Shown here: one piece after another, positions 1 through 64,000 of the stretch
Layout: every line of letters begins with the position of its first letter
How positions within the stretch are numbered: the stretch's first letter is position 1
Assembly (NCBI GenBank): GCA_018819225.1
Contig: JAHJQN010000008.1
Coordinates: forward strand, 64,001-128,000
Length of the DNA: 64,000 nucleotides
Direction: 5' to 3'
From: Candidatus Micrarchaeota archaeon
GTDB lineage: Archaea > Micrarchaeota > Micrarchaeia > Norongarragalinales > SBBD01
The notes under the pieces: generated by a model
Database searches by the model: none
What the model was told of the DNA's origin: nothing
Seen by the model: the letters and a program-made list of their open reading frames with translations, nothing else
Program-made: the position numbers and the translations under genes

Positions 1-186
1 GTATAACAAAAAGGAAAAGCCCAACAACAACAGCAAATTCTGGTTCAGGAACCAAATGATTTGAAGGAACAACGGATGCGGAAACGAAGGCGCACGCCAG
101 TTGGCGATGGCCAGAAGAATCAAGAATACCAGTAACCCACCCAAACGTTCCAACGTAACCGATAACGCCGTGCGAGAATGAACCAT
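1..186 (-). CDS. Hypothetical membrane protein, partial (runs off window start)
   Basis: Manual translation from ATG at 186: MVHSRTALSVTLERLGGLLVFLILLAIANWRAPSFPHPLFLQIIWFLNQNLLLLLGFSFLLY, open to position 1, hydrophobic. Confidence 0.6.
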   Translation of the reverse strand, partial: MVHSRTALSVTLERLGGLLVFLILLAIANWRAPSFPHPLFLQIIWFLNQNLLLLLGFSFLLY

Positions 187-392
187 ATCCGCTGTCAATA
201 CCCGCATTCGATATCCAATATAAACGCTTGCTCCAAAATGCCAGGCAAAGCGATCACCCGGCAGCTCGAAAATCCATGGAGCAAATCAAGGATACGCTTC
301 AAACTTATTTTGGAAAAAAACCAGCAGGCGGTGTCTCGTACGAATAATCTCTAGAATGCAGGTTAATAAGAGATAGACGGTAAGCAGTTCTG

Positions 393-1112
393 GTGAAGCA
401 GTTGAATAGCTACGGAATCGCGATCATCATTGCGCTAACGATCATGCTCGTAGGATGCACGCAACAAAGCCCGCAGCCCAATCCCACTCTGCCCCTGACT
501 CCAACTTCTACCTTCGAACCAACGGAAGTTCCAACCATTGCCGCGACCATTGAACCGTCACCAACCGGACAGCCCACCGTAGCAGCAACCGAAACGCCGA
601 CGCCTACGAAAGCACCTACATCGACTCCAACGGAAACGCCGACGCCCACTCCCACTCTAAAAGGACCCGTACTCGAAGCCTTCGAATGCGACGGCTGCGA
701 TGAAGAAGAAGGCATTAACTTTAGCGCCAAAGGAGGAACGCCCACCGTACGCATCAACCTCACCAACCACGGCCCTGGAATGATTCGATCCATTACGTAC
801 GGATTCGTATGCTACAAAAACGAAAATATCCAGATCCCGTACTTCGCTCCGTCGATAAGCCATTGGGGAGCCGTCAGTCCAACGGAAGGAACGTTCATCG
901 TCGGATCCCTATCCATAGACGCAAAGCAATACACTCATCTTCAACACATCGACTTGAAAGAAGGGGATATTCTCCCCCTGTTCATCAAGCGTTTTCCAGG
1001 AGGAGTCAACAGACATTATGATTGCACGCTCTACATTACTAACCAAGTTAATTTTCTGAAAGATAAAATCAATCTCAACCAATCGTTCAGCATCGCGTTC
1101 AGCCCCCCGTAA
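393..1112 (+). CDS. Putative lipoprotein with Pro/Thr-rich linker
   Basis: Hydrophobic signal ending in lipobox LVGC, then PTPT repeats and a Cys-containing C-terminal domain. Confidence 0.7.
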   Translation: MKQLNSYGIAIIIALTIMLVGCTQQSPQPNPTLPLTPTSTFEPTEVPTIAATIEPSPTGQPTVAATETPTPTKAPTSTPTETPTPTPTLKGPVLEAFECDGCDEEEGINFSAKGGTPTVRINLTNHGPGMIRSITYGFVCYKNENIQIPYFAPSISHWGAVSPTEGTFIVGSLSIDAKQYTHLQHIDLKEGDILPLFIKRFPGGVNRHYDCTLYITNQVNFLKDKINLNQSFSIAFSPP

Positions 1113-1299
1113 ACCGTGAAATGCAGGTAGGATTGTTAAAACAGGTGAGTCGACGATATCGAATAGGAGGATACCGGGAATCACCTTATTCGTCGTCAGG
1201 AGAGTCCCTTCACAGAAAAAAGATGGTTGACTTGCGATCGGAAAACCGTATAGACATGCGTTAATAAGCGATTTAAGTGTTAAATTCAGGGCGGTTAAC

Positions 1300-1460
1300 A
1301 TGAAAAAAAGGGGAAAAATAAGGATGCAAGAAAAATCTTGATTCCAGCTGGATTGTTCGTGGGACTCGGCGTTGGATTATGGCCGGGTAACGTTGGCGCA
1401 TTCGCACTCATTGGATTCGGACTCGGATTTCTAGCGTCGTACATGTTATCAAAGAAATAA
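1300..1460 (+). pseudogene. Small Gly-rich 2-TM protein, apparently frameshifted in an A7/G4 run after the ATG
   Basis: ATG 1300 frame stops after 13 codons; the adjacent frame reads KNKDARKILIPAGLFVGLGVGLWPGNVGAFALIGFGLGFLASYMLSKK* to 1460; one extra A would join them. Confidence 0.45.
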
Positions 1461-1569
1461 CTGGCTTGAACAAGAAAAGCCGATGAATCGCGGCGAAAGA
1501 TTTAATGATTTGCGAAACGAATGAACATACCGAAACGGCTGCATCCGAATTTGCAGCATCATAAAAAAA

Positions 1570-2475
1570 CTACTTCATGTGCAGTTCTAAAATGTCTCGG
1601 TCATGCACGACGTAATCGCTGCTGACTTGTTGCCCAGGAAACTTCGCCGACCCCCATACTTTTGCATACTTCAAGTTCTGGTAAAACTCCTTGTGAATCT
1701 GTTTCGCCACGTCTTGAACCGTGGCCCCCCGACGGATCACGAACGGCTTGTTATTGTCGATTCCGCTCCGCGGAGACTTCGTAAAAATGCGGATCAAGTC
1801 CAGCTTCTGAACCAGCATTCTCTTAAACGGAAGCACCGACGAATGCGATAACGCGTCATAAGAGTAAAGCGAGGAATCTTGAAGCACTTCCGACTCCGGA
1901 GACAGCAAGGTTTTCTTGGATATCACGTACCACGCGTTCTCCGCATCACCGAAAAACGTCTTTTGCTGTTCCACCGACTGAAACGGATCAATGATCACGA
2001 GATTCAAATCGGCATTGCGTGCGAAACTCAAGAGTTTAGCGCGGTTGTTGTCCGTTGCCGAAGGCAAATCCAGTATCTGTAAGTCGATGCCTTCGAACAT
2101 GATCATGCCGGGAATCGCTTTCTGCGTCTCGAACGGGACGGGAGTTGACGGCGTCTTCAGGCTAGTCAATGCGTTGAACAAGGCCGTCTTGCCCGCGTTC
2201 GCGAAACCCAAGAGACAGATTTGAGCGGCGCCTTGCTTGCGAATGAAGTCGCCGTGCCCTTTCTTCGAAGCTTTCACGCGTTTTTCGACGAGTTGTTCTT
2301 TGCGAAGCTTGGAAAGCTTACCCTTAATTTCCAACAAAATGCTTTCCGACGACTTGTGTTTGGGGCACAAGCGCAGCATTTCCTGAAGGGCGATCAGCTT
2401 ATCCTCCGTCGTTTTAGCCTGGCGGTACTTCTCCTCCGCCGCGTAATACTCCGGACCGGCATTTAACGAAGCCAT
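1570..2475 (-). CDS. DRG/OBG-family GTP-binding protein with C-terminal TGS domain
   Basis: P-loop GFANAGKT, QILDLP, TGS-like GATVQDVAKQIHKEF...VWGSAKFPGQQV. Confidence 0.9.
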   Translation of the reverse strand: MASLNAGPEYYAAEEKYRQAKTTEDKLIALQEMLRLCPKHKSSESILLEIKGKLSKLRKEQLVEKRVKASKKGHGDFIRKQGAAQICLLGFANAGKTALFNALTSLKTPSTPVPFETQKAIPGMIMFEGIDLQILDLPSATDNNRAKLLSFARNADLNLVIIDPFQSVEQQKTFFGDAENAWYVISKKTLLSPESEVLQDSSLYSYDALSHSSVLPFKRMLVQKLDLIRIFTKSPRSGIDNNKPFVIRRGATVQDVAKQIHKEFYQNLKYAKVWGSAKFPGQQVSSDYVVHDRDILELHMK

Positions 2476-2491
2476 TCAAATACCTAATGCG

Positions 2492-2521
2492 TTTTGATCG
2501 ACCTTTTATAAAATAGGTCGG
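2492..2521. repeat. Short palindromic element (TTTTGATCGACCTTTT-N-AAATAGGTCGG), same family as the copies at 27.6-27.8 kb
   Basis: First 16 nt identical to 27673 and 27791 copies; forms CGACCT...AGGTCG hairpin. Confidence 0.75.
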
Positions 2522-2557
2522 CGTACCAATCCGGACCCGCGTTTAACGAAGCCGGTA
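2521..2557 (-). pseudogene. Relic duplicate of the 5' end of the DRG GTPase gene
   Basis: Minus strand reads VPASLNAGPDWYA versus MASLNAGPEYYA at the intact gene start. Confidence 0.7.
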
Positions 2558-2605
2558 CGTCAGTCAACCCCCCGAGAAAAGAAGGGAACGAATATTTTTA
2601 TTCGC

Positions 2606-3469
2606 TTATCCGACGGCTAGGAGAGCGGTCCCCGCGACCACGATAAGAATTCCGAGCCATTGATTGAATTCCAGGCGTTCGCGGAAGAAAAAGTAGCCCA
2701 ATGCAACGGCCACGAGCGGAAATGTCGCTGCCACGGGCATCACAAGTGAAGCCAAGTGCATGCGGACGCCGCTAACGTAACTGAAATTCGCGAGGCCGTA
2801 TAAAAACGAGGAAAGTACAACCAGTTTGAAAGGGGTTCCCGTCATGTCAACGCCTTTTTCGTTCCGGAACCAAAAAAACAAGGGAATCAAGCTGAACGAG
2901 TAGATTAGAAAAAGGGCTCCCAACGTACCGATTTGTTGGGACAACGGCTTGAGCAGGAATAGCGCGACGCCGTACGCCCCCGCAGAAAACAGGGAATGAA
3001 TGGCGCCTTGAACCGGTTTGGCGTGCGCACCAAATTTCTTAAAGTGCGAGTATTTCGTGGAAACGAGAACAACGCCTAAAATGATAAAGAAGACGAGGAG
3101 GCCTTGAAAGAAAGAAATGGATTCTCCCAAGAGAAAAACGGAGAGAATGACGACGAGAAGCGCATCCGACGCGTTAACGGGAACGACGATGGAAAGCGCG
3201 CCGGACTCCAATGCCTTGAAAAAGAAATAACTTCCCGCAGCCCATAACAATCCCGTGAACAAAGCGAGAACCGGGGGGTCATACGATGAGAGAACCACCT
3301 CGGCAGAGGAAAACAGGGCTACGGCAAAGAACGCGGCGAGAAAAAGATGGGTATAGAAGGCAACGGAACGAAAACTGATTTTTTGAAGAGCGCGCTTGCC
3401 GAAAAAATCCCCTAACCCCCAGAATAAGGCAGCGGCCAAACCGAAAGTGAGTTCCGGTATCATGAGCAT
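2606..3469 (-). CDS. EamA/DMT family transporter
   Basis: About 10 hydrophobic segments in two repeats; LLGESIS and FFRERL motifs. Confidence 0.9.
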   Translation of the reverse strand: MLMIPELTFGLAAALFWGLGDFFGKRALQKISFRSVAFYTHLFLAAFFAVALFSSAEVVLSSYDPPVLALFTGLLWAAGSYFFFKALESGALSIVVPVNASDALLVVILSVFLLGESISFFQGLLVFFIILGVVLVSTKYSHFKKFGAHAKPVQGAIHSLFSAGAYGVALFLLKPLSQQIGTLGALFLIYSFSLIPLFFWFRNEKGVDMTGTPFKLVVLSSFLYGLANFSYVSGVRMHLASLVMPVAATFPLVAVALGYFFFRERLEFNQWLGILIVVAGTALLAVG

Positions 3470-3475
3470 CCCAGA

Positions 3476-4105
3476 TTACTTGCGGCGCTCGGCTTTGATC
3501 GCCACGAGCTCCTCGAAGAAAAAGCGCTCGCGCGCGTGAATGCGAGGATGAAAACCTTGAGAGCGGAGCATGGAAAGCGTTTTCTCGTACTTCGCCAGCG
3601 AAGAATCCGTCATCAACAACACGCCGGTTTTGGAAAGATGGGTGGAAAATTGTTTGAGAAACGGATCCGTGAACTTGCGGCCGTCCGCACCCCCATCCCA
3701 GGCATGACCAATCGGACCATCCACGATCTCATCATGATTCGTCGGCAGGTACGGCGGATTGAAGCAGATGGTGTCAAACATTTGACCTTCCAAACTCGAA
3801 AACAGGTCGGTTTCAAGAAAATGAACGGGTTTCATTGGAAGAGCCAGCTCGTTCACGTTCACTTTCACGTTCTCCAATGCGTACTGATTGCGATCGGCGA
3901 AAACGACTTCCGATACGTCGGGACGGCGTAATGCGACCAAGCCCTGCAAACCGGATCCGCAACCCAAATCCAGAAAACGGCCTTTCGCAAAGCGCTTGAC
4001 CAGCATCGCCAAGAGAACGGAGTCGTCGCGCGGCGTATACACGTTCGGGTGAATCTTAAGCGTTAAGTCCTCAAACCGGAACTCGGAATGCGCGAGGTTG
4101 GTCAT
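3476..4105 (-). CDS. HemK2/PrmC-like SAM-dependent methyltransferase
   Basis: VYTPRDDS, LDLGCGSG, FNPPYLP, WDGGADGR motifs. Confidence 0.9.
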   Translation of the reverse strand: MTNLAHSEFRFEDLTLKIHPNVYTPRDDSVLLAMLVKRFAKGRFLDLGCGSGLQGLVALRRPDVSEVVFADRNQYALENVKVNVNELALPMKPVHFLETDLFSSLEGQMFDTICFNPPYLPTNHDEIVDGPIGHAWDGGADGRKFTDPFLKQFSTHLSKTGVLLMTDSSLAKYEKTLSMLRSQGFHPRIHARERFFFEELVAIKAERRK

Positions 4106-4628
4106 AGTAATACCACAGGATGTAATAGGTAACAAGGAAAAGTACTAAAGACAATCGGAAGAGCACGTCATGGAATAAGATGGAGGCGGTAAGCTGATTG
4201 TTCGCGAAAAAGTGAACCGTTAACGCGATGCGGAACGCGTTAAAAATAAAAATGGCGAGAAGGCCTGCAAGAAAACCTTTAACGCGATAGGAGAGAGATT
4301 TCTCAAACGTGGCCATCAGGATACCAAGCAATACGGCAATTTCCACTTTCGCAGCACATAAGTCAATGATCTCGACCATGAAAGTCGACATACCGATTAT
4401 CGGATACGGATTTGAAGGAAGAACGTGAGCGGGTAGATGGAATACCGTGGAAAGCAAGAACGCGGAAGAATACGCCGCGATTAAATTCAACAACGAAAGG
4501 TTTTGAAGCAAAAGAAATGCGGGAATGGAGAGGACTAAGAACAACGCAATGAATTTAAAGGCGTCTTGCAAAGGATTATTTCTCTGTTTGCGCGCCTTCC
4601 TTTGTTTACGGGAAGCCTGCGAAGCCAT
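4071..4628 (-). CDS. Archaeosortase/exosortase family protein
   Basis: Multi-TM with Cys (EIIDLCAA), Arg (FNAFRI) and His (LFHDVLF) in exosortase-like order. Confidence 0.7.
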   Translation of the reverse strand: MASQASRKQRKARKQRNNPLQDAFKFIALFLVLSIPAFLLLQNLSLLNLIAAYSSAFLLSTVFHLPAHVLPSNPYPIIGMSTFMVEIIDLCAAKVEIAVLLGILMATFEKSLSYRVKGFLAGLLAIFIFNAFRIALTVHFFANNQLTASILFHDVLFRLSLVLFLVTYYILWYYYDQPRAFRVPV

Positions 4629-4732
4629 GAAACATAAACCCGATCGATAAGGGGGATATGGAGGCATAAAGGAAGGAATGACTTAAATACGCGCGCGTTG
4701 TACGGAAGGCACTAGATCAGGCACGAGATAAA

Positions 4733-6112
4733 ATGAAGAAGAAAAAGAAAAGCGAAGGATTCGACTGGAGCAAGCGAAAACGCTTATCTGGAAGTGAAAA
4801 AGTGCGGTTAGGCCTGTTCGTTGTACTTGCGCTCGCTGCATTCTTCTATTTGGCGACATCCACATTCAATAATTGGATCAAAGCAGGAAGCATCATCGTA
4901 TTGCTGAGCGGCTCCGGCATGATCATCCAGCGGCTGGCGCGCATCGAAGGATACTATGGGCTGTTAATATTGCGCGGAACCCGCGGATTCGGGGCCATGG
5001 AATACTTCTCCAAACATTTCGGGAAAACGGCCAGAGACTTGGCGGATTTTGGATTGAGCCTGAGCTTCGGAGCCCTATACTCTTACTGGTTATTTGGACG
5101 CACGAGTAAGAAAAAGTTTTTCGCCCACCTCATTGCGCTCGGAGCGTTCTTTTTGATACTGCAAACCGGGATCGCGCTTCAATTCGGTGAAATCGCTCCG
5201 GCCGTGTTCCTCCTCAATATGTCATTCGGACTACTCGCGCTTGGAACCCAAAGCCTCCTTTTTCAAGGCGCGCGCATTCTGACCTCGCCCGAATCTGCGG
5301 CGGGGGTCACATTAATTGTACCCGGCGTCACCGTGCCATGGGAAGGCATCATCGCGATCATTATCGCGGCCGGAGTTCACGAAATCGCCCACGGCATTTT
5401 ATGCCGCGTCGAGAAACTGGAAGTCAAGAACTCGGGAGCGATATTCCTGGGCGTGCTACCCATTGGAGCGTTCGTTGAACCCAACGAAGAAAAAATGAAG
5501 CGCATTGATGTGCATAAGAAACGACGCATTCTGGTAGCGGGAACCACGAGCAATTTTTTCCTGTTCCTCATCTTCACGTTGCTGACCCAAATCGTGGCAT
5601 TCGGACTTATTGGAATGACCAATCACATTCAAGTCGTAGGAGTCGCTGAAGAAGGAAGTGCGTTCGGCATCCTGGAAGAAAACGAAGTGATTGTCGCCAT
5701 CCAAGGGATACCCGTAAAAAGCTCGAACGAACTCGTTAATGAAGTACAGAAATTTGAAGCCGGCGCATTCGTACCATTAACCACGAACCTAGGAGAAAAA
5801 CACGTCCGGTTAATGGAAGGAAAGAAGATGGGCATCTTTCTGCAGGACGCGCCCTCACCCTCCAACGCGTTCGTGTTCGGCTTGCTCATGTTCGTATTCA
5901 TCGTATTCAATTTAACGGCGCTCATCAACTTCGCTCTCGCCGTAATCAACATCCTTCCCATCTTTCTCACCGACGGATATCGCATGGTATATGAAGAATC
6001 GCGCATCGCGTTCCCCAGCCCGGGTGACCAGAAAGCCCAGCGAATTGCCGTAGCCGTCGGAATCATTTCCGTATTGCTGCTGCTCATCAACTTCATTCCC
6101 TCGTTTCGATAG
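4733..6112 (+). CDS. Site-2 protease (M50) with PDZ-like insert
   Basis: HEIAH zinc motif, GAFVEP, NILPIFLTDG. Confidence 0.9.
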   Translation: MKKKKKSEGFDWSKRKRLSGSEKVRLGLFVVLALAAFFYLATSTFNNWIKAGSIIVLLSGSGMIIQRLARIEGYYGLLILRGTRGFGAMEYFSKHFGKTARDLADFGLSLSFGALYSYWLFGRTSKKKFFAHLIALGAFFLILQTGIALQFGEIAPAVFLLNMSFGLLALGTQSLLFQGARILTSPESAAGVTLIVPGVTVPWEGIIAIIIAAGVHEIAHGILCRVEKLEVKNSGAIFLGVLPIGAFVEPNEEKMKRIDVHKKRRILVAGTTSNFFLFLIFTLLTQIVAFGLIGMTNHIQVVGVAEEGSAFGILEENEVIVAIQGIPVKSSNELVNEVQKFEAGAFVPLTTNLGEKHVRLMEGKKMGIFLQDAPSPSNAFVFGLLMFVFIVFNLTALINFALAVINILPIFLTDGYRMVYEESRIAFPSPGDQKAQRIAVAVGIISVLLLLINFIPSFR

Positions 6113-6305
6113 AACAGGTGATAGGAAATGAAATTCGTTCACCAACACGTCAACAAAGTTTACCGGAAAAACCGAAACCGCTTGCGACAGCGAATGAGTC
6201 CAAAACAGCGCGAAGCATTCCTGAGAAAAGTGATCCGGGAAGCCGTGCGGGAAGGGATCCACCACGGAACCACCACGACCATAAAAAAACGGAAGACGTC
6301 CTGAA

Positions 6306-7307
6306 TCAAGCGAACTCGAGCAGAGACTGAGCCGGACGATTATGAAGCTCGGCCGCCGGAATCGCATGGAATCCCCTTCGTTTCAGCTGGCGCGCGAAAC
6401 GCGCGTTGTATCCGTGCATGCACACGATACGACGAGGATGCGCGCGCTCCACGTAATCGACCAATTCCTTGAAATCCGCGTGATCCGACAGACAAAACGA
6501 GGCATGCGCATTCGGAGTCATGCCCACCAAATCCCAACCGGACGCGACCGCGCATTTTACCTTTCGACGGTATAAATTGGAAAGGGAAGAAGCCAGTGAA
6601 AGGTTAACGGACTGATACGGAAAAACGGCCACGAATTGTTTCTTGAGCATGGACGCGCCCTCCAACGAGTTTTCACTCAACGCATGCAAGGTCACGCCAT
6701 GTCGGGTATACACTTGATTGACCGCGTGAATCGTTGAATCAACCACTGGAACCGTATCCAGGTACTCGTTAACGAATGCCACGAGTTCCTGCGCCTTACC
6801 CAAAGAATAGCCCCCAAAAACGAGTGAATGACCTTGCCGCAACTCCGATTTCGCCCAAGAGGCCATCTTCTCGCATACGTCTCGAAAATCCGGAAAATCG
6901 TATTGAGGCAACCCGTACGTGCATTCAATGGCCAGCGTATCCACCTCGCGAACCTCCGCCGCCTTGTTCGTCAAAGAGTCCCGGAGCTTGAAATCCCCCG
7001 TATACGTGAACGAGAATCCGTCCGACAAATGCAATTGCGTGGAGCCGAGAATATGGCCCGCATTCAATAATTCCATTTTAAGATCCGATGGAAACCGTTT
7101 TTTCAAGTGAATATCGGGTTTCGCGTACTTGCGAACTCGAAGTAAATCAAAGGTGGCATCCGAAGCAATCAAACCCTTTGCCGAACGAACGCCTGAAACG
7201 TGATCCGAGTGAGCGTGAGAGCAGAAACCGAGTTCGCCGCGGCAGTCCAATGCGATTTGATGAATGCCAGCGTGCACATAGACCTTTTTTTGTGAAGCAG
7301 TGAGCAT
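6306..7307 (-). CDS. MBL-fold beta-CASP-like nuclease
   Basis: SHAHSDH, AGHILGS, YTGD, ECTYG, YSLGKAQE, LSDHAD, MHG. Confidence 0.88.
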   Translation of the reverse strand: MLTASQKKVYVHAGIHQIALDCRGELGFCSHAHSDHVSGVRSAKGLIASDATFDLLRVRKYAKPDIHLKKRFPSDLKMELLNAGHILGSTQLHLSDGFSFTYTGDFKLRDSLTNKAAEVREVDTLAIECTYGLPQYDFPDFRDVCEKMASWAKSELRQGHSLVFGGYSLGKAQELVAFVNEYLDTVPVVDSTIHAVNQVYTRHGVTLHALSENSLEGASMLKKQFVAVFPYQSVNLSLASSLSNLYRRKVKCAVASGWDLVGMTPNAHASFCLSDHADFKELVDYVERAHPRRIVCMHGYNARFARQLKRRGFHAIPAAELHNRPAQSLLEFA

Positions 7308-7421
7308 GACAGCAATACGGCAAACGCATTAAAAAACGGAAGCAAGCGCCGTTCCAGTGAATAAGCGTTTCAAATCCATAAAATCGTTCAGCTTAAAAAG
7401 CTGTAAAGTGTTTCTCAAGAC

Positions 7422-8315
7422 ATGGTCATTGAGTCGATGGTGAGTCCATTGAAAGCGGAAAAGAACCCGCCGGCCATCATGTTGCTGGGATTCACCTTCG
7501 TAACGCTCGCCGTATGGCTTGCGACCGCCGTACTGGAAATCGAGCCGAAAAGCATGATGATGCTGGTATTCGTCGTCATTCCGAGTATTCCGTTCATATT
7601 AAAATTGTTTGAATCCGATGAAATGGCACTCGAAGAAGGACGCGTGCTCGGAAGCCGAACGCTTGCCAAACACTTTTCAGTGATTTTGGTCCTCATCGCA
7701 TACTTCCTTGGAATGACCATTGGATTCACGTTCTGGTACGTGTATTTGCCGGAGGAATTAGCTCATGATGTCTTCTCGATTCAAATTGAGGAACTCAAAG
7801 GCATCAAAGCCATTGGCGCCAACTTGAGCGGGGCGTTCTTGTTCACGCTTACGGGATTAACGCAAAGCGCAGAAACCGGAGCGGCTACCAGTGAAAAATT
7901 CGCCCCCACATTCGAAATCATATTCCTGCATAATTTATGGGTGTTATTTCTTATCATCGCATTTTCGGTGATATACGGTGCAGGGTCCGTATTTATCCTG
8001 GTCTGGAACGCAAGCGTTGTCGGCGTATTCCTAGCGAATTTCGCGCGACAATTCGTATTTCACGAAAGCACGTATACGCTCGCGTCCGGCGTCGGCGTCG
8101 GATTACTTGGATTGATTCCGCACGGATCGTTCGAGTTGTTGAGCTATTTGATCGGCGCGATGGCTGGAGGCGTGTTAAGCGCGGCTATCGTCCGCGGAAG
8201 GTTTTCGCAAGGACGCTTCTGGGAAATCATGCGAGACGTTGCCAAAATGATGGCGTGGGCCATCGTCCTACTCGCATTGGGCGCGTTAGTCGAAAGCGGT
8301 GCCATCGTTTTCTGA
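7422..8315 (+). CDS. SpoIIM/DUF95 family membrane protein
   Basis: IFLHN and LIPHGSFE motifs, multi-TM. Confidence 0.8.
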   Translation: MVIESMVSPLKAEKNPPAIMLLGFTFVTLAVWLATAVLEIEPKSMMMLVFVVIPSIPFILKLFESDEMALEEGRVLGSRTLAKHFSVILVLIAYFLGMTIGFTFWYVYLPEELAHDVFSIQIEELKGIKAIGANLSGAFLFTLTGLTQSAETGAATSEKFAPTFEIIFLHNLWVLFLIIAFSVIYGAGSVFILVWNASVVGVFLANFARQFVFHESTYTLASGVGVGLLGLIPHGSFELLSYLIGAMAGGVLSAAIVRGRFSQGRFWEIMRDVAKMMAWAIVLLALGALVESGAIVF

Positions 8316-8398
8316 AAACGAAGTTGGAAAAAATAAAAGAAGGCTTTAAAAGGGCGATATCCCAAAGTGTTTGCCAGTCTCATGTTGGTGGCTCGTTC

Positions 8399-9082
8399 AT
8401 GGCATTGAAAAGTCTTGCGATCATTCCGGATGGGAACCGCCGTTTTGCAAAATCAAATCGTTTCGGTTACCGGAAGGCTTATGCGAAAGGATTCGAGAAA
8501 GTCGAAGAGTTGCTGGAATGGGCCGAGCCTACGAAAATCGAGCGCATCGGGTTCTGGGCGCTCTCCCTCGAAAACTACCAGCAACGCAGCCAACGGGAAC
8601 TCACCATCCTGTTCTCCTTAATGAAACGGCACTTGCGCAAGGCGATCGCCGATAAGAAATACAAGAAAAAAGGCGTGCGCGTCGAGTTCTTCGGAAAACT
8701 CGAGTTATTGCCGAAACACTTGCGCCAATTAATGAAAGAGCTTGAGCATCAAACGCAAAACGGAAAACGCGTGTTAAGCATCGCCGTCGCGTACTCGGGA
8801 CGAGAAGAACTTTTACGAGCCGCCAAACTCATTGCCGTCCATTTTGGCGATAGAGCCGGACAAGCGAAAGAAAGCGATTTCACGAAATACTTGTATATGC
8901 AGCATTCACCCGACTTGATCATTCGCACCGGAGACGTGTCGCGGTTAAGCGGATTCATGCCGTGGCAAACCGCGTACTCCGAACTCTATTTCTCGAAAAA
9001 ATTGTGGCCGTCGTTCACCAAAGACGATTTTCGGGATGCGATGGCGTTCTTCGACGAAACCCAACGACGCTTCGGACGTTGA
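8399..9082 (+). CDS. uppS: Cis-prenyltransferase (undecaprenyl diphosphate synthase)
   Basis: IIPDGNRR, SLEN..R, YSGREE, PDLIIRTG, RLSGF, RRFG; start trimmed from the track ORF. Confidence 0.95.
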   Translation: MALKSLAIIPDGNRRFAKSNRFGYRKAYAKGFEKVEELLEWAEPTKIERIGFWALSLENYQQRSQRELTILFSLMKRHLRKAIADKKYKKKGVRVEFFGKLELLPKHLRQLMKELEHQTQNGKRVLSIAVAYSGREELLRAAKLIAVHFGDRAGQAKESDFTKYLYMQHSPDLIIRTGDVSRLSGFMPWQTAYSELYFSKKLWPSFTKDDFRDAMAFFDETQRRFGR

Positions 9083-9127
9083 ACGACTGATCGTCAACGT
9101 CGTTATTCAATGGATAGAGGGAACGGC

Positions 9128-10033
9128 ATGGAACCACCCGAAGAAAAAAGCGAGGAAGAGTTTCTGAAAACGTACAAAAAAGTCAGCCGTATTGGAAAGC
9201 AAGTCAAGAAGTATGCCCAAGAACAATGCGAAAAAGAGAGCTCGCTCCTTAAACTCGCGGAACTCGTGGAAAAAAAGACGATCGAATTGGGAGCGAACCC
9301 CGCTTTTCCAGCGAACTTGTCACGAGACGAACAAGCCGCCCATTACACGCCGACGGCCAACGACGATGCGACTTCCGAAACATCCGTGCTCAAAATCGAT
9401 TTGGGCGCGCACATCGACGGATTAGCCGTTGATTTTGCGTTCACGAAGGATTTCGGCGGAGAACACGGAAAACTCGTTGAGGCGGCCGACGAAGCCCTCC
9501 AAAACGCGTTATCCGTCATGAAAGCAGGAGCGACGAATCGCGACGTCGGAAAAGAAATCGAGCGAACCATTAAAGCGAAAGGATTCAAGCCCATCGAAAA
9601 CTTGTGCGGGCACTCGATCGACGTATACGACTTGCATGCCGGCGAAGAAGTCCCCAACGTGGAACGTGGAGGGTATACATTCAAGGAAGGCGATGTTTTC
9701 GCGGTCGAGCCGTTCGCGAGCACCGGCGCCGGACGCATTACCGAAGGAGATTTCCTGCAGATCTATCAACTCATTCCATCGACCGGAATGAAAATACGAT
9801 TACCGAGAAGCCGCGAACTGTTATCCAAAGTGTTGGCAGACCGGTTGACGCTGCCATTTGCACTGCGTTGGTATAAGGAGATGCCCATGTTGAATCTAAC
9901 GATACGGGATCTCGACAAAAACGGGGTTCTGGAAGCGTTTCCAGTACTCAAGGAAATCGAGAAGAATGCGTTCATCGCACAAGCCGAAACAACGGTACGC
10001 ATTGAAAAAGACGGAGTCGACGTGCTCGTGTGA
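9128..10033 (+). CDS. map: Methionine aminopeptidase type II
   Basis: AFP.N, AAHYTP, KIDLGAHIDG, LCGHSI, AVEPF, AQAETTV. Confidence 0.95.
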   Translation: MEPPEEKSEEEFLKTYKKVSRIGKQVKKYAQEQCEKESSLLKLAELVEKKTIELGANPAFPANLSRDEQAAHYTPTANDDATSETSVLKIDLGAHIDGLAVDFAFTKDFGGEHGKLVEAADEALQNALSVMKAGATNRDVGKEIERTIKAKGFKPIENLCGHSIDVYDLHAGEEVPNVERGGYTFKEGDVFAVEPFASTGAGRITEGDFLQIYQLIPSTGMKIRLPRSRELLSKVLADRLTLPFALRWYKEMPMLNLTIRDLDKNGVLEAFPVLKEIEKNAFIAQAETTVRIEKDGVDVLV

Positions 10034-10075
10034 AAAGGGGAAAACGTAATATATTCAGTTATTCTGGAATAGCGT

Positions 10076-10639
10076 ATGCCAGAGCGAATGCAGGTAACTA
10101 TTCGAGAAGCCACTCGCGAAGACTACCCCGCCTTAGCAGAAATCAAGGCAAGAACATTCAATGAAGGACCTTGGAAAGCCGGAGTGACTGCTGAAAAATA
10201 TGTCGCGGGATACCGTAAAGGCGAGCGGAGGAGCACGCGCATGCGACTCGTCGCCGAACAGGACGGAAAAATCGTAGGATTGCTGGAAGGATTTCTATCG
10301 CGAAGAATCGTATTGGAACTACCGCCTCACAAGAGAAAGGATTTGCCGACGCGCGTATTCCATCTCTCCAATTTTATGGTGAACCCCGAAGTTCCGGTTC
10401 GTCAAAGGAATCAGGTATCCTATCCCTTGTGGAGACAATTCCTTAGGAAATTAGAAGGACATCGCGGAATACAAATGCGAACCCTCATGGCAAAAACTCA
10501 TCCGGAAAACTTGCCTGCTCTCCAAATATTTCTGCATAAAGACCCCAAAAGACCCCCGCGATTTCATCACGTTTATACCGGACCCAAGTGGCCGAATCGG
10601 AGGGGAACAAATGTAGCATACTTTGTTCGAGTAGTTTGA
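10076..10639 (+). CDS. Arg-rich orphan, GNAT-like
   Basis: IREATREDYPALAEI and LVAEQDGKIVG resemble the GNAT N-terminal half; acetyl-CoA motif A poorly conserved. Confidence 0.55.
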   Translation: MPERMQVTIREATREDYPALAEIKARTFNEGPWKAGVTAEKYVAGYRKGERRSTRMRLVAEQDGKIVGLLEGFLSRRIVLELPPHKRKDLPTRVFHLSNFMVNPEVPVRQRNQVSYPLWRQFLRKLEGHRGIQMRTLMAKTHPENLPALQIFLHKDPKRPPRFHHVYTGPKWPNRRGTNVAYFVRVV

Positions 10640-10657
10640 TGCATCACGTGATGCATC
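10638..10657. repeat. Perfect 20-bp palindrome GATGCATCACGTGATGCATC
   Basis: Self-complementary; overlaps the stop codon of 10076..10639. Confidence 0.85.
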
Positions 10658-10824
10658 TCTTGCCAAACACTCAACCCCTAAATCCCAAGAATATCTATTC
10701 GACGTTTGTCTAAATTAAGTTCCCAGTTACTCCGATACAATGTTTCCAGCATTCTCCAACCTCATATGCCCATAAAATGGCTAAATCAACCCAAGTTACT
10801 AACTACAATAATAAAATGTTACTA

Positions 10825-10840
10825 CCGATAAGTTTATATA
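10825..10840 (+). promoter_or_regulatory. Putative BRE/TATA promoter of the five-gene membrane operon
   Basis: CCGATAAG followed by TTTATATA (10833-10840), about 43 nt before ATG 10883, in an AT-rich intergenic region. Confidence 0.55.
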
Positions 10841-10882
10841 TCAGGATTACCATATTATGATGTAAGGCGAAACGTGAGAGTT

Positions 10883-11257
10883 ATGACCAAAGTATCATTG
10901 CAGCAACTAAAAAGTATGGCGTCTAGTCTCCAACAGGAGCCCGAAAAGAAAAGAGACTACCAAATGTTGCCCATGTTTCTTCCCGCAGATATCAGCGACA
11001 AAAAGGGAACGGGAGTCGTCAAAGTCGTAACACGTCAAGGATTCATGAACGAAACCATTGAGAACTGGGTGTTATACAACACGTACCGCGGAGCCACCGT
11101 ATCGCTTGGCGTGCTAGCCTTGATGACGTTCCCGGTCAACGTATACTTAAGCGCGTTATTCGGCATTGGCGCGGGATTCGCGTACGGAAAATTCAAGTTC
11201 AAGGACTTTATTATCAACAAGCAGCTCCGCCACAGGTGGCTGCTCGAAGGAACGTAG
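10883..11257 (+). CDS. Hypothetical 2-TM protein A (paralog of 11966..12505)
   Basis: MLPMFLP...KVVTRQGFM...YL.A.F...AG shared with 11966..12505. Confidence 0.75.
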   Translation: MTKVSLQQLKSMASSLQQEPEKKRDYQMLPMFLPADISDKKGTGVVKVVTRQGFMNETIENWVLYNTYRGATVSLGVLALMTFPVNVYLSALFGIGAGFAYGKFKFKDFIINKQLRHRWLLEGT

Positions 11258-11271
11258 AAAGGTAAGTACCA

Positions 11272-11655
11272 ATGAACGTCAAGCCACCCTTTCATCAAGA
11301 AACACGGGACACGGAACTCGTCGGCCTGAAAAGCGTTCAGGGCGGTAGTCCGAACCAGCAAGTCCCCATGAAGACCATGACCTACCTTCAGGTCGACCCG
11401 GAAGTCCGGGCCAACATGAGGGGCTCGACGCGTTGGGACTACGTATCCGAGTATATCGGCTACTGGATTGACAACAAACGTTTCTGGGTGCTCGCCGTAT
11501 TGTTTGTGGTAGCGGGAGTGCTGTTATTAGACGTATTCGCACCCGTTGCGTTACTCATGATCGCCGTCGGCGCCAAATACCGAAACATTGCATGGATGGA
11601 CAACTTCATTTACTCGAAGTTCGGAGAATACAGATCGCTCGTATTGGTGGACTAG
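11272..11655 (+). CDS. Hypothetical 2-TM protein B (paralog of 12544..12852)
   Basis: STRWDYVSEY...W....RF...AV....AG motif; AAGGT SD-like upstream. Confidence 0.75.
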   Translation: MNVKPPFHQETRDTELVGLKSVQGGSPNQQVPMKTMTYLQVDPEVRANMRGSTRWDYVSEYIGYWIDNKRFWVLAVLFVVAGVLLLDVFAPVALLMIAVGAKYRNIAWMDNFIYSKFGEYRSLVLVD

Positions 11656-11667
11656 AGGTAGAAAACA

Positions 11668-11961
11668 ATGACCACGATTTGGACTGGAATAAAGGACCCG
11701 AAACCCCGAAGCTGGGTGGGCGGTGAACCCGTCTTGACGACGGATGCCTACGCCCGCGGCGGACCCGTACGGGATTCCAGTTGGATCGTGCAGTTCATGA
11801 GCCTCCTTGAAGATTTCACGCCCATCAAACCCGTACGCGGAGACTTGAACAGCTTCGAGGACGCGATGTTTCGGGTAGGCGTATTCGGTTTGTCTCAGCG
11901 CCAAACCTTCCTGCTCATCACCATCGGACTCGTATACGCGTTATTCGTGATCCTCAGGTAA
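11668..11961 (+). CDS. Hypothetical single-TM protein C with PrgI/VirB3-like motif
   Basis: DLNSFED...FGLSQRQ followed by C-terminal TM; GAGGT SD upstream. Confidence 0.65.
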   Translation: MTTIWTGIKDPKPRSWVGGEPVLTTDAYARGGPVRDSSWIVQFMSLLEDFTPIKPVRGDLNSFEDAMFRVGVFGLSQRQTFLLITIGLVYALFVILR

Positions 11962-11965
11962 TCGC

Positions 11966-12505
11966 ATGAAAAACCCAACGCGCATGCACAGTTTGCAAGC
12001 CATTCGCAACGCAGTGCTCGATGGCAAGGCGCATCCGCATAGTGGACACAAGCACGACCCCTTTTACGGCAGCAAAGATCCCCTTCCGCATGTGGAAGGT
12101 TGTAACCCGCTCATGGACGATTACTTGCGTCCCTCGAGTACTCAGGCCGCAGACAAGATGCCCGAACAAGAAGGAAAACGCTTAATGCCCATGTACTTAC
12201 CCGTTTCTGCGAACAACATTCAAGGAGACGGAACGCCCGTCGAATCCGCGAAGCTGTGGACCAGGGGAAAGCTCATGGACGACGTCGTTAATGAAGACTA
12301 TAAGAACGGGTCAGTGGGAGCCATTTACCGCTCGTACTTCATGGCGTGGGTATGCGTCGGATTAACATTACTCGGCTTGACCATTAGTCCCTACCTGGCT
12401 GCTCCGTTCGCGTACATGGCCGGACAATACTGGAGCGACAAGGACTTGAGCGTCGGCTGGAGTATCCAGTGGTGGAAAGGAAAGACGATTACATACACGG
12501 TATAG
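11966..12505 (+). CDS. Hypothetical 2-TM protein A' with His-rich N-terminal extension
   Basis: LMPMYLP...KLWTRGKLM...YLAAPF...AG; HPHSGHKH extension. Confidence 0.75.
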   Translation: MKNPTRMHSLQAIRNAVLDGKAHPHSGHKHDPFYGSKDPLPHVEGCNPLMDDYLRPSSTQAADKMPEQEGKRLMPMYLPVSANNIQGDGTPVESAKLWTRGKLMDDVVNEDYKNGSVGAIYRSYFMAWVCVGLTLLGLTISPYLAAPFAYMAGQYWSDKDLSVGWSIQWWKGKTITYTV

Positions 12506-12543
12506 GGATAACGGTGAAAAATACAAGATAGTGGTGAATCAAT

Positions 12544-12852
12544 ATGACGGACAAAAACTACGTGGACCATGTACCGCCCGTGCAAATGACGTCGGTACTG
12601 GCCGACACGAAACAACCGTTCTTGAACATGTCGACGAGGTGGAACTACATCTCGCGCTATCTCGAGATCTGGAAGGAAGGCATCCGGTTCCGCGGGTTCG
12701 CCGTCGTCTCGTTCCTAGCCGGCCTCGTGCTCATCCTATCCATTCCGCTCATGGGCATTCTCGCGTTTGCGGCGGCCGCGTACTTCTGGGAGCTATACAA
12801 GTTCCGACGCCACCGTCTCGAAAGCCAGAGGTCCATCATGATCGGACACTAG
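12544..12852 (+). CDS. Hypothetical 2-TM protein B'
   Basis: STRWNYISRY...W....RF...AV....AG; GGTGA SD upstream. Confidence 0.75.
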   Translation: MTDKNYVDHVPPVQMTSVLADTKQPFLNMSTRWNYISRYLEIWKEGIRFRGFAVVSFLAGLVLILSIPLMGILAFAAAAYFWELYKFRRHRLESQRSIMIGH

Positions 12853-12881
12853 TCCGAACTCTTTTCTTTTTTCCAGAACAA

Positions 12882-12950
12882 GGGGGAGCGTACGCTGGTT
12901 CCCGAAACCGGCTCTCACGATTCGCCTCGGCGCTCCCTCCCCATTTTTTT
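12882..12950 (+). terminator. GC-rich stem-loop plus T7 tract after the five-gene operon
   Basis: GGGAGCG/CGCTCCC outer stem, internal GCTGGTT-CCCGA-AACCGGC hairpin, T7 at 12944-12950; a T-rich tract also precedes it at about 12860-12872. Confidence 0.5.
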
Positions 12951-12952
12951 CA

Positions 12953-13540
12953 TTAGATATCCCGAATGTCGTATAATTCCACAAAAGACGGGCGACGCTT
13001 GTAAGTAACAAAACGAAAGGTCATGGCACCCAAACGATTCCTGATCAAATCGCTATTCTTAACGTTTTGAATGAACCGAGTCGCATTACGGATGATGCGG
13101 ATAACTTCCGGAGATTTTCGCAACCTTGTTCTCAGTTCTCTTGAAAGGAATTGCACACGCATTCGTCCCCCCTCGTCAAATACAGGCAACATAAGACCTT
13201 CGATAGGTAAATCTGACTTCGATGGCTTACTCAATTTGATAAAGAATCTCAATGATGAATCTAGCTGAGGTGGCGCATCAATGATTATTTCACCATCAAC
13301 CAATTTATCTTCATCCGCCGGTGTCGGGTGCATGATGGCGATCACATGTTGCGGGTTACCTTCTTCGAGTTCACGCATCCCTTTCCGGAGTACGGCTCGA
13401 ACCAGTTGTTGTACTCGCGCATCCCGTGAGGTTCGCAGACGCAGGGAATCGGATCGTTCTCGTGTTTCCCGACGACTGGCCAAACCTTTCGGTGTCAGAC
13501 GTTGTTCCAAATCACGCAAAACAACTGTCGGTCGCGGCAT
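12953..13540 (-). CDS. Arg-rich orphan protein (start uncertain: 13540 ATG or 13627 TTG)
   Basis: Long ORF, MPRPTVVLR start, no recognisable motif. Confidence 0.55.
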   Translation of the reverse strand: MPRPTVVLRDLEQRLTPKGLASRRETRERSDSLRLRTSRDARVQQLVRAVLRKGMRELEEGNPQHVIAIMHPTPADEDKLVDGEIIIDAPPQLDSSLRFFIKLSKPSKSDLPIEGLMLPVFDEGGRMRVQFLSRELRTRLRKSPEVIRIIRNATRFIQNVKNSDLIRNRLGAMTFRFVTYKRRPSFVELYDIRDI

Positions 13541-13623
13541 GGTGGCCCAGTCAAATCGTCGGTAGTGTTTCGGTGCGGCTTCATCCAGTCTAAATAGAAG
13601 TCGCGGTTGTCCCTCGGCATGTT

Positions 13624-13773
13624 TCAAATTAAATTCTCGGGGTGGTGGTATACCCTATAGGGGGATATCCCATAACCTTTACCGTTCGCCGTCAGTTCTT
13701 CTAATTGATGCAATGCCCACAATTTGGTGACGTGCGGACGTTCCCGATTGAATTCCATGGGCTGCTTAGGCAT
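13624..13773 (-). CDS. Short orphan ORF (49 aa, MPKQPMEFNRER...), possibly a gene remnant
   Basis: Strong GGAGG SD before ATG 13773; manual translation. Confidence 0.4.
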   Translation of the reverse strand: MPKQPMEFNRERPHVTKLWALHQLEELTANGKGYGISPYRVYHHPENLI

Positions 13774-13787
13774 GTTCCTCCTTCCCG

Positions 13788-14306
13788 CTAAAGTTGTTTA
13801 CGCCACCATTTAAAGTAAGCAACGAAATCCGGCGTCCAACGCGAAGGATCATTGCGAATCGATTGCTCGATTTCCTTCACAACCCGAAATGCTCCAGACT
13901 TGCACTCTTCCTTACTCAAACAAATTTCGCCGTGTCTCTTCTTTTTGTAATGCAATGAATACAATACGGCGAACTCCATCCAATTGTAATCCACGGGATC
14001 AAACATGTGAAGTTCCTGAAGCTCGTTTTCCTCAGCGGTTATGCCCAGTTCCTCTTTCAGCTCTCTCACCGCGGCTTGACGATACGTTTCCCCGATATCC
14101 ACATGCCCTCCCATACTGCTTCCAAAGCGCAACGGATGCGTGTCTTTGGATGCGGAACGCTGTTGAACAAACAACTCGCCGTTTTCATTGAACAAGAACA
14201 CGTGAACCGCTCGATGCCGTAGCAATTCCCGATGGGCGTCCTTGCGTGAAACACGTCCAATAACTTCATCCTTCTCGTTAACCAGCTCGAACATCTCTTC
14301 AACCAT
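13788..14306 (-). CDS. Nudix hydrolase, IDI-1-like subfamily
   Basis: HRAVHVFLFN, QQRS..K, GGHVDIGE...AAVRELKEELGI Nudix box. Confidence 0.85.
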   Translation of the reverse strand: MVEEMFELVNEKDEVIGRVSRKDAHRELLRHRAVHVFLFNENGELFVQQRSASKDTHPLRFGSSMGGHVDIGETYRQAAVRELKEELGITAEENELQELHMFDPVDYNWMEFAVLYSLHYKKKRHGEICLSKEECKSGAFRVVKEIEQSIRNDPSRWTPDFVAYFKWWRKQL

Positions 14307-14312
14307 ACCGCA

Positions 14313-15365
14313 TCAGTTTAGGAGTTTTACGTCCAAAACCACGTGATCCACGTGCGGCGCGTAGGTCTTTACTACGCGCTGGAAATCAATGCGATAGTCG
14401 CGATAATTGCGATTACATGCTTCATGCACTAAACGATGGGCCTCCTTGAACGCATCCATTTGTTTCGGAGGAATGAAATAGAAGTGAACCACACCTCCCT
14501 TACGCGTTGCAAGCAGTGTCGCATCCAAGAACTCGAAAGCGGAATGCGGCAACGGCATGATAACGCGATCGGCAAACCGATGAAAACGCTTCTTTTTCAA
14601 TACGCGATTCACATCCCCTTCCAAAACTTCAATTTTCTTTTCCATCCTATTTAGGAAAACATTGGCTTTCATTTGTTTTACTGCATCTGGATTCAACTCA
14701 ATGGCAACGACTCGTTTAGCAAAAGGCTGTTTCTTTACAAGAACAATGGGAAAGAAACCGGCTCCAGCAAATAAGGTAAGAACATTTTCCCCAGGCTTCG
14801 CTAGTTCGGCAACACGCAATCGCTCGAAAGAAAGACGGGATGAAAAGAAAATATTCGATAAATCTATATCAAACGCACAACCATTTTCTTTATAACGCGT
14901 TTTCAACCGCTTCTTTCCCGCAATCACTTTCACTTCCCGAACGCGATACTTGCCTATCGTAGCCGTGGTTTTCTTCGCAACCGTCTTCACGTGAGGATAC
15001 AACTCCAGTAGCGCTTTCGCGATGCGCTTCTCTTTTTTCACGAGCTCGGGCATGATCTCGAGAACCGCGATATCGCCTGCAATATCAAACGAGGAAACGA
15101 AGTGCTTTTCGACCTCTTGCGGAGTCAGCGTTCGATCCAACAGGAGTTTGTCCGTTAGGCTTAATGCCGCTTGTTTTTTCTGGAGCGTCTTATTCACAAA
15201 TGAGTGAGGGAACGGAAGTTCCGCTTTCTTTTTTACTGGAAAATAGAGATGATCCGCGTCCTTACCGATCCCGTACCCTTCCTCGAACAAGGAGTGCTTC
15301 TTGAGATATTGCTTAGCTTCTTCCGCGTGCCTGAATCTTACTTGAAGAACGAGCATAGATACCAT
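14313..15365 (-). CDS. Trm5/Taw2 (Met-10-like) tRNA methyltransferase
   Basis: FDIAGDIA, KENGC.F, FFSSRLSFER, LFAGAG, IELNP, DRVIMPLP. Confidence 0.88.
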   Translation of the reverse strand: MVSMLVLQVRFRHAEEAKQYLKKHSLFEEGYGIGKDADHLYFPVKKKAELPFPHSFVNKTLQKKQAALSLTDKLLLDRTLTPQEVEKHFVSSFDIAGDIAVLEIMPELVKKEKRIAKALLELYPHVKTVAKKTTATIGKYRVREVKVIAGKKRLKTRYKENGCAFDIDLSNIFFSSRLSFERLRVAELAKPGENVLTLFAGAGFFPIVLVKKQPFAKRVVAIELNPDAVKQMKANVFLNRMEKKIEVLEGDVNRVLKKKRFHRFADRVIMPLPHSAFEFLDATLLATRKGGVVHFYFIPPKQMDAFKEAHRLVHEACNRNYRDYRIDFQRVVKTYAPHVDHVVLDVKLLN

Positions 15366-15444
15366 GAACCCAACGTATAACCCATAAATCGGATAGTCAA
15401 ATTACAACGCTACGCTTATAAATTCTCTTTCCTTTACCCGCGTC

Positions 15445-16305
15445 ATGGCGAACTTCATCGACGAGTTCTTCTTGAATCCGATCCGTTACCCAGAGATTTA
15501 CGCCCCCTACAATATTGTGAACACCGCGGTTTACGCGATCATTGCGCTCGCAGCCGTATGGATTATCTACAAGGGACTCGAGCGCATGAAAATTAAGATC
15601 GACAGGCACTTTTTCTACAGCATCCTTGCGTTCGTCGTGTTCGGAGGTTTTCTGAGAGTAACCGAAGACGCTGACATTCTGCCGCGAACCGTTGAAATAG
15701 CGGGATTGCAGTTGCATCCGTTTGTGACACCCGGAATCTACGTACTCGTATTCCTGACGCTCGTTGCCGCCTTCCTGATCTTGAAAGCGTTGAAGACGCC
15801 GAAAGAAACGCTCTACCGAAGAATCGGGTTCGTGGGATGGGCGCTCGCCGCCATCACAATCGTATGGCTTTTGCGAACACTTGGCGGAAACGTATCCAGC
15901 GAACAAATCGCGTTCATGGTCTACATTTTATTATTAGCGGCGATTCCCGTACTCGTATTCGAGCTGATCAAGCGATGGGCGTACAACAAGCGCGCGCAAC
16001 CGGACATGAAGCGCATGGAACAAACCACGGTAGCCGGACAAGCACTGGACGGAGCCGCCACGTTCGTTGGAGTCAGCCTGGCCGGATACGGAGAACAGCA
16101 TTTGGTGGCCAACACGATTTTCGAGGCGTTTGGAACCCCGTTTGCATTTTATTTCCTGAAAATGGTTTTCGTCATCGGCGTCATCTTCGTTTTAAGGAAG
16201 GAAGTGCCGAGAAAAGAGGAACATGTTTACTTGCTCCTCCTGATTACGCTGTTGGGTTTGGCTCCCGGCATCCGGGACGCGATCCGCATCTTCTTCCAGG
16301 TGTAG
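15445..16305 (+). CDS. DUF63 family membrane protein
   Basis: YNIVNT..YA, LRVTEDA, FVTPGIY, LDGAATF.G, YGEQH, LGLAPG.RD. Confidence 0.85.
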   Translation: MANFIDEFFLNPIRYPEIYAPYNIVNTAVYAIIALAAVWIIYKGLERMKIKIDRHFFYSILAFVVFGGFLRVTEDADILPRTVEIAGLQLHPFVTPGIYVLVFLTLVAAFLILKALKTPKETLYRRIGFVGWALAAITIVWLLRTLGGNVSSEQIAFMVYILLLAAIPVLVFELIKRWAYNKRAQPDMKRMEQTTVAGQALDGAATFVGVSLAGYGEQHLVANTIFEAFGTPFAFYFLKMVFVIGVIFVLRKEVPRKEEHVYLLLLITLLGLAPGIRDAIRIFFQV

Positions 16306-16308
16306 TGG

Positions 16309-16752
16309 ATGGAAATCCCCGTGCAAGTAACGGAAGCCTTGGAAGAAAAACCCGAAGAGAAAAAACGTACAGGTAAAACACGTGAGCATTACAATAAACA
16401 AAAAAGCCAAGCGTATTCCTATTTCCGTATTCGCTCGGAAGACGCGGAAAAAATGCAGAACGCCCAGTTTACCATTTTTGATTTTATCACGAACTCGTTT
16501 GCATTCTCTCAAACTAAAAAGGAACTCACGGTACACGTCCTCGAGTCGCTAAAAAAACAGCCCATGACCTTCATTGAATTGCAGCGTTCCTTGAACGCGA
16601 AGAAAAGCACGTTGTACATGCTCGTGCTCGCGCTGCAACGCTCCGGCTTGGTTTCTCGAGCGGAGAAGAACGAGCCGTTGAAGCTCTCGAACGAGTTCGC
16701 GGACACGGTTCGAAAGTACGCGCAGTGGTGGGACGGCTGGCTCGAGCACTAA
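16309..16752 (+). CDS. Winged-HTH DNA-binding protein
   Basis: MTFIELQRSLNAKKSTLY...LQRSGLV HTH pattern. Confidence 0.7.
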   Translation: MEIPVQVTEALEEKPEEKKRTGKTREHYNKQKSQAYSYFRIRSEDAEKMQNAQFTIFDFITNSFAFSQTKKELTVHVLESLKKQPMTFIELQRSLNAKKSTLYMLVLALQRSGLVSRAEKNEPLKLSNEFADTVRKYAQWWDGWLEH

Positions 16753-16758
16753 ATTCGC

Positions 16759-18477
16759 CTATCGCTTGAAGAACACTTTTCCCCGTGTGAGCGGCCCGCG
16801 ATGATCATTGCGAATATCCAGAATAATCCAAAGCACGATACCGATGACGAGCGCGAACACCACTTGAGGAATAAACGCCTCCAGCTCCAACACCGCCACG
16901 ACGAACGGAAGCGACATGATGATGAGAAGCGTGCCAACGATGCGCGCCATACGCAAAATCGCGCTTTGCATCTTGCCCAACCCCATATGTCTAAGTGAAC
17001 GCGAGTGAACAAACGTCTTAAACTCGTATAATAACTCCACTAAAAGACGGTATCCTCCAAAGACGAGCAAAATGAGTGCAAACAGTTCTACGAGTCCAAA
17101 CAAGGGAATCGAGCTTCCGAAGAAATCGATAACATCGGACCCGAAAAGAAGCCATCCGAATGCCGCCAAACCAATGACCACGCTCAAAAATGCAATGTGA
17201 GGAAGCGTGCGTTCAAACATGCGTTCCATTCGCATGAACAACGGACCGCCGGGCTCGAAGAACTCGCACACCGCACATAAGTAATGTGAAATCACGCGAC
17301 CCGTCTTGCGGACCGGACGCGGCATGATACGATCGATCACGCGATGAACCGTGGAAACGCGGTCCAACGTAAAGGACGTCGAAAGGGAAGACAAGAAAAT
17401 GATCACGGACGTCACGCCCACCAGATCAAACGCACTCACGAGCGTAGAGCCTTCCTTCGCAATCAATAACGAGAACTCTCCCACGGAAAGCATGGCCATA
17501 CCCGAAAAAACCGCGGAACGGGCCGGAAAACCAAATAAGTACGAGCTCGTGCTCATGCCCACGAACTTAAACAAGAGATTTCCGAGCAATAAAATCGCGA
17601 TGATCCACAAGTCATTGTAAACGTTCGTGAAATTGACGAGCATACCCATGGAAATAAAGAATAAGGACGTAAACAGCACGGCAAACGGCGAAACGGCTTT
17701 CTCTAATATATCGCCGCGAGGAAGCGACGCGACCAAACTGCCTGCGAGAAAGGCTCCGGTAGCGGAATTGAGTCCGACCAGCTCGGCAATATAGCTTAAT
17801 CCGACCCCCAAACTTAATGCAGCGAACACCATGGATTCTTCTGCCCGATACGAAGTCAACCACTCGAATATCGGTTTCAATACACGGAGAAGAACGAGAT
17901 AGGCAATACCGAGAATGGCGAGCGAAAAAAGAATCGAGGCGAATAATTTAAGCGGAGTAAACGCGCCCGCACTTTTCACGCTTGAAACCACGGCCAGAAC
18001 GAATATCGCGAAAACGTCCTCGAAGATGAGCGTGGCGACGAGTATGGGAACCTCCTGCTTATTTATGAGCGATTTTTGTTCGAGAATACGTACCACGAAC
18101 GCGGTACTCGTGATAGCCAGAATCACGCCGACGAGAAGCGCCGTAAGCGTTTGGAGGCCCAACGCCAACGCCAACCAATAACTTAAGAAGAACACCATGG
18201 CCAGCTTGAACATGGCGATCAGCAAGACCTTGATGCCTAAACGCATGAGTTTCGAGACGCTGAATTGAACGCCGATGGTGAACAGGAGCAGCACGGCTCC
18301 TATCTCAGCGAAAAGATTCACGGTCTCCGATTGTGAAATGATGCCCATGGTATTGGGTCCGACCAACGCACCGATAAGCAGCAGACCCAACACGGCGGGT
18401 TGGCGAAACCGAATCGCCAGCATTCCTCCAATGGCCGCAAATAATATGAGTAAACCAATTTCCAGAAACGTACTCAT
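16759..18477 (-). CDS. CPA2/Kef-type cation:proton antiporter
   Basis: LAITSTA, LIFEDV, GAFLAG, FFISMG, SVGEFSL. Confidence 0.9.
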   Translation of the reverse strand: MSTFLEIGLLILFAAIGGMLAIRFRQPAVLGLLLIGALVGPNTMGIISQSETVNLFAEIGAVLLLFTIGVQFSVSKLMRLGIKVLLIAMFKLAMVFFLSYWLALALGLQTLTALLVGVILAITSTAFVVRILEQKSLINKQEVPILVATLIFEDVFAIFVLAVVSSVKSAGAFTPLKLFASILFSLAILGIAYLVLLRVLKPIFEWLTSYRAEESMVFAALSLGVGLSYIAELVGLNSATGAFLAGSLVASLPRGDILEKAVSPFAVLFTSLFFISMGMLVNFTNVYNDLWIIAILLLGNLLFKFVGMSTSSYLFGFPARSAVFSGMAMLSVGEFSLLIAKEGSTLVSAFDLVGVTSVIIFLSSLSTSFTLDRVSTVHRVIDRIMPRPVRKTGRVISHYLCAVCEFFEPGGPLFMRMERMFERTLPHIAFLSVVIGLAAFGWLLFGSDVIDFFGSSIPLFGLVELFALILLVFGGYRLLVELLYEFKTFVHSRSLRHMGLGKMQSAILRMARIVGTLLIIMSLPFVVAVLELEAFIPQVVFALVIGIVLWIILDIRNDHRGPLTRGKVFFKR

Positions 18478-18587
18478 GAATAAGCGCCTGACAAGAGGTA
18501 GGCTCCCATCGTATAAATAGTTATTCTCGAAACAGTGAAAGGCTTTTATACGTCCTCCAAGTAAAAGAAAAAAAGGTGTTTCCATTC

Positions 18588-18995
18588 ATGGCCAATAAAA
18601 AAACAAAGCTCACCAGGAGAACGCCTTCGAGCGCGTTTTCCGAAAAACAGAGAAATTCGAATTTATTGGGTGCGTTGGCTTACGTGCTGGGTGCCATTAC
18701 CGGCATCATCATGTATTTCGTCAGAAACAACGATCCGTTCGTACGCTTTCACGCCATTCAATCCATCATGTTCAGCGTCGCGGTCCTCATCCTGCACGTC
18801 GCGACCACCATGATATTGGGCGTCCTCACCATTCTCACGCTAGGCATCGGAATCATTCTCATCCCCATCATGTTCATCATCATCGGATTCGGTTCCTTCG
18901 TGGTCTGGATTTACGTGATGTACAAAGCCATACTCGGAGAAAAATACCGATTGCCCATTATTGGAGAGCTGGCGGACCGATATTCGGGCTCTTAA
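18588..18995 (+). CDS. DUF4870 family membrane protein
   Basis: GALAY, FVRFHAIQS, KA..GEKYRLPIIG. Confidence 0.85.
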   Translation: MANKKTKLTRRTPSSAFSEKQRNSNLLGALAYVLGAITGIIMYFVRNNDPFVRFHAIQSIMFSVAVLILHVATTMILGVLTILTLGIGIILIPIMFIIIGFGSFVVWIYVMYKAILGEKYRLPIIGELADRYSGS

Positions 18996-19037
18996 CGCCT
19001 CCAAGGATTTTTTAACCTCGGCCATTCATATTCCCAT

Positions 19038-20774
19038 ATGGAATTCGTTAAGCTGGCCGACGTATTCGAGAAGATGGAGCAGACCGCTTCCCGACTCCAG
19101 ATGACCGCCGACCTCGCCGAGCTGTTTAAAGAAACCCAACCAAAAGACATCGCGCACATCACCTACCTGTGCCAAGGCATTATCGCTCCCGAATTCACCG
19201 GCATTGAACTTGGAATGGGTGACAAGCTCACCGAACAAGCCATTGCACACGTCTCCGGAAAAAGCGTGAAAGAAATTGAAAAAGAGTACAAAAAACAAGG
19301 CGATTTGGGCATCACCGCGGAGCGAATGCTGGAAAAAAAAGCGCAGCAATTCCTGTCCAACCAATCACTCACAACGGAAAAAGTGCGCCAAAACGTGTAC
19401 CGCATTGCGACCACCGCGGGATCCGGTTCCCAGGATTTGAAAGTCAAACTATTAGCTGAATTACTAGCGAACGCGAAACCCCGCGAAGCGAAAGTGCTCG
19501 TGCGTTTCGTTCAAGGTCGGCTGCGACTCGGTATCGGAACCCCCACCATACTCGACGCGCTATCCGTGTACGCCGCTCATGATAAGAGCCTCCGGTCCAT
19601 TCTCGAACGCGCGTACAACATGCGTTCCGATCTCGGACTCGTCGCGCAACTCCTTTTCCAAAAGAAAATGAAAGAAATTGAATCCATGACTCCGCAAGTA
19701 TTTTCACCGATTCGACCCGCGCTCGCGGAACGACTGACGGACGCGGAACAAATCATTGAAAAAATCGGTTCCTGCCGCGTGGAAGGCAAGTACGACGGAT
19801 TTCGTTTGCAAGTTCACGTCAAAGGAAAGGACGTGAAACTGTTTTCCAGAAAACAGGAACCCATGACACCGATGTTTCCCGATATAGTGCAAGCCGTTCA
19901 ACACGAATTACACGTTAAAGAAGCCATCATCGAAGGAGAAGCGATTGCATACGATGAAGAACGACAGCGCTTCCTTCCATTTCAAGTCACGATTCAAAGG
20001 AGACGGAAGCACGGCATCAGTGAAAAAAGCCGGCAAATTCCTTTGAAACTTTTTGCTTTCGAACTGTTGTACGCGGATGGAATCGACTACACCATTGAAC
20101 CGTACGAAAAGCGGCATTTGGAACTGACTCGACGCATTCATTCCAACGCGAAAACCGTGCGCGTCGCCGAATCCAAGACCGTACACAACGCCCGCGAATT
20201 AAACTCGTTTTTTGAAAAATCCGTTGGCGACGGACTTGAAGGCGTTATGGCCAAAGATCCGAAGGCGCCGTACATTGCAGGGGCTCGAAAGTTCGCGTGG
20301 ATCAAACTAAAGAAATCGTACGGAAAACTGACCGATACGTTTGACCTCGTAGTCGTTGGATATTATAAAGGGAAAGGGAAACGCACGCCATTCGAGTTCG
20401 GGGGTTTGCTGGCGGCCGCTTACGACGACCAGAACAAGCGCTTCCGAACGCTGGCCCGCATCGGCACCGGATTCTCGGAAGAACAAATGAAGCAATTGCA
20501 TCACGAACTCGAAAAGAAGAAAACGAAATCAAGGCCCAACACAGTCGACTCAAACATCGAGCCCGACGTATGGGTTCAACCATCCATGGTCGTCGAAATA
20601 AATGCGGATGAAATCTCGCAGTCCCCCATGCATACCTGCGGAAAAAGCGGTTCAGGAGAAGGACTCGCGCTGCGTTTCCCGAGACTCGTTCAAATCCGAA
20701 AGGACAAGGAACCCGAAGATGCGACCACCGAAAGCGAAGTATTGGAAATGTTTGAAATGCAGCAACAACGGTGA
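19038..20774 (+). CDS. lig: ATP-dependent DNA ligase
   Basis: EGKYDGFR adenylation motif, EGVMAK, WIKLK, DLVVVG, LRFPR. Confidence 0.97.
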   Translation: MEFVKLADVFEKMEQTASRLQMTADLAELFKETQPKDIAHITYLCQGIIAPEFTGIELGMGDKLTEQAIAHVSGKSVKEIEKEYKKQGDLGITAERMLEKKAQQFLSNQSLTTEKVRQNVYRIATTAGSGSQDLKVKLLAELLANAKPREAKVLVRFVQGRLRLGIGTPTILDALSVYAAHDKSLRSILERAYNMRSDLGLVAQLLFQKKMKEIESMTPQVFSPIRPALAERLTDAEQIIEKIGSCRVEGKYDGFRLQVHVKGKDVKLFSRKQEPMTPMFPDIVQAVQHELHVKEAIIEGEAIAYDEERQRFLPFQVTIQRRRKHGISEKSRQIPLKLFAFELLYADGIDYTIEPYEKRHLELTRRIHSNAKTVRVAESKTVHNARELNSFFEKSVGDGLEGVMAKDPKAPYIAGARKFAWIKLKKSYGKLTDTFDLVVVGYYKGKGKRTPFEFGGLLAAAYDDQNKRFRTLARIGTGFSEEQMKQLHHELEKKKTKSRPNTVDSNIEPDVWVQPSMVVEINADEISQSPMHTCGKSGSGEGLALRFPRLVQIRKDKEPEDATTESEVLEMFEMQQQR

Positions 20775-20779
20775 AAATC

Positions 20780-21229
20780 ATGCCGGAACAACTCCAACTC
20801 AAGTGGAAAGGGATTCGCTGGCCAAAGAAAGCGAGTTGGGGAACCTTCGATGTAGCTCTTGAAAATCCGCGAGGAGAAGTTCGGGCAAAATACACGATTC
20901 CCCTACCATCCGTCGAAGAAGGACGCATTCGATTTTTGGATCGCGAAGCGTCTTGGGGGCATATTCAATCCTTTCCTCCAAGGCAGGGGCATGGAAGGGC
21001 GTTGATGAGTCGAATGAGGCGCGTTTTTGAACAACTCGCTCACGAACATAGCGCAACAGTAGAGCATCTTCCCACAGGATCCCGAAAAATTTTCATGAGA
21101 ATGGCAGATTATCCTATAAGGGGTCCAAAAGAGTATTATCCCCGCGTACATCCGTTAACAAATACCGAGCGCTTCATCGTGCAACAGCTCCGGGAACACC
21201 TCCGAAAACAACTCGACAAGGCCGCGTAA
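20780..21229 (+). CDS. Arg-rich orphan with GNAT motif A-like segment
   Basis: PRQGHGRALM resembles R/QxxGxG. Confidence 0.5.
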   Translation: MPEQLQLKWKGIRWPKKASWGTFDVALENPRGEVRAKYTIPLPSVEEGRIRFLDREASWGHIQSFPPRQGHGRALMSRMRRVFEQLAHEHSATVEHLPTGSRKIFMRMADYPIRGPKEYYPRVHPLTNTERFIVQQLREHLRKQLDKAA

Positions 21230-21430
21230 CTATTTCTTAAATAGTTTGTGGACGAGCCACGACACCAACGCGAAGAACAATACGACGACCAAAGCGATGT
21301 TTTGCCTAACCACGTCCGGATAATACGCTCCCACCGCAAGACCGAACAGGATGCTCGACCACTTTAAAACGGCAAGATCCCAGAAGTTCAGTTTCTTCAC
21401 TCGTCCAATATACCATTTCATGAATCCCAT
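21230..21430 (-). CDS. Small 2-TM membrane protein
   Basis: KKLNFWDLAVLKWS followed by two hydrophobic segments. Confidence 0.7.
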   Translation of the reverse strand: MGFMKWYIGRVKKLNFWDLAVLKWSSILFGLAVGAYYPDVVRQNIALVVVLFFALVSWLVHKLFKK

Positions 21431-21437
21431 TGTTCCA

Positions 21438-22208
21438 TCACCCCTTTTCCACAACCATTAACCTATAGGCTTCAAGAACATCGCTGACCTCCGTCACTTT
21501 CATCCCCGTCTCCGATGCCACATCAATAACGACGCGTTGAGTCGTACACGTTTGATAATACGTGTCATCAATGACCTCATTTTGACACACCTGCTTGTTT
21601 TGGGGCTGCAATTTTTCTCCTACAGGAACCAGAATCTCTGAAAACCCCGATTCCCGAGCAACCAGCGCCTTCTCCAGGATGCGCCCGACACGTCCAATGG
21701 AACCATCCGGGGAAACCGACCCCGTAATCAACACGTCATCGCGCAACGATTCCCCGCGAAACAACGCCAGCGTGCCAACAGCCATGGCCGCTCCCGCAGA
21801 TTCCCCTCCGACCACCTCCGAATCCGCAGACAAAGAAAAATACAAGTCGTACGATGAGATGGCGCTCACGCCCGAAAGCTGTTTTCCGACGTCTAACGCG
21901 GTTCGCAAAGAATACTGAGTATCCGGATTCGTCAACGGATTTCGTTCATCAAACTGGTAATACACATTGCCTTCCCCGTTCGTCAAGCGCAGTTCCAGGA
22001 CAGCCAGCGCCCCAACCCCGCTTCGCGACACCGCTGGAAGCGGCATGCGCACAAACGAAATCGGTTCGGGTGAAGGCGCGGGTTCATTCGAATTAAAGAG
22101 AACCGGCCCGCCATCCGTTCTTTGCAAGAATGCACCAGCCATCTCGTAACCGACCAGCATGGCCAACAACACGCTCGCGACCAGCACAAGTGCAGCCACG
22201 TGTTTCAT
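21438..22208 (-). CDS. Exported S16 (Lon proteolytic-domain-only) serine protease
   Basis: N-terminal TM; GESAGAAM catalytic Ser, ITGSV..DGSIG.VG...EK catalytic Lys; no AAA domain. Confidence 0.85.
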   Translation of the reverse strand: MKHVAALVLVASVLLAMLVGYEMAGAFLQRTDGGPVLFNSNEPAPSPEPISFVRMPLPAVSRSGVGALAVLELRLTNGEGNVYYQFDERNPLTNPDTQYSLRTALDVGKQLSGVSAISSYDLYFSLSADSEVVGGESAGAAMAVGTLALFRGESLRDDVLITGSVSPDGSIGRVGRILEKALVARESGFSEILVPVGEKLQPQNKQVCQNEVIDDTYYQTCTTQRVVIDVASETGMKVTEVSDVLEAYRLMVVEKG

Positions 22209-22338
22209 AAGTCACCAAAGGCCGAAGCGCTTTATATCTATTCCGCCGAATCCTCAAAGAACATCCGCATCAAATGAAAGCGCTTGAGACGGAACAGAGA
22301 AGCGGCTAAAAATCAATGGATCGTCGATTTCATTGGCA

Positions 22339-22746
22339 TTAGAGCTTTCCTAAAAAGACGCAGTACCATAGTCCGAGCACGAGCGCGGAATCAATGAACC
22401 ACAACGATACGTGAACGATTTCAAAATACGGGAACACGTAAAAGAACACCAGAATGGTCAGCCATAAACGCGCCAAATTGAAAAGCAACAGAAACGGGGT
22501 TAAGAGAACAAGCGCTTTCCAGCGTTTACGTTCCGGAATCGGAGTCGACCATAACAAGGCCGCGAGCAAAATCACCATCACGAAACCCGAGCATTCCGCA
22601 ACGATGTGCACCACGTAATGACCGAACTGCAACGACGAACCGTCTTGCGTGACATAGGTACCCACGTGCCCGAGCATATCGCGCTGGATGGAAGCAATCG
22701 CTTGCGTGAGAAACGATAAGTCTAATGCAATCAGAACAAGGAACAA
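22339..22746 (-). CDS. Archaeosortase/exosortase family protein (true start probably further upstream)
   Basis: HIVAECSG (Cys), FNLARL (Arg), IVHVSLW (His); frame stays open upstream into the carS end. Confidence 0.75.
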   Translation of the reverse strand: MFLVLIALDLSFLTQAIASIQRDMLGHVGTYVTQDGSSLQFGHYVVHIVAECSGFVMVILLAALLWSTPIPERKRWKALVLLTPFLLLFNLARLWLTILVFFYVFPYFEIVHVSLWFIDSALVLGLWYCVFLGKL

Positions 22747-22819
22747 TGCGAAAAAAATCGCCAGAAAATTAACGAAAAACTTCTTTTCATCCGGGCGAAT
22801 GAACGGAATCAGAAGCGCA

Positions 22820-23332
22820 TCACCAAGGAACGCGTTTCAAGTTCAATCGATGCGCCAGAATATTCAATAACACATGCAAAATGAACGTCAACAGGAACAA
22901 GTAAATGATTTCCGAATAAGATGGAATAAACACGAGGGAAGAAAACGCGAGTGCCATCACTAAAAACAGCAGTTGATCCGTGAGGAAGAAGGGCTCGCCG
23001 GGCTTCAAGTTCATGCGGCGCTTGATAAAGCTGCCGAGCAAGTCCCCGAACAAGGTCCCGGAAGCCAGTAGAAAAGCCACCCAAATTTTCAGTCGAAAGG
23101 ACAAAAAAGGGAGAAACATATTCGGCAGTAAGTAGGCGAGTAAGACGCCAGCGAACATCCCAGCGGCCAAACCCGCGCCTAACCCGCGCAACGTCTTGCT
23201 ATTCCCCAGCAAACGATTTCCGTCAGGCAAATGTCGTTTAAAATCAATGGGTGCGCCCCCTCCAAACAATACGGGCGCACTATTGGCCACGTACGCAGGA
23301 AAGATATACAGGATTAGGGAAACCAGATCCAT
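22820..23332 (-). CDS. carS: CDP-archaeol synthase
   Basis: PAYVANSAPV..GGG.PID, DG.RLLG.SKT.RG, GDLLGSFIKRR, DQL. Confidence 0.93.
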   Translation of the reverse strand: MDLVSLILYIFPAYVANSAPVLFGGGAPIDFKRHLPDGNRLLGNSKTLRGLGAGLAAGMFAGVLLAYLLPNMFLPFLSFRLKIWVAFLLASGTLFGDLLGSFIKRRMNLKPGEPFFLTDQLLFLVMALAFSSLVFIPSYSEIIYLFLLTFILHVLLNILAHRLNLKRVPW

Positions 23333-23418
23333 CTCGACTCCTCAAAAAATACGCGTCCTCCTTCACGCGATATAGCGAACAGAAAGCTATATTAAAACGT
23401 TTTCGCATACCCGCATAC

Positions 23419-25548
23419 ATGAATGCTCGCCTGAAGGTTCCGGGACTCGCCAGTCTCCTCATCCTACTCTTATTTTCGACTCCCGCATTCGCAACGTGCA
23501 CGTTCCTTGAAGTCGACGCCATTACCTCGTTAGCGGTTCAACAAGGCGTGCAAGCCGTATTTCCAATCACGATCCGGCACAACGGCGCCAACCAACAACC
23601 CGTATATATTTCAGCCCAAAACCCTGACCGACTCCCCCTCCAATTCGACGAAAGCGCTTATGTACTCACACCCGGTGAAGAAAAAACATTTAACCTCATC
23701 ATCGAAACGGAAACCGTCGGAGTCGGAGAATATGAAATCCCTATTGAAATTTCCGCCGATGAAGGATACGGATCATGCTATGAATACGAAACCATTCAAC
23801 TCGCTGTTGAAACGAGCTCGACGCCGACTCCCGAACCCCTTGATTCCGTGGCCATGTCCATTGATCCCAAGGAAGCTCGCCAAGTTTTCCCAGGAGAAAT
23901 CCTTTCCTACGATATTCGCGTACACAATAATTACAATGAAGAAATCATCGTCGAACTCGATGCGCCGGATAATCCATTCTCGTCGAGCACATCGTTCGCC
24001 GAGAAAGTCTTCCGGATCCCCGCCCGATCCAGTAAAGTGGTCCGGGTACGCGTCACGATTCCACCCGGAACCCCCGGTAGCATCTACGACCTCGTTTTTA
24101 GAGCCGAAGTGAACACGGCGTGTTGCATCCAAGAACTCATTGTTCCTGCGAGCATCAGCGTGTTCGGAGAAAATGCACGACTGTCAGTATTCCGCGAACC
24201 TTACGGATGCGTATCCGTGAAACAAGGCGAAACGTACAACATGGAGCTCGGAATCCAAAACGATGGCGGAGTGCGGGGGCCGTACACGATGGAAGTTCTC
24301 GGAGAACCCGAAAGCACTCGAAACGTGCAACTCCAGGTCCGACGCTTTGAATTGATGGAAGGGGAGCGTACCTACGTGAACGTCAGTATACGGCCTCCCG
24401 AGAACGAGCCTCAAGAAATCAAATTCTTTACGCTTCGAATCCGATACCTGGACTTCTCCATGTACGAAACCGCATTCTGTTACCGCGTTCAAGGAACCAA
24501 AGACATCGAAATCGAAAAACCCGTTGAAATCAACGCGAAAAGATGTTCCACGGAAAGCTTCGAATTCTCATTAAAAAACATTGGTTCGCTCGAGGACACG
24601 TACGCCATTGAAACCCGACCCATGCGAGGAGCCTCCGTATTCGTCGACCCTCAAACATTTACGTTACGTCCCAGTGAACGTCAACGGGCTAGCGTTGTAC
24701 TCGGCGTATCTTGTCTCGCACCCTTGGGATTGCAGAATCTGGAAGCCCGCATCATTGGAAGCGAGTTTACTCGAAGTGAACTATTCGAAGTCCGCATCGC
24801 GCCCAACGAGACGCGTCAATTGTTCCTCAAACTAACGGCTCCCAAAACCGTCCGTGTTGTGGAAGGTATTCCCACCGAGTTCACGGTCTCCGTGTTCAAC
24901 ACGCTCAGTGTTCCGGTGGACGGAACGTTCATTTCTATCGAAGGCATTCCAGATGAATGGGTGGAGATTGAAGGCGCTAAAACCATTCGAAGCGCCTCGA
25001 CCGCACAGTATAAAGTACGCGTCCACACCGAAATTACAGGGGACTTCCCCATTTCCATTATCGCAGCCAGTGGACTCGAGAAAAGCCGCGTTTCCTCAAC
25101 GCTGCTGATTGAACCGCAAGTCCAACAACTCGACTACGCGTACCAGACTGATTTCGCGGAACTCGACGGAGAAGTACAAGAAGTTCGCGTGTTCCTCACG
25201 GTAACCAATCTAGGTAACGTCGTACTCAACGATATTCTCGTATCCACTTCCGCGGAAGACGTGAACGTCATCCCCATCGAAAACATTGCATCTTTGGCTC
25301 CCGGAGAAAGCCGGAGCATTAACGCCGTCGTCCGCCCATTACAGGATACGAGCGAGAAACTGATTCCATTACGTTTGAAGAGTACGGAAGGCGCCGTTCA
25401 AACGAAGAGTATTGCGCTTCCTGCGCTCCGACGCGCAGACGAAACGACGCCATTCGATTTCCCGTGGAAAATCGTTGCCATCATCGTAGTCCTCGTACTC
25501 ATTTTCGCTGTTCTCGCGAAAAGCGATGACGGCGCCGTGCAAGTATAA
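23419..25548 (+). CDS. Large cell-surface protein with tandem Ig-like (NEW3/CARDB-like) domains and C-terminal TM anchor
   Basis: Signal peptide (PAFA), repeated I.N.G...D.Y and L.PGE motifs, C-terminal PWKIVAIIVVLVLIFAVL. Confidence 0.8.
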   Translation: MNARLKVPGLASLLILLLFSTPAFATCTFLEVDAITSLAVQQGVQAVFPITIRHNGANQQPVYISAQNPDRLPLQFDESAYVLTPGEEKTFNLIIETETVGVGEYEIPIEISADEGYGSCYEYETIQLAVETSSTPTPEPLDSVAMSIDPKEARQVFPGEILSYDIRVHNNYNEEIIVELDAPDNPFSSSTSFAEKVFRIPARSSKVVRVRVTIPPGTPGSIYDLVFRAEVNTACCIQELIVPASISVFGENARLSVFREPYGCVSVKQGETYNMELGIQNDGGVRGPYTMEVLGEPESTRNVQLQVRRFELMEGERTYVNVSIRPPENEPQEIKFFTLRIRYLDFSMYETAFCYRVQGTKDIEIEKPVEINAKRCSTESFEFSLKNIGSLEDTYAIETRPMRGASVFVDPQTFTLRPSERQRASVVLGVSCLAPLGLQNLEARIIGSEFTRSELFEVRIAPNETRQLFLKLTAPKTVRVVEGIPTEFTVSVFNTLSVPVDGTFISIEGIPDEWVEIEGAKTIRSASTAQYKVRVHTEITGDFPISIIAASGLEKSRVSSTLLIEPQVQQLDYAYQTDFAELDGEVQEVRVFLTVTNLGNVVLNDILVSTSAEDVNVIPIENIASLAPGESRSINAVVRPLQDTSEKLIPLRLKSTEGAVQTKSIALPALRRADETTPFDFPWKIVAIIVVLVLIFAVLAKSDDGAVQV

Positions 25549-25667
25549 ATAAAACCATCGTTTTCAAGCGATGAACGTATTAACGTTAAAATCCCTGAGG
25601 CGCACGGGAGGCATGCTCAGGGCTATTACATCGCATTCGAATCAACGGATGAAACCATTTGGCGTCA

Positions 25668-26729
25668 TTATATTTTACGAACGACACCGTTGTTCGCGTC
25701 CACTTCCACGCGATCCCCATTCTTGAAAAAAGTCGTTGCTTTTTCCGTACCCGTAATGCATGGTATTCGCAGCTCGCGCGCAACAATGGCGGCATGGCAA
25801 AGCATGCCTCCCGCATCCGTGACAATCGCCGATGCTTTTTTCATGAGCATCAGAAAACTCGGACGCGTCATCCCCGTAATCAATACATCGCCTTCCTTGA
25901 AACCCGTCGCTTGACTCGGATCGAGAACGATCGAGACCCGTCCTTGCGCAACCCCTTTGTATGCGGGCGTACCCGCCAACTCATCCACGTTCCCCGAATG
26001 GCTCAGAATCGCCTGCTCCAGCAAATCCACTTCCGGGCCGGAAACGACTTCATAACGACCCTTCTTGAAAAGCAATGCCGATCCCTTAAAGCGTTCCTCG
26101 AGGAGCGAAGAAGAAGGAAGCGAATGGTTTTCAAAATAGGTTTCCAGTTCGTCTTTCGTCAGACATAAAATGAGATGCAGCGGCACGCGCTCGTTACGTG
26201 CGATCGATTGAACAAACGATTGCATATACTGCTCCGTTTCCGCGTAGACGCTCTCCGAATGCTTCCGGGCATCCTCAAACAAAGAAAAGGCCTTATGAAG
26301 TTCCACAGGAGGCAGAAAATCGACGGTTCGCTTAACGGCTAAATGCGGGCCCACGTACGCATAAAATAGATTCAAGAAATCGTGAAATGCATCCGGAGAG
26401 ATCGTTGAAGCGTCCTGAGATTGCATGAATTCGCGAATGCGATCCGTTTCCTTTTTCAAGTCCCTGCACACCGCTTGAACCAAGGATTCGTTCGAACGAA
26501 TCATGGACGCCAGCGACTCGCCAAACACCCTCAACTCATTCTTCTCAATATAACAATAACTGTAGCCGTCCCGCGAAATGAACACCGCCTGATTCAGACG
26601 CGTTCCCGCCGGATTGATCATGGTTTCAGTATACTGATGCCCAAAATAAGAGCAGGTCCAAAGGCTCCAACTGCCCGCCCAATGCTTAACCCATTGAGAA
26701 GACGCTAAATCAGCGATGGAAATGGTCAT
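25668..26729 (-). CDS. Stand-alone PEP-utilising-enzyme mobile (His swivel) domain protein
   Basis: C-terminal GDVLIT.MTRP...AIVTDAGGMLCHAAIVARELRIPCI. Confidence 0.85.
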   Translation of the reverse strand: MTISIADLASSQWVKHWAGSWSLWTCSYFGHQYTETMINPAGTRLNQAVFISRDGYSYCYIEKNELRVFGESLASMIRSNESLVQAVCRDLKKETDRIREFMQSQDASTISPDAFHDFLNLFYAYVGPHLAVKRTVDFLPPVELHKAFSLFEDARKHSESVYAETEQYMQSFVQSIARNERVPLHLILCLTKDELETYFENHSLPSSSLLEERFKGSALLFKKGRYEVVSGPEVDLLEQAILSHSGNVDELAGTPAYKGVAQGRVSIVLDPSQATGFKEGDVLITGMTRPSFLMLMKKASAIVTDAGGMLCHAAIVARELRIPCITGTEKATTFFKNGDRVEVDANNGVVRKI

Positions 26730-26782
26730 GCAATTAAAAGGACCGCAGGAAATAAAAAAGAATAAGGAAAAAACAAAAAAGG

Positions 26783-27001
26783 TTATTTACTTTTCTCAGC
26801 GACTTTCCCGATCCAAATGATCGCAAAGACGGCGATAACGGTCACTACGACGGCGTATATGAACATCGGAACCAGCGAATCCGCCTTCCCGAAAACCTCG
26901 GCAAACAATGCTTGAATGGCCCCATTCCATGCGAGTGCAGCGACCAGTCCAAACGCAGCCGTCATCAAGGCGGCAATCTTCTCAACCACTTCTTTCTGCA
27001 T
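26783..27001 (-). CDS. DUF5654 family small membrane protein
   Basis: LMTAAFGLVAALAWNGAIQ motif. Confidence 0.8.
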   Translation of the reverse strand: MQKEVVEKIAALMTAAFGLVAALAWNGAIQALFAEVFGKADSLVPMFIYAVVVTVIAVFAIIWIGKVAEKSK

Positions 27002-27086
27002 CCCATCACCCCCACCGTATTCGCAGTTCGTATTACCCGTGCGATTACAAATGCACGAGTTGGAAACGCGTTTATTCTCGGTTCAC

Positions 27087-27590
27087 GTGATTCAATCATG
27101 CAAATTAATTTTCGTAACGGGTGGAACCATTGATAAATCACGATTGGGTTCTCCCACGGTTGGTTACAACGAACAACGCTCGTTCATACTAGATAGGTTG
27201 AATCAAGCATTCGTCACTATACCTCTTTCCATCGAGAACTTAATGAATAAAAGCAGTCGATTAATGACTTCGAAAGATCGCACGTACATCGCGAATAAAT
27301 GCAAAGAAACACCCGAACACCGCATTCTGATCACGCACGGTACCGTAACGATGTCGGACACGGCGAAATTTCTTTGTCGAAAAGTCAAAGGGAAAACGAT
27401 AGTGATGACCGGATCGTTTGTACCATTCAAGATTCAAGGATCCGATGCCCTATTTAATTTAGGTGCCGCGCTGATTGCCGTGCAATCGTTGCCCTCCGGG
27501 GTTTACGTTTGCATGAAAGGAGAGATTTACCAATACAATTTCAAGTATTACCACCACGAAGACCACTATAAGACAAAAAAAGTCTACTAG
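27087..27590 (+). CDS. Short asparaginase-like protein (N-terminal domain only)
   Basis: VTGGTIDK, ITHGTVTM, TIVMTG, SDALFNLG; GTG start inferred. Confidence 0.8.
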   Translation: MIQSCKLIFVTGGTIDKSRLGSPTVGYNEQRSFILDRLNQAFVTIPLSIENLMNKSSRLMTSKDRTYIANKCKETPEHRILITHGTVTMSDTAKFLCRKVKGKTIVMTGSFVPFKIQGSDALFNLGAALIAVQSLPSGVYVCMKGEIYQYNFKYYHHEDHYKTKKVY

Positions 27591-27606
27591 AAAGACGCGA
27601 CGTGTG

Positions 27607-27832
27607 GCCGACTTTTCTATTATAGAAAAATTAGCCAAAGCGTTCGAGCTCAGATCGTAAAAGTATAGCGACTTTTGATCGACCTTTTTGAAAAGGTCGG
27701 AATGGGCCCGCGGATAACGACCTTTCTTGAAAAGAAAGCTCGACCAAAGAACGGGAGCCAAGAGAGTTCGGATCGAAATCGAGTTACGAATTTTGATCGA
27801 CCTTTTTGAAAAGGTCGGAATGGGCCCGCGGA
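27607..27832. repeat. Cluster of four palindromic elements in alternating orientation, with a 42-bp direct repeat containing the tRNA-Val 3' end
   Basis: 27673-27714 identical to 27791-27832 (118-bp period); inverted variants at 27607-27640 and 27718-27749. Confidence 0.85.
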
Positions 27833-27892
27833 GAATCGAACTCCGGATCTTTCCCACGTCAAGGGAACGTCTTACCACTCGACTACGGGCCC
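27821..27892 (-). tRNA. tRNA-Val(GAC)
   Basis: Full cloverleaf: GGGCCCG/CGGGCCC acceptor, TTCCC-TTGACGT-GGGAA anticodon arm, CGGAG-TTCGATT-CTCCG T arm; no encoded CCA. Confidence 0.97.
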
Positions 27893-27898
27893 TTTCAA

Positions 27899-28006
27899 TG
27901 GACTCGCCGGGAATACCGCTCCTTTTCTTAAACCATAAGAAAAAGAGAATCGAACCCGGAGTCTCCCCCACGCCAAGGGGGTGTGTTACCGTTACACTAC
28001 GAGCCC
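27899..28006 (-). tRNA. tRNA-Ala(GGC) with 36-nt intron in the T-loop (59/60), intron 27913-27948
   Basis: GGGCTCG/CGAGTCC acceptor with G3-U70, CCCCC-TTGGCGT-GGGGG arm; removing the intron restores CCGGG-TTCGATT-CCCGG; bulge-helix-bulge at the junctions. Confidence 0.92.
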
Positions 28007-28065
28007 ATGCTTTAAGCTGTGGAAGTGCGTATTCGTTATTTACGGGAAAGCCGAAGAATAAAAGC

Positions 28066-28326
<261 letters not shown>

Positions 28327-29115
28327 TTATTTTTTCTTGCGAAAGATTCCCCCGATTGAATCGAGAATACGTTGCAAGAAACCCTTTTTAACCCTTGGCG
28401 CCTCTGAAACCGGATCGCCCGTCAACCGAGCCGCTAAAACCCGAATGGCTTGAGCGGATTTCGCACTCGGTTTGCGAACGATTAACGGAGACTGAGCAAT
28501 CGTGGATTTGCGCATTTCCACATCCTCCGGAATCACGACCAATACGCGGGCTGAAAGCAACGTTTCCAGATCGCTGGACTTGATCTCGCCCTTATCCCCT
28601 AAGCTCATGTTGACCACAATGCCTGAAATGGAAATATTATTTCTTCCAGCAAAATTGATGACTTTCAATGCGTCGGCTAAACTGGCGGGATCGGGAGTGA
28701 CCACCAATAAAATCTCTCGCGCCGCCATAATCGCATACTCCGAATCCTTGTTCAGGCCCGGCGGCGAGTCGATCAAAACGAAATCCGCGATCGGTTCCAA
28801 ATCCTCGATGGCACTCTTCAATCGATCAAACACGAGCTTATTCACGCGTTCCACCGACAGTGAAGAAGGCACGTACTTGAGCTTGAACGGACCCTCATAC
28901 ACCGAATCGCGAATATTGGTTTCCCCCATGAGCACGTTGTGCAAGCTAATGGGCGCGCGTTCGATACCCAGCATGATGCCCACGTTGGCCATCGACACGT
29001 CCGCATCGACAACGACCACGCGCTTTCCTTGTTGAGATAATATGAGCCCCAAATTAATCGCAATACTCGTTTTTCCCACACCGCCCTTGCCCGATGCCAA
29101 CACGATGCTGCGCAT
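28327..29115 (-). CDS. minD: Archaeal MinD-family ATPase
   Basis: SGKGGVGKT, VDADVSMAN, IDSPPG, IPED. Confidence 0.92.
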   Translation of the reverse strand: MRSIVLASGKGGVGKTSIAINLGLILSQQGKRVVVVDADVSMANVGIMLGIERAPISLHNVLMGETNIRDSVYEGPFKLKYVPSSLSVERVNKLVFDRLKSAIEDLEPIADFVLIDSPPGLNKDSEYAIMAAREILLVVTPDPASLADALKVINFAGRNNISISGIVVNMSLGDKGEIKSSDLETLLSARVLVVIPEDVEMRKSTIAQSPLIVRKPSAKSAQAIRVLAARLTGDPVSEAPRVKKGFLQRILDSIGGIFRKKK

Positions 29116-29116
29116 A

Positions 29117-29698
29117 TCATCTCCTTTTTTGAGGCTTCGGCAAGCCCTTCAGTAAATCCTCCTCGAACGGGAGGGGGGATGAAATATCCGAGTGCGAAGT
29201 ATCTGGAGGTGATTCCATTGAAATATCCGCTAACTTATACTTTCGAAGCAACGAATCCTTGTTCTCCACCAAAAGACTGCCGACGGCCTGGACCTCCAAC
29301 TCCTCAGAAAACGAGGGAAACTGAAGCTTGCGCAAGTCGTTCTCCGAAGGAAGACAAATCGCATTTTCATTAAATGCGAGAATTAATTGCACTTGATCGT
29401 TCGACAATTGATAGATATCGATCAACCCCGTCCGCGCCATGGACGCGTTCACCACGCGAATAAACGCGGCGTCGCCGACCATATCCTTGTGATGCATTAA
29501 ATACTCGTAAAATGCCGCAACAATTTTACCGGAATCAAATACGAGCGATCCATCCTCCAACCCGTTCTTTCCTTGAATGGAAATACAGATGTATCCGTTA
29601 AACAGTTTTTGCTTGAGTTCGTGCAGCAACGCCCGAAAATCTATGGCGGCAACGTCGACACCCGTCTTTACCACGGTTCCAGCCGGCAAATTAATCAT
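29117..29698 (-). CDS. DUF2226 family protein
   Basis: NLPAG, FNGYI, G.L.F..GKIVAA, IDIY; adjacent to minD. Confidence 0.7.
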   Translation of the reverse strand: MINLPAGTVVKTGVDVAAIDFRALLHELKQKLFNGYICISIQGKNGLEDGSLVFDSGKIVAAFYEYLMHHKDMVGDAAFIRVVNASMARTGLIDIYQLSNDQVQLILAFNENAICLPSENDLRKLQFPSFSEELEVQAVGSLLVENKDSLLRKYKLADISMESPPDTSHSDISSPLPFEEDLLKGLPKPQKRR

Positions 29699-29769
29699 GT
29701 CAAGTCCTCCTTCATCATCAATTGTATTCAACGTAGAGTGTAATCAAAGGCATAATAATAAACTACCTT

Positions 29770-31041
29770 TTAAGCCTCTTCCTCTTGCTGCTCCGTTTGC
29801 CGCTTTTGATAAAAGCGGAATGCCAGGAACGCCACCACCGCCAGGAATATGACAAGCAATACGTTACCGTACGGATTGGATTCCTCGGGTTTGGGCGTGG
29901 GGGTGGGCGTCGAGCCCTGCAAACAACGCTCCAGCTGGTCCGCCAAACTATCGGCGAGTGCCACGGATTCGGCGATCTGAAGAGGAACCCGCGAGTACTC
30001 TTCCGCGCTCACGGACGATGCGCTCATCAATTGCTTGATCGGTAACCATTTCTCCTTCAAGGAATTCCGATCCACCTGACAGGCCGCAAAATCCGTTTTA
30101 TATTGATCGGAAAGCAAAGCATCAGGAGAACGCGATAACGCCATAGCCTGGTCATACGCTTGCACGGCTTCCACGTTCGCCTTGCGGAAATAGAAACTCG
30201 TCAACGAGTCATTGACTTGCACGTCCTTGCGAGCCAAACGCGTTTCAAATTCACGTCTTCGAGGCTCCAAGAAGCTCAAGAACGACGCATCGATACCCAC
30301 ATCCCGAACGCTTTCCAACGATGTGGATAAGGTCGAAGCGATTTCACGATCCAAACCCGCTTTCGATACCTCGTTCTGTTTTTCGTCGAGCTTTTGGTGA
30401 TACCGATCCGCGGTTTCCGCTAATTGCTCCAGCGAATTAAACGAGGGAGCGTATTGCTCGTGCGCCAGAATCAAGTCATCCGCAAAAAAACTCTGAGTGA
30501 ACGCATTTTGCGAGGATGCGCCCTCCGCCAGACGATCGCTCGCCAACAGCGCGTAATCTTCCACATCGGACAACGCGAGTTCCAAATCCTCAAATTCGAG
30601 CTCAGGGTAGCTGGCCTGTTGCGCCGTTATCCGATCCAAACCCACCCGTGCATTCGAACGAATCTTTACGATAACGGATTGCGCCACTTGATCCAGCGCA
30701 TCGAATGAGGCTTGACGGTCGTTCAACAATTTCATGAGGTCCAAATGGAAATCCAGCTCGTACGCGTCCATGAGAACGGTTTCACGCGTTTCCAAAACGC
30801 CGGTACCACCCATATCATGAACGACCACGATCAAGTTCTTGGAATCCTTCTGGTCCTGAGGCGAAAAATAGAGGAGCCAGTAGCGTTCACCGGCAAATTC
30901 AATGGGATTAAAGGGGCCGACCACTACGACCTCCCCTTTCAATAAGTATTGAGCCGCAATCGATTTCGCCTGTTCCGACGATATTCCGTGCACGGACAGC
31001 GATAACGCCAAGCACGCGAATAGAAATAGCCGTTTGTCCAT
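29770..31041 (-). CDS. Secreted helical protein with PTPTP linker and C-terminal TM anchor
   Basis: Signal peptide, Ala/Leu/Glu-rich helical body, STPTPTPKP then TM then KR. Confidence 0.75.
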   Translation of the reverse strand: MDKRLFLFACLALSLSVHGISSEQAKSIAAQYLLKGEVVVVGPFNPIEFAGERYWLLYFSPQDQKDSKNLIVVVHDMGGTGVLETRETVLMDAYELDFHLDLMKLLNDRQASFDALDQVAQSVIVKIRSNARVGLDRITAQQASYPELEFEDLELALSDVEDYALLASDRLAEGASSQNAFTQSFFADDLILAHEQYAPSFNSLEQLAETADRYHQKLDEKQNEVSKAGLDREIASTLSTSLESVRDVGIDASFLSFLEPRRREFETRLARKDVQVNDSLTSFYFRKANVEAVQAYDQAMALSRSPDALLSDQYKTDFAACQVDRNSLKEKWLPIKQLMSASSVSAEEYSRVPLQIAESVALADSLADQLERCLQGSTPTPTPKPEESNPYGNVLLVIFLAVVAFLAFRFYQKRQTEQQEEEA

Positions 31042-31136
31042 TAAACGAACCCTTTTTATTATTCGAAACGTTTTTGGTTAAAAGCTAGTGAACGCACGCC
31101 CGTATTTAAATGGTTTTGGAAAAGGTAAAAATACCC

Positions 31137-31904
31137 ATGATTCGCATCGTGCTCGTGGAACCCCTTTACCCCGTGAATTTAGGCAGTGTCGCCCGCGTGA
31201 TGGCCAACTTCGGCTGCACCCAGTTATACCTCGTCCGCCCGAAGGTCATCGCGAACGCGGAAGCCATCAAATATGCGAAGCACGCCCGCTCCATTCTGAA
31301 ACGCGCACGAACCGTTGAACACCTTGAGGAGGCGCTCCACGGAATGGATTGGGTGGTGGCGACAACCGGCGTTCCGGCGCGCTACCGTCGAAAACTGAAA
31401 AATTGCTGGACCCCCAAAGAATTCGCGGACCACCGTACAAAAAAAGAGCGCATCGCTCTGGTGTTCGGCAGCGAAGGAACGGGTTTGTCGAAAAGCGATT
31501 TTGATGCCTGCGACGGCGTGGTCAGTATTCCAACGAACCGACGCTACCGCGTCCTGAATTTATCGCACGCCGTGGCCGTCATGCTATACGAACTGTCGTG
31601 CGGCCGAGGAATGCGTACGTACTATAAAACCGCACCCCGGCATAAAATCCGTTTCCTGGAAGGATTATTTGATGAAATCACGTGCGCCATGCCGTCCGTC
31701 AGAGACAAGCAAAAAGTGGCTTCCGCGTTCCGGCAAGTGATTCGACGATCCCGTGTGGCGGATGACGAGATACAAAGTCTATTTGCGGTGTTCGGATCCG
31801 TGAGAAAACGCGTCTCGCCATTGCGTCATAAACGAAATACCATGGTCTGCGCCATGAATTTGTTACCGGAATGGAGTCCCAAGCCAACGAAAAAGAAAAA
31901 ATAG
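31137..31904 (+). CDS. trmJ: TrmJ-type SPOUT tRNA methyltransferase
   Basis: LVEP..PVNLGSVARVMANFG, FGSEGTGL, LNLSHAV. Confidence 0.9.
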   Translation: MIRIVLVEPLYPVNLGSVARVMANFGCTQLYLVRPKVIANAEAIKYAKHARSILKRARTVEHLEEALHGMDWVVATTGVPARYRRKLKNCWTPKEFADHRTKKERIALVFGSEGTGLSKSDFDACDGVVSIPTNRRYRVLNLSHAVAVMLYELSCGRGMRTYYKTAPRHKIRFLEGLFDEITCAMPSVRDKQKVASAFRQVIRRSRVADDEIQSLFAVFGSVRKRVSPLRHKRNTMVCAMNLLPEWSPKPTKKKK

Positions 31905-32627
31905 TTAGGCGGGTGATGGCGTCGTGGCAGAATCCTCCGCTTTCGCCTCGCTATCGTTCGCATCCGTCGGGCCATCCGGAGTGCTTTCCTTGGACTCCAC
32001 TTTCTTCTCTTCCTCGAGCGCATCGGAAGGCAGCTCCCGAATTTCAGGCGTATCGAATACTTCCTTCAATTCCGTTTTCCGGATTTCCACGCGTTTCAAC
32101 GGCGCAATCGTCCTCAACAAGCGATAGATTTCGGCCGACGTTTTACCGAATAACGTATCATAAATGAATTCGCCGAACGTTTTGCTTTCAGCAATGCGTT
32201 TTAGTTCAGTCGTCAATCCGTTCCGCAACGCCCGCTTTTGCGTTCCACTGCACGAAACCCCCGTTAACACCACGGCCTTAATACGAAATTCAATCCCATC
32301 CTTGGAGGTGACGCTAAACACCGCATTGAGCGCGTCCATACGTCTTCGAACCAATGCGTGAATGTATTCCCGAGACACTTCATGTCCAATGAATTTCGCG
32401 TATGCAGACTTTCCCTTGATCTCGGAAACACGCAGTTTGACGTTCGTGTAAACGTGACTCAAATCCTTCGTGATGTCCTTTAACGGAATCTGGATAATGC
32501 GGTTTAACATGTGCTCGTCATCCAACGCCGGAATTTGAGCCACTTCCACTTCGTTCAAAAACTTGGGAGCGTGCACGGAATACCAGGACTTGGATTTCCA
32601 CGTGTCCACCACTTTCTTTGTTGCCAT
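31905..32627 (-). CDS. rps3ae: 30S ribosomal protein S3Ae (eS1)
   Basis: DTWKSKSWY.V.AP, FIGHE..REY, PLKRVEIRK. Confidence 0.95.
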   Translation of the reverse strand: MATKKVVDTWKSKSWYSVHAPKFLNEVEVAQIPALDDEHMLNRIIQIPLKDITKDLSHVYTNVKLRVSEIKGKSAYAKFIGHEVSREYIHALVRRRMDALNAVFSVTSKDGIEFRIKAVVLTGVSCSGTQKRALRNGLTTELKRIAESKTFGEFIYDTLFGKTSAEIYRLLRTIAPLKRVEIRKTELKEVFDTPEIRELPSDALEEEKKVESKESTPDGPTDANDSEAKAEDSATTPSPA

Positions 32628-32631
32628 ACCA

Positions 32632-33084
32632 TCACTTAACTAATAGGATCGCTGCTTCCGGATCATACTTCCAATTCGCGGGAAGCCGCTTGCCGCGATA
32701 AAAACGAACCAAACGCTTAATCTTACTTTCCACGTGCCCCAATTTCACTCGGTTGTGCACATCCTTCTTGTTCGAGGCCAAGTGTTTACGCATGCGCACC
32801 GCCCGTTTGATGAGATCCAACAAATCCGAAGGATATTCCGACTGCAAATGATTATCTTTCAATATCGCGAGAATCGTTTTACCCGTAATCATTTTGACAC
32901 TCGGAATTCCGTGGTTGTCCCGCAAGATCAAACCGATTTCCGCTTCGCGCTTGCCTTCCTTCGACATTTGGACGACCAGCTTTTCAAGATCTTCCTTTGA
33001 TGTCTCCACCCATATCGGGGTCTGGGTATGCCTCGGCTTGTGGGACTTCGACCGACCTCTCTTACGCGAATGCATACGTGCCAT
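32632..33084 (-). CDS. rps15p: 30S ribosomal protein S15 (uS15)
   Basis: MARMHSRKRGRSKS, IGLILRD.HGIP, ESKIKRLVRFY. Confidence 0.97.
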   Translation of the reverse strand: MARMHSRKRGRSKSHKPRHTQTPIWVETSKEDLEKLVVQMSKEGKREAEIGLILRDNHGIPSVKMITGKTILAILKDNHLQSEYPSDLLDLIKRAVRMRKHLASNKKDVHNRVKLGHVESKIKRLVRFYRGKRLPANWKYDPEAAILLVK

Positions 33085-33232
33085 ATAGTAACATCCCTTT
33101 AATGACTCAAGAAACGCCGTAGCGCTTCAGAAAACTAGGGACTTAAAGCGGTATGTAATAGTCCAATAAAGGTATTTAAACGTATTCCCGAGTGGTTCGT
33201 TTAAATAAAACGAGTTCCCGAAGGCTATCACG

Positions 33233-33772
33233 ATGCGGATATTAGCGATGGATGATTCCCCTGCCTCCAACGGACGCGTCACCTGCGTCGGCGTCCTATC
33301 CAACGGGAACAACATCGAAGGCGTACTGATATTTCACATTAAGAAAGATGGATCGAATGCCACCCGTCAATTAATTCGATCGGTAAAACAATCTCGATTT
33401 CGATCGGTCATAAAACTCATTCTCACGCACGGAACCACATTCGGCGGATTAAATATTCTCGATCCTCAAGCCATCGAAAAAGAATTGAACATTCCGTGGA
33501 TGGGAGTCGTTCGAAAAAAATCCAAAGGAACCATTCAAAAGGCGATTCACGCCGCCCATAAAAGCCAAAGATTAATAAGACGCAAGCGGTTATTTCTCGA
33601 GAATGCGGGCCCCATATTAGAGGAATGCGGCATGTTTTTCCATTTCCGGGGTTTGCGAGAACACGAAGCGAGAGCCGTTATGAAACAATTCCGCGGATTT
33701 CCCAATGAACTCCGCCTCGCGCACTTAATCGCTTCCGCATTGAGTCGAGGAGAATCCTATGGCCGGGCTTAA
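33233..33772 (+). CDS. DUF99 family (endonuclease V-like) protein
   Basis: RILAMDD, DG.NAT, G.TFGGLN, P..LRLAHLIAS. Confidence 0.85.
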   Translation: MRILAMDDSPASNGRVTCVGVLSNGNNIEGVLIFHIKKDGSNATRQLIRSVKQSRFRSVIKLILTHGTTFGGLNILDPQAIEKELNIPWMGVVRKKSKGTIQKAIHAAHKSQRLIRRKRLFLENAGPILEECGMFFHFRGLREHEARAVMKQFRGFPNELRLAHLIASALSRGESYGRA

Positions 33773-34718
33773 ACTTGAATCAGCGGATTGGTTACTGGGA
33801 ATCACACTCATCGTCATCGTATGGTTATATGCGGCATATCAAACCCCGTTCTTGGGATTATTAGGATTATTAGCGTTGCTTGCTCTCTTAGCCAGAGATA
33901 TTTTTTCTACCAAAACAAAGAAAACAGAAGAAAGAGTTTCGATCGTTGGATTGCGGTTAAGCACTAAATCATTTCTCGGAATCTCTGCTTTACTTTCTGC
34001 CGTCGTGGCGGCTTTGACCTCGGATCTCATCCAACTCTTTGCCCTACTATTGTTGGTACTGAATGCGTTGGCGTTCCTCGACCAGTACGTGCACTTCATG
34101 AAACCCGCCAAAGCCGCCATCATCGAATTGGATTCCGCGTTCTTTGCGGCGCTATTCGTTTGGCTGTTCATCGGATTCATCTTGAACACGTCCACGCCAA
34201 TCGACGTGGTAACGAGTTGTTCCATGGTTCCCACCCTCGACCGCGGAGATCTGATCATCATTCAAGGCGCAGAAGTTTATGCACCCGACGTCACGCTATC
34301 TCGACCGATTTCATTAGGAGCGGATTTCATCAAAGACACGTGCATTATCCGAGACAAGTACTCCGAAGCGGAAGTGCAAACCCTGTGCAGCCAAGGCCTT
34401 CTAGTCGATGGAACCCTTCACCCGTTTACGAAAGAAGGGGATATTATCGTGTTCGAACCCCCGCAATACGCTCAACTCGGACTCATCGTGCATCGCGTGG
34501 CCCTCAAGCTAAACAGCGAAGGAAAAACGTACTACCTCACCAAGGGCGACAACAACCCATCAACGGATCTGGAAGCGCTTGCGCGCACGTTACCCGAAGA
34601 TCACCATGTGAACGGGAGGATGATTGCACGCATCCCGTACATCGGCTATTTAAAGTTGTTTCTCGCTTTTCAATTTGAAGAACCTGCGGGATGCCGACGC
34701 ATCTTACAAGGGAACTAA
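33759..34718 (+). CDS. Signal peptidase I (S26, archaeal/ER type)
   Basis: SCSMVPTL.RGD, IVHRV, TKGDNN, RIPYIG. Confidence 0.9.
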   Translation: MAGLKLESADWLLGITLIVIVWLYAAYQTPFLGLLGLLALLALLARDIFSTKTKKTEERVSIVGLRLSTKSFLGISALLSAVVAALTSDLIQLFALLLLVLNALAFLDQYVHFMKPAKAAIIELDSAFFAALFVWLFIGFILNTSTPIDVVTSCSMVPTLDRGDLIIIQGAEVYAPDVTLSRPISLGADFIKDTCIIRDKYSEAEVQTLCSQGLLVDGTLHPFTKEGDIIVFEPPQYAQLGLIVHRVALKLNSEGKTYYLTKGDNNPSTDLEALARTLPEDHHVNGRMIARIPYIGYLKLFLAFQFEEPAGCRRILQGN

Positions 34719-34719
34719 C

Positions 34720-35391
34720 ATGAACGTTCTCGTCTACCCGTCCATGCTTTCAGCGGACGTTACCAATTTTAAAAACGAACTCAAACGCGTCGAGGCCGCA
34801 GAAGCCGACGGCGTGCACTGGGACGTGATGGATCTGCATTTCGTTCCCAATTTGACCTTTGGATTCTCGCTCATACGTGACTTGCGAAAACACACCGCGC
34901 TCTACTTCGATGTCCACCTCATGATCGAACATCCGGGGAAATGGATCGATGCCTTTGCCGACGCCGGAGCAGACCACATCACGTTTCATATCGAAGCCTG
35001 CGAAACATTCGACGAGGCCATGCAAATCATTCAGAAAATTAAGAAGAAAAAGAAGCAAGTGGGAATCGCGCTTAAACCCGCGACGGACTGGCGAGCCATC
35101 CAATCCGCCCTCCCGTTATTGGATGCCGTACTCGTGATGACCGTCGAACCCGGATTCGGAGGCCAGGCGTTGATGCCGGACATGCTCGAAAAAATCAAAT
35201 CATTGCGACAACACGTCGACGAAAACCAATTGAAAACACGGATTCAAGTGGATGGAGGCATCACCATAAAGAATGTTCAAACCGTGAAAGCCGCCGGCGC
35301 CGATTGTCTGGTATCCGGCAGCGGAATCTTCCAATTCAAAACGCAGACGGAAATGGCGAACGTCATTCAGGAAATGAGGAGAGGCCCATGA
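34720..35391 (+). CDS. rpe: Ribulose-phosphate 3-epimerase
   Basis: PSMLSAD, HWDVMD.HFVPN, DVHLM, MTVEPGFGGQ, VDGGI. Confidence 0.97.
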   Translation: MNVLVYPSMLSADVTNFKNELKRVEAAEADGVHWDVMDLHFVPNLTFGFSLIRDLRKHTALYFDVHLMIEHPGKWIDAFADAGADHITFHIEACETFDEAMQIIQKIKKKKKQVGIALKPATDWRAIQSALPLLDAVLVMTVEPGFGGQALMPDMLEKIKSLRQHVDENQLKTRIQVDGGITIKNVQTVKAAGADCLVSGSGIFQFKTQTEMANVIQEMRRGP

Positions 35392-36197
35392 GCTTCCATG
35401 AAAAATACGCCAACGCACGGGAAAAAAAGAATAGCGTATTATGCGTCGGACTCGATCCCGTCAGCATCTTTTTCAAGGACACCGGGTCCATTCCCCGAAA
35501 GTACTTCGAAAAAAAGGATGAGGTGCAAGGCATGGCGGACTTTTGTCTTGACCTCGTCGATCAAACGAAATCGCACGCGTGCGCCTACAAAATCAATGCG
35601 CAATTCGCGCTCCCTTTTTCCATCAGACAATTGAACGAGATCACGGCACGCGTTTCGCAGACGGGAGCCATCAGCATCTTCGACCTTAAACTCTCCGATA
35701 TTGGGAGCAGCAACGAATCCGCCATTTACTGGATGAAAAAAGCGGGTTTCGATGCCTTCACGTATTCGCCATTTCCCGGCAATCTTTCGGAAGTCACGCA
35801 ACAAGCCCATGCCATGGATCTGGGCGTGATCGCTCTCGCCCTCATGAGTCATCCCGACGCCCGATACTTCATGACGGAAAGCCAAGTGGAGCGGCAAAAA
35901 GGATTCGAATGGATTGCAGAATCCAGTGCGCGAAACGGAATCGACGGATTAGTGGTCGGTGCCACGAATCCTCCGGAACTCATTGAAGCATGCAAAGCGA
36001 AAGCCGCTCCGCAAACCGTTTTCCTGGTGCCCGGTGTCGGAACACAAGAAGGAAACGCCCAAACCGTTCTGAAAATTCTGGGAGAAAACGTCCTCGTCAA
36101 CGTGGGCCGTAGTCTCATCTATTCCGAAGACCCTCAAGAAAAAGCCGAGGCCTACCAAAGGAAATTCAACGAATGGCGTCAGCAAGCTAAAGAGTAG
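35388..36197 (+). CDS. pyrF: Orotidine-5'-phosphate decarboxylase
   Basis: LCVGLDP, DLKLSDIG, VVGAT, LVPGVG.Q.G, NVGRS. Confidence 0.93.
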   Translation: MSFHEKYANAREKKNSVLCVGLDPVSIFFKDTGSIPRKYFEKKDEVQGMADFCLDLVDQTKSHACAYKINAQFALPFSIRQLNEITARVSQTGAISIFDLKLSDIGSSNESAIYWMKKAGFDAFTYSPFPGNLSEVTQQAHAMDLGVIALALMSHPDARYFMTESQVERQKGFEWIAESSARNGIDGLVVGATNPPELIEACKAKAAPQTVFLVPGVGTQEGNAQTVLKILGENVLVNVGRSLIYSEDPQEKAEAYQRKFNEWRQQAKE

Positions 36198-36276
36198 TTT
36201 TAAATACGTTGACTTGCACACACTATTCCGCTGATTTTATCGTCTTTATTCAGCAAGTTAGTCTCAGGTGTACGAC

Positions 36277-36975
36277 ATGGGTCTTCGCCCCGCTAGAACC
36301 GTTCGCGAATATAAGGGCCAGCCGTGGGCACGCATTTCCGTTAAAAGACCTCGAAAAAGCTTCGTGAAAGGAGCTCCCAGACCCAAAGTCCGACAATACA
36401 ACATGGGCACGGACCAATTCTACGAAATTCAAGTGGACATGATCAGCGACGAAGACATTCAGCTGCGGGACAACGCCATCGAAAGTGCCCGCCAAGTCAC
36501 GGGAAAATACTTGGAAAAGAACTTGCCCAACAATTACTTCTTCGGCATCCTCAAGTACCCGCACATCGTCATCCGAGAGCATTCCGCCCTAGGAGTTGCG
36601 GGAGCCGACCGAATCTCCAAAGGAATGAAAATGGCGTTTGGACGCCCCAAAGGACGTCTTGCACGCATCGGAAAAGGCGAGCCGGTATTCCGCGTAAGAG
36701 TCGCTGCCAGCGCGCTACCCGTCGTAAAAGAAGCGATCAAGCGCGCAAAAATCAAGATGTCCGGCGCCTACCACGAAGAAGTCAAAGACATCCAGAACGA
36801 GGCATTTAACCGCGCAAAAATTGGAAAAGTCATTGTCATGAAGAAAGTGGAAGAAATCAAGCCCAAAGCGCCAGCAGTCGAAACCGCACCGGCCGAAGGC
36901 GAAGAAAAGAAGGACGAAAAAGCCGAGGGCAAAGAAGAGAAGAAAGCAGAAGTCAAAGAAGAAAAGAAGAAGTAG
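36277..36975 (+). CDS. rpl10e: 50S ribosomal protein L10e (uL16)
   Basis: QLRDNAIESAR, YPH.VIREH, AGADRIS.GM..AFGRP. Confidence 0.97.
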   Translation: MGLRPARTVREYKGQPWARISVKRPRKSFVKGAPRPKVRQYNMGTDQFYEIQVDMISDEDIQLRDNAIESARQVTGKYLEKNLPNNYFFGILKYPHIVIREHSALGVAGADRISKGMKMAFGRPKGRLARIGKGEPVFRVRVAASALPVVKEAIKRAKIKMSGAYHEEVKDIQNEAFNRAKIGKVIVMKKVEEIKPKAPAVETAPAEGEEKKDEKAEGKEEKKAEVKEEKKK

Positions 36976-36986
36976 GCGAACCCCCT

Positions 36987-37235
36987 ATGGGTAAAGTGCT
37001 CACCCGTCTTAAAATCTTCCCGAAAGAAGGCCAGGATGCGCAACAACTCGCGGACCGAATCAAACAAACGGAAGGCTGCAACACCTCAAAAGTCGAAGAC
37101 TTTGTTTTTGGAACCAAAATCGTTATCGCCTCGTTCATCTGCCAAGATGGCGAAAGCAAAGACTTCGAGGATATCGTTAAACTCGTGGAAGGCGTCAGCG
37201 AAGTCCAAGTCGAGGAAGTCGGGCTCATCTCCTAA
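36987..37235 (+). CDS. ef1b: Elongation factor 1-beta
   Basis: MGKV...LKIFP, E...FG, VEGVSEVQV. Confidence 0.85.
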   Translation: MGKVLTRLKIFPKEGQDAQQLADRIKQTEGCNTSKVEDFVFGTKIVIASFICQDGESKDFEDIVKLVEGVSEVQVEEVGLIS

Positions 37236-37303
37236 TTCGTTCGGGCCGCCAACGAAACAAATCCTCTTTAATAGGAACCGATCGTGATAGCTGGGCAGGG
37301 AAT

Positions 37304-38119
37304 ATGACGTACGTCATCAAACTCAACGGAAAACGCGAGCCGTTCCAGGAACGAAAACTGGCGCAATCGCTTCGAAAAGCCGGGGCGGATCGCGAAACCA
37401 TCGACGGCATCCTCCAAAAAATCCGGCCCACGCTTTACGACGGCATATCCACAAAACAATTATTCCAATACGCCTTCCGAGAACTCGCTAAATACCGGCC
37501 GCACTCTGCCAGCCGATTCGACTTAAAGAATGCGTTGCTGCGACTAGGAAAAGAAGGAAGAGTCTTCGAAAAGTTTACGGCCAAACTCCTGCAACGAAAA
37601 GGATACGCCACGCAATTGAACCGAATCGTGCGCGGAAAATATGTTACGCATGAAATCGACGTGATCGCGGACCGAAAAGGGGAGCGGCTCATGGTCGAAT
37701 GCAAACACTCCGTATTACCGTGGAAAGGAACGAACATTCAGACCGCATTATACGTGTACGCCCGTTTCCTAGACGTAAAACCCCAGTTTACGGCGCCGTT
37801 ATTGGCAACGAATACCAAGTTTTCGGATCAGGTTATTGCCTATTCAAAAGGCGTGAATTTGCAGCTCCTGGGTTGGAAGTATCCAAAAGGCAACAGCCTG
37901 GAATCCAATATCGAGGAATTTAAACTGTATCCCATCACCGTGCTTCGAAGCATTCCCCGCAACCGTTTGCCCAGCCTATTTGAAAACGGCATGGTGTTAG
38001 TGGCTGAAATCGCAGAAAAAAATCCGAAGGAATTAGAGCGCTTGCTGCGAGTCCGACTTCGAAAAGCCGATGCGATCATCCAGGAAGCACAAGCGCTTTC
38101 CCAACCCTCCCCACAATAA
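37304..38119 (+). CDS. ATP-cone plus Mrr-like restriction endonuclease domain protein
   Basis: VIKLNGKREPF...KL..SL; HEIDV...MVECK PD-(D/E)xK motif. Confidence 0.85.
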   Translation: MTYVIKLNGKREPFQERKLAQSLRKAGADRETIDGILQKIRPTLYDGISTKQLFQYAFRELAKYRPHSASRFDLKNALLRLGKEGRVFEKFTAKLLQRKGYATQLNRIVRGKYVTHEIDVIADRKGERLMVECKHSVLPWKGTNIQTALYVYARFLDVKPQFTAPLLATNTKFSDQVIAYSKGVNLQLLGWKYPKGNSLESNIEEFKLYPITVLRSIPRNRLPSLFENGMVLVAEIAEKNPKELERLLRVRLRKADAIIQEAQALSQPSPQ

Positions 38120-38128
38120 ATCAAGGAA

Positions 38129-38749
38129 CTATTCGAGCAATGCGCACACTTCTTCATCCATCGTTTGGGAAAACCGTTCATAAAACTGTCCGACGGATGC
38201 AAAATGAGAAGGCGTTTCCAGACAAATAAACTCATCGGCCATGGAACGAAATTCCTTCGCGGTATCTGGAGAACAAACGGGAACCGCTACAATGATCTTG
38301 CAAGGCCCTTGATGACGCCAACAATCAATGGCCGCTTTAAGCGTCGCTCCCGTTGCAATCCCGTCATCTACGGCGATAACGGTTTGGCCGGTCACCTCGG
38401 TCGAATCCGTGATCCCAAACGCTTTCATGCGCCGCCTCACTTCCTCAAATTCTTTTTTCAAAACCGTTATTTTGTAATCGGATGAAACGGATAGAAAACG
38501 AAGAACGTCTTCATTCCAATACGGTTTCCCGTCATGACTCACCGCTCCGATGGCCAGTTCAGGATTACCTGGCGCGCCCAGTTTTCGAACGACGAACCCC
38601 TTCAGGGGAAGATGCAACGAATCGGCGACGACTTTCGCGACCACGACGCCCCCACGAGGAATGCCGAATACGATCACGCCGGGTTTTCCCGAATAACGAA
38701 TGAGCTGGGCGGCCAGCATCGCACCCGCATTCCTCCGATCACGGAACAT
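38129..38749 (-). CDS. Phosphoribosyltransferase family protein
   Basis: FRDR..AG..LA, GIPRGG, VDDGIATG.T, VGQFY..F. Confidence 0.92.
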   Translation of the reverse strand: MFRDRRNAGAMLAAQLIRYSGKPGVIVFGIPRGGVVVAKVVADSLHLPLKGFVVRKLGAPGNPELAIGAVSHDGKPYWNEDVLRFLSVSSDYKITVLKKEFEEVRRRMKAFGITDSTEVTGQTVIAVDDGIATGATLKAAIDCWRHQGPCKIIVAVPVCSPDTAKEFRSMADEFICLETPSHFASVGQFYERFSQTMDEEVCALLE

Positions 38750-38781
38750 GAAGAATCTCCCTCCGATGGACGAAACCCCGT

Positions 38782-40026
38782 TTATTTTACTTGCGAGCCA
38801 TTCGGCACATTCTTGTAAACCGACACGCCCGGGAATATGCGGCAATCTTCCCCCACAAGGACTCCGCAATTAATGCTGGCATTCACGCCCGTTTTGGTTC
38901 CTTTCCCCACAACGGAACCCAGCTTATTCCGCTTGGAATCAATGGTCAATCCATGCAAGGTAATCATAATGCTTGACGAATCGAATTTCAGGTTGGCGAT
39001 CATGGTGCCGGCGCCCAAGTTCACGTTCTCGCAGACAATCGAATCACCGATATATGAAAGATGCGCGGCATTCGAGTTATGCATGACGACTGAGGCTTTC
39101 AATTCCGTGGAATGACCGACATGACAATTGCTTTCGATGACGACGCCTTTCCGCAAGTACGCATGCGGACCCACCACCGAATTCTCGCCGATGAACGCAT
39201 TCCCCTCAATATACGTTCCACTTTTAATCATGGCGCCTTTCGCAACGGACAGTTTTCCTTTCACCGTCACGTTCGGTTCCAACGAGCCTTCGCGCGCTTC
39301 GGTCATCAAATGCTCTAACGCGTACTGGTTCGCATGCAAGAAATTCCAGAAATAGCCTACATCCGTCCAGAACCCCGGAAACTCAACCACTTTGAGCGGT
39401 TTCCGTTTCGCATACGAAAGCAACGCGTCCGTTAATTCGAACTCCTTGCGTTTGGAAAGGGATACTTTGCGAAGTTCAGAAAAGAATTCTCGAGGCAAGA
39501 AAAGCGTTCCCGTATTGACGTCATTGGATTCCGATTTCAACGGTTTTTCCACGAGATCCTTAAGGCAATCGCTTTCATCCATAATCAACACGCCGTAAGA
39601 AGAGGCATCCTTTTCCTGCTTCGCGACCAAAAAAGGCCCTTCCAACGTCGATTTCAACAAGAACGAATACAACGAGGGATCAAAAAACGAGTCGCCGTTG
39701 AGCACGAAAAAAAAGGCCGTGGAAATCGCGTTTTCCGCCTTCTTCAACGCATCCGCGGTACCCAACTGCTCCTTCTGTTCCACGAATTTCAGTTTCTTGG
39801 CGTACGGCTTGTGACGGAAGTGATCCACGATCTTATTCTTCTCGAAACCCACGACCATCACAATGTGATTCGTTTGATCCCCAAACGTTTCCAAAATGCC
39901 TTCCACCATCCACTCCAACAACGGTTTCTGTAAAACCCGAATCATGGATTTGGGGTACGAATACGTCATGGGTTGAAGCCGCTTGCCTTGCCCCGCCGCC
40001 AACAACACGAAATCATACCGTTCCAT
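38782..40026 (-). CDS. glmU: Bifunctional sugar-1-phosphate nucleotidyltransferase/acetyltransferase (GlmU-like)
   Basis: LAAGQGKRL.P.T..PK, EQLGTA, LNGD, hexapeptide repeats, HLSYIGDS. Confidence 0.88.
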   Translation of the reverse strand: MERYDFVLLAAGQGKRLQPMTYSYPKSMIRVLQKPLLEWMVEGILETFGDQTNHIVMVVGFEKNKIVDHFRHKPYAKKLKFVEQKEQLGTADALKKAENAISTAFFFVLNGDSFFDPSLYSFLLKSTLEGPFLVAKQEKDASSYGVLIMDESDCLKDLVEKPLKSESNDVNTGTLFLPREFFSELRKVSLSKRKEFELTDALLSYAKRKPLKVVEFPGFWTDVGYFWNFLHANQYALEHLMTEAREGSLEPNVTVKGKLSVAKGAMIKSGTYIEGNAFIGENSVVGPHAYLRKGVVIESNCHVGHSTELKASVVMHNSNAAHLSYIGDSIVCENVNLGAGTMIANLKFDSSSIMITLHGLTIDSKRNKLGSVVGKGTKTGVNASINCGVLVGEDCRIFPGVSVYKNVPNGSQVK

Positions 40027-40035
40027 ACAACGCCC

Positions 40036-41814
40036 TCATTTCACGGTAACACTTTTAGCTAAATTGCGCGGCCGATCCGGATTGATTCCTCGATAGACCG
40101 CACAATAATACGCCAATAACTGAAGCGGAATGACCGCCAACAACGGACTCACGCGATTGGAGGCTTTTGGAAGCTCGAGCCACTCGTCATAGGATTCATG
40201 ATGCTCCTCACTCACCCCAATCACCCACGCTCCCCGCGCTTTCGTCTCCATCGCATTTCCAATGGAGGCCTCCCGGCTTTCCTTGCCTGCATTCAATAAT
40301 AGGATAGGCGTACGCTTCTCCACCAACGCAAGCGTTCCATGCTTCAACTCTCCGGCGGGCATGCCCTCGGCATGAATATACGAAATTTCCTTCATTTTCA
40401 AAGCCCCTTCCAATGCCAACGGATAATTAATGGCTCGACCAATGAAATACACGTCCTGCCGTTCACTCAAGACCTTCGCAAGAACTTTCACACGCTCATG
40501 ATTCGTTTCAATCGTTTCCCGAATCCAATGCGACAACGTCCGCAAATCCTGAAGACCTTTCCGAACCTCCCCATTCAAGGTTTGGGCCAGTAAATACAAA
40601 ATAGCGAGTTGACCCATAAATGCCTTCGTAGACGCCACCGCGATCTCCGGTCCCACGCGAAGGTATAACACCCGCTCGCTCATACGCTCGATGCTGCTTC
40701 CCACGACATTTACAATCGAAAAAATGCGTGCGCCTTTGGCCCGCGCCAACTTCAACGCGTTTAACACGTCCGCGGTTTCCCCGCTCTGAGAAATCGCTAT
40801 CACCAACGATCCATCCGACAACGATGTCTGCAGATACGGAAATTCAGAGGCATTGACCACATTGACATGCTTGCGCGCTATGCGGTCAAATAAGTACTGC
40901 CCCGCCAAACCCGCGTGCAACGCCGTGCCATTGGCGACCAATATGACCCCCTTCGCGTTCTTGATTTCATTCGCAAACGCTACCACATCCTCTTCATCCT
41001 GCATCGACGCATGCTTAATCGCTTGAGGCTGCTCCTCGATTTCCTTTAACATGAAGTGTTCGTAATCTCCTTTCTCCGATGACTCGGCTTTCCAATCGAT
41101 TTGGGAAACCGTCTTTCCAATCCCTTGGCCGTCGAACGTGAAACACTCGAACCGCTTCGGAGAAAGGATCGCGAGTTCTCCGTCATTCAAGTACACGACC
41201 CGGCTCGTATATTTCAAAATGGGCACGGGATCACTGGCCGCAAACAATTTGTTTTGATCAATACCCAGAATCAACGGACTTTCATTCTTGACTGCGATCA
41301 ACGTATTCGTGCCGGCTTCCGTAATCAGCAATCCGTACGAGCCCCGCAACATGGAAATCGCGGAAAGCACCGCATCCTTCAATGTCGCCTTGCCCTTTAA
41401 TTCATCTTCAATGAGATGGACAATGACTTCACTGTCCGTTCCCGAAGAAAACAAGTGACCCTTCCGAGACAATGCGCTCCGAATGGACAAATAGTTTTCA
41501 ATGATTCCGTTATGTACGACGGCAATACGTCCGTCACAAGACAAATGCGGGTGGGCATTCTTTTCGGAGACGCCGCCATGCGTTGCCCAACGGGTATGCC
41601 CAATTCCCCGCGTTCCCTTCAGCTCCGACGGAACCGCGGATTTCTCGAAGTCGTTCAAGGTTCCCACTGCTTTTCTCATCGTCAACGTATCGCGTTCTGC
41701 CACGACCATGCCAGCCGAATCGTATCCCCGATACTCTAGACCCCGAAGGCCTTCCAGTAACAACGACCCTGCAGGTTCTTCACGATCAGATACAAATCCT
41801 AAGATGCCGCACAA
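40036..41814 (-). CDS. glmS: Glutamine--fructose-6-phosphate aminotransferase
   Basis: TTG start giving N-terminal Cys (MCGI), LEYRGYDSAG, HTRWATHG, SQSGETAD, PRNLAKSVT. Confidence 0.97.
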   Translation of the reverse strand: MCGILGFVSDREEPAGSLLLEGLRGLEYRGYDSAGMVVAERDTLTMRKAVGTLNDFEKSAVPSELKGTRGIGHTRWATHGGVSEKNAHPHLSCDGRIAVVHNGIIENYLSIRSALSRKGHLFSSGTDSEVIVHLIEDELKGKATLKDAVLSAISMLRGSYGLLITEAGTNTLIAVKNESPLILGIDQNKLFAASDPVPILKYTSRVVYLNDGELAILSPKRFECFTFDGQGIGKTVSQIDWKAESSEKGDYEHFMLKEIEEQPQAIKHASMQDEEDVVAFANEIKNAKGVILVANGTALHAGLAGQYLFDRIARKHVNVVNASEFPYLQTSLSDGSLVIAISQSGETADVLNALKLARAKGARIFSIVNVVGSSIERMSERVLYLRVGPEIAVASTKAFMGQLAILYLLAQTLNGEVRKGLQDLRTLSHWIRETIETNHERVKVLAKVLSERQDVYFIGRAINYPLALEGALKMKEISYIHAEGMPAGELKHGTLALVEKRTPILLLNAGKESREASIGNAMETKARGAWVIGVSEEHHESYDEWLELPKASNRVSPLLAVIPLQLLAYYCAVYRGINPDRPRNLAKSVTVK

Positions 41815-41971
41815 AAAAATCCCCCATAAAATGATAACAAAAGCACTGGCGCGGCCGACTATTTATATCCCGCTAATAGGACCGCCGCGATATATAAAAA
41901 ACATCCTATAATGCAATTAATATAATACCCATACCTTTATAAAATTCACCATAATAGTATTAATTGATTTA

Positions 41972-42877
41972 ATGTCCAGTTCTCTCCGACTCGTCGACGG
42001 ATCCAATGCCCTGGAAGTCAAACTCGTATCCGAAGACACCCTTTCCATCCTATCCAAGGAACGCATAGCCATCCTCAAGGCCTTAAGCCGAGAATCCCGG
42101 TACCCAGCAGAACTGGCCCGCGAACTCCACATGCAAGTTCAAACCGTGTACTATCACGTCCGTCTCCTCCACGAAGCCAAGCTCATTGAACTTGATCGCT
42201 ACGAGGAACAAGGCGGGGCACTGGCCAAGAAATTCCGTTGCACAACGGAAGCCCTTGCCGTCGTCCTCCACTCCCGCTGGAAACCCTTTTCGGCCATCAA
42301 ACACGCAAAACCGCCTGTTTTCCTCGAACGATTCATCGACCAACGCCTGTTTACCGGTAAAATCATCGTCGGAAGTCCGGACCCCCACGGCCGTTTCCGG
42401 TCCCGAGGAAGCGAATTTTGCGCTACGGAGTTCGCCATGTTTCTCGGACAGTATGCCTCGTTTGAATACCCATTGTACTACTTGGACACGGAGGTCAAAG
42501 AAACCACGAAACGCCAGCCGCTCGTCGTGATCGGCGGACCCAAAGTCAACATGCTCGCATCCGAGCTCAACCCCCACCTGCCCATCCGCTATGAGGAACG
42601 AAGCCTCGAACTCCATTCCACGCTGTCCGGCAAGAAATACTCGGATAACGTCGGGGTCATCGAACTCGTCAACAATCCGTGGAACAAACGAACCCCCATA
42701 CTCTTTCTGGCGGGTTCCGATCATACCAGCACGCGCGTCGCCGTACTCGCGCTACTCAAACACCGAACCGCTCTCGAAAAAGGCAACACGTTCGATTCCT
42801 CGGTCCACGCCAAAATCGTTCAAGGATTTGATGAAGATGGAGACGGAATCGTGGATGCCGTCGAAATTTTAGAATGA
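41972..42877 (+). CDS. ArsR-like HTH protein with C-terminal GGPxxN (S-layer-like) domain
   Basis: YPAELARELHMQVQTVYYH HTH; IIVGSPDPHG; LVVIGGPKVN. Confidence 0.75.
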   Translation: MSSSLRLVDGSNALEVKLVSEDTLSILSKERIAILKALSRESRYPAELARELHMQVQTVYYHVRLLHEAKLIELDRYEEQGGALAKKFRCTTEALAVVLHSRWKPFSAIKHAKPPVFLERFIDQRLFTGKIIVGSPDPHGRFRSRGSEFCATEFAMFLGQYASFEYPLYYLDTEVKETTKRQPLVVIGGPKVNMLASELNPHLPIRYEERSLELHSTLSGKKYSDNVGVIELVNNPWNKRTPILFLAGSDHTSTRVAVLALLKHRTALEKGNTFDSSVHAKIVQGFDEDGDGIVDAVEILE

Positions 42878-42889
42878 GGTGCGTTCATC

Positions 42890-43237
42890 ATGCTCGTCAA
42901 GCGTCCCCAAGATAAATGGCAAGAATGGGAAAAACAGGTTCTCCTCTTTTCCGCACTATTCTTTGCAGGATCATTCATCAAATACTTTTTTGGATACGAC
43001 GCACGCTGGCTCGATTCCATTCTCGCCGTCGCCTCTCCCTTCGGGATACTGGGACTCGGATTCGTGGCAACGGTACGGGGCTTGAAAGCCCTGGTTCACA
43101 AACGAATGATATGGCGCGGCGGCATGGAATTTACTGGAAAAAAAGCACAGTTCGCAGGCACCATGCTCCTTTTTGCGGGCGGTATATTCATGGCGTTAGG
43201 CATTCGCACGCTGATCTGGTTCGTCAATCACTTTTGA
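42890..43237 (+). CDS. Hypothetical 3-TM membrane protein
   Basis: Three hydrophobic segments; GAGGTG SD. Confidence 0.6.
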   Translation: MLVKRPQDKWQEWEKQVLLFSALFFAGSFIKYFFGYDARWLDSILAVASPFGILGLGFVATVRGLKALVHKRMIWRGGMEFTGKKAQFAGTMLLFAGGIFMALGIRTLIWFVNHF

Positions 43238-43280
43238 AACGCCATCGCGCAACGAATAAAAGCGCATGCCAACATAGGCC

Positions 43281-44084
43281 TTGGGGAAAAACGAATTGAT
43301 ACTAAAATACGGGAGTATTCTGGAAGGCTCCACCGAATACTTTAATGGAAAGACGGCCGCCATCGTATTCTTGGGAGGCTGTCCATTCCGTTGCGGCTAC
43401 TGTTTCTCCGCGCCCCTCATTATCGCCAGCGAACATTCCCAACAAATGGACGTGAAACGTTTCGTCGAATACTTCGAAAGAAAAAAAGCGGAGTTTGATG
43501 CCGTGGTGTTCACTGGAGCCGAACCCCTCCACCAAGCCGAACCCCTCATCGAATTATGCCGTCAACTCAAGGAAAGGGAATTCCTCATCCGGTTGGAAAC
43601 CTCGGGATTCTACGCCGATCACCTGGAACGAATCCTGCCGTACGTCGACAACATCGCACTAGACATCAAGACCGAACTGGACGCCGATCAATACGCTCAA
43701 CTTGTCGGATTTCGCGGGGAACCCGCCACCCTCATGCAAGACACGTTCCGCAGCCTCATCATTCTTCGCGAAGCCAAAAAAGAACGCCCGGATTTATTCG
43801 TGGAAGTTCGCACGACCATCATCCCCGGAATCAACGACACGCCCGAAATAGTGAACGCCATCACGAAGGATTTAGTTTTCGCAGACCAATATGTCCTCCA
43901 GCAATTTACGGTGGAACAAACCCTTATCAACGGGGACTATGCACGAAAAGGAAATACCCCGAAACTCAAACTCATCGAACTGGCGGAAGTGGCCTGCCAA
44001 AACGTATCCCGAGTCGTCATACGCACGAAAGACGACGGAGAACAAGTGTTTCAACCCGGAGGCCCAGTCACCGAAGAATTCTAA
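43281..44084 (+). CDS. Radical SAM protein, glycyl-radical/anaerobic RNR activase-like
   Basis: GCPFRCGYC, TGAEP, LETSG, DIK, EVRTT..PG. Confidence 0.85.
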   Translation: MGKNELILKYGSILEGSTEYFNGKTAAIVFLGGCPFRCGYCFSAPLIIASEHSQQMDVKRFVEYFERKKAEFDAVVFTGAEPLHQAEPLIELCRQLKEREFLIRLETSGFYADHLERILPYVDNIALDIKTELDADQYAQLVGFRGEPATLMQDTFRSLIILREAKKERPDLFVEVRTTIIPGINDTPEIVNAITKDLVFADQYVLQQFTVEQTLINGDYARKGNTPKLKLIELAEVACQNVSRVVIRTKDDGEQVFQPGGPVTEEF

Positions 44085-44099
44085 TCAAGGGATTCAACC

Positions 44100-45296
44100 A
44101 TGAAAAAAGAGTTGACGAAAACAGAAGACATCATGCAAAAAGCGCTCGTATTTCACCGAAAATATAAGGGAAAGATCGGAATTCGCAGTAAAGTGCCACT
44201 GAAAACCCTAAAGGATTTGAGCATGGCCTATACGCCGGGCGTGGCCCAACCGTCCCTCGCCATTACCACGAATCCCTCCGATATTTACAAATACACGTCC
44301 AAAGGCCACTTGATCGCCATCGTCACCGACGGCTCGGCCGTACTCGGACTCGGCAACATCGGAGCCGCTGCGGCGCTCCCCGTCATGGAAGGAAAAGCCG
44401 TATTATTCAAACGATTCGCCAACATCGACGCGTTCCCCGTCTGCATTTCAACCCAAGACGTGGATCATTTCGTGGACATCGTCACCCATATTGCATCACC
44501 CTACGGTGGCATTAATCTCGAAGACATTTCGGCCCCCCGATGCTTCGAAATCGAAAAGAAATTGAAAGCCGCACTCAATATACCGGTATTTCATGATGAC
44601 CAACACGGCACCGCAATCGTCGTACTCGCGGCCCTCCAGAACGCGCTCACGCTCGCCGAAAAAAAACGGGAAGAGGTGAAAATCACCGTCGTGGGAGCCG
44701 GAGCTGCCGGAACCGCAGTGACCAACCTATTGCTGGACCAAGGCGTTCGGAATATCGTCGTGTGCGATCGCACCGGCATCCTCATCAATGAACGAGAATA
44801 CTCTAACCAATATTTGAAAGACCTCGCTCAAAAAACCAACCCCCATCACCTTTCAGGCCAACTCGAGGACGCCATGAAAAACTCGGACGTATTCATTGGC
44901 GTGTCATCCGGAAACATTGTCTCCAATGAAATGGTTCAATCCATGAATGAAAAACCCATCGTGTTCGCCATGGCGAACCCCATGCCAGAAATCATGCCTC
45001 ATAAAGCAAAAGAAGCCGGAGCGTTCATCATCGCCACCGGTCGCAGCGATTACCCGAACCAAGTCAACAATGCCCTGGCATTCCCAGGCGTATTCAAAGG
45101 AACGTTGCGCGCGCGCGCCAAAGACATCAATATGGAAATGAAACTCGCGGCCGCCGAAGCCCTCGCAGCCTGCATTCCCGAAAACGAGTTGAAACCCGAT
45201 TATATAATTCCGAGCCCGTTCAACCCACTCGTCGTAAAAAACGTATCCGAAGCCGTCCGCAAAGCCGCTGTAGCCAGCCACGTCGCCCGCATTTAA
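44100..45296 (+). CDS. NAD(P)-dependent malic enzyme
   Basis: AYTPGVA, VTDGSAVLGLG, NLEDI, HDDQHGT, GAGAAG, TGRSDYPNQVNN. Confidence 0.95.
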   Translation: MKKELTKTEDIMQKALVFHRKYKGKIGIRSKVPLKTLKDLSMAYTPGVAQPSLAITTNPSDIYKYTSKGHLIAIVTDGSAVLGLGNIGAAAALPVMEGKAVLFKRFANIDAFPVCISTQDVDHFVDIVTHIASPYGGINLEDISAPRCFEIEKKLKAALNIPVFHDDQHGTAIVVLAALQNALTLAEKKREEVKITVVGAGAAGTAVTNLLLDQGVRNIVVCDRTGILINEREYSNQYLKDLAQKTNPHHLSGQLEDAMKNSDVFIGVSSGNIVSNEMVQSMNEKPIVFAMANPMPEIMPHKAKEAGAFIIATGRSDYPNQVNNALAFPGVFKGTLRARAKDINMEMKLAAAEALAACIPENELKPDYIIPSPFNPLVVKNVSEAVRKAAVASHVARI

Positions 45297-46078
45297 TCGA
45301 TGGAAATAATGGTTGCGGGCACGCGCTTATGCTGATTTTGCCCCATGCGCGTCAACACGTTTTCCACAAGCTCATGTCCGTATTTTTCATCCAGGGCCGA
45401 CCGCGATTGTTTCATATCCAAATACGATACGAGAATGTGATCCAACGCGGAATACGAAACCCCCAACTCCGCCTCATCCGTCTGACCCTCCCATAAACCG
45501 GCTGAAGGCGCCTTCCGAATGATTTCTTTGGGTATGGCCAGCATCAACGCCAATTTCTTCACCTGAGTTTTGTACAGCGCTCCGACCGGTAACACATCGG
45601 CCGCACCATCCCCAAATTTAGTGAAATAACCCATCAACCGCTCGCTTTTATTGCTCGTCCCCACCACCAACGCGTCCGTTTCCCTTGCGAAATGGTATAA
45701 CAACGTCATACGCGACCGTGCCATGAAATTGCCTCGCGCAATGGGATCGCTCGATTGAACCGTCTGCGCATAGTGATCCGCTATCCCTTGAATGGAATGC
45801 GTTTCAAACGAGACACCGAATTGATTGGCGACATTCCGCGCATCCGATTCCTCTGACGCATACGCATCCGATGGAAGAAAATAGGCCAAGACGTTTTCTT
45901 TTCCGAGCGATTGCACCAACAAGGCGCATACGACGGCGGAATCCACGCCGCCACTCAACCCCAACACCGCTTTCGTTTTTCGCGCTTTTTTGAAATACGT
46001 CTGAATGCCTTGAACGAGTTTGAACTTCAACTCCAGATTGGCGTACAAGAATTCACCGAACCCGCTTTTTTCAACCAT
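45293..46078 (-). CDS. nadE: NH3-dependent NAD+ synthetase
   Basis: LSGGVDS, GN..AR.RM, GTSNKSE, GYFTKFGDG, PSAGLW.GQTDE. Confidence 0.96.
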   Translation of the reverse strand: MVEKSGFGEFLYANLELKFKLVQGIQTYFKKARKTKAVLGLSGGVDSAVVCALLVQSLGKENVLAYFLPSDAYASEESDARNVANQFGVSFETHSIQGIADHYAQTVQSSDPIARGNFMARSRMTLLYHFARETDALVVGTSNKSERLMGYFTKFGDGAADVLPVGALYKTQVKKLALMLAIPKEIIRKAPSAGLWEGQTDEAELGVSYSALDHILVSYLDMKQSRSALDEKYGHELVENVLTRMGQNQHKRVPATIISID

Positions 46079-46164
46079 AGGAACACCACGAACCCCATAA
46101 ACGAAGAGATGAAAACATTAATATTAATCCATCTCCAGAATAAAAGAAGGAGGTTGAAGCCATT

Positions 46165-46572
46165 ATGCCCATCCCCGCCAGACGAATGCCCGAAATCAAC
46201 CGTGAACATCTTGAATCCAATCGAAAAAGCCTGACGGGCGCTTTAGGGGGAGTCAGCAACGCCCGCACCATTTTACGTCTCGCTGAACAACAGCCCGTAT
46301 TTCGAACACGCATGCTGAGTGGAGAACGCTTTGAAGGCATTCGACAGATGGTAGAAAAAGAACGAGCAGAAAGAATGGGGAGACGAGTGATGATCAATTC
46401 TGCGCAAGTGCTTAAACGACTGGCCGTAACCGGAAGCCGAAGTGCTTTAACCAACCGACCGCTACCCCGAACCTCGGAAGCCGCCCGATTGCTGCAAATG
46501 GCGCGTCGAAGACCCGAGGAAAGACGGCTCCTGGGATGGTTCGGGGAAGCGCGAAGAAACCGCCGCATTTAA
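46165..46572 (+). CDS. Arg-rich orphan protein
   Basis: GGAGGT SD, MPIPARR start, very basic, no motif. Confidence 0.55.
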   Translation: MPIPARRMPEINREHLESNRKSLTGALGGVSNARTILRLAEQQPVFRTRMLSGERFEGIRQMVEKERAERMGRRVMINSAQVLKRLAVTGSRSALTNRPLPRTSEAARLLQMARRRPEERRLLGWFGEARRNRRI

Positions 46573-47510
46573 TTCGACTTGAAATGCTCGTATCCCTTGT
46601 TCTCCAGCGGTCGCACCTGATTATCGCACTTCAAGAACACCCCCGAACCATCCGTCACTTCACCGATCGGAATACCCGAAGCCCCTTTCTCTCCAGAAAA
46701 AACAATCTGATAGTCTTCCCCGTGATTCAAAGCCACGTCCTCCGCATTCAAATCGTGTTCCTTGCACAGACGTTCCAAATCGGGATTCAACGGAAGGCGA
46801 TCCCAGTCAATCACGATTCGTTTCTTGCTTAAACGAGCCAGCTCGTGAAGCTCGAACGCCAAACCATCCGACACGTCAATGCCCGCATGCATTTTTCCCT
46901 CTGAAAGAATGCGCTTGCAAAGCGCCCAATCCAGCTCAGGAGCATCTTGAGCGTCCAAGAATTTCTGCGGAACGACAAAATGTTTTTTTCGCGATAAATA
47001 CCCTAATGCCGCGTTCCCGATTTCACCCGTCAAATAGATCGCATCACCGGGTTGAGCCGCATTCCGCAATAAGGGCGGCCCATCCAAAAAGCCCAGGAGC
47101 GCTCCCGAATAAACGAATTCCGTTCCCTTGTTGGTATCGCCGCCCAAAAGAAACGCATCGTATTTCTTCAACTCACCATCCATTCCATCGTACAATTTTT
47201 CTAAAAAAGAAATATCGGTGTCCGGAGGAGCCGTAAAGCAATGGAAAAAATATTTGGGAAGCGCCCCCTTGCATATCACATCGGAAACGTGCGAGGCCAC
47301 GATCTTCCGCCCCATTTTCTCAGGATCTGGATTCGTAAAGTGCGTGGAAAGCACGCCCATGTCCGTGGAGAGCACGAGGCGTTTTCCCTGCGGATCAAAA
47401 ATCGCGGCATCATCATGCAAATCCGCAATAACGGAAGGATCACGACGCAAACGCTTCACTAACCGCTCGACAATGTTTCGTTCCCCAAGATCGGAAATCT
47501 TCACAAACAA
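46569..47510 (-). CDS. thiL: Thiamine-monophosphate kinase
   Basis: DDAA, STD....THF, SDV, GGDT, IDVSDGL, GEDYQ. Confidence 0.92.
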   Translation of the reverse strand: MFVKISDLGERNIVERLVKRLRRDPSVIADLHDDAAIFDPQGKRLVLSTDMGVLSTHFTNPDPEKMGRKIVASHVSDVICKGALPKYFFHCFTAPPDTDISFLEKLYDGMDGELKKYDAFLLGGDTNKGTEFVYSGALLGFLDGPPLLRNAAQPGDAIYLTGEIGNAALGYLSRKKHFVVPQKFLDAQDAPELDWALCKRILSEGKMHAGIDVSDGLAFELHELARLSKKRIVIDWDRLPLNPDLERLCKEHDLNAEDVALNHGEDYQIVFSGEKGASGIPIGEVTDGSGVFLKCDNQVRPLENKGYEHFKSN

Positions 47511-47513
47511 CCC

Positions 47514-48128
47514 TCAATCAAAAAACGTCGTAAATTTTCTAGCGGCGATTTCCCAGTCCGGCGCATTTAAGATGCTGGAAATAACGGCAAGCGAATCCGC
47601 GCCGGCTTCCAAAACAGACGGCGCGTTTTCTAACGTAATGCCGCCGATGGCCACCAACGGCTTAGAGGTTAACACGCGAAGTTCACTTAAACCCGCTAAT
47701 CCCAACGGGGGAGCCGCATCGGGTTTGGTGGACGTGGAAAACACGGGACTCCAACTCAAATGATCCGCGAGCTCGCTTCCCGGTAAATGATCCAACGAAG
47801 AAATGGAGATTCCCAGTAATTTTTCGGTGCCCAAGGCCTCATGGGCTTTCGTTAGTGAAAGGTCGTGCTGGCCAACATGCAATCCATCCGCATTCACTTC
47901 CAAAGCCAGCTTCAAATAATCATTGACCAAGAAGGTCGCGTGGAACTCATTGCATAAATCTCGAATGGCCTGGGCCTCCTCCAGCATCCTCGAATACGGC
48001 AAATTCTTTTCCCGGTATTGAATCGTGACCGCACCCCCTTTCAACACCGATGAAACGGATTCGAGCACGCGGCCTTTGGAAAGCCCGCGATCCGTAACGA
48101 AATACAATCCATTCGAAAGCCTAGGCAT
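47514..48128 (-). CDS. thiE: Thiamine-phosphate synthase
   Basis: LYFVTD, QYREK, VND, HVGQ.D, T.TKP, VAIGGI, AVISSI. Confidence 0.93.
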   Translation of the reverse strand: MPRLSNGLYFVTDRGLSKGRVLESVSSVLKGGAVTIQYREKNLPYSRMLEEAQAIRDLCNEFHATFLVNDYLKLALEVNADGLHVGQHDLSLTKAHEALGTEKLLGISISSLDHLPGSELADHLSWSPVFSTSTKPDAAPPLGLAGLSELRVLTSKPLVAIGGITLENAPSVLEAGADSLAVISSILNAPDWEIAARKFTTFFD

Positions 48129-48915
48129 ATTCCGAAACCTTCGCCAGCTGCTCCACCTGCGCCTCGCTTAAATGAAACAACGCGTCATAAAAGTGTTCCT
48201 TAAACGTGCCCGGTCCCCCGGCTTTCTCAGCCGCCAGTTCACCGGCAATCCCGAAACAGGCGAGTGCACATGAAGCCGCAACCAATAAGTCCTTCTCAAC
48301 CGCCGCAAAAGAAGCGATCACGGAAGTGACCATGCACCCCGTACCCACCACGTTGCCCATCATGCGATGACCGTTCTTAACCAGAATCGTCTGAAAACCG
48401 TTACTCACAATATCCGTTGCACCCGTAATAACGACCGTGCACTGTAACTGCTGAGCCAAGCGCATCGCAATATCTTCCGGTTTTCCCTCCACGCCAGCGG
48501 ATTCCACGCCACGCGTCACGGATTTGACGCCCAACAAACTCGCGATCTCCGACGCATTTCCTTTCACGATGTTGATTTTCACATTTTTGATGAGCTGAGC
48601 GGACTTCTCGTTGCGAAAAGAGGTCGCGCCCGCGCCAACGGCATCCAAAACCACCGGAATGCCTTTCGCGTTCGCTTTCTGACCCGCCATCACCATCGCG
48701 TCAATGAGGGATTGGGTCAACGTTCCGATGTTCAATACCAGAGCATTGGAAATGCCCGTCATGTCCTGCACTTCCTCCGGAGCATGCGCCATCACGGGAA
48801 GCGCACCCACCGCACGCGTCACGTTAGCGCAATCGTAAATCGTCACCCAATTCGTAATATGGTGCACGAGCGGTTTCTCCGATCGAACCGTATTCAGTAC
48901 GCGGTAAGGTTTCAC
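48121..48915 (-). CDS. thiM: Hydroxyethylthiazole kinase
   Basis: PLVHHITNWVT, PVMA, LNIGTL, LDAVG, GNASEI, GTGC. Confidence 0.95.
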   Translation of the reverse strand: MKPYRVLNTVRSEKPLVHHITNWVTIYDCANVTRAVGALPVMAHAPEEVQDMTGISNALVLNIGTLTQSLIDAMVMAGQKANAKGIPVVLDAVGAGATSFRNEKSAQLIKNVKINIVKGNASEIASLLGVKSVTRGVESAGVEGKPEDIAMRLAQQLQCTVVITGATDIVSNGFQTILVKNGHRMMGNVVGTGCMVTSVIASFAAVEKDLLVAASCALACFGIAGELAAEKAGGPGTFKEHFYDALFHLSEAQVEQLAKVSEYA

Positions 48916-48942
48916 CTTGATCGACCTCCCTTGAATAAAACG

Positions 48943-49500
48943 CTATTTGAGCATCTCGCTGCGCGCGTGCTCCACTTGAGAACGCACCATGTCTTGTTTG
49001 TGCTTCAACGCTCCGACTAACGAAGCGGAATACTTGAGCACCATCAAATTGTCGTAAAGCTCGTTCATTTTCTCGAAATAGTATTCGGCATCCTCTTTCC
49101 GGTTCGCACGCAACGCCAATTGCAGCGCCCGACGCAATTCACCCACCACATCCGCCAATCCCGAGAGCCACGGCTTGAAATCGACGTTCAGATCCGTGTA
49201 ATCCGGAATCGGTTGCTTCTTGTAAATCGCATTCAACACCTTAATCTCCACGACCTCTTGATACGCCTGCTGTGAAATGTGCTCAAAATCACGATCGACG
49301 TTTTTCATGGCCGCCACCTTGACATCGATTTGAGGCAGAAGTTCCTCGCACGCCTTGAAGTCGCCTACGTGAAGATATTTGATGGCTTTCGCGCAATCCC
49401 GAATGATTTCACGATTCGCGCGAAGCACGTTCTCTTGCCGCGACTCCTTTTCAGACAGCTGCGCATCAATGACTTGCATCGCCCGATCCAATTTACTCAT
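48943..49500 (-). CDS. Translin/Trax family protein
   Basis: REIIR.C..AI..LH, QEVVE, GLADVVGELRR, LKHKQD. Confidence 0.85.
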   Translation of the reverse strand: MSKLDRAMQVIDAQLSEKESRQENVLRANREIIRDCAKAIKYLHVGDFKACEELLPQIDVKVAAMKNVDRDFEHISQQAYQEVVEIKVLNAIYKKQPIPDYTDLNVDFKPWLSGLADVVGELRRALQLALRANRKEDAEYYFEKMNELYDNLMVLKYSASLVGALKHKQDMVRSQVEHARSEMLK

Positions 49501-49624
49501 CGTATACCCTCTCGAAATAAACAGCAGCATATAACTACAGAGGCTCGCGCTTTAATTCTTTTTGCTAAACGAATCCAGGAAAATGATAAGCCGTTTATAA
49601 ACGTTGACACGCAAAGAAAACCGT

Positions 49625-50266
49625 ATGAAGCGCCTCCTCCGCTTTTTTATTCCAAAAGAAGAAAAATTCTACGATATGCTCATCGGGCAGTCAAGAACCA
49701 GCCTGCAAGCCGTCCACGAACTCCATGCCCTCGTCAAGGAATACAACCGCCTGAACGCCAGCGAAAAGAAAGACCGCATCAAAAAAATCCACGCGTTGGA
49801 AAATCAATGCGACCACCAAACGCACGCGATCATTGACACGCTTCACACCTCGTTCATCACGCCCATCGACCGAGAGGACATCCACGAACTCGCCCAGTTG
49901 CTCGACGATCAAATCGATCATATGGATCGGCTGGCCAAAAAACTGGAACGATTCCACGTGAACAAAGTGCCGGAAACGTTTGTAGCCCTCGTGACGATTT
50001 CAGAACGGTGCGTAAGACAGTCTCACGAAGCCGTGACCCATCTGCGTAAACAAAACCACATCAAGCCCCACCTCATCAAAATTCACGACCTGGAAGAGGA
50101 AGCGGATACCCTATTCGGAGAAGCGATTCAAGACTTGTTTGAAAACGGTAATGATCCGCTGGAGGTCATTAAATTGAAAGACTTGTACGAGAATGCCGAA
50201 GCCATTGCCAACAACTGTCAAGCCGTCGGCATCCTCATCGAAGGCATTGTGGTCAAGCATGCTTGA
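49625..50266 (+). CDS. DUF47/PhoU-like phosphate transport regulator
   Basis: LENQCD, FITPIDREDI, LEEEAD; overlaps the PiT start. Confidence 0.92.
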   Translation: MKRLLRFFIPKEEKFYDMLIGQSRTSLQAVHELHALVKEYNRLNASEKKDRIKKIHALENQCDHQTHAIIDTLHTSFITPIDREDIHELAQLLDDQIDHMDRLAKKLERFHVNKVPETFVALVTISERCVRQSHEAVTHLRKQNHIKPHLIKIHDLEEEADTLFGEAIQDLFENGNDPLEVIKLKDLYENAEAIANNCQAVGILIEGIVVKHA

Positions 50267-51260
50267 TCCATTTACGTTAGTCATCATCGGCATCGTCATC
50301 GCTCTCGCCTTCGATTTTGGGAACGGATTTAACGATGCGGCGAACGCCATTTCCACCATCGTCGCCACCGGCGTACTGACGTTACCCCAAGCCGTCATGC
50401 TCTCCGCCTTCTTTAATTTCGTTGCCGCCTTCGTTTTTACGACGGCAGTTGCCACCACGATTGGAAGCGGCATGATTCAGCCCGAAGTAGTGACCCCCGC
50501 CATGATTATCGCCGGACTCATCGGCGCCATCATCTGGGTATACGGAGCATCCTTTCTCGGCATCCCCGTATCCGCCAGCCACGCCCTCATCGGAGGATAC
50601 ATTGGAGCCGCCATTTCCGGAGCGGGTTTTTCCAGCATCATCTCCGACGGCATTCTGCTCATCCTCGCCTTCATATTTATTGCCCCCGTATTAGGCATGA
50701 TCAGCGCCTTCCTATTCAGTGCACTGGTATACCGAATCGTACGACATTCATCGCCCCATAGCGTGAACGAACACTTCAAGAAACTGCAACTCGTGTCCGC
50801 CTCCATTTACAGTTTGGGGCATGGAACCAACGACGCACAAAAAACCATGGGCATCATCTCCATCCTGTTGTTTAGCGGAGGGTGGCTGGGAGAAACGTTT
50901 TACGTTCCGTTCTGGGTCATCATCCTGTCGCATACGACCATCGCCCTCGGAACCATAGCGGGCGGATGGAAAGTGATTCGAACGTTGGGCATGCGCATTA
51001 CGCGTCTGCGACCGTTTCATGGATTCTGTGCGGAAACCTCGGGAGCCGGAGTCATTATCGGGAGCACCCTCCTCGGCATCCCGGTCAGCACCACTCACGT
51101 CATATCCGGGGCCATAGCCGGCGTAGGGGTTACGAGACGCGTCTCAGCCGTCCGGTGGAAACTGGCGCTAAAAATCGTGATGGCATGGATCCTAACCCTA
51201 CCCGTAACCGCCATCGTCGGCGGCATCGCTTATTTTGGAGTCAAAGCGCTCGTAGGCTAG
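50259..51260 (+). CDS. Inorganic phosphate transporter (PiT)
   Basis: NGFNDAANAI, HGTNDAQK, GIPVSTTH. Confidence 0.95.
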   Translation: MLDPFTLVIIGIVIALAFDFGNGFNDAANAISTIVATGVLTLPQAVMLSAFFNFVAAFVFTTAVATTIGSGMIQPEVVTPAMIIAGLIGAIIWVYGASFLGIPVSASHALIGGYIGAAISGAGFSSIISDGILLILAFIFIAPVLGMISAFLFSALVYRIVRHSSPHSVNEHFKKLQLVSASIYSLGHGTNDAQKTMGIISILLFSGGWLGETFYVPFWVIILSHTTIALGTIAGGWKVIRTLGMRITRLRPFHGFCAETSGAGVIIGSTLLGIPVSTTHVISGAIAGVGVTRRVSAVRWKLALKIVMAWILTLPVTAIVGGIAYFGVKALVG

Positions 51261-51318
51261 TTCAGAGAAACGTTAAAAACCTCGCCGACCTAACGAAATG
51301 ACAAGAATGGGATGATTT

Positions 51319-52014
51319 ATGCGCACCGTCGTCATATCTTTGGGAGGCAGTACGCTGTTCGAAAGCGGATGCGTGGATACCGCGTTCGTGAAGGATATTT
51401 GCAGGCTACTCGTCACGCTGAAAGATAAAGCGCGAATCGCCGTCGTGGTAGGCGGAGGACGGTATGCGCGGGATTATGCCACCGCGATCCGGAACGCCAG
51501 CGGAAACGAGTTCTTAGCCGATCGAGCCGCCATTTTTGCAACCAAAGCCAACGCGACCGTCATTCAAGCCGGGTTAGGGGATGCCGCTTTCCCCCGCCTC
51601 ATCCAAGTGCTGGATGACGCGGCGATTGCCTTGAACGAGGGAAAAATTGCCGTGGGATGCGGGATACTAGAAGGCGTTTCAACCGATTTCGACAGTATGC
51701 TTCTCGCCGAACGCGTCCAGGCGGATGCCGTCATTAATGCAAGCAACACCGACGGCGTATACTCGGAAGATCCAAAAAAGAACGCGAAGGCCAGCAAGTT
51801 CAAAACGCTTACACACGAACAGCTCGAAACCATGGCGTCGGCGTCCGATACGCGGAAGGCCGGAACGCATTTTCCGTTCGATGTGATTGCCAGCAAGCTG
51901 GCAGCGAGAAGTAAAATGGAGATTCATTTCGTGAAAGGCCGAAACCTCAACGACTTGGAAAAAGCGATTCTCGGCAAGCCCCATTCCGGTACGCTGATCA
52001 AAGAATCAAGTTGA
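51319..52014 (+). CDS. pyrH: UMP kinase
   Basis: SLGGS, VVGGG..AR.Y, STD, DGVYSEDP. Confidence 0.92.
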   Translation: MRTVVISLGGSTLFESGCVDTAFVKDICRLLVTLKDKARIAVVVGGGRYARDYATAIRNASGNEFLADRAAIFATKANATVIQAGLGDAAFPRLIQVLDDAAIALNEGKIAVGCGILEGVSTDFDSMLLAERVQADAVINASNTDGVYSEDPKKNAKASKFKTLTHEQLETMASASDTRKAGTHFPFDVIASKLAARSKMEIHFVKGRNLNDLEKAILGKPHSGTLIKESS

Positions 52015-52021
52015 ACGTCCC

Positions 52022-52894
52022 ATGCCTTGGCTGTTGCTAACCATAGCGTCCGCATTCCTCAAAACGATCACTGAAATCATGCGCAAGCGCTTGCTGTTAA
52101 AAAGAGTCAATGCGTTCAGCGTCGCCTTACTCACGGGAGGGATCGCATCCGTTTTACTCCCGCTAGTATTCTGGAGCCAAGCCGACTTCACCTTTTCCGA
52201 GAAGACCTTTCAACTCCTGATCGTACAAGCCATTCTGAATTGCATCACGTTCTACATCATCCTGGAAGGATTTCGTCGCTGGGATGCGTCACGTGCGTCC
52301 CCCATGGCCAACTTCAGTCCGTTATTCGCCGCGCTCCTGGGTTTCCTGGTTCTCGGAGAAATGCTGTCCATCACGCAATTCGCCGGTATCGGGCTCATCG
52401 TGATCGGTTCCCTCTTCCTTGAAGGACACGGGATCCACTGGCGCAAATGGCTCTCGAAAAGGGAAGATCGGCAAACGTTCCTAATGATTATCGGCGGAGC
52501 CGCGTTATGGTCGGTGCACATGCTCATCGCGAAAATCGTGTTGCAAGAAATCAACGTGTACACGAACGCTATCGTATTTACATGGCTGTATACCGGATTT
52601 TACATCGCGTGGTTGGCGGTCCGCAAACCCTTGCAAGGCAACGTGTTTCAAAGCCTGCGCAAGCACCACAAACAGTTCGTGATACTGGTGATATTCGATT
52701 ACGCGCATTATTTGTTACTATTGGCTGCCCTCGCGATTCCGGGCGCCATGCTGAGTCTCATCGCGCCGATCCACCGAATCAACAGCATTTTTACCGTGCT
52801 GATCGGCGGAAAACTCTTAAAAGAAAAATACGTGCTGAAACGCGCACTCGCAACCGTTATTATGATTGCCGGGGTGTGGTTCATCGCATCTTAA
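52022..52894 (+). CDS. EamA/DMT family transporter
   Basis: About 10 TM in two repeats; VLGE and LLKEK motifs. Confidence 0.88.
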   Translation: MPWLLLTIASAFLKTITEIMRKRLLLKRVNAFSVALLTGGIASVLLPLVFWSQADFTFSEKTFQLLIVQAILNCITFYIILEGFRRWDASRASPMANFSPLFAALLGFLVLGEMLSITQFAGIGLIVIGSLFLEGHGIHWRKWLSKREDRQTFLMIIGGAALWSVHMLIAKIVLQEINVYTNAIVFTWLYTGFYIAWLAVRKPLQGNVFQSLRKHHKQFVILVIFDYAHYLLLLAALAIPGAMLSLIAPIHRINSIFTVLIGGKLLKEKYVLKRALATVIMIAGVWFIAS

Positions 52895-53346
52895 GAAACG
52901 CATACTTCAAGAACCACCCCGGTCCGATCGTCGTGCATGAACGCCAGACGCCGAACGCATGTCCGAGGAATCTCCGTTGTACCCGTTGCACCCCTTTCCG
53001 AGCCCGAAAGCGTTTCAACCACCACGCGCAACGATTGATTGGTTTGAACGGAATGCTGAAGAAACGAAATGGTTTCAGGAGAAAGCGACCCGACCGCCCG
53101 TACATCCAATGCATTGGAAGTCCGAAAACCGTTATCGCAATAAAGCAGCCCTCCTTGCTCGGAACACGTCGATAATAATAAAGAAGCGGATTGGATGGCG
53201 ACGCGTTCCGATTCGCTCAAACCGAGAGTAAAGAGAATATCCGAGACCTCGCGCTGATACGAAATAAATAACACGCTAATCGTTAACACGAGGAGAAGCA
53301 AAGCCACCAGAACATCCGCGGAGAAAAGTCCAGCCATCCAGATCAT
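52891..53346 (-). CDS. Pilin-like hypothetical protein
   Basis: AG-LFSADVLVALLLL N-terminal helix resembling class III signal proteins; Cys-containing soluble domain. Confidence 0.5.
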   Translation of the reverse strand: MIWMAGLFSADVLVALLLLVLTISVLFISYQREVSDILFTLGLSESERVAIQSASLLLSTCSEQGGLLYCDNGFRTSNALDVRAVGSLSPETISFLQHSVQTNQSLRVVVETLSGSERGATGTTEIPRTCVRRLAFMHDDRTGVVLEVCVS

Positions 53347-53433
53347 CCAGAATCATTTCGGGTATTAAAAGGGGATACCTTTAAATACTTAAAATCGCAT
53401 ACCAGCATAAATAAAACGTTCGACCCACAAGCG

Positions 53434-54270
53434 GTGATTTATAATATGTACGGTGGCCCTGCAACTGCGGGAAAAACGCAGCATTTGGAATCTTCGATTC
53501 CGTTGATCCTAATCATAATTCTCGCTATTTTCATCGCCGGAAATTTCGGCTTCATTAACTTCTCCGACGTACCGTTATTAAACCAAGTCTTCGGAGGAAA
53601 AATCATCAAGGTAGGAGTCGTCGGACGCATTACGCCTGAAATGAAGACCATGCTCGTCAGCGAGGAAGCGCGCACCACCGGCATCTATTATGGAACCGGA
53701 GACGGATTGCGCCCCGACCAATTGTTTGGAGGCGTATTGAAACCCTTTGACATCATCATCATGCAAGGCCAGCAAGTCTGCGACCGTTCCGCCCGGAAAA
53801 CGGTTACGGACTGGGTCAAGAGTGGAGGAAAGCTGATCGTGGTTGGAGATGCGTGCACGCGTGTTACCGATGATCCTGCCGCTCTCGGATGGGACGTCGG
53901 AATCGGATTGCTGGGAGATGTCATGCCCGCTCAAATTGGCGGCGTGACTCCGGAACGTGAACCCATCACCACGGGATGCGCATCCGGACGATTCAAGTTC
54001 ATTAACCCCGATCACCCGATCGGTAGCGGAATCAAGAACTTCCAGTTCTCTGGAAGAACCATTAACGTGTTCCCGACCTCGAATTCGCAGCTCATTGCAA
54101 CAATCGATTGCTCGGATACGGGCCGCGTGAGCGCTCCGGCAACGTACGCCATTCTCGAGAGTTCCGGAATCTTGACCGGTAAAGTCGTCTACTTTGCGCA
54201 TGACCCGGGTACGACGTCCAGGAACATGTTCTTGAATACGCTCAAGTACTTGAAGAGCCAGCGCGGTTAG
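53434..54270 (+). CDS. Membrane-anchored protein with class I GATase-like/ThuA-like domain
   Basis: N-terminal TM; FDIIIM, DWVKSGGKLIVVG, DHPI, GKVVYF. Confidence 0.6.
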   Translation: MIYNMYGGPATAGKTQHLESSIPLILIIILAIFIAGNFGFINFSDVPLLNQVFGGKIIKVGVVGRITPEMKTMLVSEEARTTGIYYGTGDGLRPDQLFGGVLKPFDIIIMQGQQVCDRSARKTVTDWVKSGGKLIVVGDACTRVTDDPAALGWDVGIGLLGDVMPAQIGGVTPEREPITTGCASGRFKFINPDHPIGSGIKNFQFSGRTINVFPTSNSQLIATIDCSDTGRVSAPATYAILESSGILTGKVVYFAHDPGTTSRNMFLNTLKYLKSQRG

Positions 54271-54323
54271 AACGCCTGGTTCCCTCTTTATTTTTTATAA
54301 AGAATGAGCGGTCAGCACACCCC

Positions 54324-54860
54324 CTACTTCCGGTAGCCCTGGATGGACGCCTTCTTGCTATGCTTAAAGACTCGTCGCTCCAGAACAATGTTGAGGACGC
54401 GCTCTCCAAACGCCTCGGCACGCACCAAATCCGTGTCGTCAAGTTTCTGGCGAATCAAGCCGTGACGGCGCATACTCAGCGTGTTGACAATGCGCGCGCC
54501 TTTTTCCTCCAAGCGCTCGACCGCCTGCTCCATCCCTTTTTTCTTGGACTCAAACGAGCAATAGATCGCGATCGGAACCCCTTTCCATTCATTACTGGCA
54601 ATGAAATCGAATACGGTTCGACTCTGAGAAAACGATCCGAGCTCAAACCCCAAGAAAACGATGCCGAAACGCGTCAGATCCACGGATAACTTTTCCGGGT
54701 GATGCATACGCCCGAAAAAGGGGAAATTCTTAAGGCGCTTGCGCTCGCCAAGATCCAACAATGAATACTCCACGCCGACTTTCCGACAGCCTTCCTTCAC
54801 GGAAGCAGCCAGACGTCTCGAAAATCCTTCAGGAGAAGCGTACACAATAAGCGCCCGCAT
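54324..54860 (-). CDS. Flavodoxin-like protein
   Basis: ALIVYAS.EG.S..LA, VFLG, RAEAFGE. Confidence 0.7.
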   Translation of the reverse strand: MRALIVYASPEGFSRRLAASVKEGCRKVGVEYSLLDLGERKRLKNFPFFGRMHHPEKLSVDLTRFGIVFLGFELGSFSQSRTVFDFIASNEWKGVPIAIYCSFESKKKGMEQAVERLEEKGARIVNTLSMRRHGLIRQKLDDTDLVRAEAFGERVLNIVLERRVFKHSKKASIQGYRK

Positions 54861-54943
54861 CCCGCGACCACCTTCCATGCTGCAGTACCATATGAACGTA
54901 TATAAACCTAGCGAGCGTATTTACACAAAAATGAGTGATTTTG

Positions 54944-55630
54944 ATGAAGCGGTTTGAAGCCAACGCATTAGGCATCTTGTTTCTCTTGGCAACCAAAGGA
55001 GCCGGCCAATGCGCCTTGAAAATGAGCACGGCTACCCTCGCAACGGAAATTGGGGTCTCCCAGCAAACCGTTTCAAGGTGGCTCATGGAGCTATCTGAAG
55101 AAGGATTCGTGGAAAGGGGATTTAACAACATTCGTCTAACGCCTCACGCAGTAGGGTTTCTGAATGAGAAGCAAGCGATGTTGAAAGAAGTGCTTCACGA
55201 ACAAACCCCATCGGAGTTTCGAGGAAATGTGGTGTCCGGAATGGAGGATGGAAAGTACTATTTATCGCTTCCGGAATACCGGCTACAACTGAAAGAACTG
55301 CTTGGCTACTCCGTGTTTCCAGGGACGTTAAACCTCCGACTCAGCGATTCGCGATCGCAATCTCTTAAACAACGACTCGTTACGCGCAAGGCATTAATCA
55401 TCCAAGATTTTCGTCGGGAAGACCGGTTATTTGGAGGGGCACTGCTATATCCAGCTGAGCTTCACGTACCTAAAAATGGAAGACAAACCGTTTGCGCGAT
55501 CATCGTACCCAAGAAATCACATTATGGACCGGAAGTGCTTGAAATCGTGGCTAAAGAGTACTTGAGAAAAAAACTCCATCTCGTTGAAGGCGATGCCATT
55601 CAAGTGCACACCCTGGAACGAAGCCCTTAA
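54944..55630 (+). CDS. ribK: CTP-dependent riboflavin kinase with N-terminal HTH (RbkR-like)
   Basis: LATEIGVSQQTVSRWL HTH; G.VVSG..DGKYY, FPGTLN, LEIVA...LR. Confidence 0.92.
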   Translation: MKRFEANALGILFLLATKGAGQCALKMSTATLATEIGVSQQTVSRWLMELSEEGFVERGFNNIRLTPHAVGFLNEKQAMLKEVLHEQTPSEFRGNVVSGMEDGKYYLSLPEYRLQLKELLGYSVFPGTLNLRLSDSRSQSLKQRLVTRKALIIQDFRREDRLFGGALLYPAELHVPKNGRQTVCAIIVPKKSHYGPEVLEIVAKEYLRKKLHLVEGDAIQVHTLERSP

Positions 55631-55654
55631 AAGCGTCCGGCCATATAGTTTATT

Positions 55655-55954
55655 GGCAGGTGGTGAGCGTACCGCTGTCCTTATCCCGTTCACGGGAAGA
55701 GGAGGAAGTTCTGTCCGCCCGAGACACGATGTCTTGCAACGTCTGCAATACGGCTTGCTTAAGGCAAACAGTGGGGAGCAGAAACGAGACTCGGCACGTT
55801 GAGCAATGATGCAAAAGAGCTTCGATGCGTGCAAGAGGTGAAACGGCCCCGCTGGCAACAGCGCTTTCAAGCGCTGTGGGCGCAAGAGTTTAAACCGGCT
55901 CGCTCAGATCCATGCGGTAGACAACAAAAGACAGGCTACCACTCGCCGCCTGCC
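55655..55954 (+). ncRNA. rnpB: RNase P RNA
   Basis: P1 GGCAGGTGGTGAG/CTCGCCGCCTGCC, P2 TACCGC/GCGGTA, GAGGAAGTTCTGTC...AACAAAAGACAGGCTA (P4), conserved CAGAAAC and TGAAACGG loops. Confidence 0.93.
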
Positions 55955-55981
55955 CCATTCTTTTTCGCGTGAAAACTCCCC

Positions 55982-57178
55982 ATGAACCTCGCACGCTTAA
56001 TCGCCTTGGTAGTCAAACACTCCAAGTTAACCGATGAAGAAGTGCTGCACAATATTCAAACCAAGCAAAAAGAGTATCAGAACCTCATCAGCGAAGAATC
56101 CGCAGCCGAGCTCCTACTTCAAGATCTCGGCGTATCCGTAAAAGAAGAGGATGCGCCCGTTGAATGGAACACGCTTGAGCAAGTCGCGAAAAGCCAACCG
56201 TCTGAAGCCCATGTGGTGGCGAGGTTGCTGCAAATCTATTCCCCCAAACGCTTTGAAACCAGCTCCCGAAAAGGAATCGTCTGCAACATCGAGATAGCGG
56301 ACGAAAGCGGGAAAGGCACGCTCGTGCTATGGAACGAAGACGTGCGCGTCATGGAAAGACAAAAATGGAAACGAAACGATGTCTGGGAAATGAAGAGATT
56401 GCAACCCCGTAACTTTAATCCATTGGAAGTGCACGCGTCCATGCTCACGGAATTCTCGCGCGTCGGCGAGCGACAACACATTGAAAAAAAAGAAGCCCGC
56501 ACCACCCCCTTTGAATTCCTGCGGGAAGGAACCGAGGTCGATGTGCTGGCACGCGTCGTGGAAATCGGGGCCTTAAAAGAATTTGATAAATCTGGCCGCA
56601 CCGGAAAAGTCGTCAACATAACGCTCTTGGACGATAAAGGAAAAACCGTTCCGGCCGTGCTATGGGACTATTATGCGGAGTACGCGAGTCAATTCCTGAA
56701 CATCGGGGACGCGATTCTCCTGGAAGGATTTCCAGTAAAAAACGGAAGAAACGGCTTGGAGCTGAACGCATCCTGGAAATCGCATTTGGTGCGGGAACCC
56801 TTCGGACATAAACTGAAGGCACGCGAAGCCGTTCTGTCACAACAAGCGCCGAGCGTCACCCTAACGGAACTCGCCCGCGTCCCGCGCGGGGTCATCACCG
56901 CCGAACTGGAACGCATTATTTCGTTCCGAGAAAAAGGGGATTCCATCGAATTGGAAGCGGAATTCAAACAAGACGAGCAAAAAGTGGCGATCGTGTTCCG
57001 GGGAAACGAGGCGTTACAACTGCTGGGTCTTCGCCACGTGCCCACCATTCCTTTGGAAACCATCTTGAAGCTCAAGGAAGCCTATTTAAAAGGAAAAACG
57101 CGTACCGTGGTCATACAAAAAGAAATGATGGCGGATCGCGTGAAACTATTGGCGGAACACGTGATGCGCGCCAACTGA
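55982..57178 (+). CDS. Replication protein A (multi-OB-fold ssDNA-binding protein)
   Basis: Two OB folds with G.V.NI...D..G....LW; LISEESAA N-terminal motif. Confidence 0.82.
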   Translation: MNLARLIALVVKHSKLTDEEVLHNIQTKQKEYQNLISEESAAELLLQDLGVSVKEEDAPVEWNTLEQVAKSQPSEAHVVARLLQIYSPKRFETSSRKGIVCNIEIADESGKGTLVLWNEDVRVMERQKWKRNDVWEMKRLQPRNFNPLEVHASMLTEFSRVGERQHIEKKEARTTPFEFLREGTEVDVLARVVEIGALKEFDKSGRTGKVVNITLLDDKGKTVPAVLWDYYAEYASQFLNIGDAILLEGFPVKNGRNGLELNASWKSHLVREPFGHKLKAREAVLSQQAPSVTLTELARVPRGVITAELERIISFREKGDSIELEAEFKQDEQKVAIVFRGNEALQLLGLRHVPTIPLETILKLKEAYLKGKTRTVVIQKEMMADRVKLLAEHVMRAN

Positions 57179-57188
57179 AGGAATCACC

Positions 57189-58007
57189 ATGAACCGAAAC
57201 GAGATGCTGCAAAAAGCCAAGAAAAAAGTGCAAGCGGATTTATCGCGAAAAGATTTACCCGTTATTCAAGCCGTACGCACGCTCGACGATATCGACTCCG
57301 CTAAAAGCCTGTTGTTTGAACGCCTCAACGAATGGTTCAAACTCAATTTTCCGGATCTCGAAATCCAAAACGAGGAAACGTATTGTAAAGTGGTGGCGGA
57401 GTTCGGCGCCCGAGAAGAATTTGATCTCCTCAAACTGCAGGAAATGGTGGGCGTTAAACGGGCCATCCATTTAATGGAAAAAGCGGAGGCGAGTTACGGG
57501 GCCTCGTTTGATTTACAGGATCGAAAGGCCGTAAAAGCCCTTGCGAGGCGCGTGCTCGGATTATATGAAACGCGAACCGAACTGGAAACGTACATTTCTT
57601 TTGAAGCCGAACGCCTCATGAAAAACATTGCCTACCTCACCGATCCGTTGTTTTCAGCGCGTTTGCTGGCCACCGCTGGAAGCCTGCAGCGCCTTGCGAA
57701 AATGCCGGGAAGCACGATTCAAGTCATCGGAGCCGAGAAAGCCTTGTTCAGGCACTTGCGGAAAGGCAGCCGGCCGCCCAAGCACGGCGTGTTGTTTCAA
57801 ACCGCGTTAATCAGTACGGCACCCCCTGATAAACGAGGCACGTTTGCACGCATTCTCGCATCCAAAATCGCGATCGCAGCCAAAGCGGACTATTATTCCA
57901 AAAACTTTATTGCTCCGCAACTGAAAGAAAAAATGGATGAACGCATCAAAGAAGCGCGTTCCCATCGAAGCAAACCCAAGCCAACGTATCGATCGCAACG
58001 ATTCTAG
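57189..58007 (+). CDS. nop5: Nop5/Nop56 box C/D RNP protein
   Basis: ERLNEWF...FP, LAKMPGSTIQVIGAEKALF, PKHG. Confidence 0.93.
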   Translation: MNRNEMLQKAKKKVQADLSRKDLPVIQAVRTLDDIDSAKSLLFERLNEWFKLNFPDLEIQNEETYCKVVAEFGAREEFDLLKLQEMVGVKRAIHLMEKAEASYGASFDLQDRKAVKALARRVLGLYETRTELETYISFEAERLMKNIAYLTDPLFSARLLATAGSLQRLAKMPGSTIQVIGAEKALFRHLRKGSRPPKHGVLFQTALISTAPPDKRGTFARILASKIAIAAKADYYSKNFIAPQLKEKMDERIKEARSHRSKPKPTYRSQRF

Positions 58008-58445
58008 ACATCGCTCATGCGCTGGCCTTTCAGGACGGAGGCTTGCGCAGCCGCCTCCAAACGACCCGCATTTCGTGCGTGCCGGCGCGCCTGGCGCATC
58101 TTATTCTCCACGTGATGATACGCTTTCAGCGCAGCCGCCAATGCATCGCGTTCATGCGAATTCTTTGGCCGAAATCGCGAGGTCATCTTGTATTTTTCCC
58201 GCAGAGTCAACGATCTTGGAGGGAAAAAAAGGCGGCAGCCGAATGATGCACTCAAACGCTTGGCCAACTTGGAAGGCGGATGCGTATCGCTCGCAATCAG
58301 GATCGGATCAAAATCCGCCATCCACTTCATGAATGATTCGCGGCGCACGTTTCGTTTGCTCCGAAGCGCCTGCAACCGGCCGTCAAAATCGAGTACGGCG
58401 AACGCGACCGTTGCGCCAGCATCCACTCCAACAATAATGAGGCAT
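58004..58445 (-). CDS. DUF460 family (RNase H-like) protein; ATG at 58445 is 1 nt out of frame with the body
   Basis: IIVGVDAG.T.A.AVLDFDG, IASD..PP, HERDALAAA. Confidence 0.8.
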
Positions 58446-58492
58446 CCCCCTCTTACTCAACAGATTGAACGCCCATAGAAAAAGGTATGCTT

Positions 58493-59062
58493 TTACGCAA
58501 AAACCGCGTAAATGGATATGAAATTGAACAGGGCATGCGACAGGATGCAAGGATACAAATTCCGCTCGTTCAAAACGTATGTCCCCAATAAAAGAGCGAT
58601 CCCGAACGCTCCGAACACTTCCACGACCGAACCATAAACCGCGTGAAGCATTCCAAACACCGCCGCAGAAAATAGAACGCCCACTTTTCCCTGCAAATAA
58701 CCTCGAAAAAATACTTCTTCTGCCACCGGAGAGAGCGTAACCGCAATCAAAAGCACGAAGAAAGGTTGAGTTTTAAGCAACGATTCAATGCGATGCAAGT
58801 CTCCGTATCCCACCAAATAAAACAGGAAGGATAAAACGAACGAGATCACCAATAGCGCCAACAGCAAAATGAAGGCGTGGACGAGCATCCGACGCATCAT
58901 GAGAGGGTTCTTCCAATACGAAGGATCCAAATGAATGGCGCGCAACGACGCGTTAATTCGCCGACCCTCCAAAGAGAGCGCCCCGAACGTCGCTAAAAGG
59001 AAAAAAAGGGCCGGGCCAGCGGCCTCCAGAAAACGCGGGAAAGAAAAGAAAAAAAAGTCCAT
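58493..59062 (-). CDS. CPBP/Abi intramembrane glutamic protease
   Basis: EEVFFRG, FGMLH, HALFN. Confidence 0.92.
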   Translation of the reverse strand: MDFFFFSFPRFLEAAGPALFFLLATFGALSLEGRRINASLRAIHLDPSYWKNPLMMRRMLVHAFILLLALLVISFVLSFLFYLVGYGDLHRIESLLKTQPFFVLLIAVTLSPVAEEVFFRGYLQGKVGVLFSAAVFGMLHAVYGSVVEVFGAFGIALLLGTYVLNERNLYPCILSHALFNFISIYAVFA

Positions 59063-59065
59063 AGG

Positions 59066-60385
59066 TTACTCGGCCAGCAAGACGCGGACTCCAGCCGGCG
59101 TACGCGACAAGTTGCCCGCGCGAATTCCGACGGCATAACCCACTTTCTTCTGCTCAGCCAAATCCACGAGGCGTTGAGTCACGATGCCATCCAGAATCAC
59201 CGCCGAGATGTCCGTCGCGCCCGTTAAAGCGGTCATGATTTCTCGGATCGGCACTTCCTGCATGATCGTCTGGTTTTTGTCCAGAAAACGCGCTTTCAGC
59301 GTGCCCTCCAATTCCTTCAACTGGCCCCGAAGGGCTTGTTCCTTGGCCGCATCTTCAGGAGACACGACTGGCGCCACCGCACGTGCAGGTGCCGGTTCCG
59401 AAGTAGGCTCGTGCGGCTCGGGAGTTGCGCTTCGCTCGGATACATCCCGAGGAGTATACTCGCCTCTTCGTTGGCTGCGGTCTCCACGATCCCTGCGGTA
59501 TCCGCCGCGGTCACGCTCAAAACGACCGCGGGAACGCGGATCGCGATCCATGCCCTGGAATAAGGTGTCTGCCTGATCCGCTGGAACCTTGCGACGCAAA
59601 GCCATAATCATTTCCTTTCGCGTCAGCTCCTCCACTTCCTTTCCAGTAGGAGCCCGCGAAACAAAATCGATATCCGTGGCATGCTGGAGTTCGCGGAGAA
59701 TGATTTCTCCACCGCGGTCCCCATCCAAGAACACCGTTGATTCCTTCGAGCGCGCGAGATCCGCGATCGTTTGTCCCACGTTCGCTCCACCAATACCGAC
59801 GACATTCTTAATGCCGTTCTTGAGGAGATTGATGACGTCGGCGCGTCCTTCGACGATAATGATACTGTCGCTGCGCTCCAAGTCCGGACCGCACGGCAGC
59901 TTATCCGCTCCAAACGACTGCACTTCAGCGATTTTCACTTCCGAACGCACGAGGTCGGCCAATTCCTTACTCTCAGGAATTTCATCCACCACGATGTTGC
60001 GCAACAGGTTCTTCGCCCGATCCAACAAGATCTTGCGCTTCAAATTCCTCGTGTCCTCCACGCGTTCCACGTTAATCCGAGCCTCACACGGACCCACGCG
60101 GTCCACGATCTCCAAACTCGCGGCTAAAATCGCGGTTTCCACCATGTCCAGACTCGACGGAATCAAGATGTTACCGAAACTTCGACCGTTTCGTACATTG
60201 AGATTTACTTCAATGCGCCCAATGCGGCCGTTCTTCTGAAGCTCGCGGAGGTCCAACTCGTCTCCCAAAAGTCCTTCGGTCTGGCCAAAAACGGCTCCCA
60301 CGATGTCGGGCTTGTCGATGATACCATCAATCTCGAAATTGGCTTTCACTAAGTATTTTACCGTATCAATGTACGTCTTTCCCAT
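59066..60385 (-). CDS. dnaG: Archaeal DnaG (TOPRIM; exosome-associated)
   Basis: DIVGAVFGQTEGLLG, IVEGRADV, FLDGDRGG, DGIVTQRL. Confidence 0.97.
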   Translation of the reverse strand: MGKTYIDTVKYLVKANFEIDGIIDKPDIVGAVFGQTEGLLGDELDLRELQKNGRIGRIEVNLNVRNGRSFGNILIPSSLDMVETAILAASLEIVDRVGPCEARINVERVEDTRNLKRKILLDRAKNLLRNIVVDEIPESKELADLVRSEVKIAEVQSFGADKLPCGPDLERSDSIIIVEGRADVINLLKNGIKNVVGIGGANVGQTIADLARSKESTVFLDGDRGGEIILRELQHATDIDFVSRAPTGKEVEELTRKEMIMALRRKVPADQADTLFQGMDRDPRSRGRFERDRGGYRRDRGDRSQRRGEYTPRDVSERSATPEPHEPTSEPAPARAVAPVVSPEDAAKEQALRGQLKELEGTLKARFLDKNQTIMQEVPIREIMTALTGATDISAVILDGIVTQRLVDLAEQKKVGYAVGIRAGNLSRTPAGVRVLLAE

Positions 60386-60450
60386 TTGATTCACCTTGCG
60401 ATGGAAGACGCACCTGCCGATTGACTAAAGAATTCGATCCGAATTTTGGG

Positions 60451-60520
60451 CCCCGTGCACTGTTGACTATGCAGTCATTTCTCTGCTAAGCAGAGATGGG
60501 CAAGCCATCCGTGCACAAAG
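60451..60520 (-). promoter_or_regulatory. Candidate structured RNA (four-way junction) upstream of dnaG
   Basis: Closing stem CTTTGTGCAC/GTGCACGGGG enclosing three short hairpins. Confidence 0.45.
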
Positions 60521-60567
60521 GCATTCCGATATCACACCCAAATGAACATGAACGAATTCTTTTACGT

Positions 60568-60993
60568 TTAACGCAGGTGTCCTTCCACTTTTTCTGCGAT
60601 CAGGTCATACAACGAAGGAGAAATTTTGACGATGTCCTTGTCGGATAAGATGCCTACGATCTTCCCTTTCCGGAAGACGACCAGGCGCCTTAAATCCTCG
60701 TTTCCCATGAGCTTTGCCGCGTCACTGATATCGGAATCGGGTTCGACCCCGACCAGCGGCTTGCTCATGACTTCCCGAATAAGGCAATCCGTTCCCTTGC
60801 CAATGGCAAGACAGCGTTCAACCAAATCCGTGTGAGTCACGATGCCCGAAATGCTTCCGTGGCCGGATGCCACGAGCACGCTGCCCACGTGATGTTTTTT
60901 CATCAACTTGGCGGCTTCCAACACGTTTTGTTGCTCGCCAATGGTGATTAGACTCGTCTTCATGACGTCTCCAACTTTAATGCCTGTATCCAT
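60568..60993 (-). CDS. CBS-domain pair protein
   Basis: VGDVM, EAAKLM, GIVT..D, VMSKPL, RRLVV, GILS..DI. Confidence 0.92.
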   Translation of the reverse strand: MDTGIKVGDVMKTSLITIGEQQNVLEAAKLMKKHHVGSVLVASGHGSISGIVTHTDLVERCLAIGKGTDCLIREVMSKPLVGVEPDSDISDAAKLMGNEDLRRLVVFRKGKIVGILSDKDIVKISPSLYDLIAEKVEGHLR

Positions 60994-61072
60994 GACAAAA
61001 GAGTTGTGCGCGCTCGATTTTATTAAGCTTTCGCGGTTCTTCAAGCCGTAGTACGACAAAACGCGAATAGGC

Positions 61073-61729
61073 TTAGGGCTGGGATGAATGCCTCTTGGGA
61101 TTCCGCTTCCCCCACATCACGATCAAAGCATGAAATTCATTGAATAGTTTTTCATCGCGAGGCAAACGGCATTCGAAACAGTGCTTCAGCTCCACATACT
61201 GTTTTCGTCCAGGAGGTTCCCGTAAAACAAATAGTTGGAACGCTTCGTTGAAGCGAAAGGTATATGCGTCGATCACAAATGAAGGCTTGTTTCCAGCGTA
61301 CAAGAGCATGGAATCCGCGGTTTCCGGGCCAATGCCGTGCAATGAGAGCAATTCGTCTCGGCAGGAATCCAGAGACTGATCCATCAACTTCCCAACGTCT
61401 CCATGGTAACGCGTTTCAACGTATTGGCAGAATTTCTTCAAGCGAATCGCTTTCTGCCTGTAATAACCGGATGCGCGAATCAACGGTTCCAACTCGCTCA
61501 GCGGAATGGACGCTAATGAGCGGCACGATAATTTTCCGTGTTTTTTTAATTGGGCGATCGCGTTTTCCACATTTTTCCAAGACGTATTTTGCGTCAGAAT
61601 CGCGCCCACGCACACCTCGAAAGAAGATTCAGCAGGCCACCAATGTTGCGGTCCGTACTCGCTCAGCAGCATGCGATAGACCGAAAAAAGACGGCGGGAA
61701 GCATTCGAAACGTTTTTTCGTTGAGGCAT
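61073..61729 (-). CDS. Endonuclease III-related HhH-GPD glycosylase (no Fe-S motif)
   Basis: GPQHWWP, GAILTQNT.W, GIGPETADS, FVIDAYT.R, EFHALIV. Confidence 0.9.
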   Translation of the reverse strand: MPQRKNVSNASRRLFSVYRMLLSEYGPQHWWPAESSFEVCVGAILTQNTSWKNVENAIAQLKKHGKLSCRSLASIPLSELEPLIRASGYYRQKAIRLKKFCQYVETRYHGDVGKLMDQSLDSCRDELLSLHGIGPETADSMLLYAGNKPSFVIDAYTFRFNEAFQLFVLREPPGRKQYVELKHCFECRLPRDEKLFNEFHALIVMWGKRNPKRHSSQP

Positions 61730-61796
61730 ACCCTTAATAATCACTTATTCCTTTAAACATTGCTAATTCTTTACGTTTTCAGGAGAGTGGAAACCT

Positions 61797-63332
61797 ATGA
61801 TCATCGTACTCGACTTCGGTGGACAATACGCGCACCTCATCGCCCGCAGAATCAAAGACCTGGGAACCCAAGCCGCGATTCTACCCTATCATGCATCCGT
61901 CGATGAAATTCGAAAGCACGAACCCCTGGGCATCGTCTTGTCAGGCGCTCCCGCAGCCATCACCGAAAAAGATGCGATTCGACCCGACATGAAGATCATG
62001 GATTTCGATATGCCCATCCTCGGCATCTGCTACGGAGAACAACTGATGGCCCAGCACTACGGAGGATCCCTCGCGACGCGAGGAGCCCAACGGGAGTACG
62101 GGAAAGAAGAAATGCAGGTCAAAGGAAAAAACGGGATTTTCAAAGGCTTGAAAGACCAGGAAACGGTTTGGATGTCGCACGGAGATGCCGTTGAAAAACT
62201 CCCCAAAGGATTCACCGTAACGGGCAGCACGCGGAAATGTGCTGTGGCTGCATTTGAAAATTCCGAAAAAAAGAGGTATGGTCTTCAATTCCATCCGGAA
62301 GTCGTGCACACGAAAAACGGTTCCAAAATCCTTGAAAATTTTGTGTTCAGGATCTGCGGAGCCGCCAAAGACTATTCCCTGAAGGGTTTGGACGAGCAAC
62401 TCTCGATCCCCATTCAAAAAGAAGTCGGGAAAGAAGGCGTGCTCATCGCGGTTTCCGGAGGCGTGGATTCGCTGGTGACCGCGGCGCTCCTGCACCGAGC
62501 GGTTCCCGAAAACCTGTACTGCGTTTTGATTGACACGGGCCTCATGCGTAAAGGAGAAATCGAGGAGACGAGTCGCTACTTCCAGAAACAAGGATTTCAG
62601 CATTTCGAGGTCGTCAACGCTGAAAAACGTTTTCTTGAAAGACTCCAAGGCATTCTGGACCCCGAGAAAAAACGCGAGGCCATCGGCCACACCTTCATCG
62701 AAGTTTTCGAGGAAAAAGCGCGGGAACTCGGAAAAAAAGCCAACATCCGTTTTCTCGCGCAAGGCACCATCTACCCCGACCGCATTGAAAGCGCGCAGGC
62801 ATCAGGAGCCGCGGAAAAAATCAAGAGTCACCATAATCTCACCCTCCCCGAAAAAATGCATTTGAAAGTCATCGAACCCTTGAAAGACTTGTATAAAGAC
62901 GAGGTTCGTCATTTGGGCGAAATACTGGGACTGCCGAAGGAACGCGTATGGCGGCAGCCGTTCCCCGGACCCGGACTCGCCATCCGGATACTCGGAGAGG
63001 TTACGCCCGACCGTTTGAGCATCGTACGGGAGACGGACTACGTTTACCGGGAAGAAATCCGAAAAGCAGGACTCGATAAGGGTGTATGGCAGTACTTCAC
63101 CGCACTGATTCCCGTCAAAGTCGTTGGCGTCATGGCGGACAAACGCACCTACGAATACATGATCGCCTTGCGTGCAGTCACCAGCAAGGACGGCATGACC
63201 GCCGACTTCGCCCGCATTCCCATGGACGTGCTCGAACGCATTTCCAGCCGCATCGTGAACGACGTGAAAGGCGTCAACCGCGTTCTCTACGACGTGAGCC
63301 AGAAGCCCCCTAGCACGATTGAGTACGAGTAA
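61797..63332 (+). CDS. guaA: GMP synthase (fused GATase and ATPPase)
   Basis: DFGGQY, GICYG, QFHPE, SGGVDS, QGTIYPD.IES, IKSHHN, PFPGPGL, KPPSTIEYE. Confidence 0.97.
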   Translation: MIIVLDFGGQYAHLIARRIKDLGTQAAILPYHASVDEIRKHEPLGIVLSGAPAAITEKDAIRPDMKIMDFDMPILGICYGEQLMAQHYGGSLATRGAQREYGKEEMQVKGKNGIFKGLKDQETVWMSHGDAVEKLPKGFTVTGSTRKCAVAAFENSEKKRYGLQFHPEVVHTKNGSKILENFVFRICGAAKDYSLKGLDEQLSIPIQKEVGKEGVLIAVSGGVDSLVTAALLHRAVPENLYCVLIDTGLMRKGEIEETSRYFQKQGFQHFEVVNAEKRFLERLQGILDPEKKREAIGHTFIEVFEEKARELGKKANIRFLAQGTIYPDRIESAQASGAAEKIKSHHNLTLPEKMHLKVIEPLKDLYKDEVRHLGEILGLPKERVWRQPFPGPGLAIRILGEVTPDRLSIVRETDYVYREEIRKAGLDKGVWQYFTALIPVKVVGVMADKRTYEYMIALRAVTSKDGMTADFARIPMDVLERISSRIVNDVKGVNRVLYDVSQKPPSTIEYE

Positions 63333-63401
63333 AAAGAAAATGTTAAATAGGAAGGCGCCTTAATTCAAATCCCTTCAATACTCTCTCGAAAGGAATACAG
63401 A

Positions 63402-64000
63402 ATGATTATTGTCTACAATTTTGGAAGCCAGTACGCCCACCTCATCGCCCGACGCATCCGGGAAATGGGCGTTCACGCCATCATTGTTCCGCACCACACG
63501 CGTGCCAGGACCATTAAGAAATTGAAGCCGGACGCCCTCATTTTTTCCGGAGGTCCGGCTTCCACGTGGAGTACGAGCGCGTTGTTGCCGGATCCCGATC
63601 TCTTTAAACTCAATATTCCGATGCTCGGCATCTGTTATGGACAACAGGTTCTTGCTGAAATGCTTGGCGGCGAAGTCGTTCCCGGACGCGCCGCAGAATA
63701 CGGGAAAGAAACCGTTTTCATCGATGACTTCTCCGGATTATTTAAGGGATTAAAAGGCAAGGAACACGTCTGGTTCTCCCACGGCGACGCCGTCGAAGTA
63801 GTCCCCAAGGGCTTCAAGGTGACGGCCCGCACGCGCATCTGTCCAGTGGCCGCCATTGAAAACCATGAAAAAAAGAGGTTCGGCGTCCAGTTCCACCCCG
63901 AAGTCGAACACACCGAACAAGGCATGACGATTATCCGAAATTTTCTTCGAATGACCCGTCCTAAAAAAGACTGGAAGATGAATGACGTCTCCAGGCAATT
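63402..64000 (+). CDS. guaA: Second GMP synthase-like gene, partial (runs off window end)
   Basis: Manual translation MIIVYNFGSQYAHLIARRIRE...SGGP...GICYG...SHGD...QFHPEV...; open to window end. Confidence 0.85.
   Translation, partial: MIIVYNFGSQYAHLIARRIREMGVHAIIVPHHTRARTIKKLKPDALIFSGGPASTWSTSALLPDPDLFKLNIPMLGICYGQQVLAEMLGGEVVPGRAAEYGKETVFIDDFSGLFKGLKGKEHVWFSHGDAVEVVPKGFKVTARTRICPVAAIENHEKKRFGVQFHPEVEHTEQGMTIIRNFLRMTRPKKDWKMNDVSRQ

Follow-up and report, generated by a model that had tools for sequence, protein, structure and literature searches.

An order-specific Micrarchaeota operon of paralogous hairpin proteins and its probable hetero-oligomeric membrane complex

Several described systems resemble, each in a different respect, the small membrane proteins that are the subject of this work. 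Hairpin wedge proteins such as the MICOS core subunit Mic10, reticulons, REEP, caveolin and stomatin with its N-terminal hairpin are small, insert a short hydrophobic hairpin of about 30-35 residues with a helix breaker at its tip, keep both ends on the same side of the membrane and oligomerise via glycine or small-residue faces. In proteins of the CorA/Mrs2/ZntB group (MIT superfamily) a long cytoplasmic helix runs on as membrane helix 1, and after a very short loop on the outside the chain comes back as a second helix, leaving both termini inside; CorA itself is a homopentamer with a large N-terminal cytoplasmic alpha/beta domain, and prokaryotic channels in general are usually homo-oligomers. 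The pilins of type IV secretion systems (T4SS), VirB2/TrbC (PF04956), T4SS_pilin (PF18895) and CedA1/TedC, have two hydrophobic helices, a cleavable leader and a basic loop, with the termini on the outer side. Spindle-shaped archaeal viruses are known to have hydrophobic capsid proteins with two helices. It is not unusual for a lineage to have its own operons of small membrane proteins.

We analysed a 64,000-nt stretch of DNA (the window) from Candidatus Micrarchaeota archaeon, in which an earlier note, made from the letters and their open reading frames, had described five co-oriented ORFs spaced by 4-38 nt; this layout was confirmed (Table 1). The products, here called g1 to g5, amount together to about 630 residues. 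The presumption of the same note that the host is a symbiotic DPANN archaeon was borne out as far as DPANN is concerned, the source being a member of the Micrarchaeota.

Table 1. Coordinates of the operon and its candidate signals in the window
Feature	Position	Strand	Remark
Operon g1-g5	10883-12852	+	five co-oriented ORFs; gaps 14, 12, 4, 38 nt
g1, A-type hairpin subunit, 124 aa	10883-11257	+	paralogue of g4
g2, B-type hairpin subunit, 127 aa	11272-11655	+	paralogue of g5
g3, unrelated tail-anchored subunit, 97 aa	11668-11961	+	no profile similarity to the hairpin superfamily
g4, A'-type hairpin subunit, 179 aa	11966-12505	+	paralogue of g1
g5, B'-type hairpin subunit, 102 aa	12544-12852	+	paralogue of g2
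TATA-box-like TTTATATA	10833..10840	+	about 40 nt 5' of g1 start; candidate archaeal promoter
Stem-loop	12842-12857	+	overlaps g5 stop, then T-rich tract to 12875; candidate operon terminator

On profile evidence g1, g2, g4 and g5 are one two-helix hairpin superfamily. The pairs that had been aligned by eye proved to be paralogues, g1 with g4 (BLASTP E 5e-8; profile-profile 4e-17) and g2 with g5 (BLASTP E 2e-9; profile-profile 1e-17), and the suspicion that all four form one family was likewise upheld: family profiles connect the A-type to the B-type (g1 with g2, 5e-9; g4 with g5, 6e-8), and g1 and g5 are matched by BLASTP at E 0.007. One Arg is invariant in 128 of 128 superfamily sequences. 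The tree is split into (g1+g4) and (g2+g5) with SH-aLRT 97, which supports the duplication of an A-B gene pair, already proposed in the note, as the source of the A-B-C-A'-B' pattern. Each paralogue makes its own group holding all families, with SH-aLRT of 98 for g2 and 99 for g4 and weak values for g1 (33) and g5 (66); since every group spans all families, the duplications appear older than the order, with all copies retained. The operon would thereby offer a clean example of hetero-oligomer evolution via duplication of an A-B gene pair. Extra g5-like copies were gained or lost in some families.

By sequence comparison the five proteins match nothing described, in keeping with the first impression that they belong to no recognised family. 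For g1, g2 and g4 a Pfam search up to E 1 gave a single match, of g1 to a spectrin repeat (E 0.04), which is irrelevant; PF01544 (CorA) and PF04418 (Mic10) were both without a match, and nothing specific to the operon proteins was found in Pfam, NCBIfam, PHROGs or PADLOC. Weak matches to DUF1634 in the g5 family (6 of 37 members, best E 0.004) look compositional and were rejected. Profiles of all five families gave nothing below E 0.08 against PDB sequences. With the AlphaFold2 (AF2) model of g2, Foldseek against the PDB found generic alpha-hairpin matches only (best E 0.28, the ArnC/GtrB membrane hairpin), the shape search of the ESM Atlas reached TM 0.51 or less, and the viral structures of BFVD gave a best E of 0.1; a wide VIA search with the g2 model reached Z up to 9.7, tied between ESCRT-III, PspA, ferritin-like and channel helices and below the meaningful level for helical models. 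A protein-atlas search with g2 and g3 gave no usable match, and a literature search including PMC8204110 yielded nothing on the hairpin family. Every source name seen in these searches was 'hypothetical protein', and all five operon products carry that annotation too.

Within one Micrarchaeota order the operon belongs to the conserved chromosomal core. Of the 41 sampled genomes of this order 40 contain members, as against none of 176 genomes from other orders of the phylum, and a library of 1.84 billion proteins held only 150 cluster representatives. The synteny that had been asked about exists: about 30 loci, drawn from 11 families and including the most distant members found, have the genes in the order 1-2-3-4-5, while the neighbours vary. 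In many loci the genes nearly abut or overlap, with gaps of 1-10 nt in the tightest ones such as L020. As DPANN genomes are strongly reduced, a five-gene block carried by nearly every sampled genome probably matters to the cell. Around the operon, in the window as in the roughly 30 loci, lie housekeeping or variable genes, and no cytoplasmic partner gene conserved beside it was found in these loci. In 13 loci the operon is followed by CTP synthase, and in 6 it is preceded by an S-layer-like gene; a functional link to either was rejected, this synteny being lineage-limited and both genes being absent from the window.

The same genomic setting bears on a viral origin. Small paralogous hydrophobic hairpins resemble the capsid proteins of spindle-shaped viruses in size and shape only, and it is highly improbable that the operon proteins are structural components domesticated from a virus or a membrane vesicle, because the operon is single-copy among housekeeping genes (methionine aminopeptidase, Nudix, Trm5, CTP synthase), its inheritance across the order looks vertical in the tree, no integrase or other viral gene is nearby, and no match was obtained in PHROGs, nor one of significance among viral structures. 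Class II holins were discarded too, as there is no PHROG match, no endolysin or phage gene nearby, and the operon is a chromosomal core set. Anti-phage defence was rejected as well; the single PADLOC match is marginal (g2 to PDC-M10A, E 0.001, 16.8 bits, 32 residues), and defence islands do not show such near-universal presence with inheritance that appears vertical.

In all four paralogues hydrophobic windows occur only at the hairpins (g1 70-101, g2 69-103, g4 123-145, g5 49-84). Medians of the uncharged hairpin stretches are 31-35 residues; the tips, of 3-5 residues, contain Pro or Asn and are free of Lys and Arg. The flanks are net-positive in g1 and g5 and neutral to weakly positive in g2, while the C-terminal flank of g4 is net-negative. 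None of the operon proteins has an N-terminal hydrophobic segment or signal peptide, and the N-terminal regions are hydrophilic and conserved. Short uncharged hairpins, mostly positive flanks and minimal tips together indicate that almost all of the protein mass should face the cytoplasm; both termini of the hairpins should lie inside, with almost nothing exposed outside. The membrane arms are short and nearly free of polar residues, and the invariant residues reside mostly in the predicted cytoplasmic flanks: Arg51 in g1, Arg54, Tyr57 and Glu60 ahead of the g2 hairpin, Arg100 in g4, and Arg32 with Arg96 in g5. Conservation is highest in linear motifs on the cytoplasmic side, namely the PMFLP-type motif (PMFLP after a short N-terminal helix in g1, PMYLP after the N-terminal linker in g4) and the C-terminal tails, which are conserved in g1 and contain invariant Gly118 and Arg121 in g2. 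The fifth protein, g3, has a single C-terminal membrane helix (residues 79-97) and a conserved acidic LLED-like segment in its cytoplasmic part; its AF2 model is of low confidence (pLDDT 67, pTM 0.32).

This topology is hard to reconcile with a part in secretion or attachment. The operon could be read as a pilin (VirB2/CedA1/TedC-like) plus VirB3/PrgI-like (g3) part of a T4SS, Ced or Ted-like host-exchange machine: as in those systems, tandem two-helix hydrophobic proteins stand beside a one-helix protein, the host is a DPANN symbiont, where transfer machines are expected, and the first structural neighbour of the low-confidence g2 model of the ESM Atlas (pLDDT 0.46) is a T4SS_pilin cluster (TM 0.49). 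We nevertheless consider this very improbable. No leader peptide is present, the long conserved N-terminal regions are not like cleaved leaders, and the placement of positive charge, mostly in the flanks rather than in the loop, predicts the opposite of the pilin topology. HMM scans that covered the five window proteins, 21 g3 and 37 g5 family members, from which very remote homology of short hairpins may escape, gave no match to the pilin families for the five window proteins at E up to 1, and none of g3 or g5 members to VirB3, PrgI, TrbC or T4SS_pilin at E up to 10; the 21 g3 sequences all failed to match VirB3/PrgI/TcpE (PF05101, PF12666). As for the GLS-RQ pattern of g3, only the closest relatives share it, and lineages further away have GLP-HE, GIP-DE or LP-D. 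No VirB4/CedB-class or HerA-like ATPase gene, no VirB6/CedA-class channel gene and nothing else of secretion type lies within 4-8 kb in any of the roughly 30 loci; where this genome does encode DUF87-type ATPase domains, it does so on other contigs. The earlier note had put forward, beside a pore, a filament or contact structure by which the archaeon might attach to a host or carry out transfer; this is not supported, short inward-facing hairpins arguing against a pilus or host-contact structure, and a surface appendage is not favoured.

A channel is another reading of the hairpins. In the AF2 model of g2 (helices 54-84 and 90-117, pLDDT >90) a long helix coming from the cytoplasm continues directly as membrane arm 1, after which come a short tip and a return helix, as in CorA. 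If the hairpins fully span the membrane, five subunits could form a small pseudo-symmetric pore serving as a channel or for uptake, possibly of a divalent metal, built like the stalk helix and two-helix pore module of CorA or like the zipper-packed pores of CTR1 and MscL. A polar Asn, usually after V, I, M or F, is found at the outer tip of the A-type hairpins (27 of 30 g1 sequences, Asn86 in the window; 22 of 31 g4 sequences), thus at the end of helix 1 where CorA has G-M-N (or G-V/I-N), although the Gly is not conserved and the B-type carries Pro at this tip position (Pro91 in g2, Pro68 in g5). Helix 2 of the A-type bears a small-xxx-small zipper typical of tightly packed pore helices (g1 90/94/98/102; g4 145/149/153/157), small residues filling 93-100% of positions i, i+4, i+8 and i+12. 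The N-terminal linker of g4, His-rich in the window, is so in about half of the lineages (6-14 His per ~100 residues versus a genome background of 2.1%), and the best PDB sequence match was the CTR1 copper channel, which at E 0.087 is not significant. Still, we regard a channel as unlikely. The membrane arms are short and very poor in polar residues, the His tract of g4 is missing in several lineages, no transporter HMM was matched, and four fixed paralogues with a fifth subunit are not the usual homo-oligomer. The proteins, 97-179 aa long, lack the large cytoplasmic domain of CorA. A full-length CorA is moreover encoded elsewhere in this genome (E 1e-77), and bona fide CorA is present in most operon-bearing genomes; the operon as a replacement of CorA was ruled out because the two co-occur.

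Fixed order, tight spacing and co-inheritance of g1 to g5 are the grounds on which the five proteins probably form one hetero-oligomeric membrane complex. Co-inheritance as such signals shared function, not necessarily a stable complex. The five could instead share a pathway or condition as separate small membrane adaptors or regulators, each with its own cytoplasmic client; the conserved PMFLP-type motifs and C-terminal tails might each bind another protein, and the turnover of g5-like copies would suit such independence. This is quite unlikely, since the whole order has strictly kept the four paralogues together with g3 in a fixed arrangement, the usual signature of stoichiometric subunits, and the zipper faces point to helix-helix packing. 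A complex prediction for the cores of g1, g2, g4 and g5, with g5 as partner, scored 0.00-0.01, a value that counts neither for nor against binding.

In the assembly that we prefer, g1 to g5 would be made in equal amounts from one transcript, and the short hairpins, their two ends inside, would enter the membrane partway or barely cross it. The second helices of the A-type subunits would pack on partners via the four-turn small-xxx-small face, and the subunits may be joined by a cytoplasmic collar, formed by the invariant Arg next to the membrane, the flanking helices rich in aromatic residues and the conserved, strand-like C-terminal tails. As a whole, an obligate, order-specific, inward-facing hetero-oligomeric complex of the cytoplasmic membrane is our best, though tentative, reading. 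As to its role we prefer, by analogy with hairpin proteins such as Mic10, reticulon, caveolin or those of stomatin type, a wedge platform that would organise or shape the membrane; this is possible but doubtful, and is proposed because of hairpin length and the pattern of conservation. The operon proteins share with those proteins the small size, hairpin length, tip breaker, predicted sidedness and small-residue faces. They differ in that the A-type has its four-turn small-xxx-small face where the second helix of Mic10 has GxGxGxG, and in that four fixed paralogues with a tail-anchored fifth, in an archaeon, show no sequence or profile similarity to wedge proteins; the resemblance is only in the way they may work. 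Helices of 15-16 residues, two per hairpin, could still span a thin membrane. It is unlikely, in our estimate, that the operon encodes an order-specific hetero-pentameric machine of an undescribed kind, shaping or gating the membrane, for example at a host contact or division site, as a lineage-defining invention linked to episymbiosis. Being compact and cloneable whole, the operon is a convenient target that could show how these ultrasmall, uncultivated cells organise their membrane.

The expression signals noted earlier were found again with one reservation. The TATA-like box upstream of g1 can be read in the sequence, where it was also flagged as an AT-rich hexamer, and motifs of SD type containing GGT precede g2, g3, g4 and g5. 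The stem-loop and T tract downstream are present as well, but only as a match to consensus, terminator-like matches being not enriched over shuffles. Antisense ORFs within the operon (e.g. 11551-11904, minus strand) were dismissed, as in relatives they are only shadows of the conserved plus-strand genes. For the start of g1, homologues favour ATG at 10883 over GTG at 10874.

In this analysis we compared the five small membrane proteins encoded by g1-g5 with each other and with their relatives. The five co-oriented reading frames of the earlier note are present at exactly the coordinates it gave, and the paralogy it had proposed is significant, as BLASTP pairs g1 with g4 (E 5e-8), g2 with g5 (E 2e-9) and g1 with g5 (E 0.007). 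Profile-profile comparison of family alignments made from relatives (A1 for g1, A2 for g2, A3 for g4, A4 for g5, A5 for g3) gave 4e-17 for g1 and g4, 1e-17 for g2 and g5, 5e-9 for g1 and g2, and 6e-8 for g4 and g5. The four hairpin proteins therefore make up a single superfamily, in which g1 and g4 are of type A and g2 and g5 of type B, in agreement with the earlier suggestion of one family; 128/128 hairpin sequences share an Arg just ahead of hydrophobic helix 1. No similarity to this superfamily was found for g3. In the window g2 reads R-W-D-Y, and the family consensus runs on as R-W-D-Y-L.

Coordinates of the operon genes and associated features (window positions, unless the handle of another locus or contig is given)
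Feature	Position	Strand	Length
g1	10883-11257	+	124 aa
g2	11272-11655	+	127 aa
g3	11668-11961	+	97 aa
g4	11966-12505	+	179 aa
g5	12544-12852	+	102 aa
His-rich linker of g4 (residues 21-31)	12026-12058; also L004-L013, L023, L024, L027, L028, L030	
Upstream ORF	10076-10639	+	187 aa
Antisense ORF within g2/g3	11551-11904	-	117 aa
Downstream ORF	12953-13627	-	224 aa
Downstream ORF, other frame	13624-13773	-	49 aa
Extra g5-like paralogue	L023:45-353, L024:3617-3949, L026:3684-3971, L027:4487-4780, L031:4514-4792		
Tandem second g5	L028:3426-3713		
CTP synthase downstream of g5	L015, L016, L017, L019, L021-L023, L025-L029, L031, L037, L040	same as operon	
S-layer-like protein (PF05124)	L018, L020, L022, L030, L032, L033		
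Giant open frame (L042, L044)	G000:C5, around 122,500-122,930, outside the window		4205 aa

A tree of 128 hairpin cores separated (g1+g4) from (g2+g5) with SH-aLRT 97; clade values were strong for g2 (98) and g4 (99) and weak for g1 (33) and for g5 (66), the last clade including an extra g5-like paralogue found ahead of g4 in one family of the order and a tandem second g5 of one genome. As all sampled families are represented in each paralogue clade, the duplication of an A-B pair apparently predates the radiation of the order, with all copies retained.

The host assembly is 1.37 Mb long and 90% complete. Taken by itself, g4 was detected in 37 of 41 genomes of the order, including 21/21 high-quality ones, and the superfamily profile recovered members in three of the four genomes where g4 seemed absent, so that one genome of the 41 (89% complete) has none. 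Across the phylum, 24/25 sampled genomes from this order and 0/176 from other orders had matches. When 1.84 billion cluster representatives were searched exhaustively by HMM, only 150 proteins were returned, all of 53-235 aa. Even the weakest matches looked up lie among small genes running in one direction, in complete five-gene arrays on long contigs and in partial ones on short contigs. The homologues come from Candidatus Micrarchaeota/Micrarchaeia MAGs and bear only the name 'hypothetical protein'.

Clustering, for which a synteny search had been proposed, is conserved in related genomes: the order is always 1-2-3-4-5 in about 30 loci, while the flanking genes vary by lineage (methionine aminopeptidase and a Nudix/Trm5 pair in the window), which means that the five genes travel together as a unit. 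CTP synthase (pyrG) follows shortly downstream of g5 at 13 loci, the window not being among them, and a large S-layer-like protein lies on the upstream side at six, on the strand opposite to the operon in four of these. At locus L021 Hjc is directly upstream.

The intergenic gaps are 14, 12, 4 and 38 nt. The signals listed in the earlier note are present, namely a TTTATATA box about 40 nt 5' of g1, Shine-Dalgarno-like motifs with GGT before g2-g5, and a stem-loop overlapping the g5 stop codon and followed by a T tract. In a consensus scan, terminator-like sites were no more frequent than in shuffled sequence, and the sequence signals are therefore no more than compatible with one transcript. 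Directly 5' of the operon lies a 187-aa ORF with no Pfam match at E <= 0.001. On the minus strand downstream, a 49-aa ORF overlaps and directly precedes a 224-aa ORF without Pfam match. The antisense ORF within g2/g3 recurs at six related loci and is most simply read as a shadow cast by the conserved plus-strand coding sequence rather than as a gene.

None of Pfam, NCBIfam, PHROGs and PADLOC names any of g1-g5; sequence searches of the PDB gave no naming match either, nor did scanning the individual members of the g3 and g5 families against Pfam, and fold searches returned generic helical hairpins only. The family and the operon are undescribed in all sources queried, as the earlier note had suggested, with the proviso that remote homology is easily concealed in short hairpins.

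None of the five proteins has an N-terminal hydrophobic segment. Each hairpin protein carries a single uncharged stretch (family medians 31-35 residues) with mostly net-positive flanks, the exceptions being the neutral N-flank of g2 and the net-negative C-flank of g4. The positive-inside rule, together with the absence of signal peptides, predicts N-in/C-in hairpins with just 3-5 residues at the outer face. The AF2 model made with the g2 alignment has two long helices (54-84 and 90-117, pLDDT above 90), and the hydrophobic hairpin is made up of the distal half of each. At the tip, A-type proteins have Asn (27/30 and 22/31) and B-type proteins have Pro (27/30 and 32/37). In the second A-type helix, 93-100% of sequences place small residues at i, i+4, i+8 and i+12, giving a predicted four-turn packing face. 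The majority of invariant positions fall in regions other than the membrane arms, where an Arg-bearing aromatic helix before the hairpin and, in the A type, a PMFLP-type motif are conserved. The C-terminal tail is conserved and strand-like; g1, g2 and g5 have another invariant Arg in it, replaced in g4 by invariant Trp165/Trp169. The g3 protein is tail-anchored, its sole hydrophobic helix being at the extreme C-terminus; the g3 structure model is of low confidence.

A transfer or contact structure, proposed earlier, would in its type IV secretion form make the hairpins pilins and g3 a VirB3/PrgI-like protein. This reading fails on each testable feature: unlike such pilins, the operon proteins have no leader peptide and their hairpins show reversed charge distribution, no type IV secretion HMM matches them, only close relatives share the GLS-RQ pattern of g3, and no VirB4- or VirB6-class gene is near the operon in any lineage examined. 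The DUF87-type domains of the host genome are on contigs other than the operon's. A 4205-aa open frame on contig G000:C5 carries a DUF87/HerA-like P-loop domain (41.8 bits); it resembles the giant proteins known from DPANN genomes.

The constant gene order and close spacing, the survival of every paralogue and the dedicated packing faces indicate that g1-g5 probably form one stoichiometric hetero-oligomer. Four short hairpins and one tail anchor would hold it in the membrane, and its conserved surfaces would face the cytoplasm. For its role we tentatively prefer a wedge platform that organises or shapes the membrane, because the hairpins match those of Mic10, reticulon, caveolin and stomatin-type proteins in their shortness and because most of the selection falls on the juxtamembrane collars. 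Membership in CorA was rejected, as the domain and HMM are missing and true CorA co-occurs with the operon; the conserved tip Asn and the stalk-like helix keep a channel role under consideration. A small pore, the main rival to the wedge platform, seems rather unlikely, and would draw on the tip Asn, the small-residue zipper and the His-rich N-terminal linker of g4. The linker is rich in His in about half of the lineages, where there are 6-14 His in some 100 residues and as many as 8 in 20 (genome background 2.1%), whereas others, such as loci L016 and L029, have none; it may be a lineage-variable metal-binding tract.
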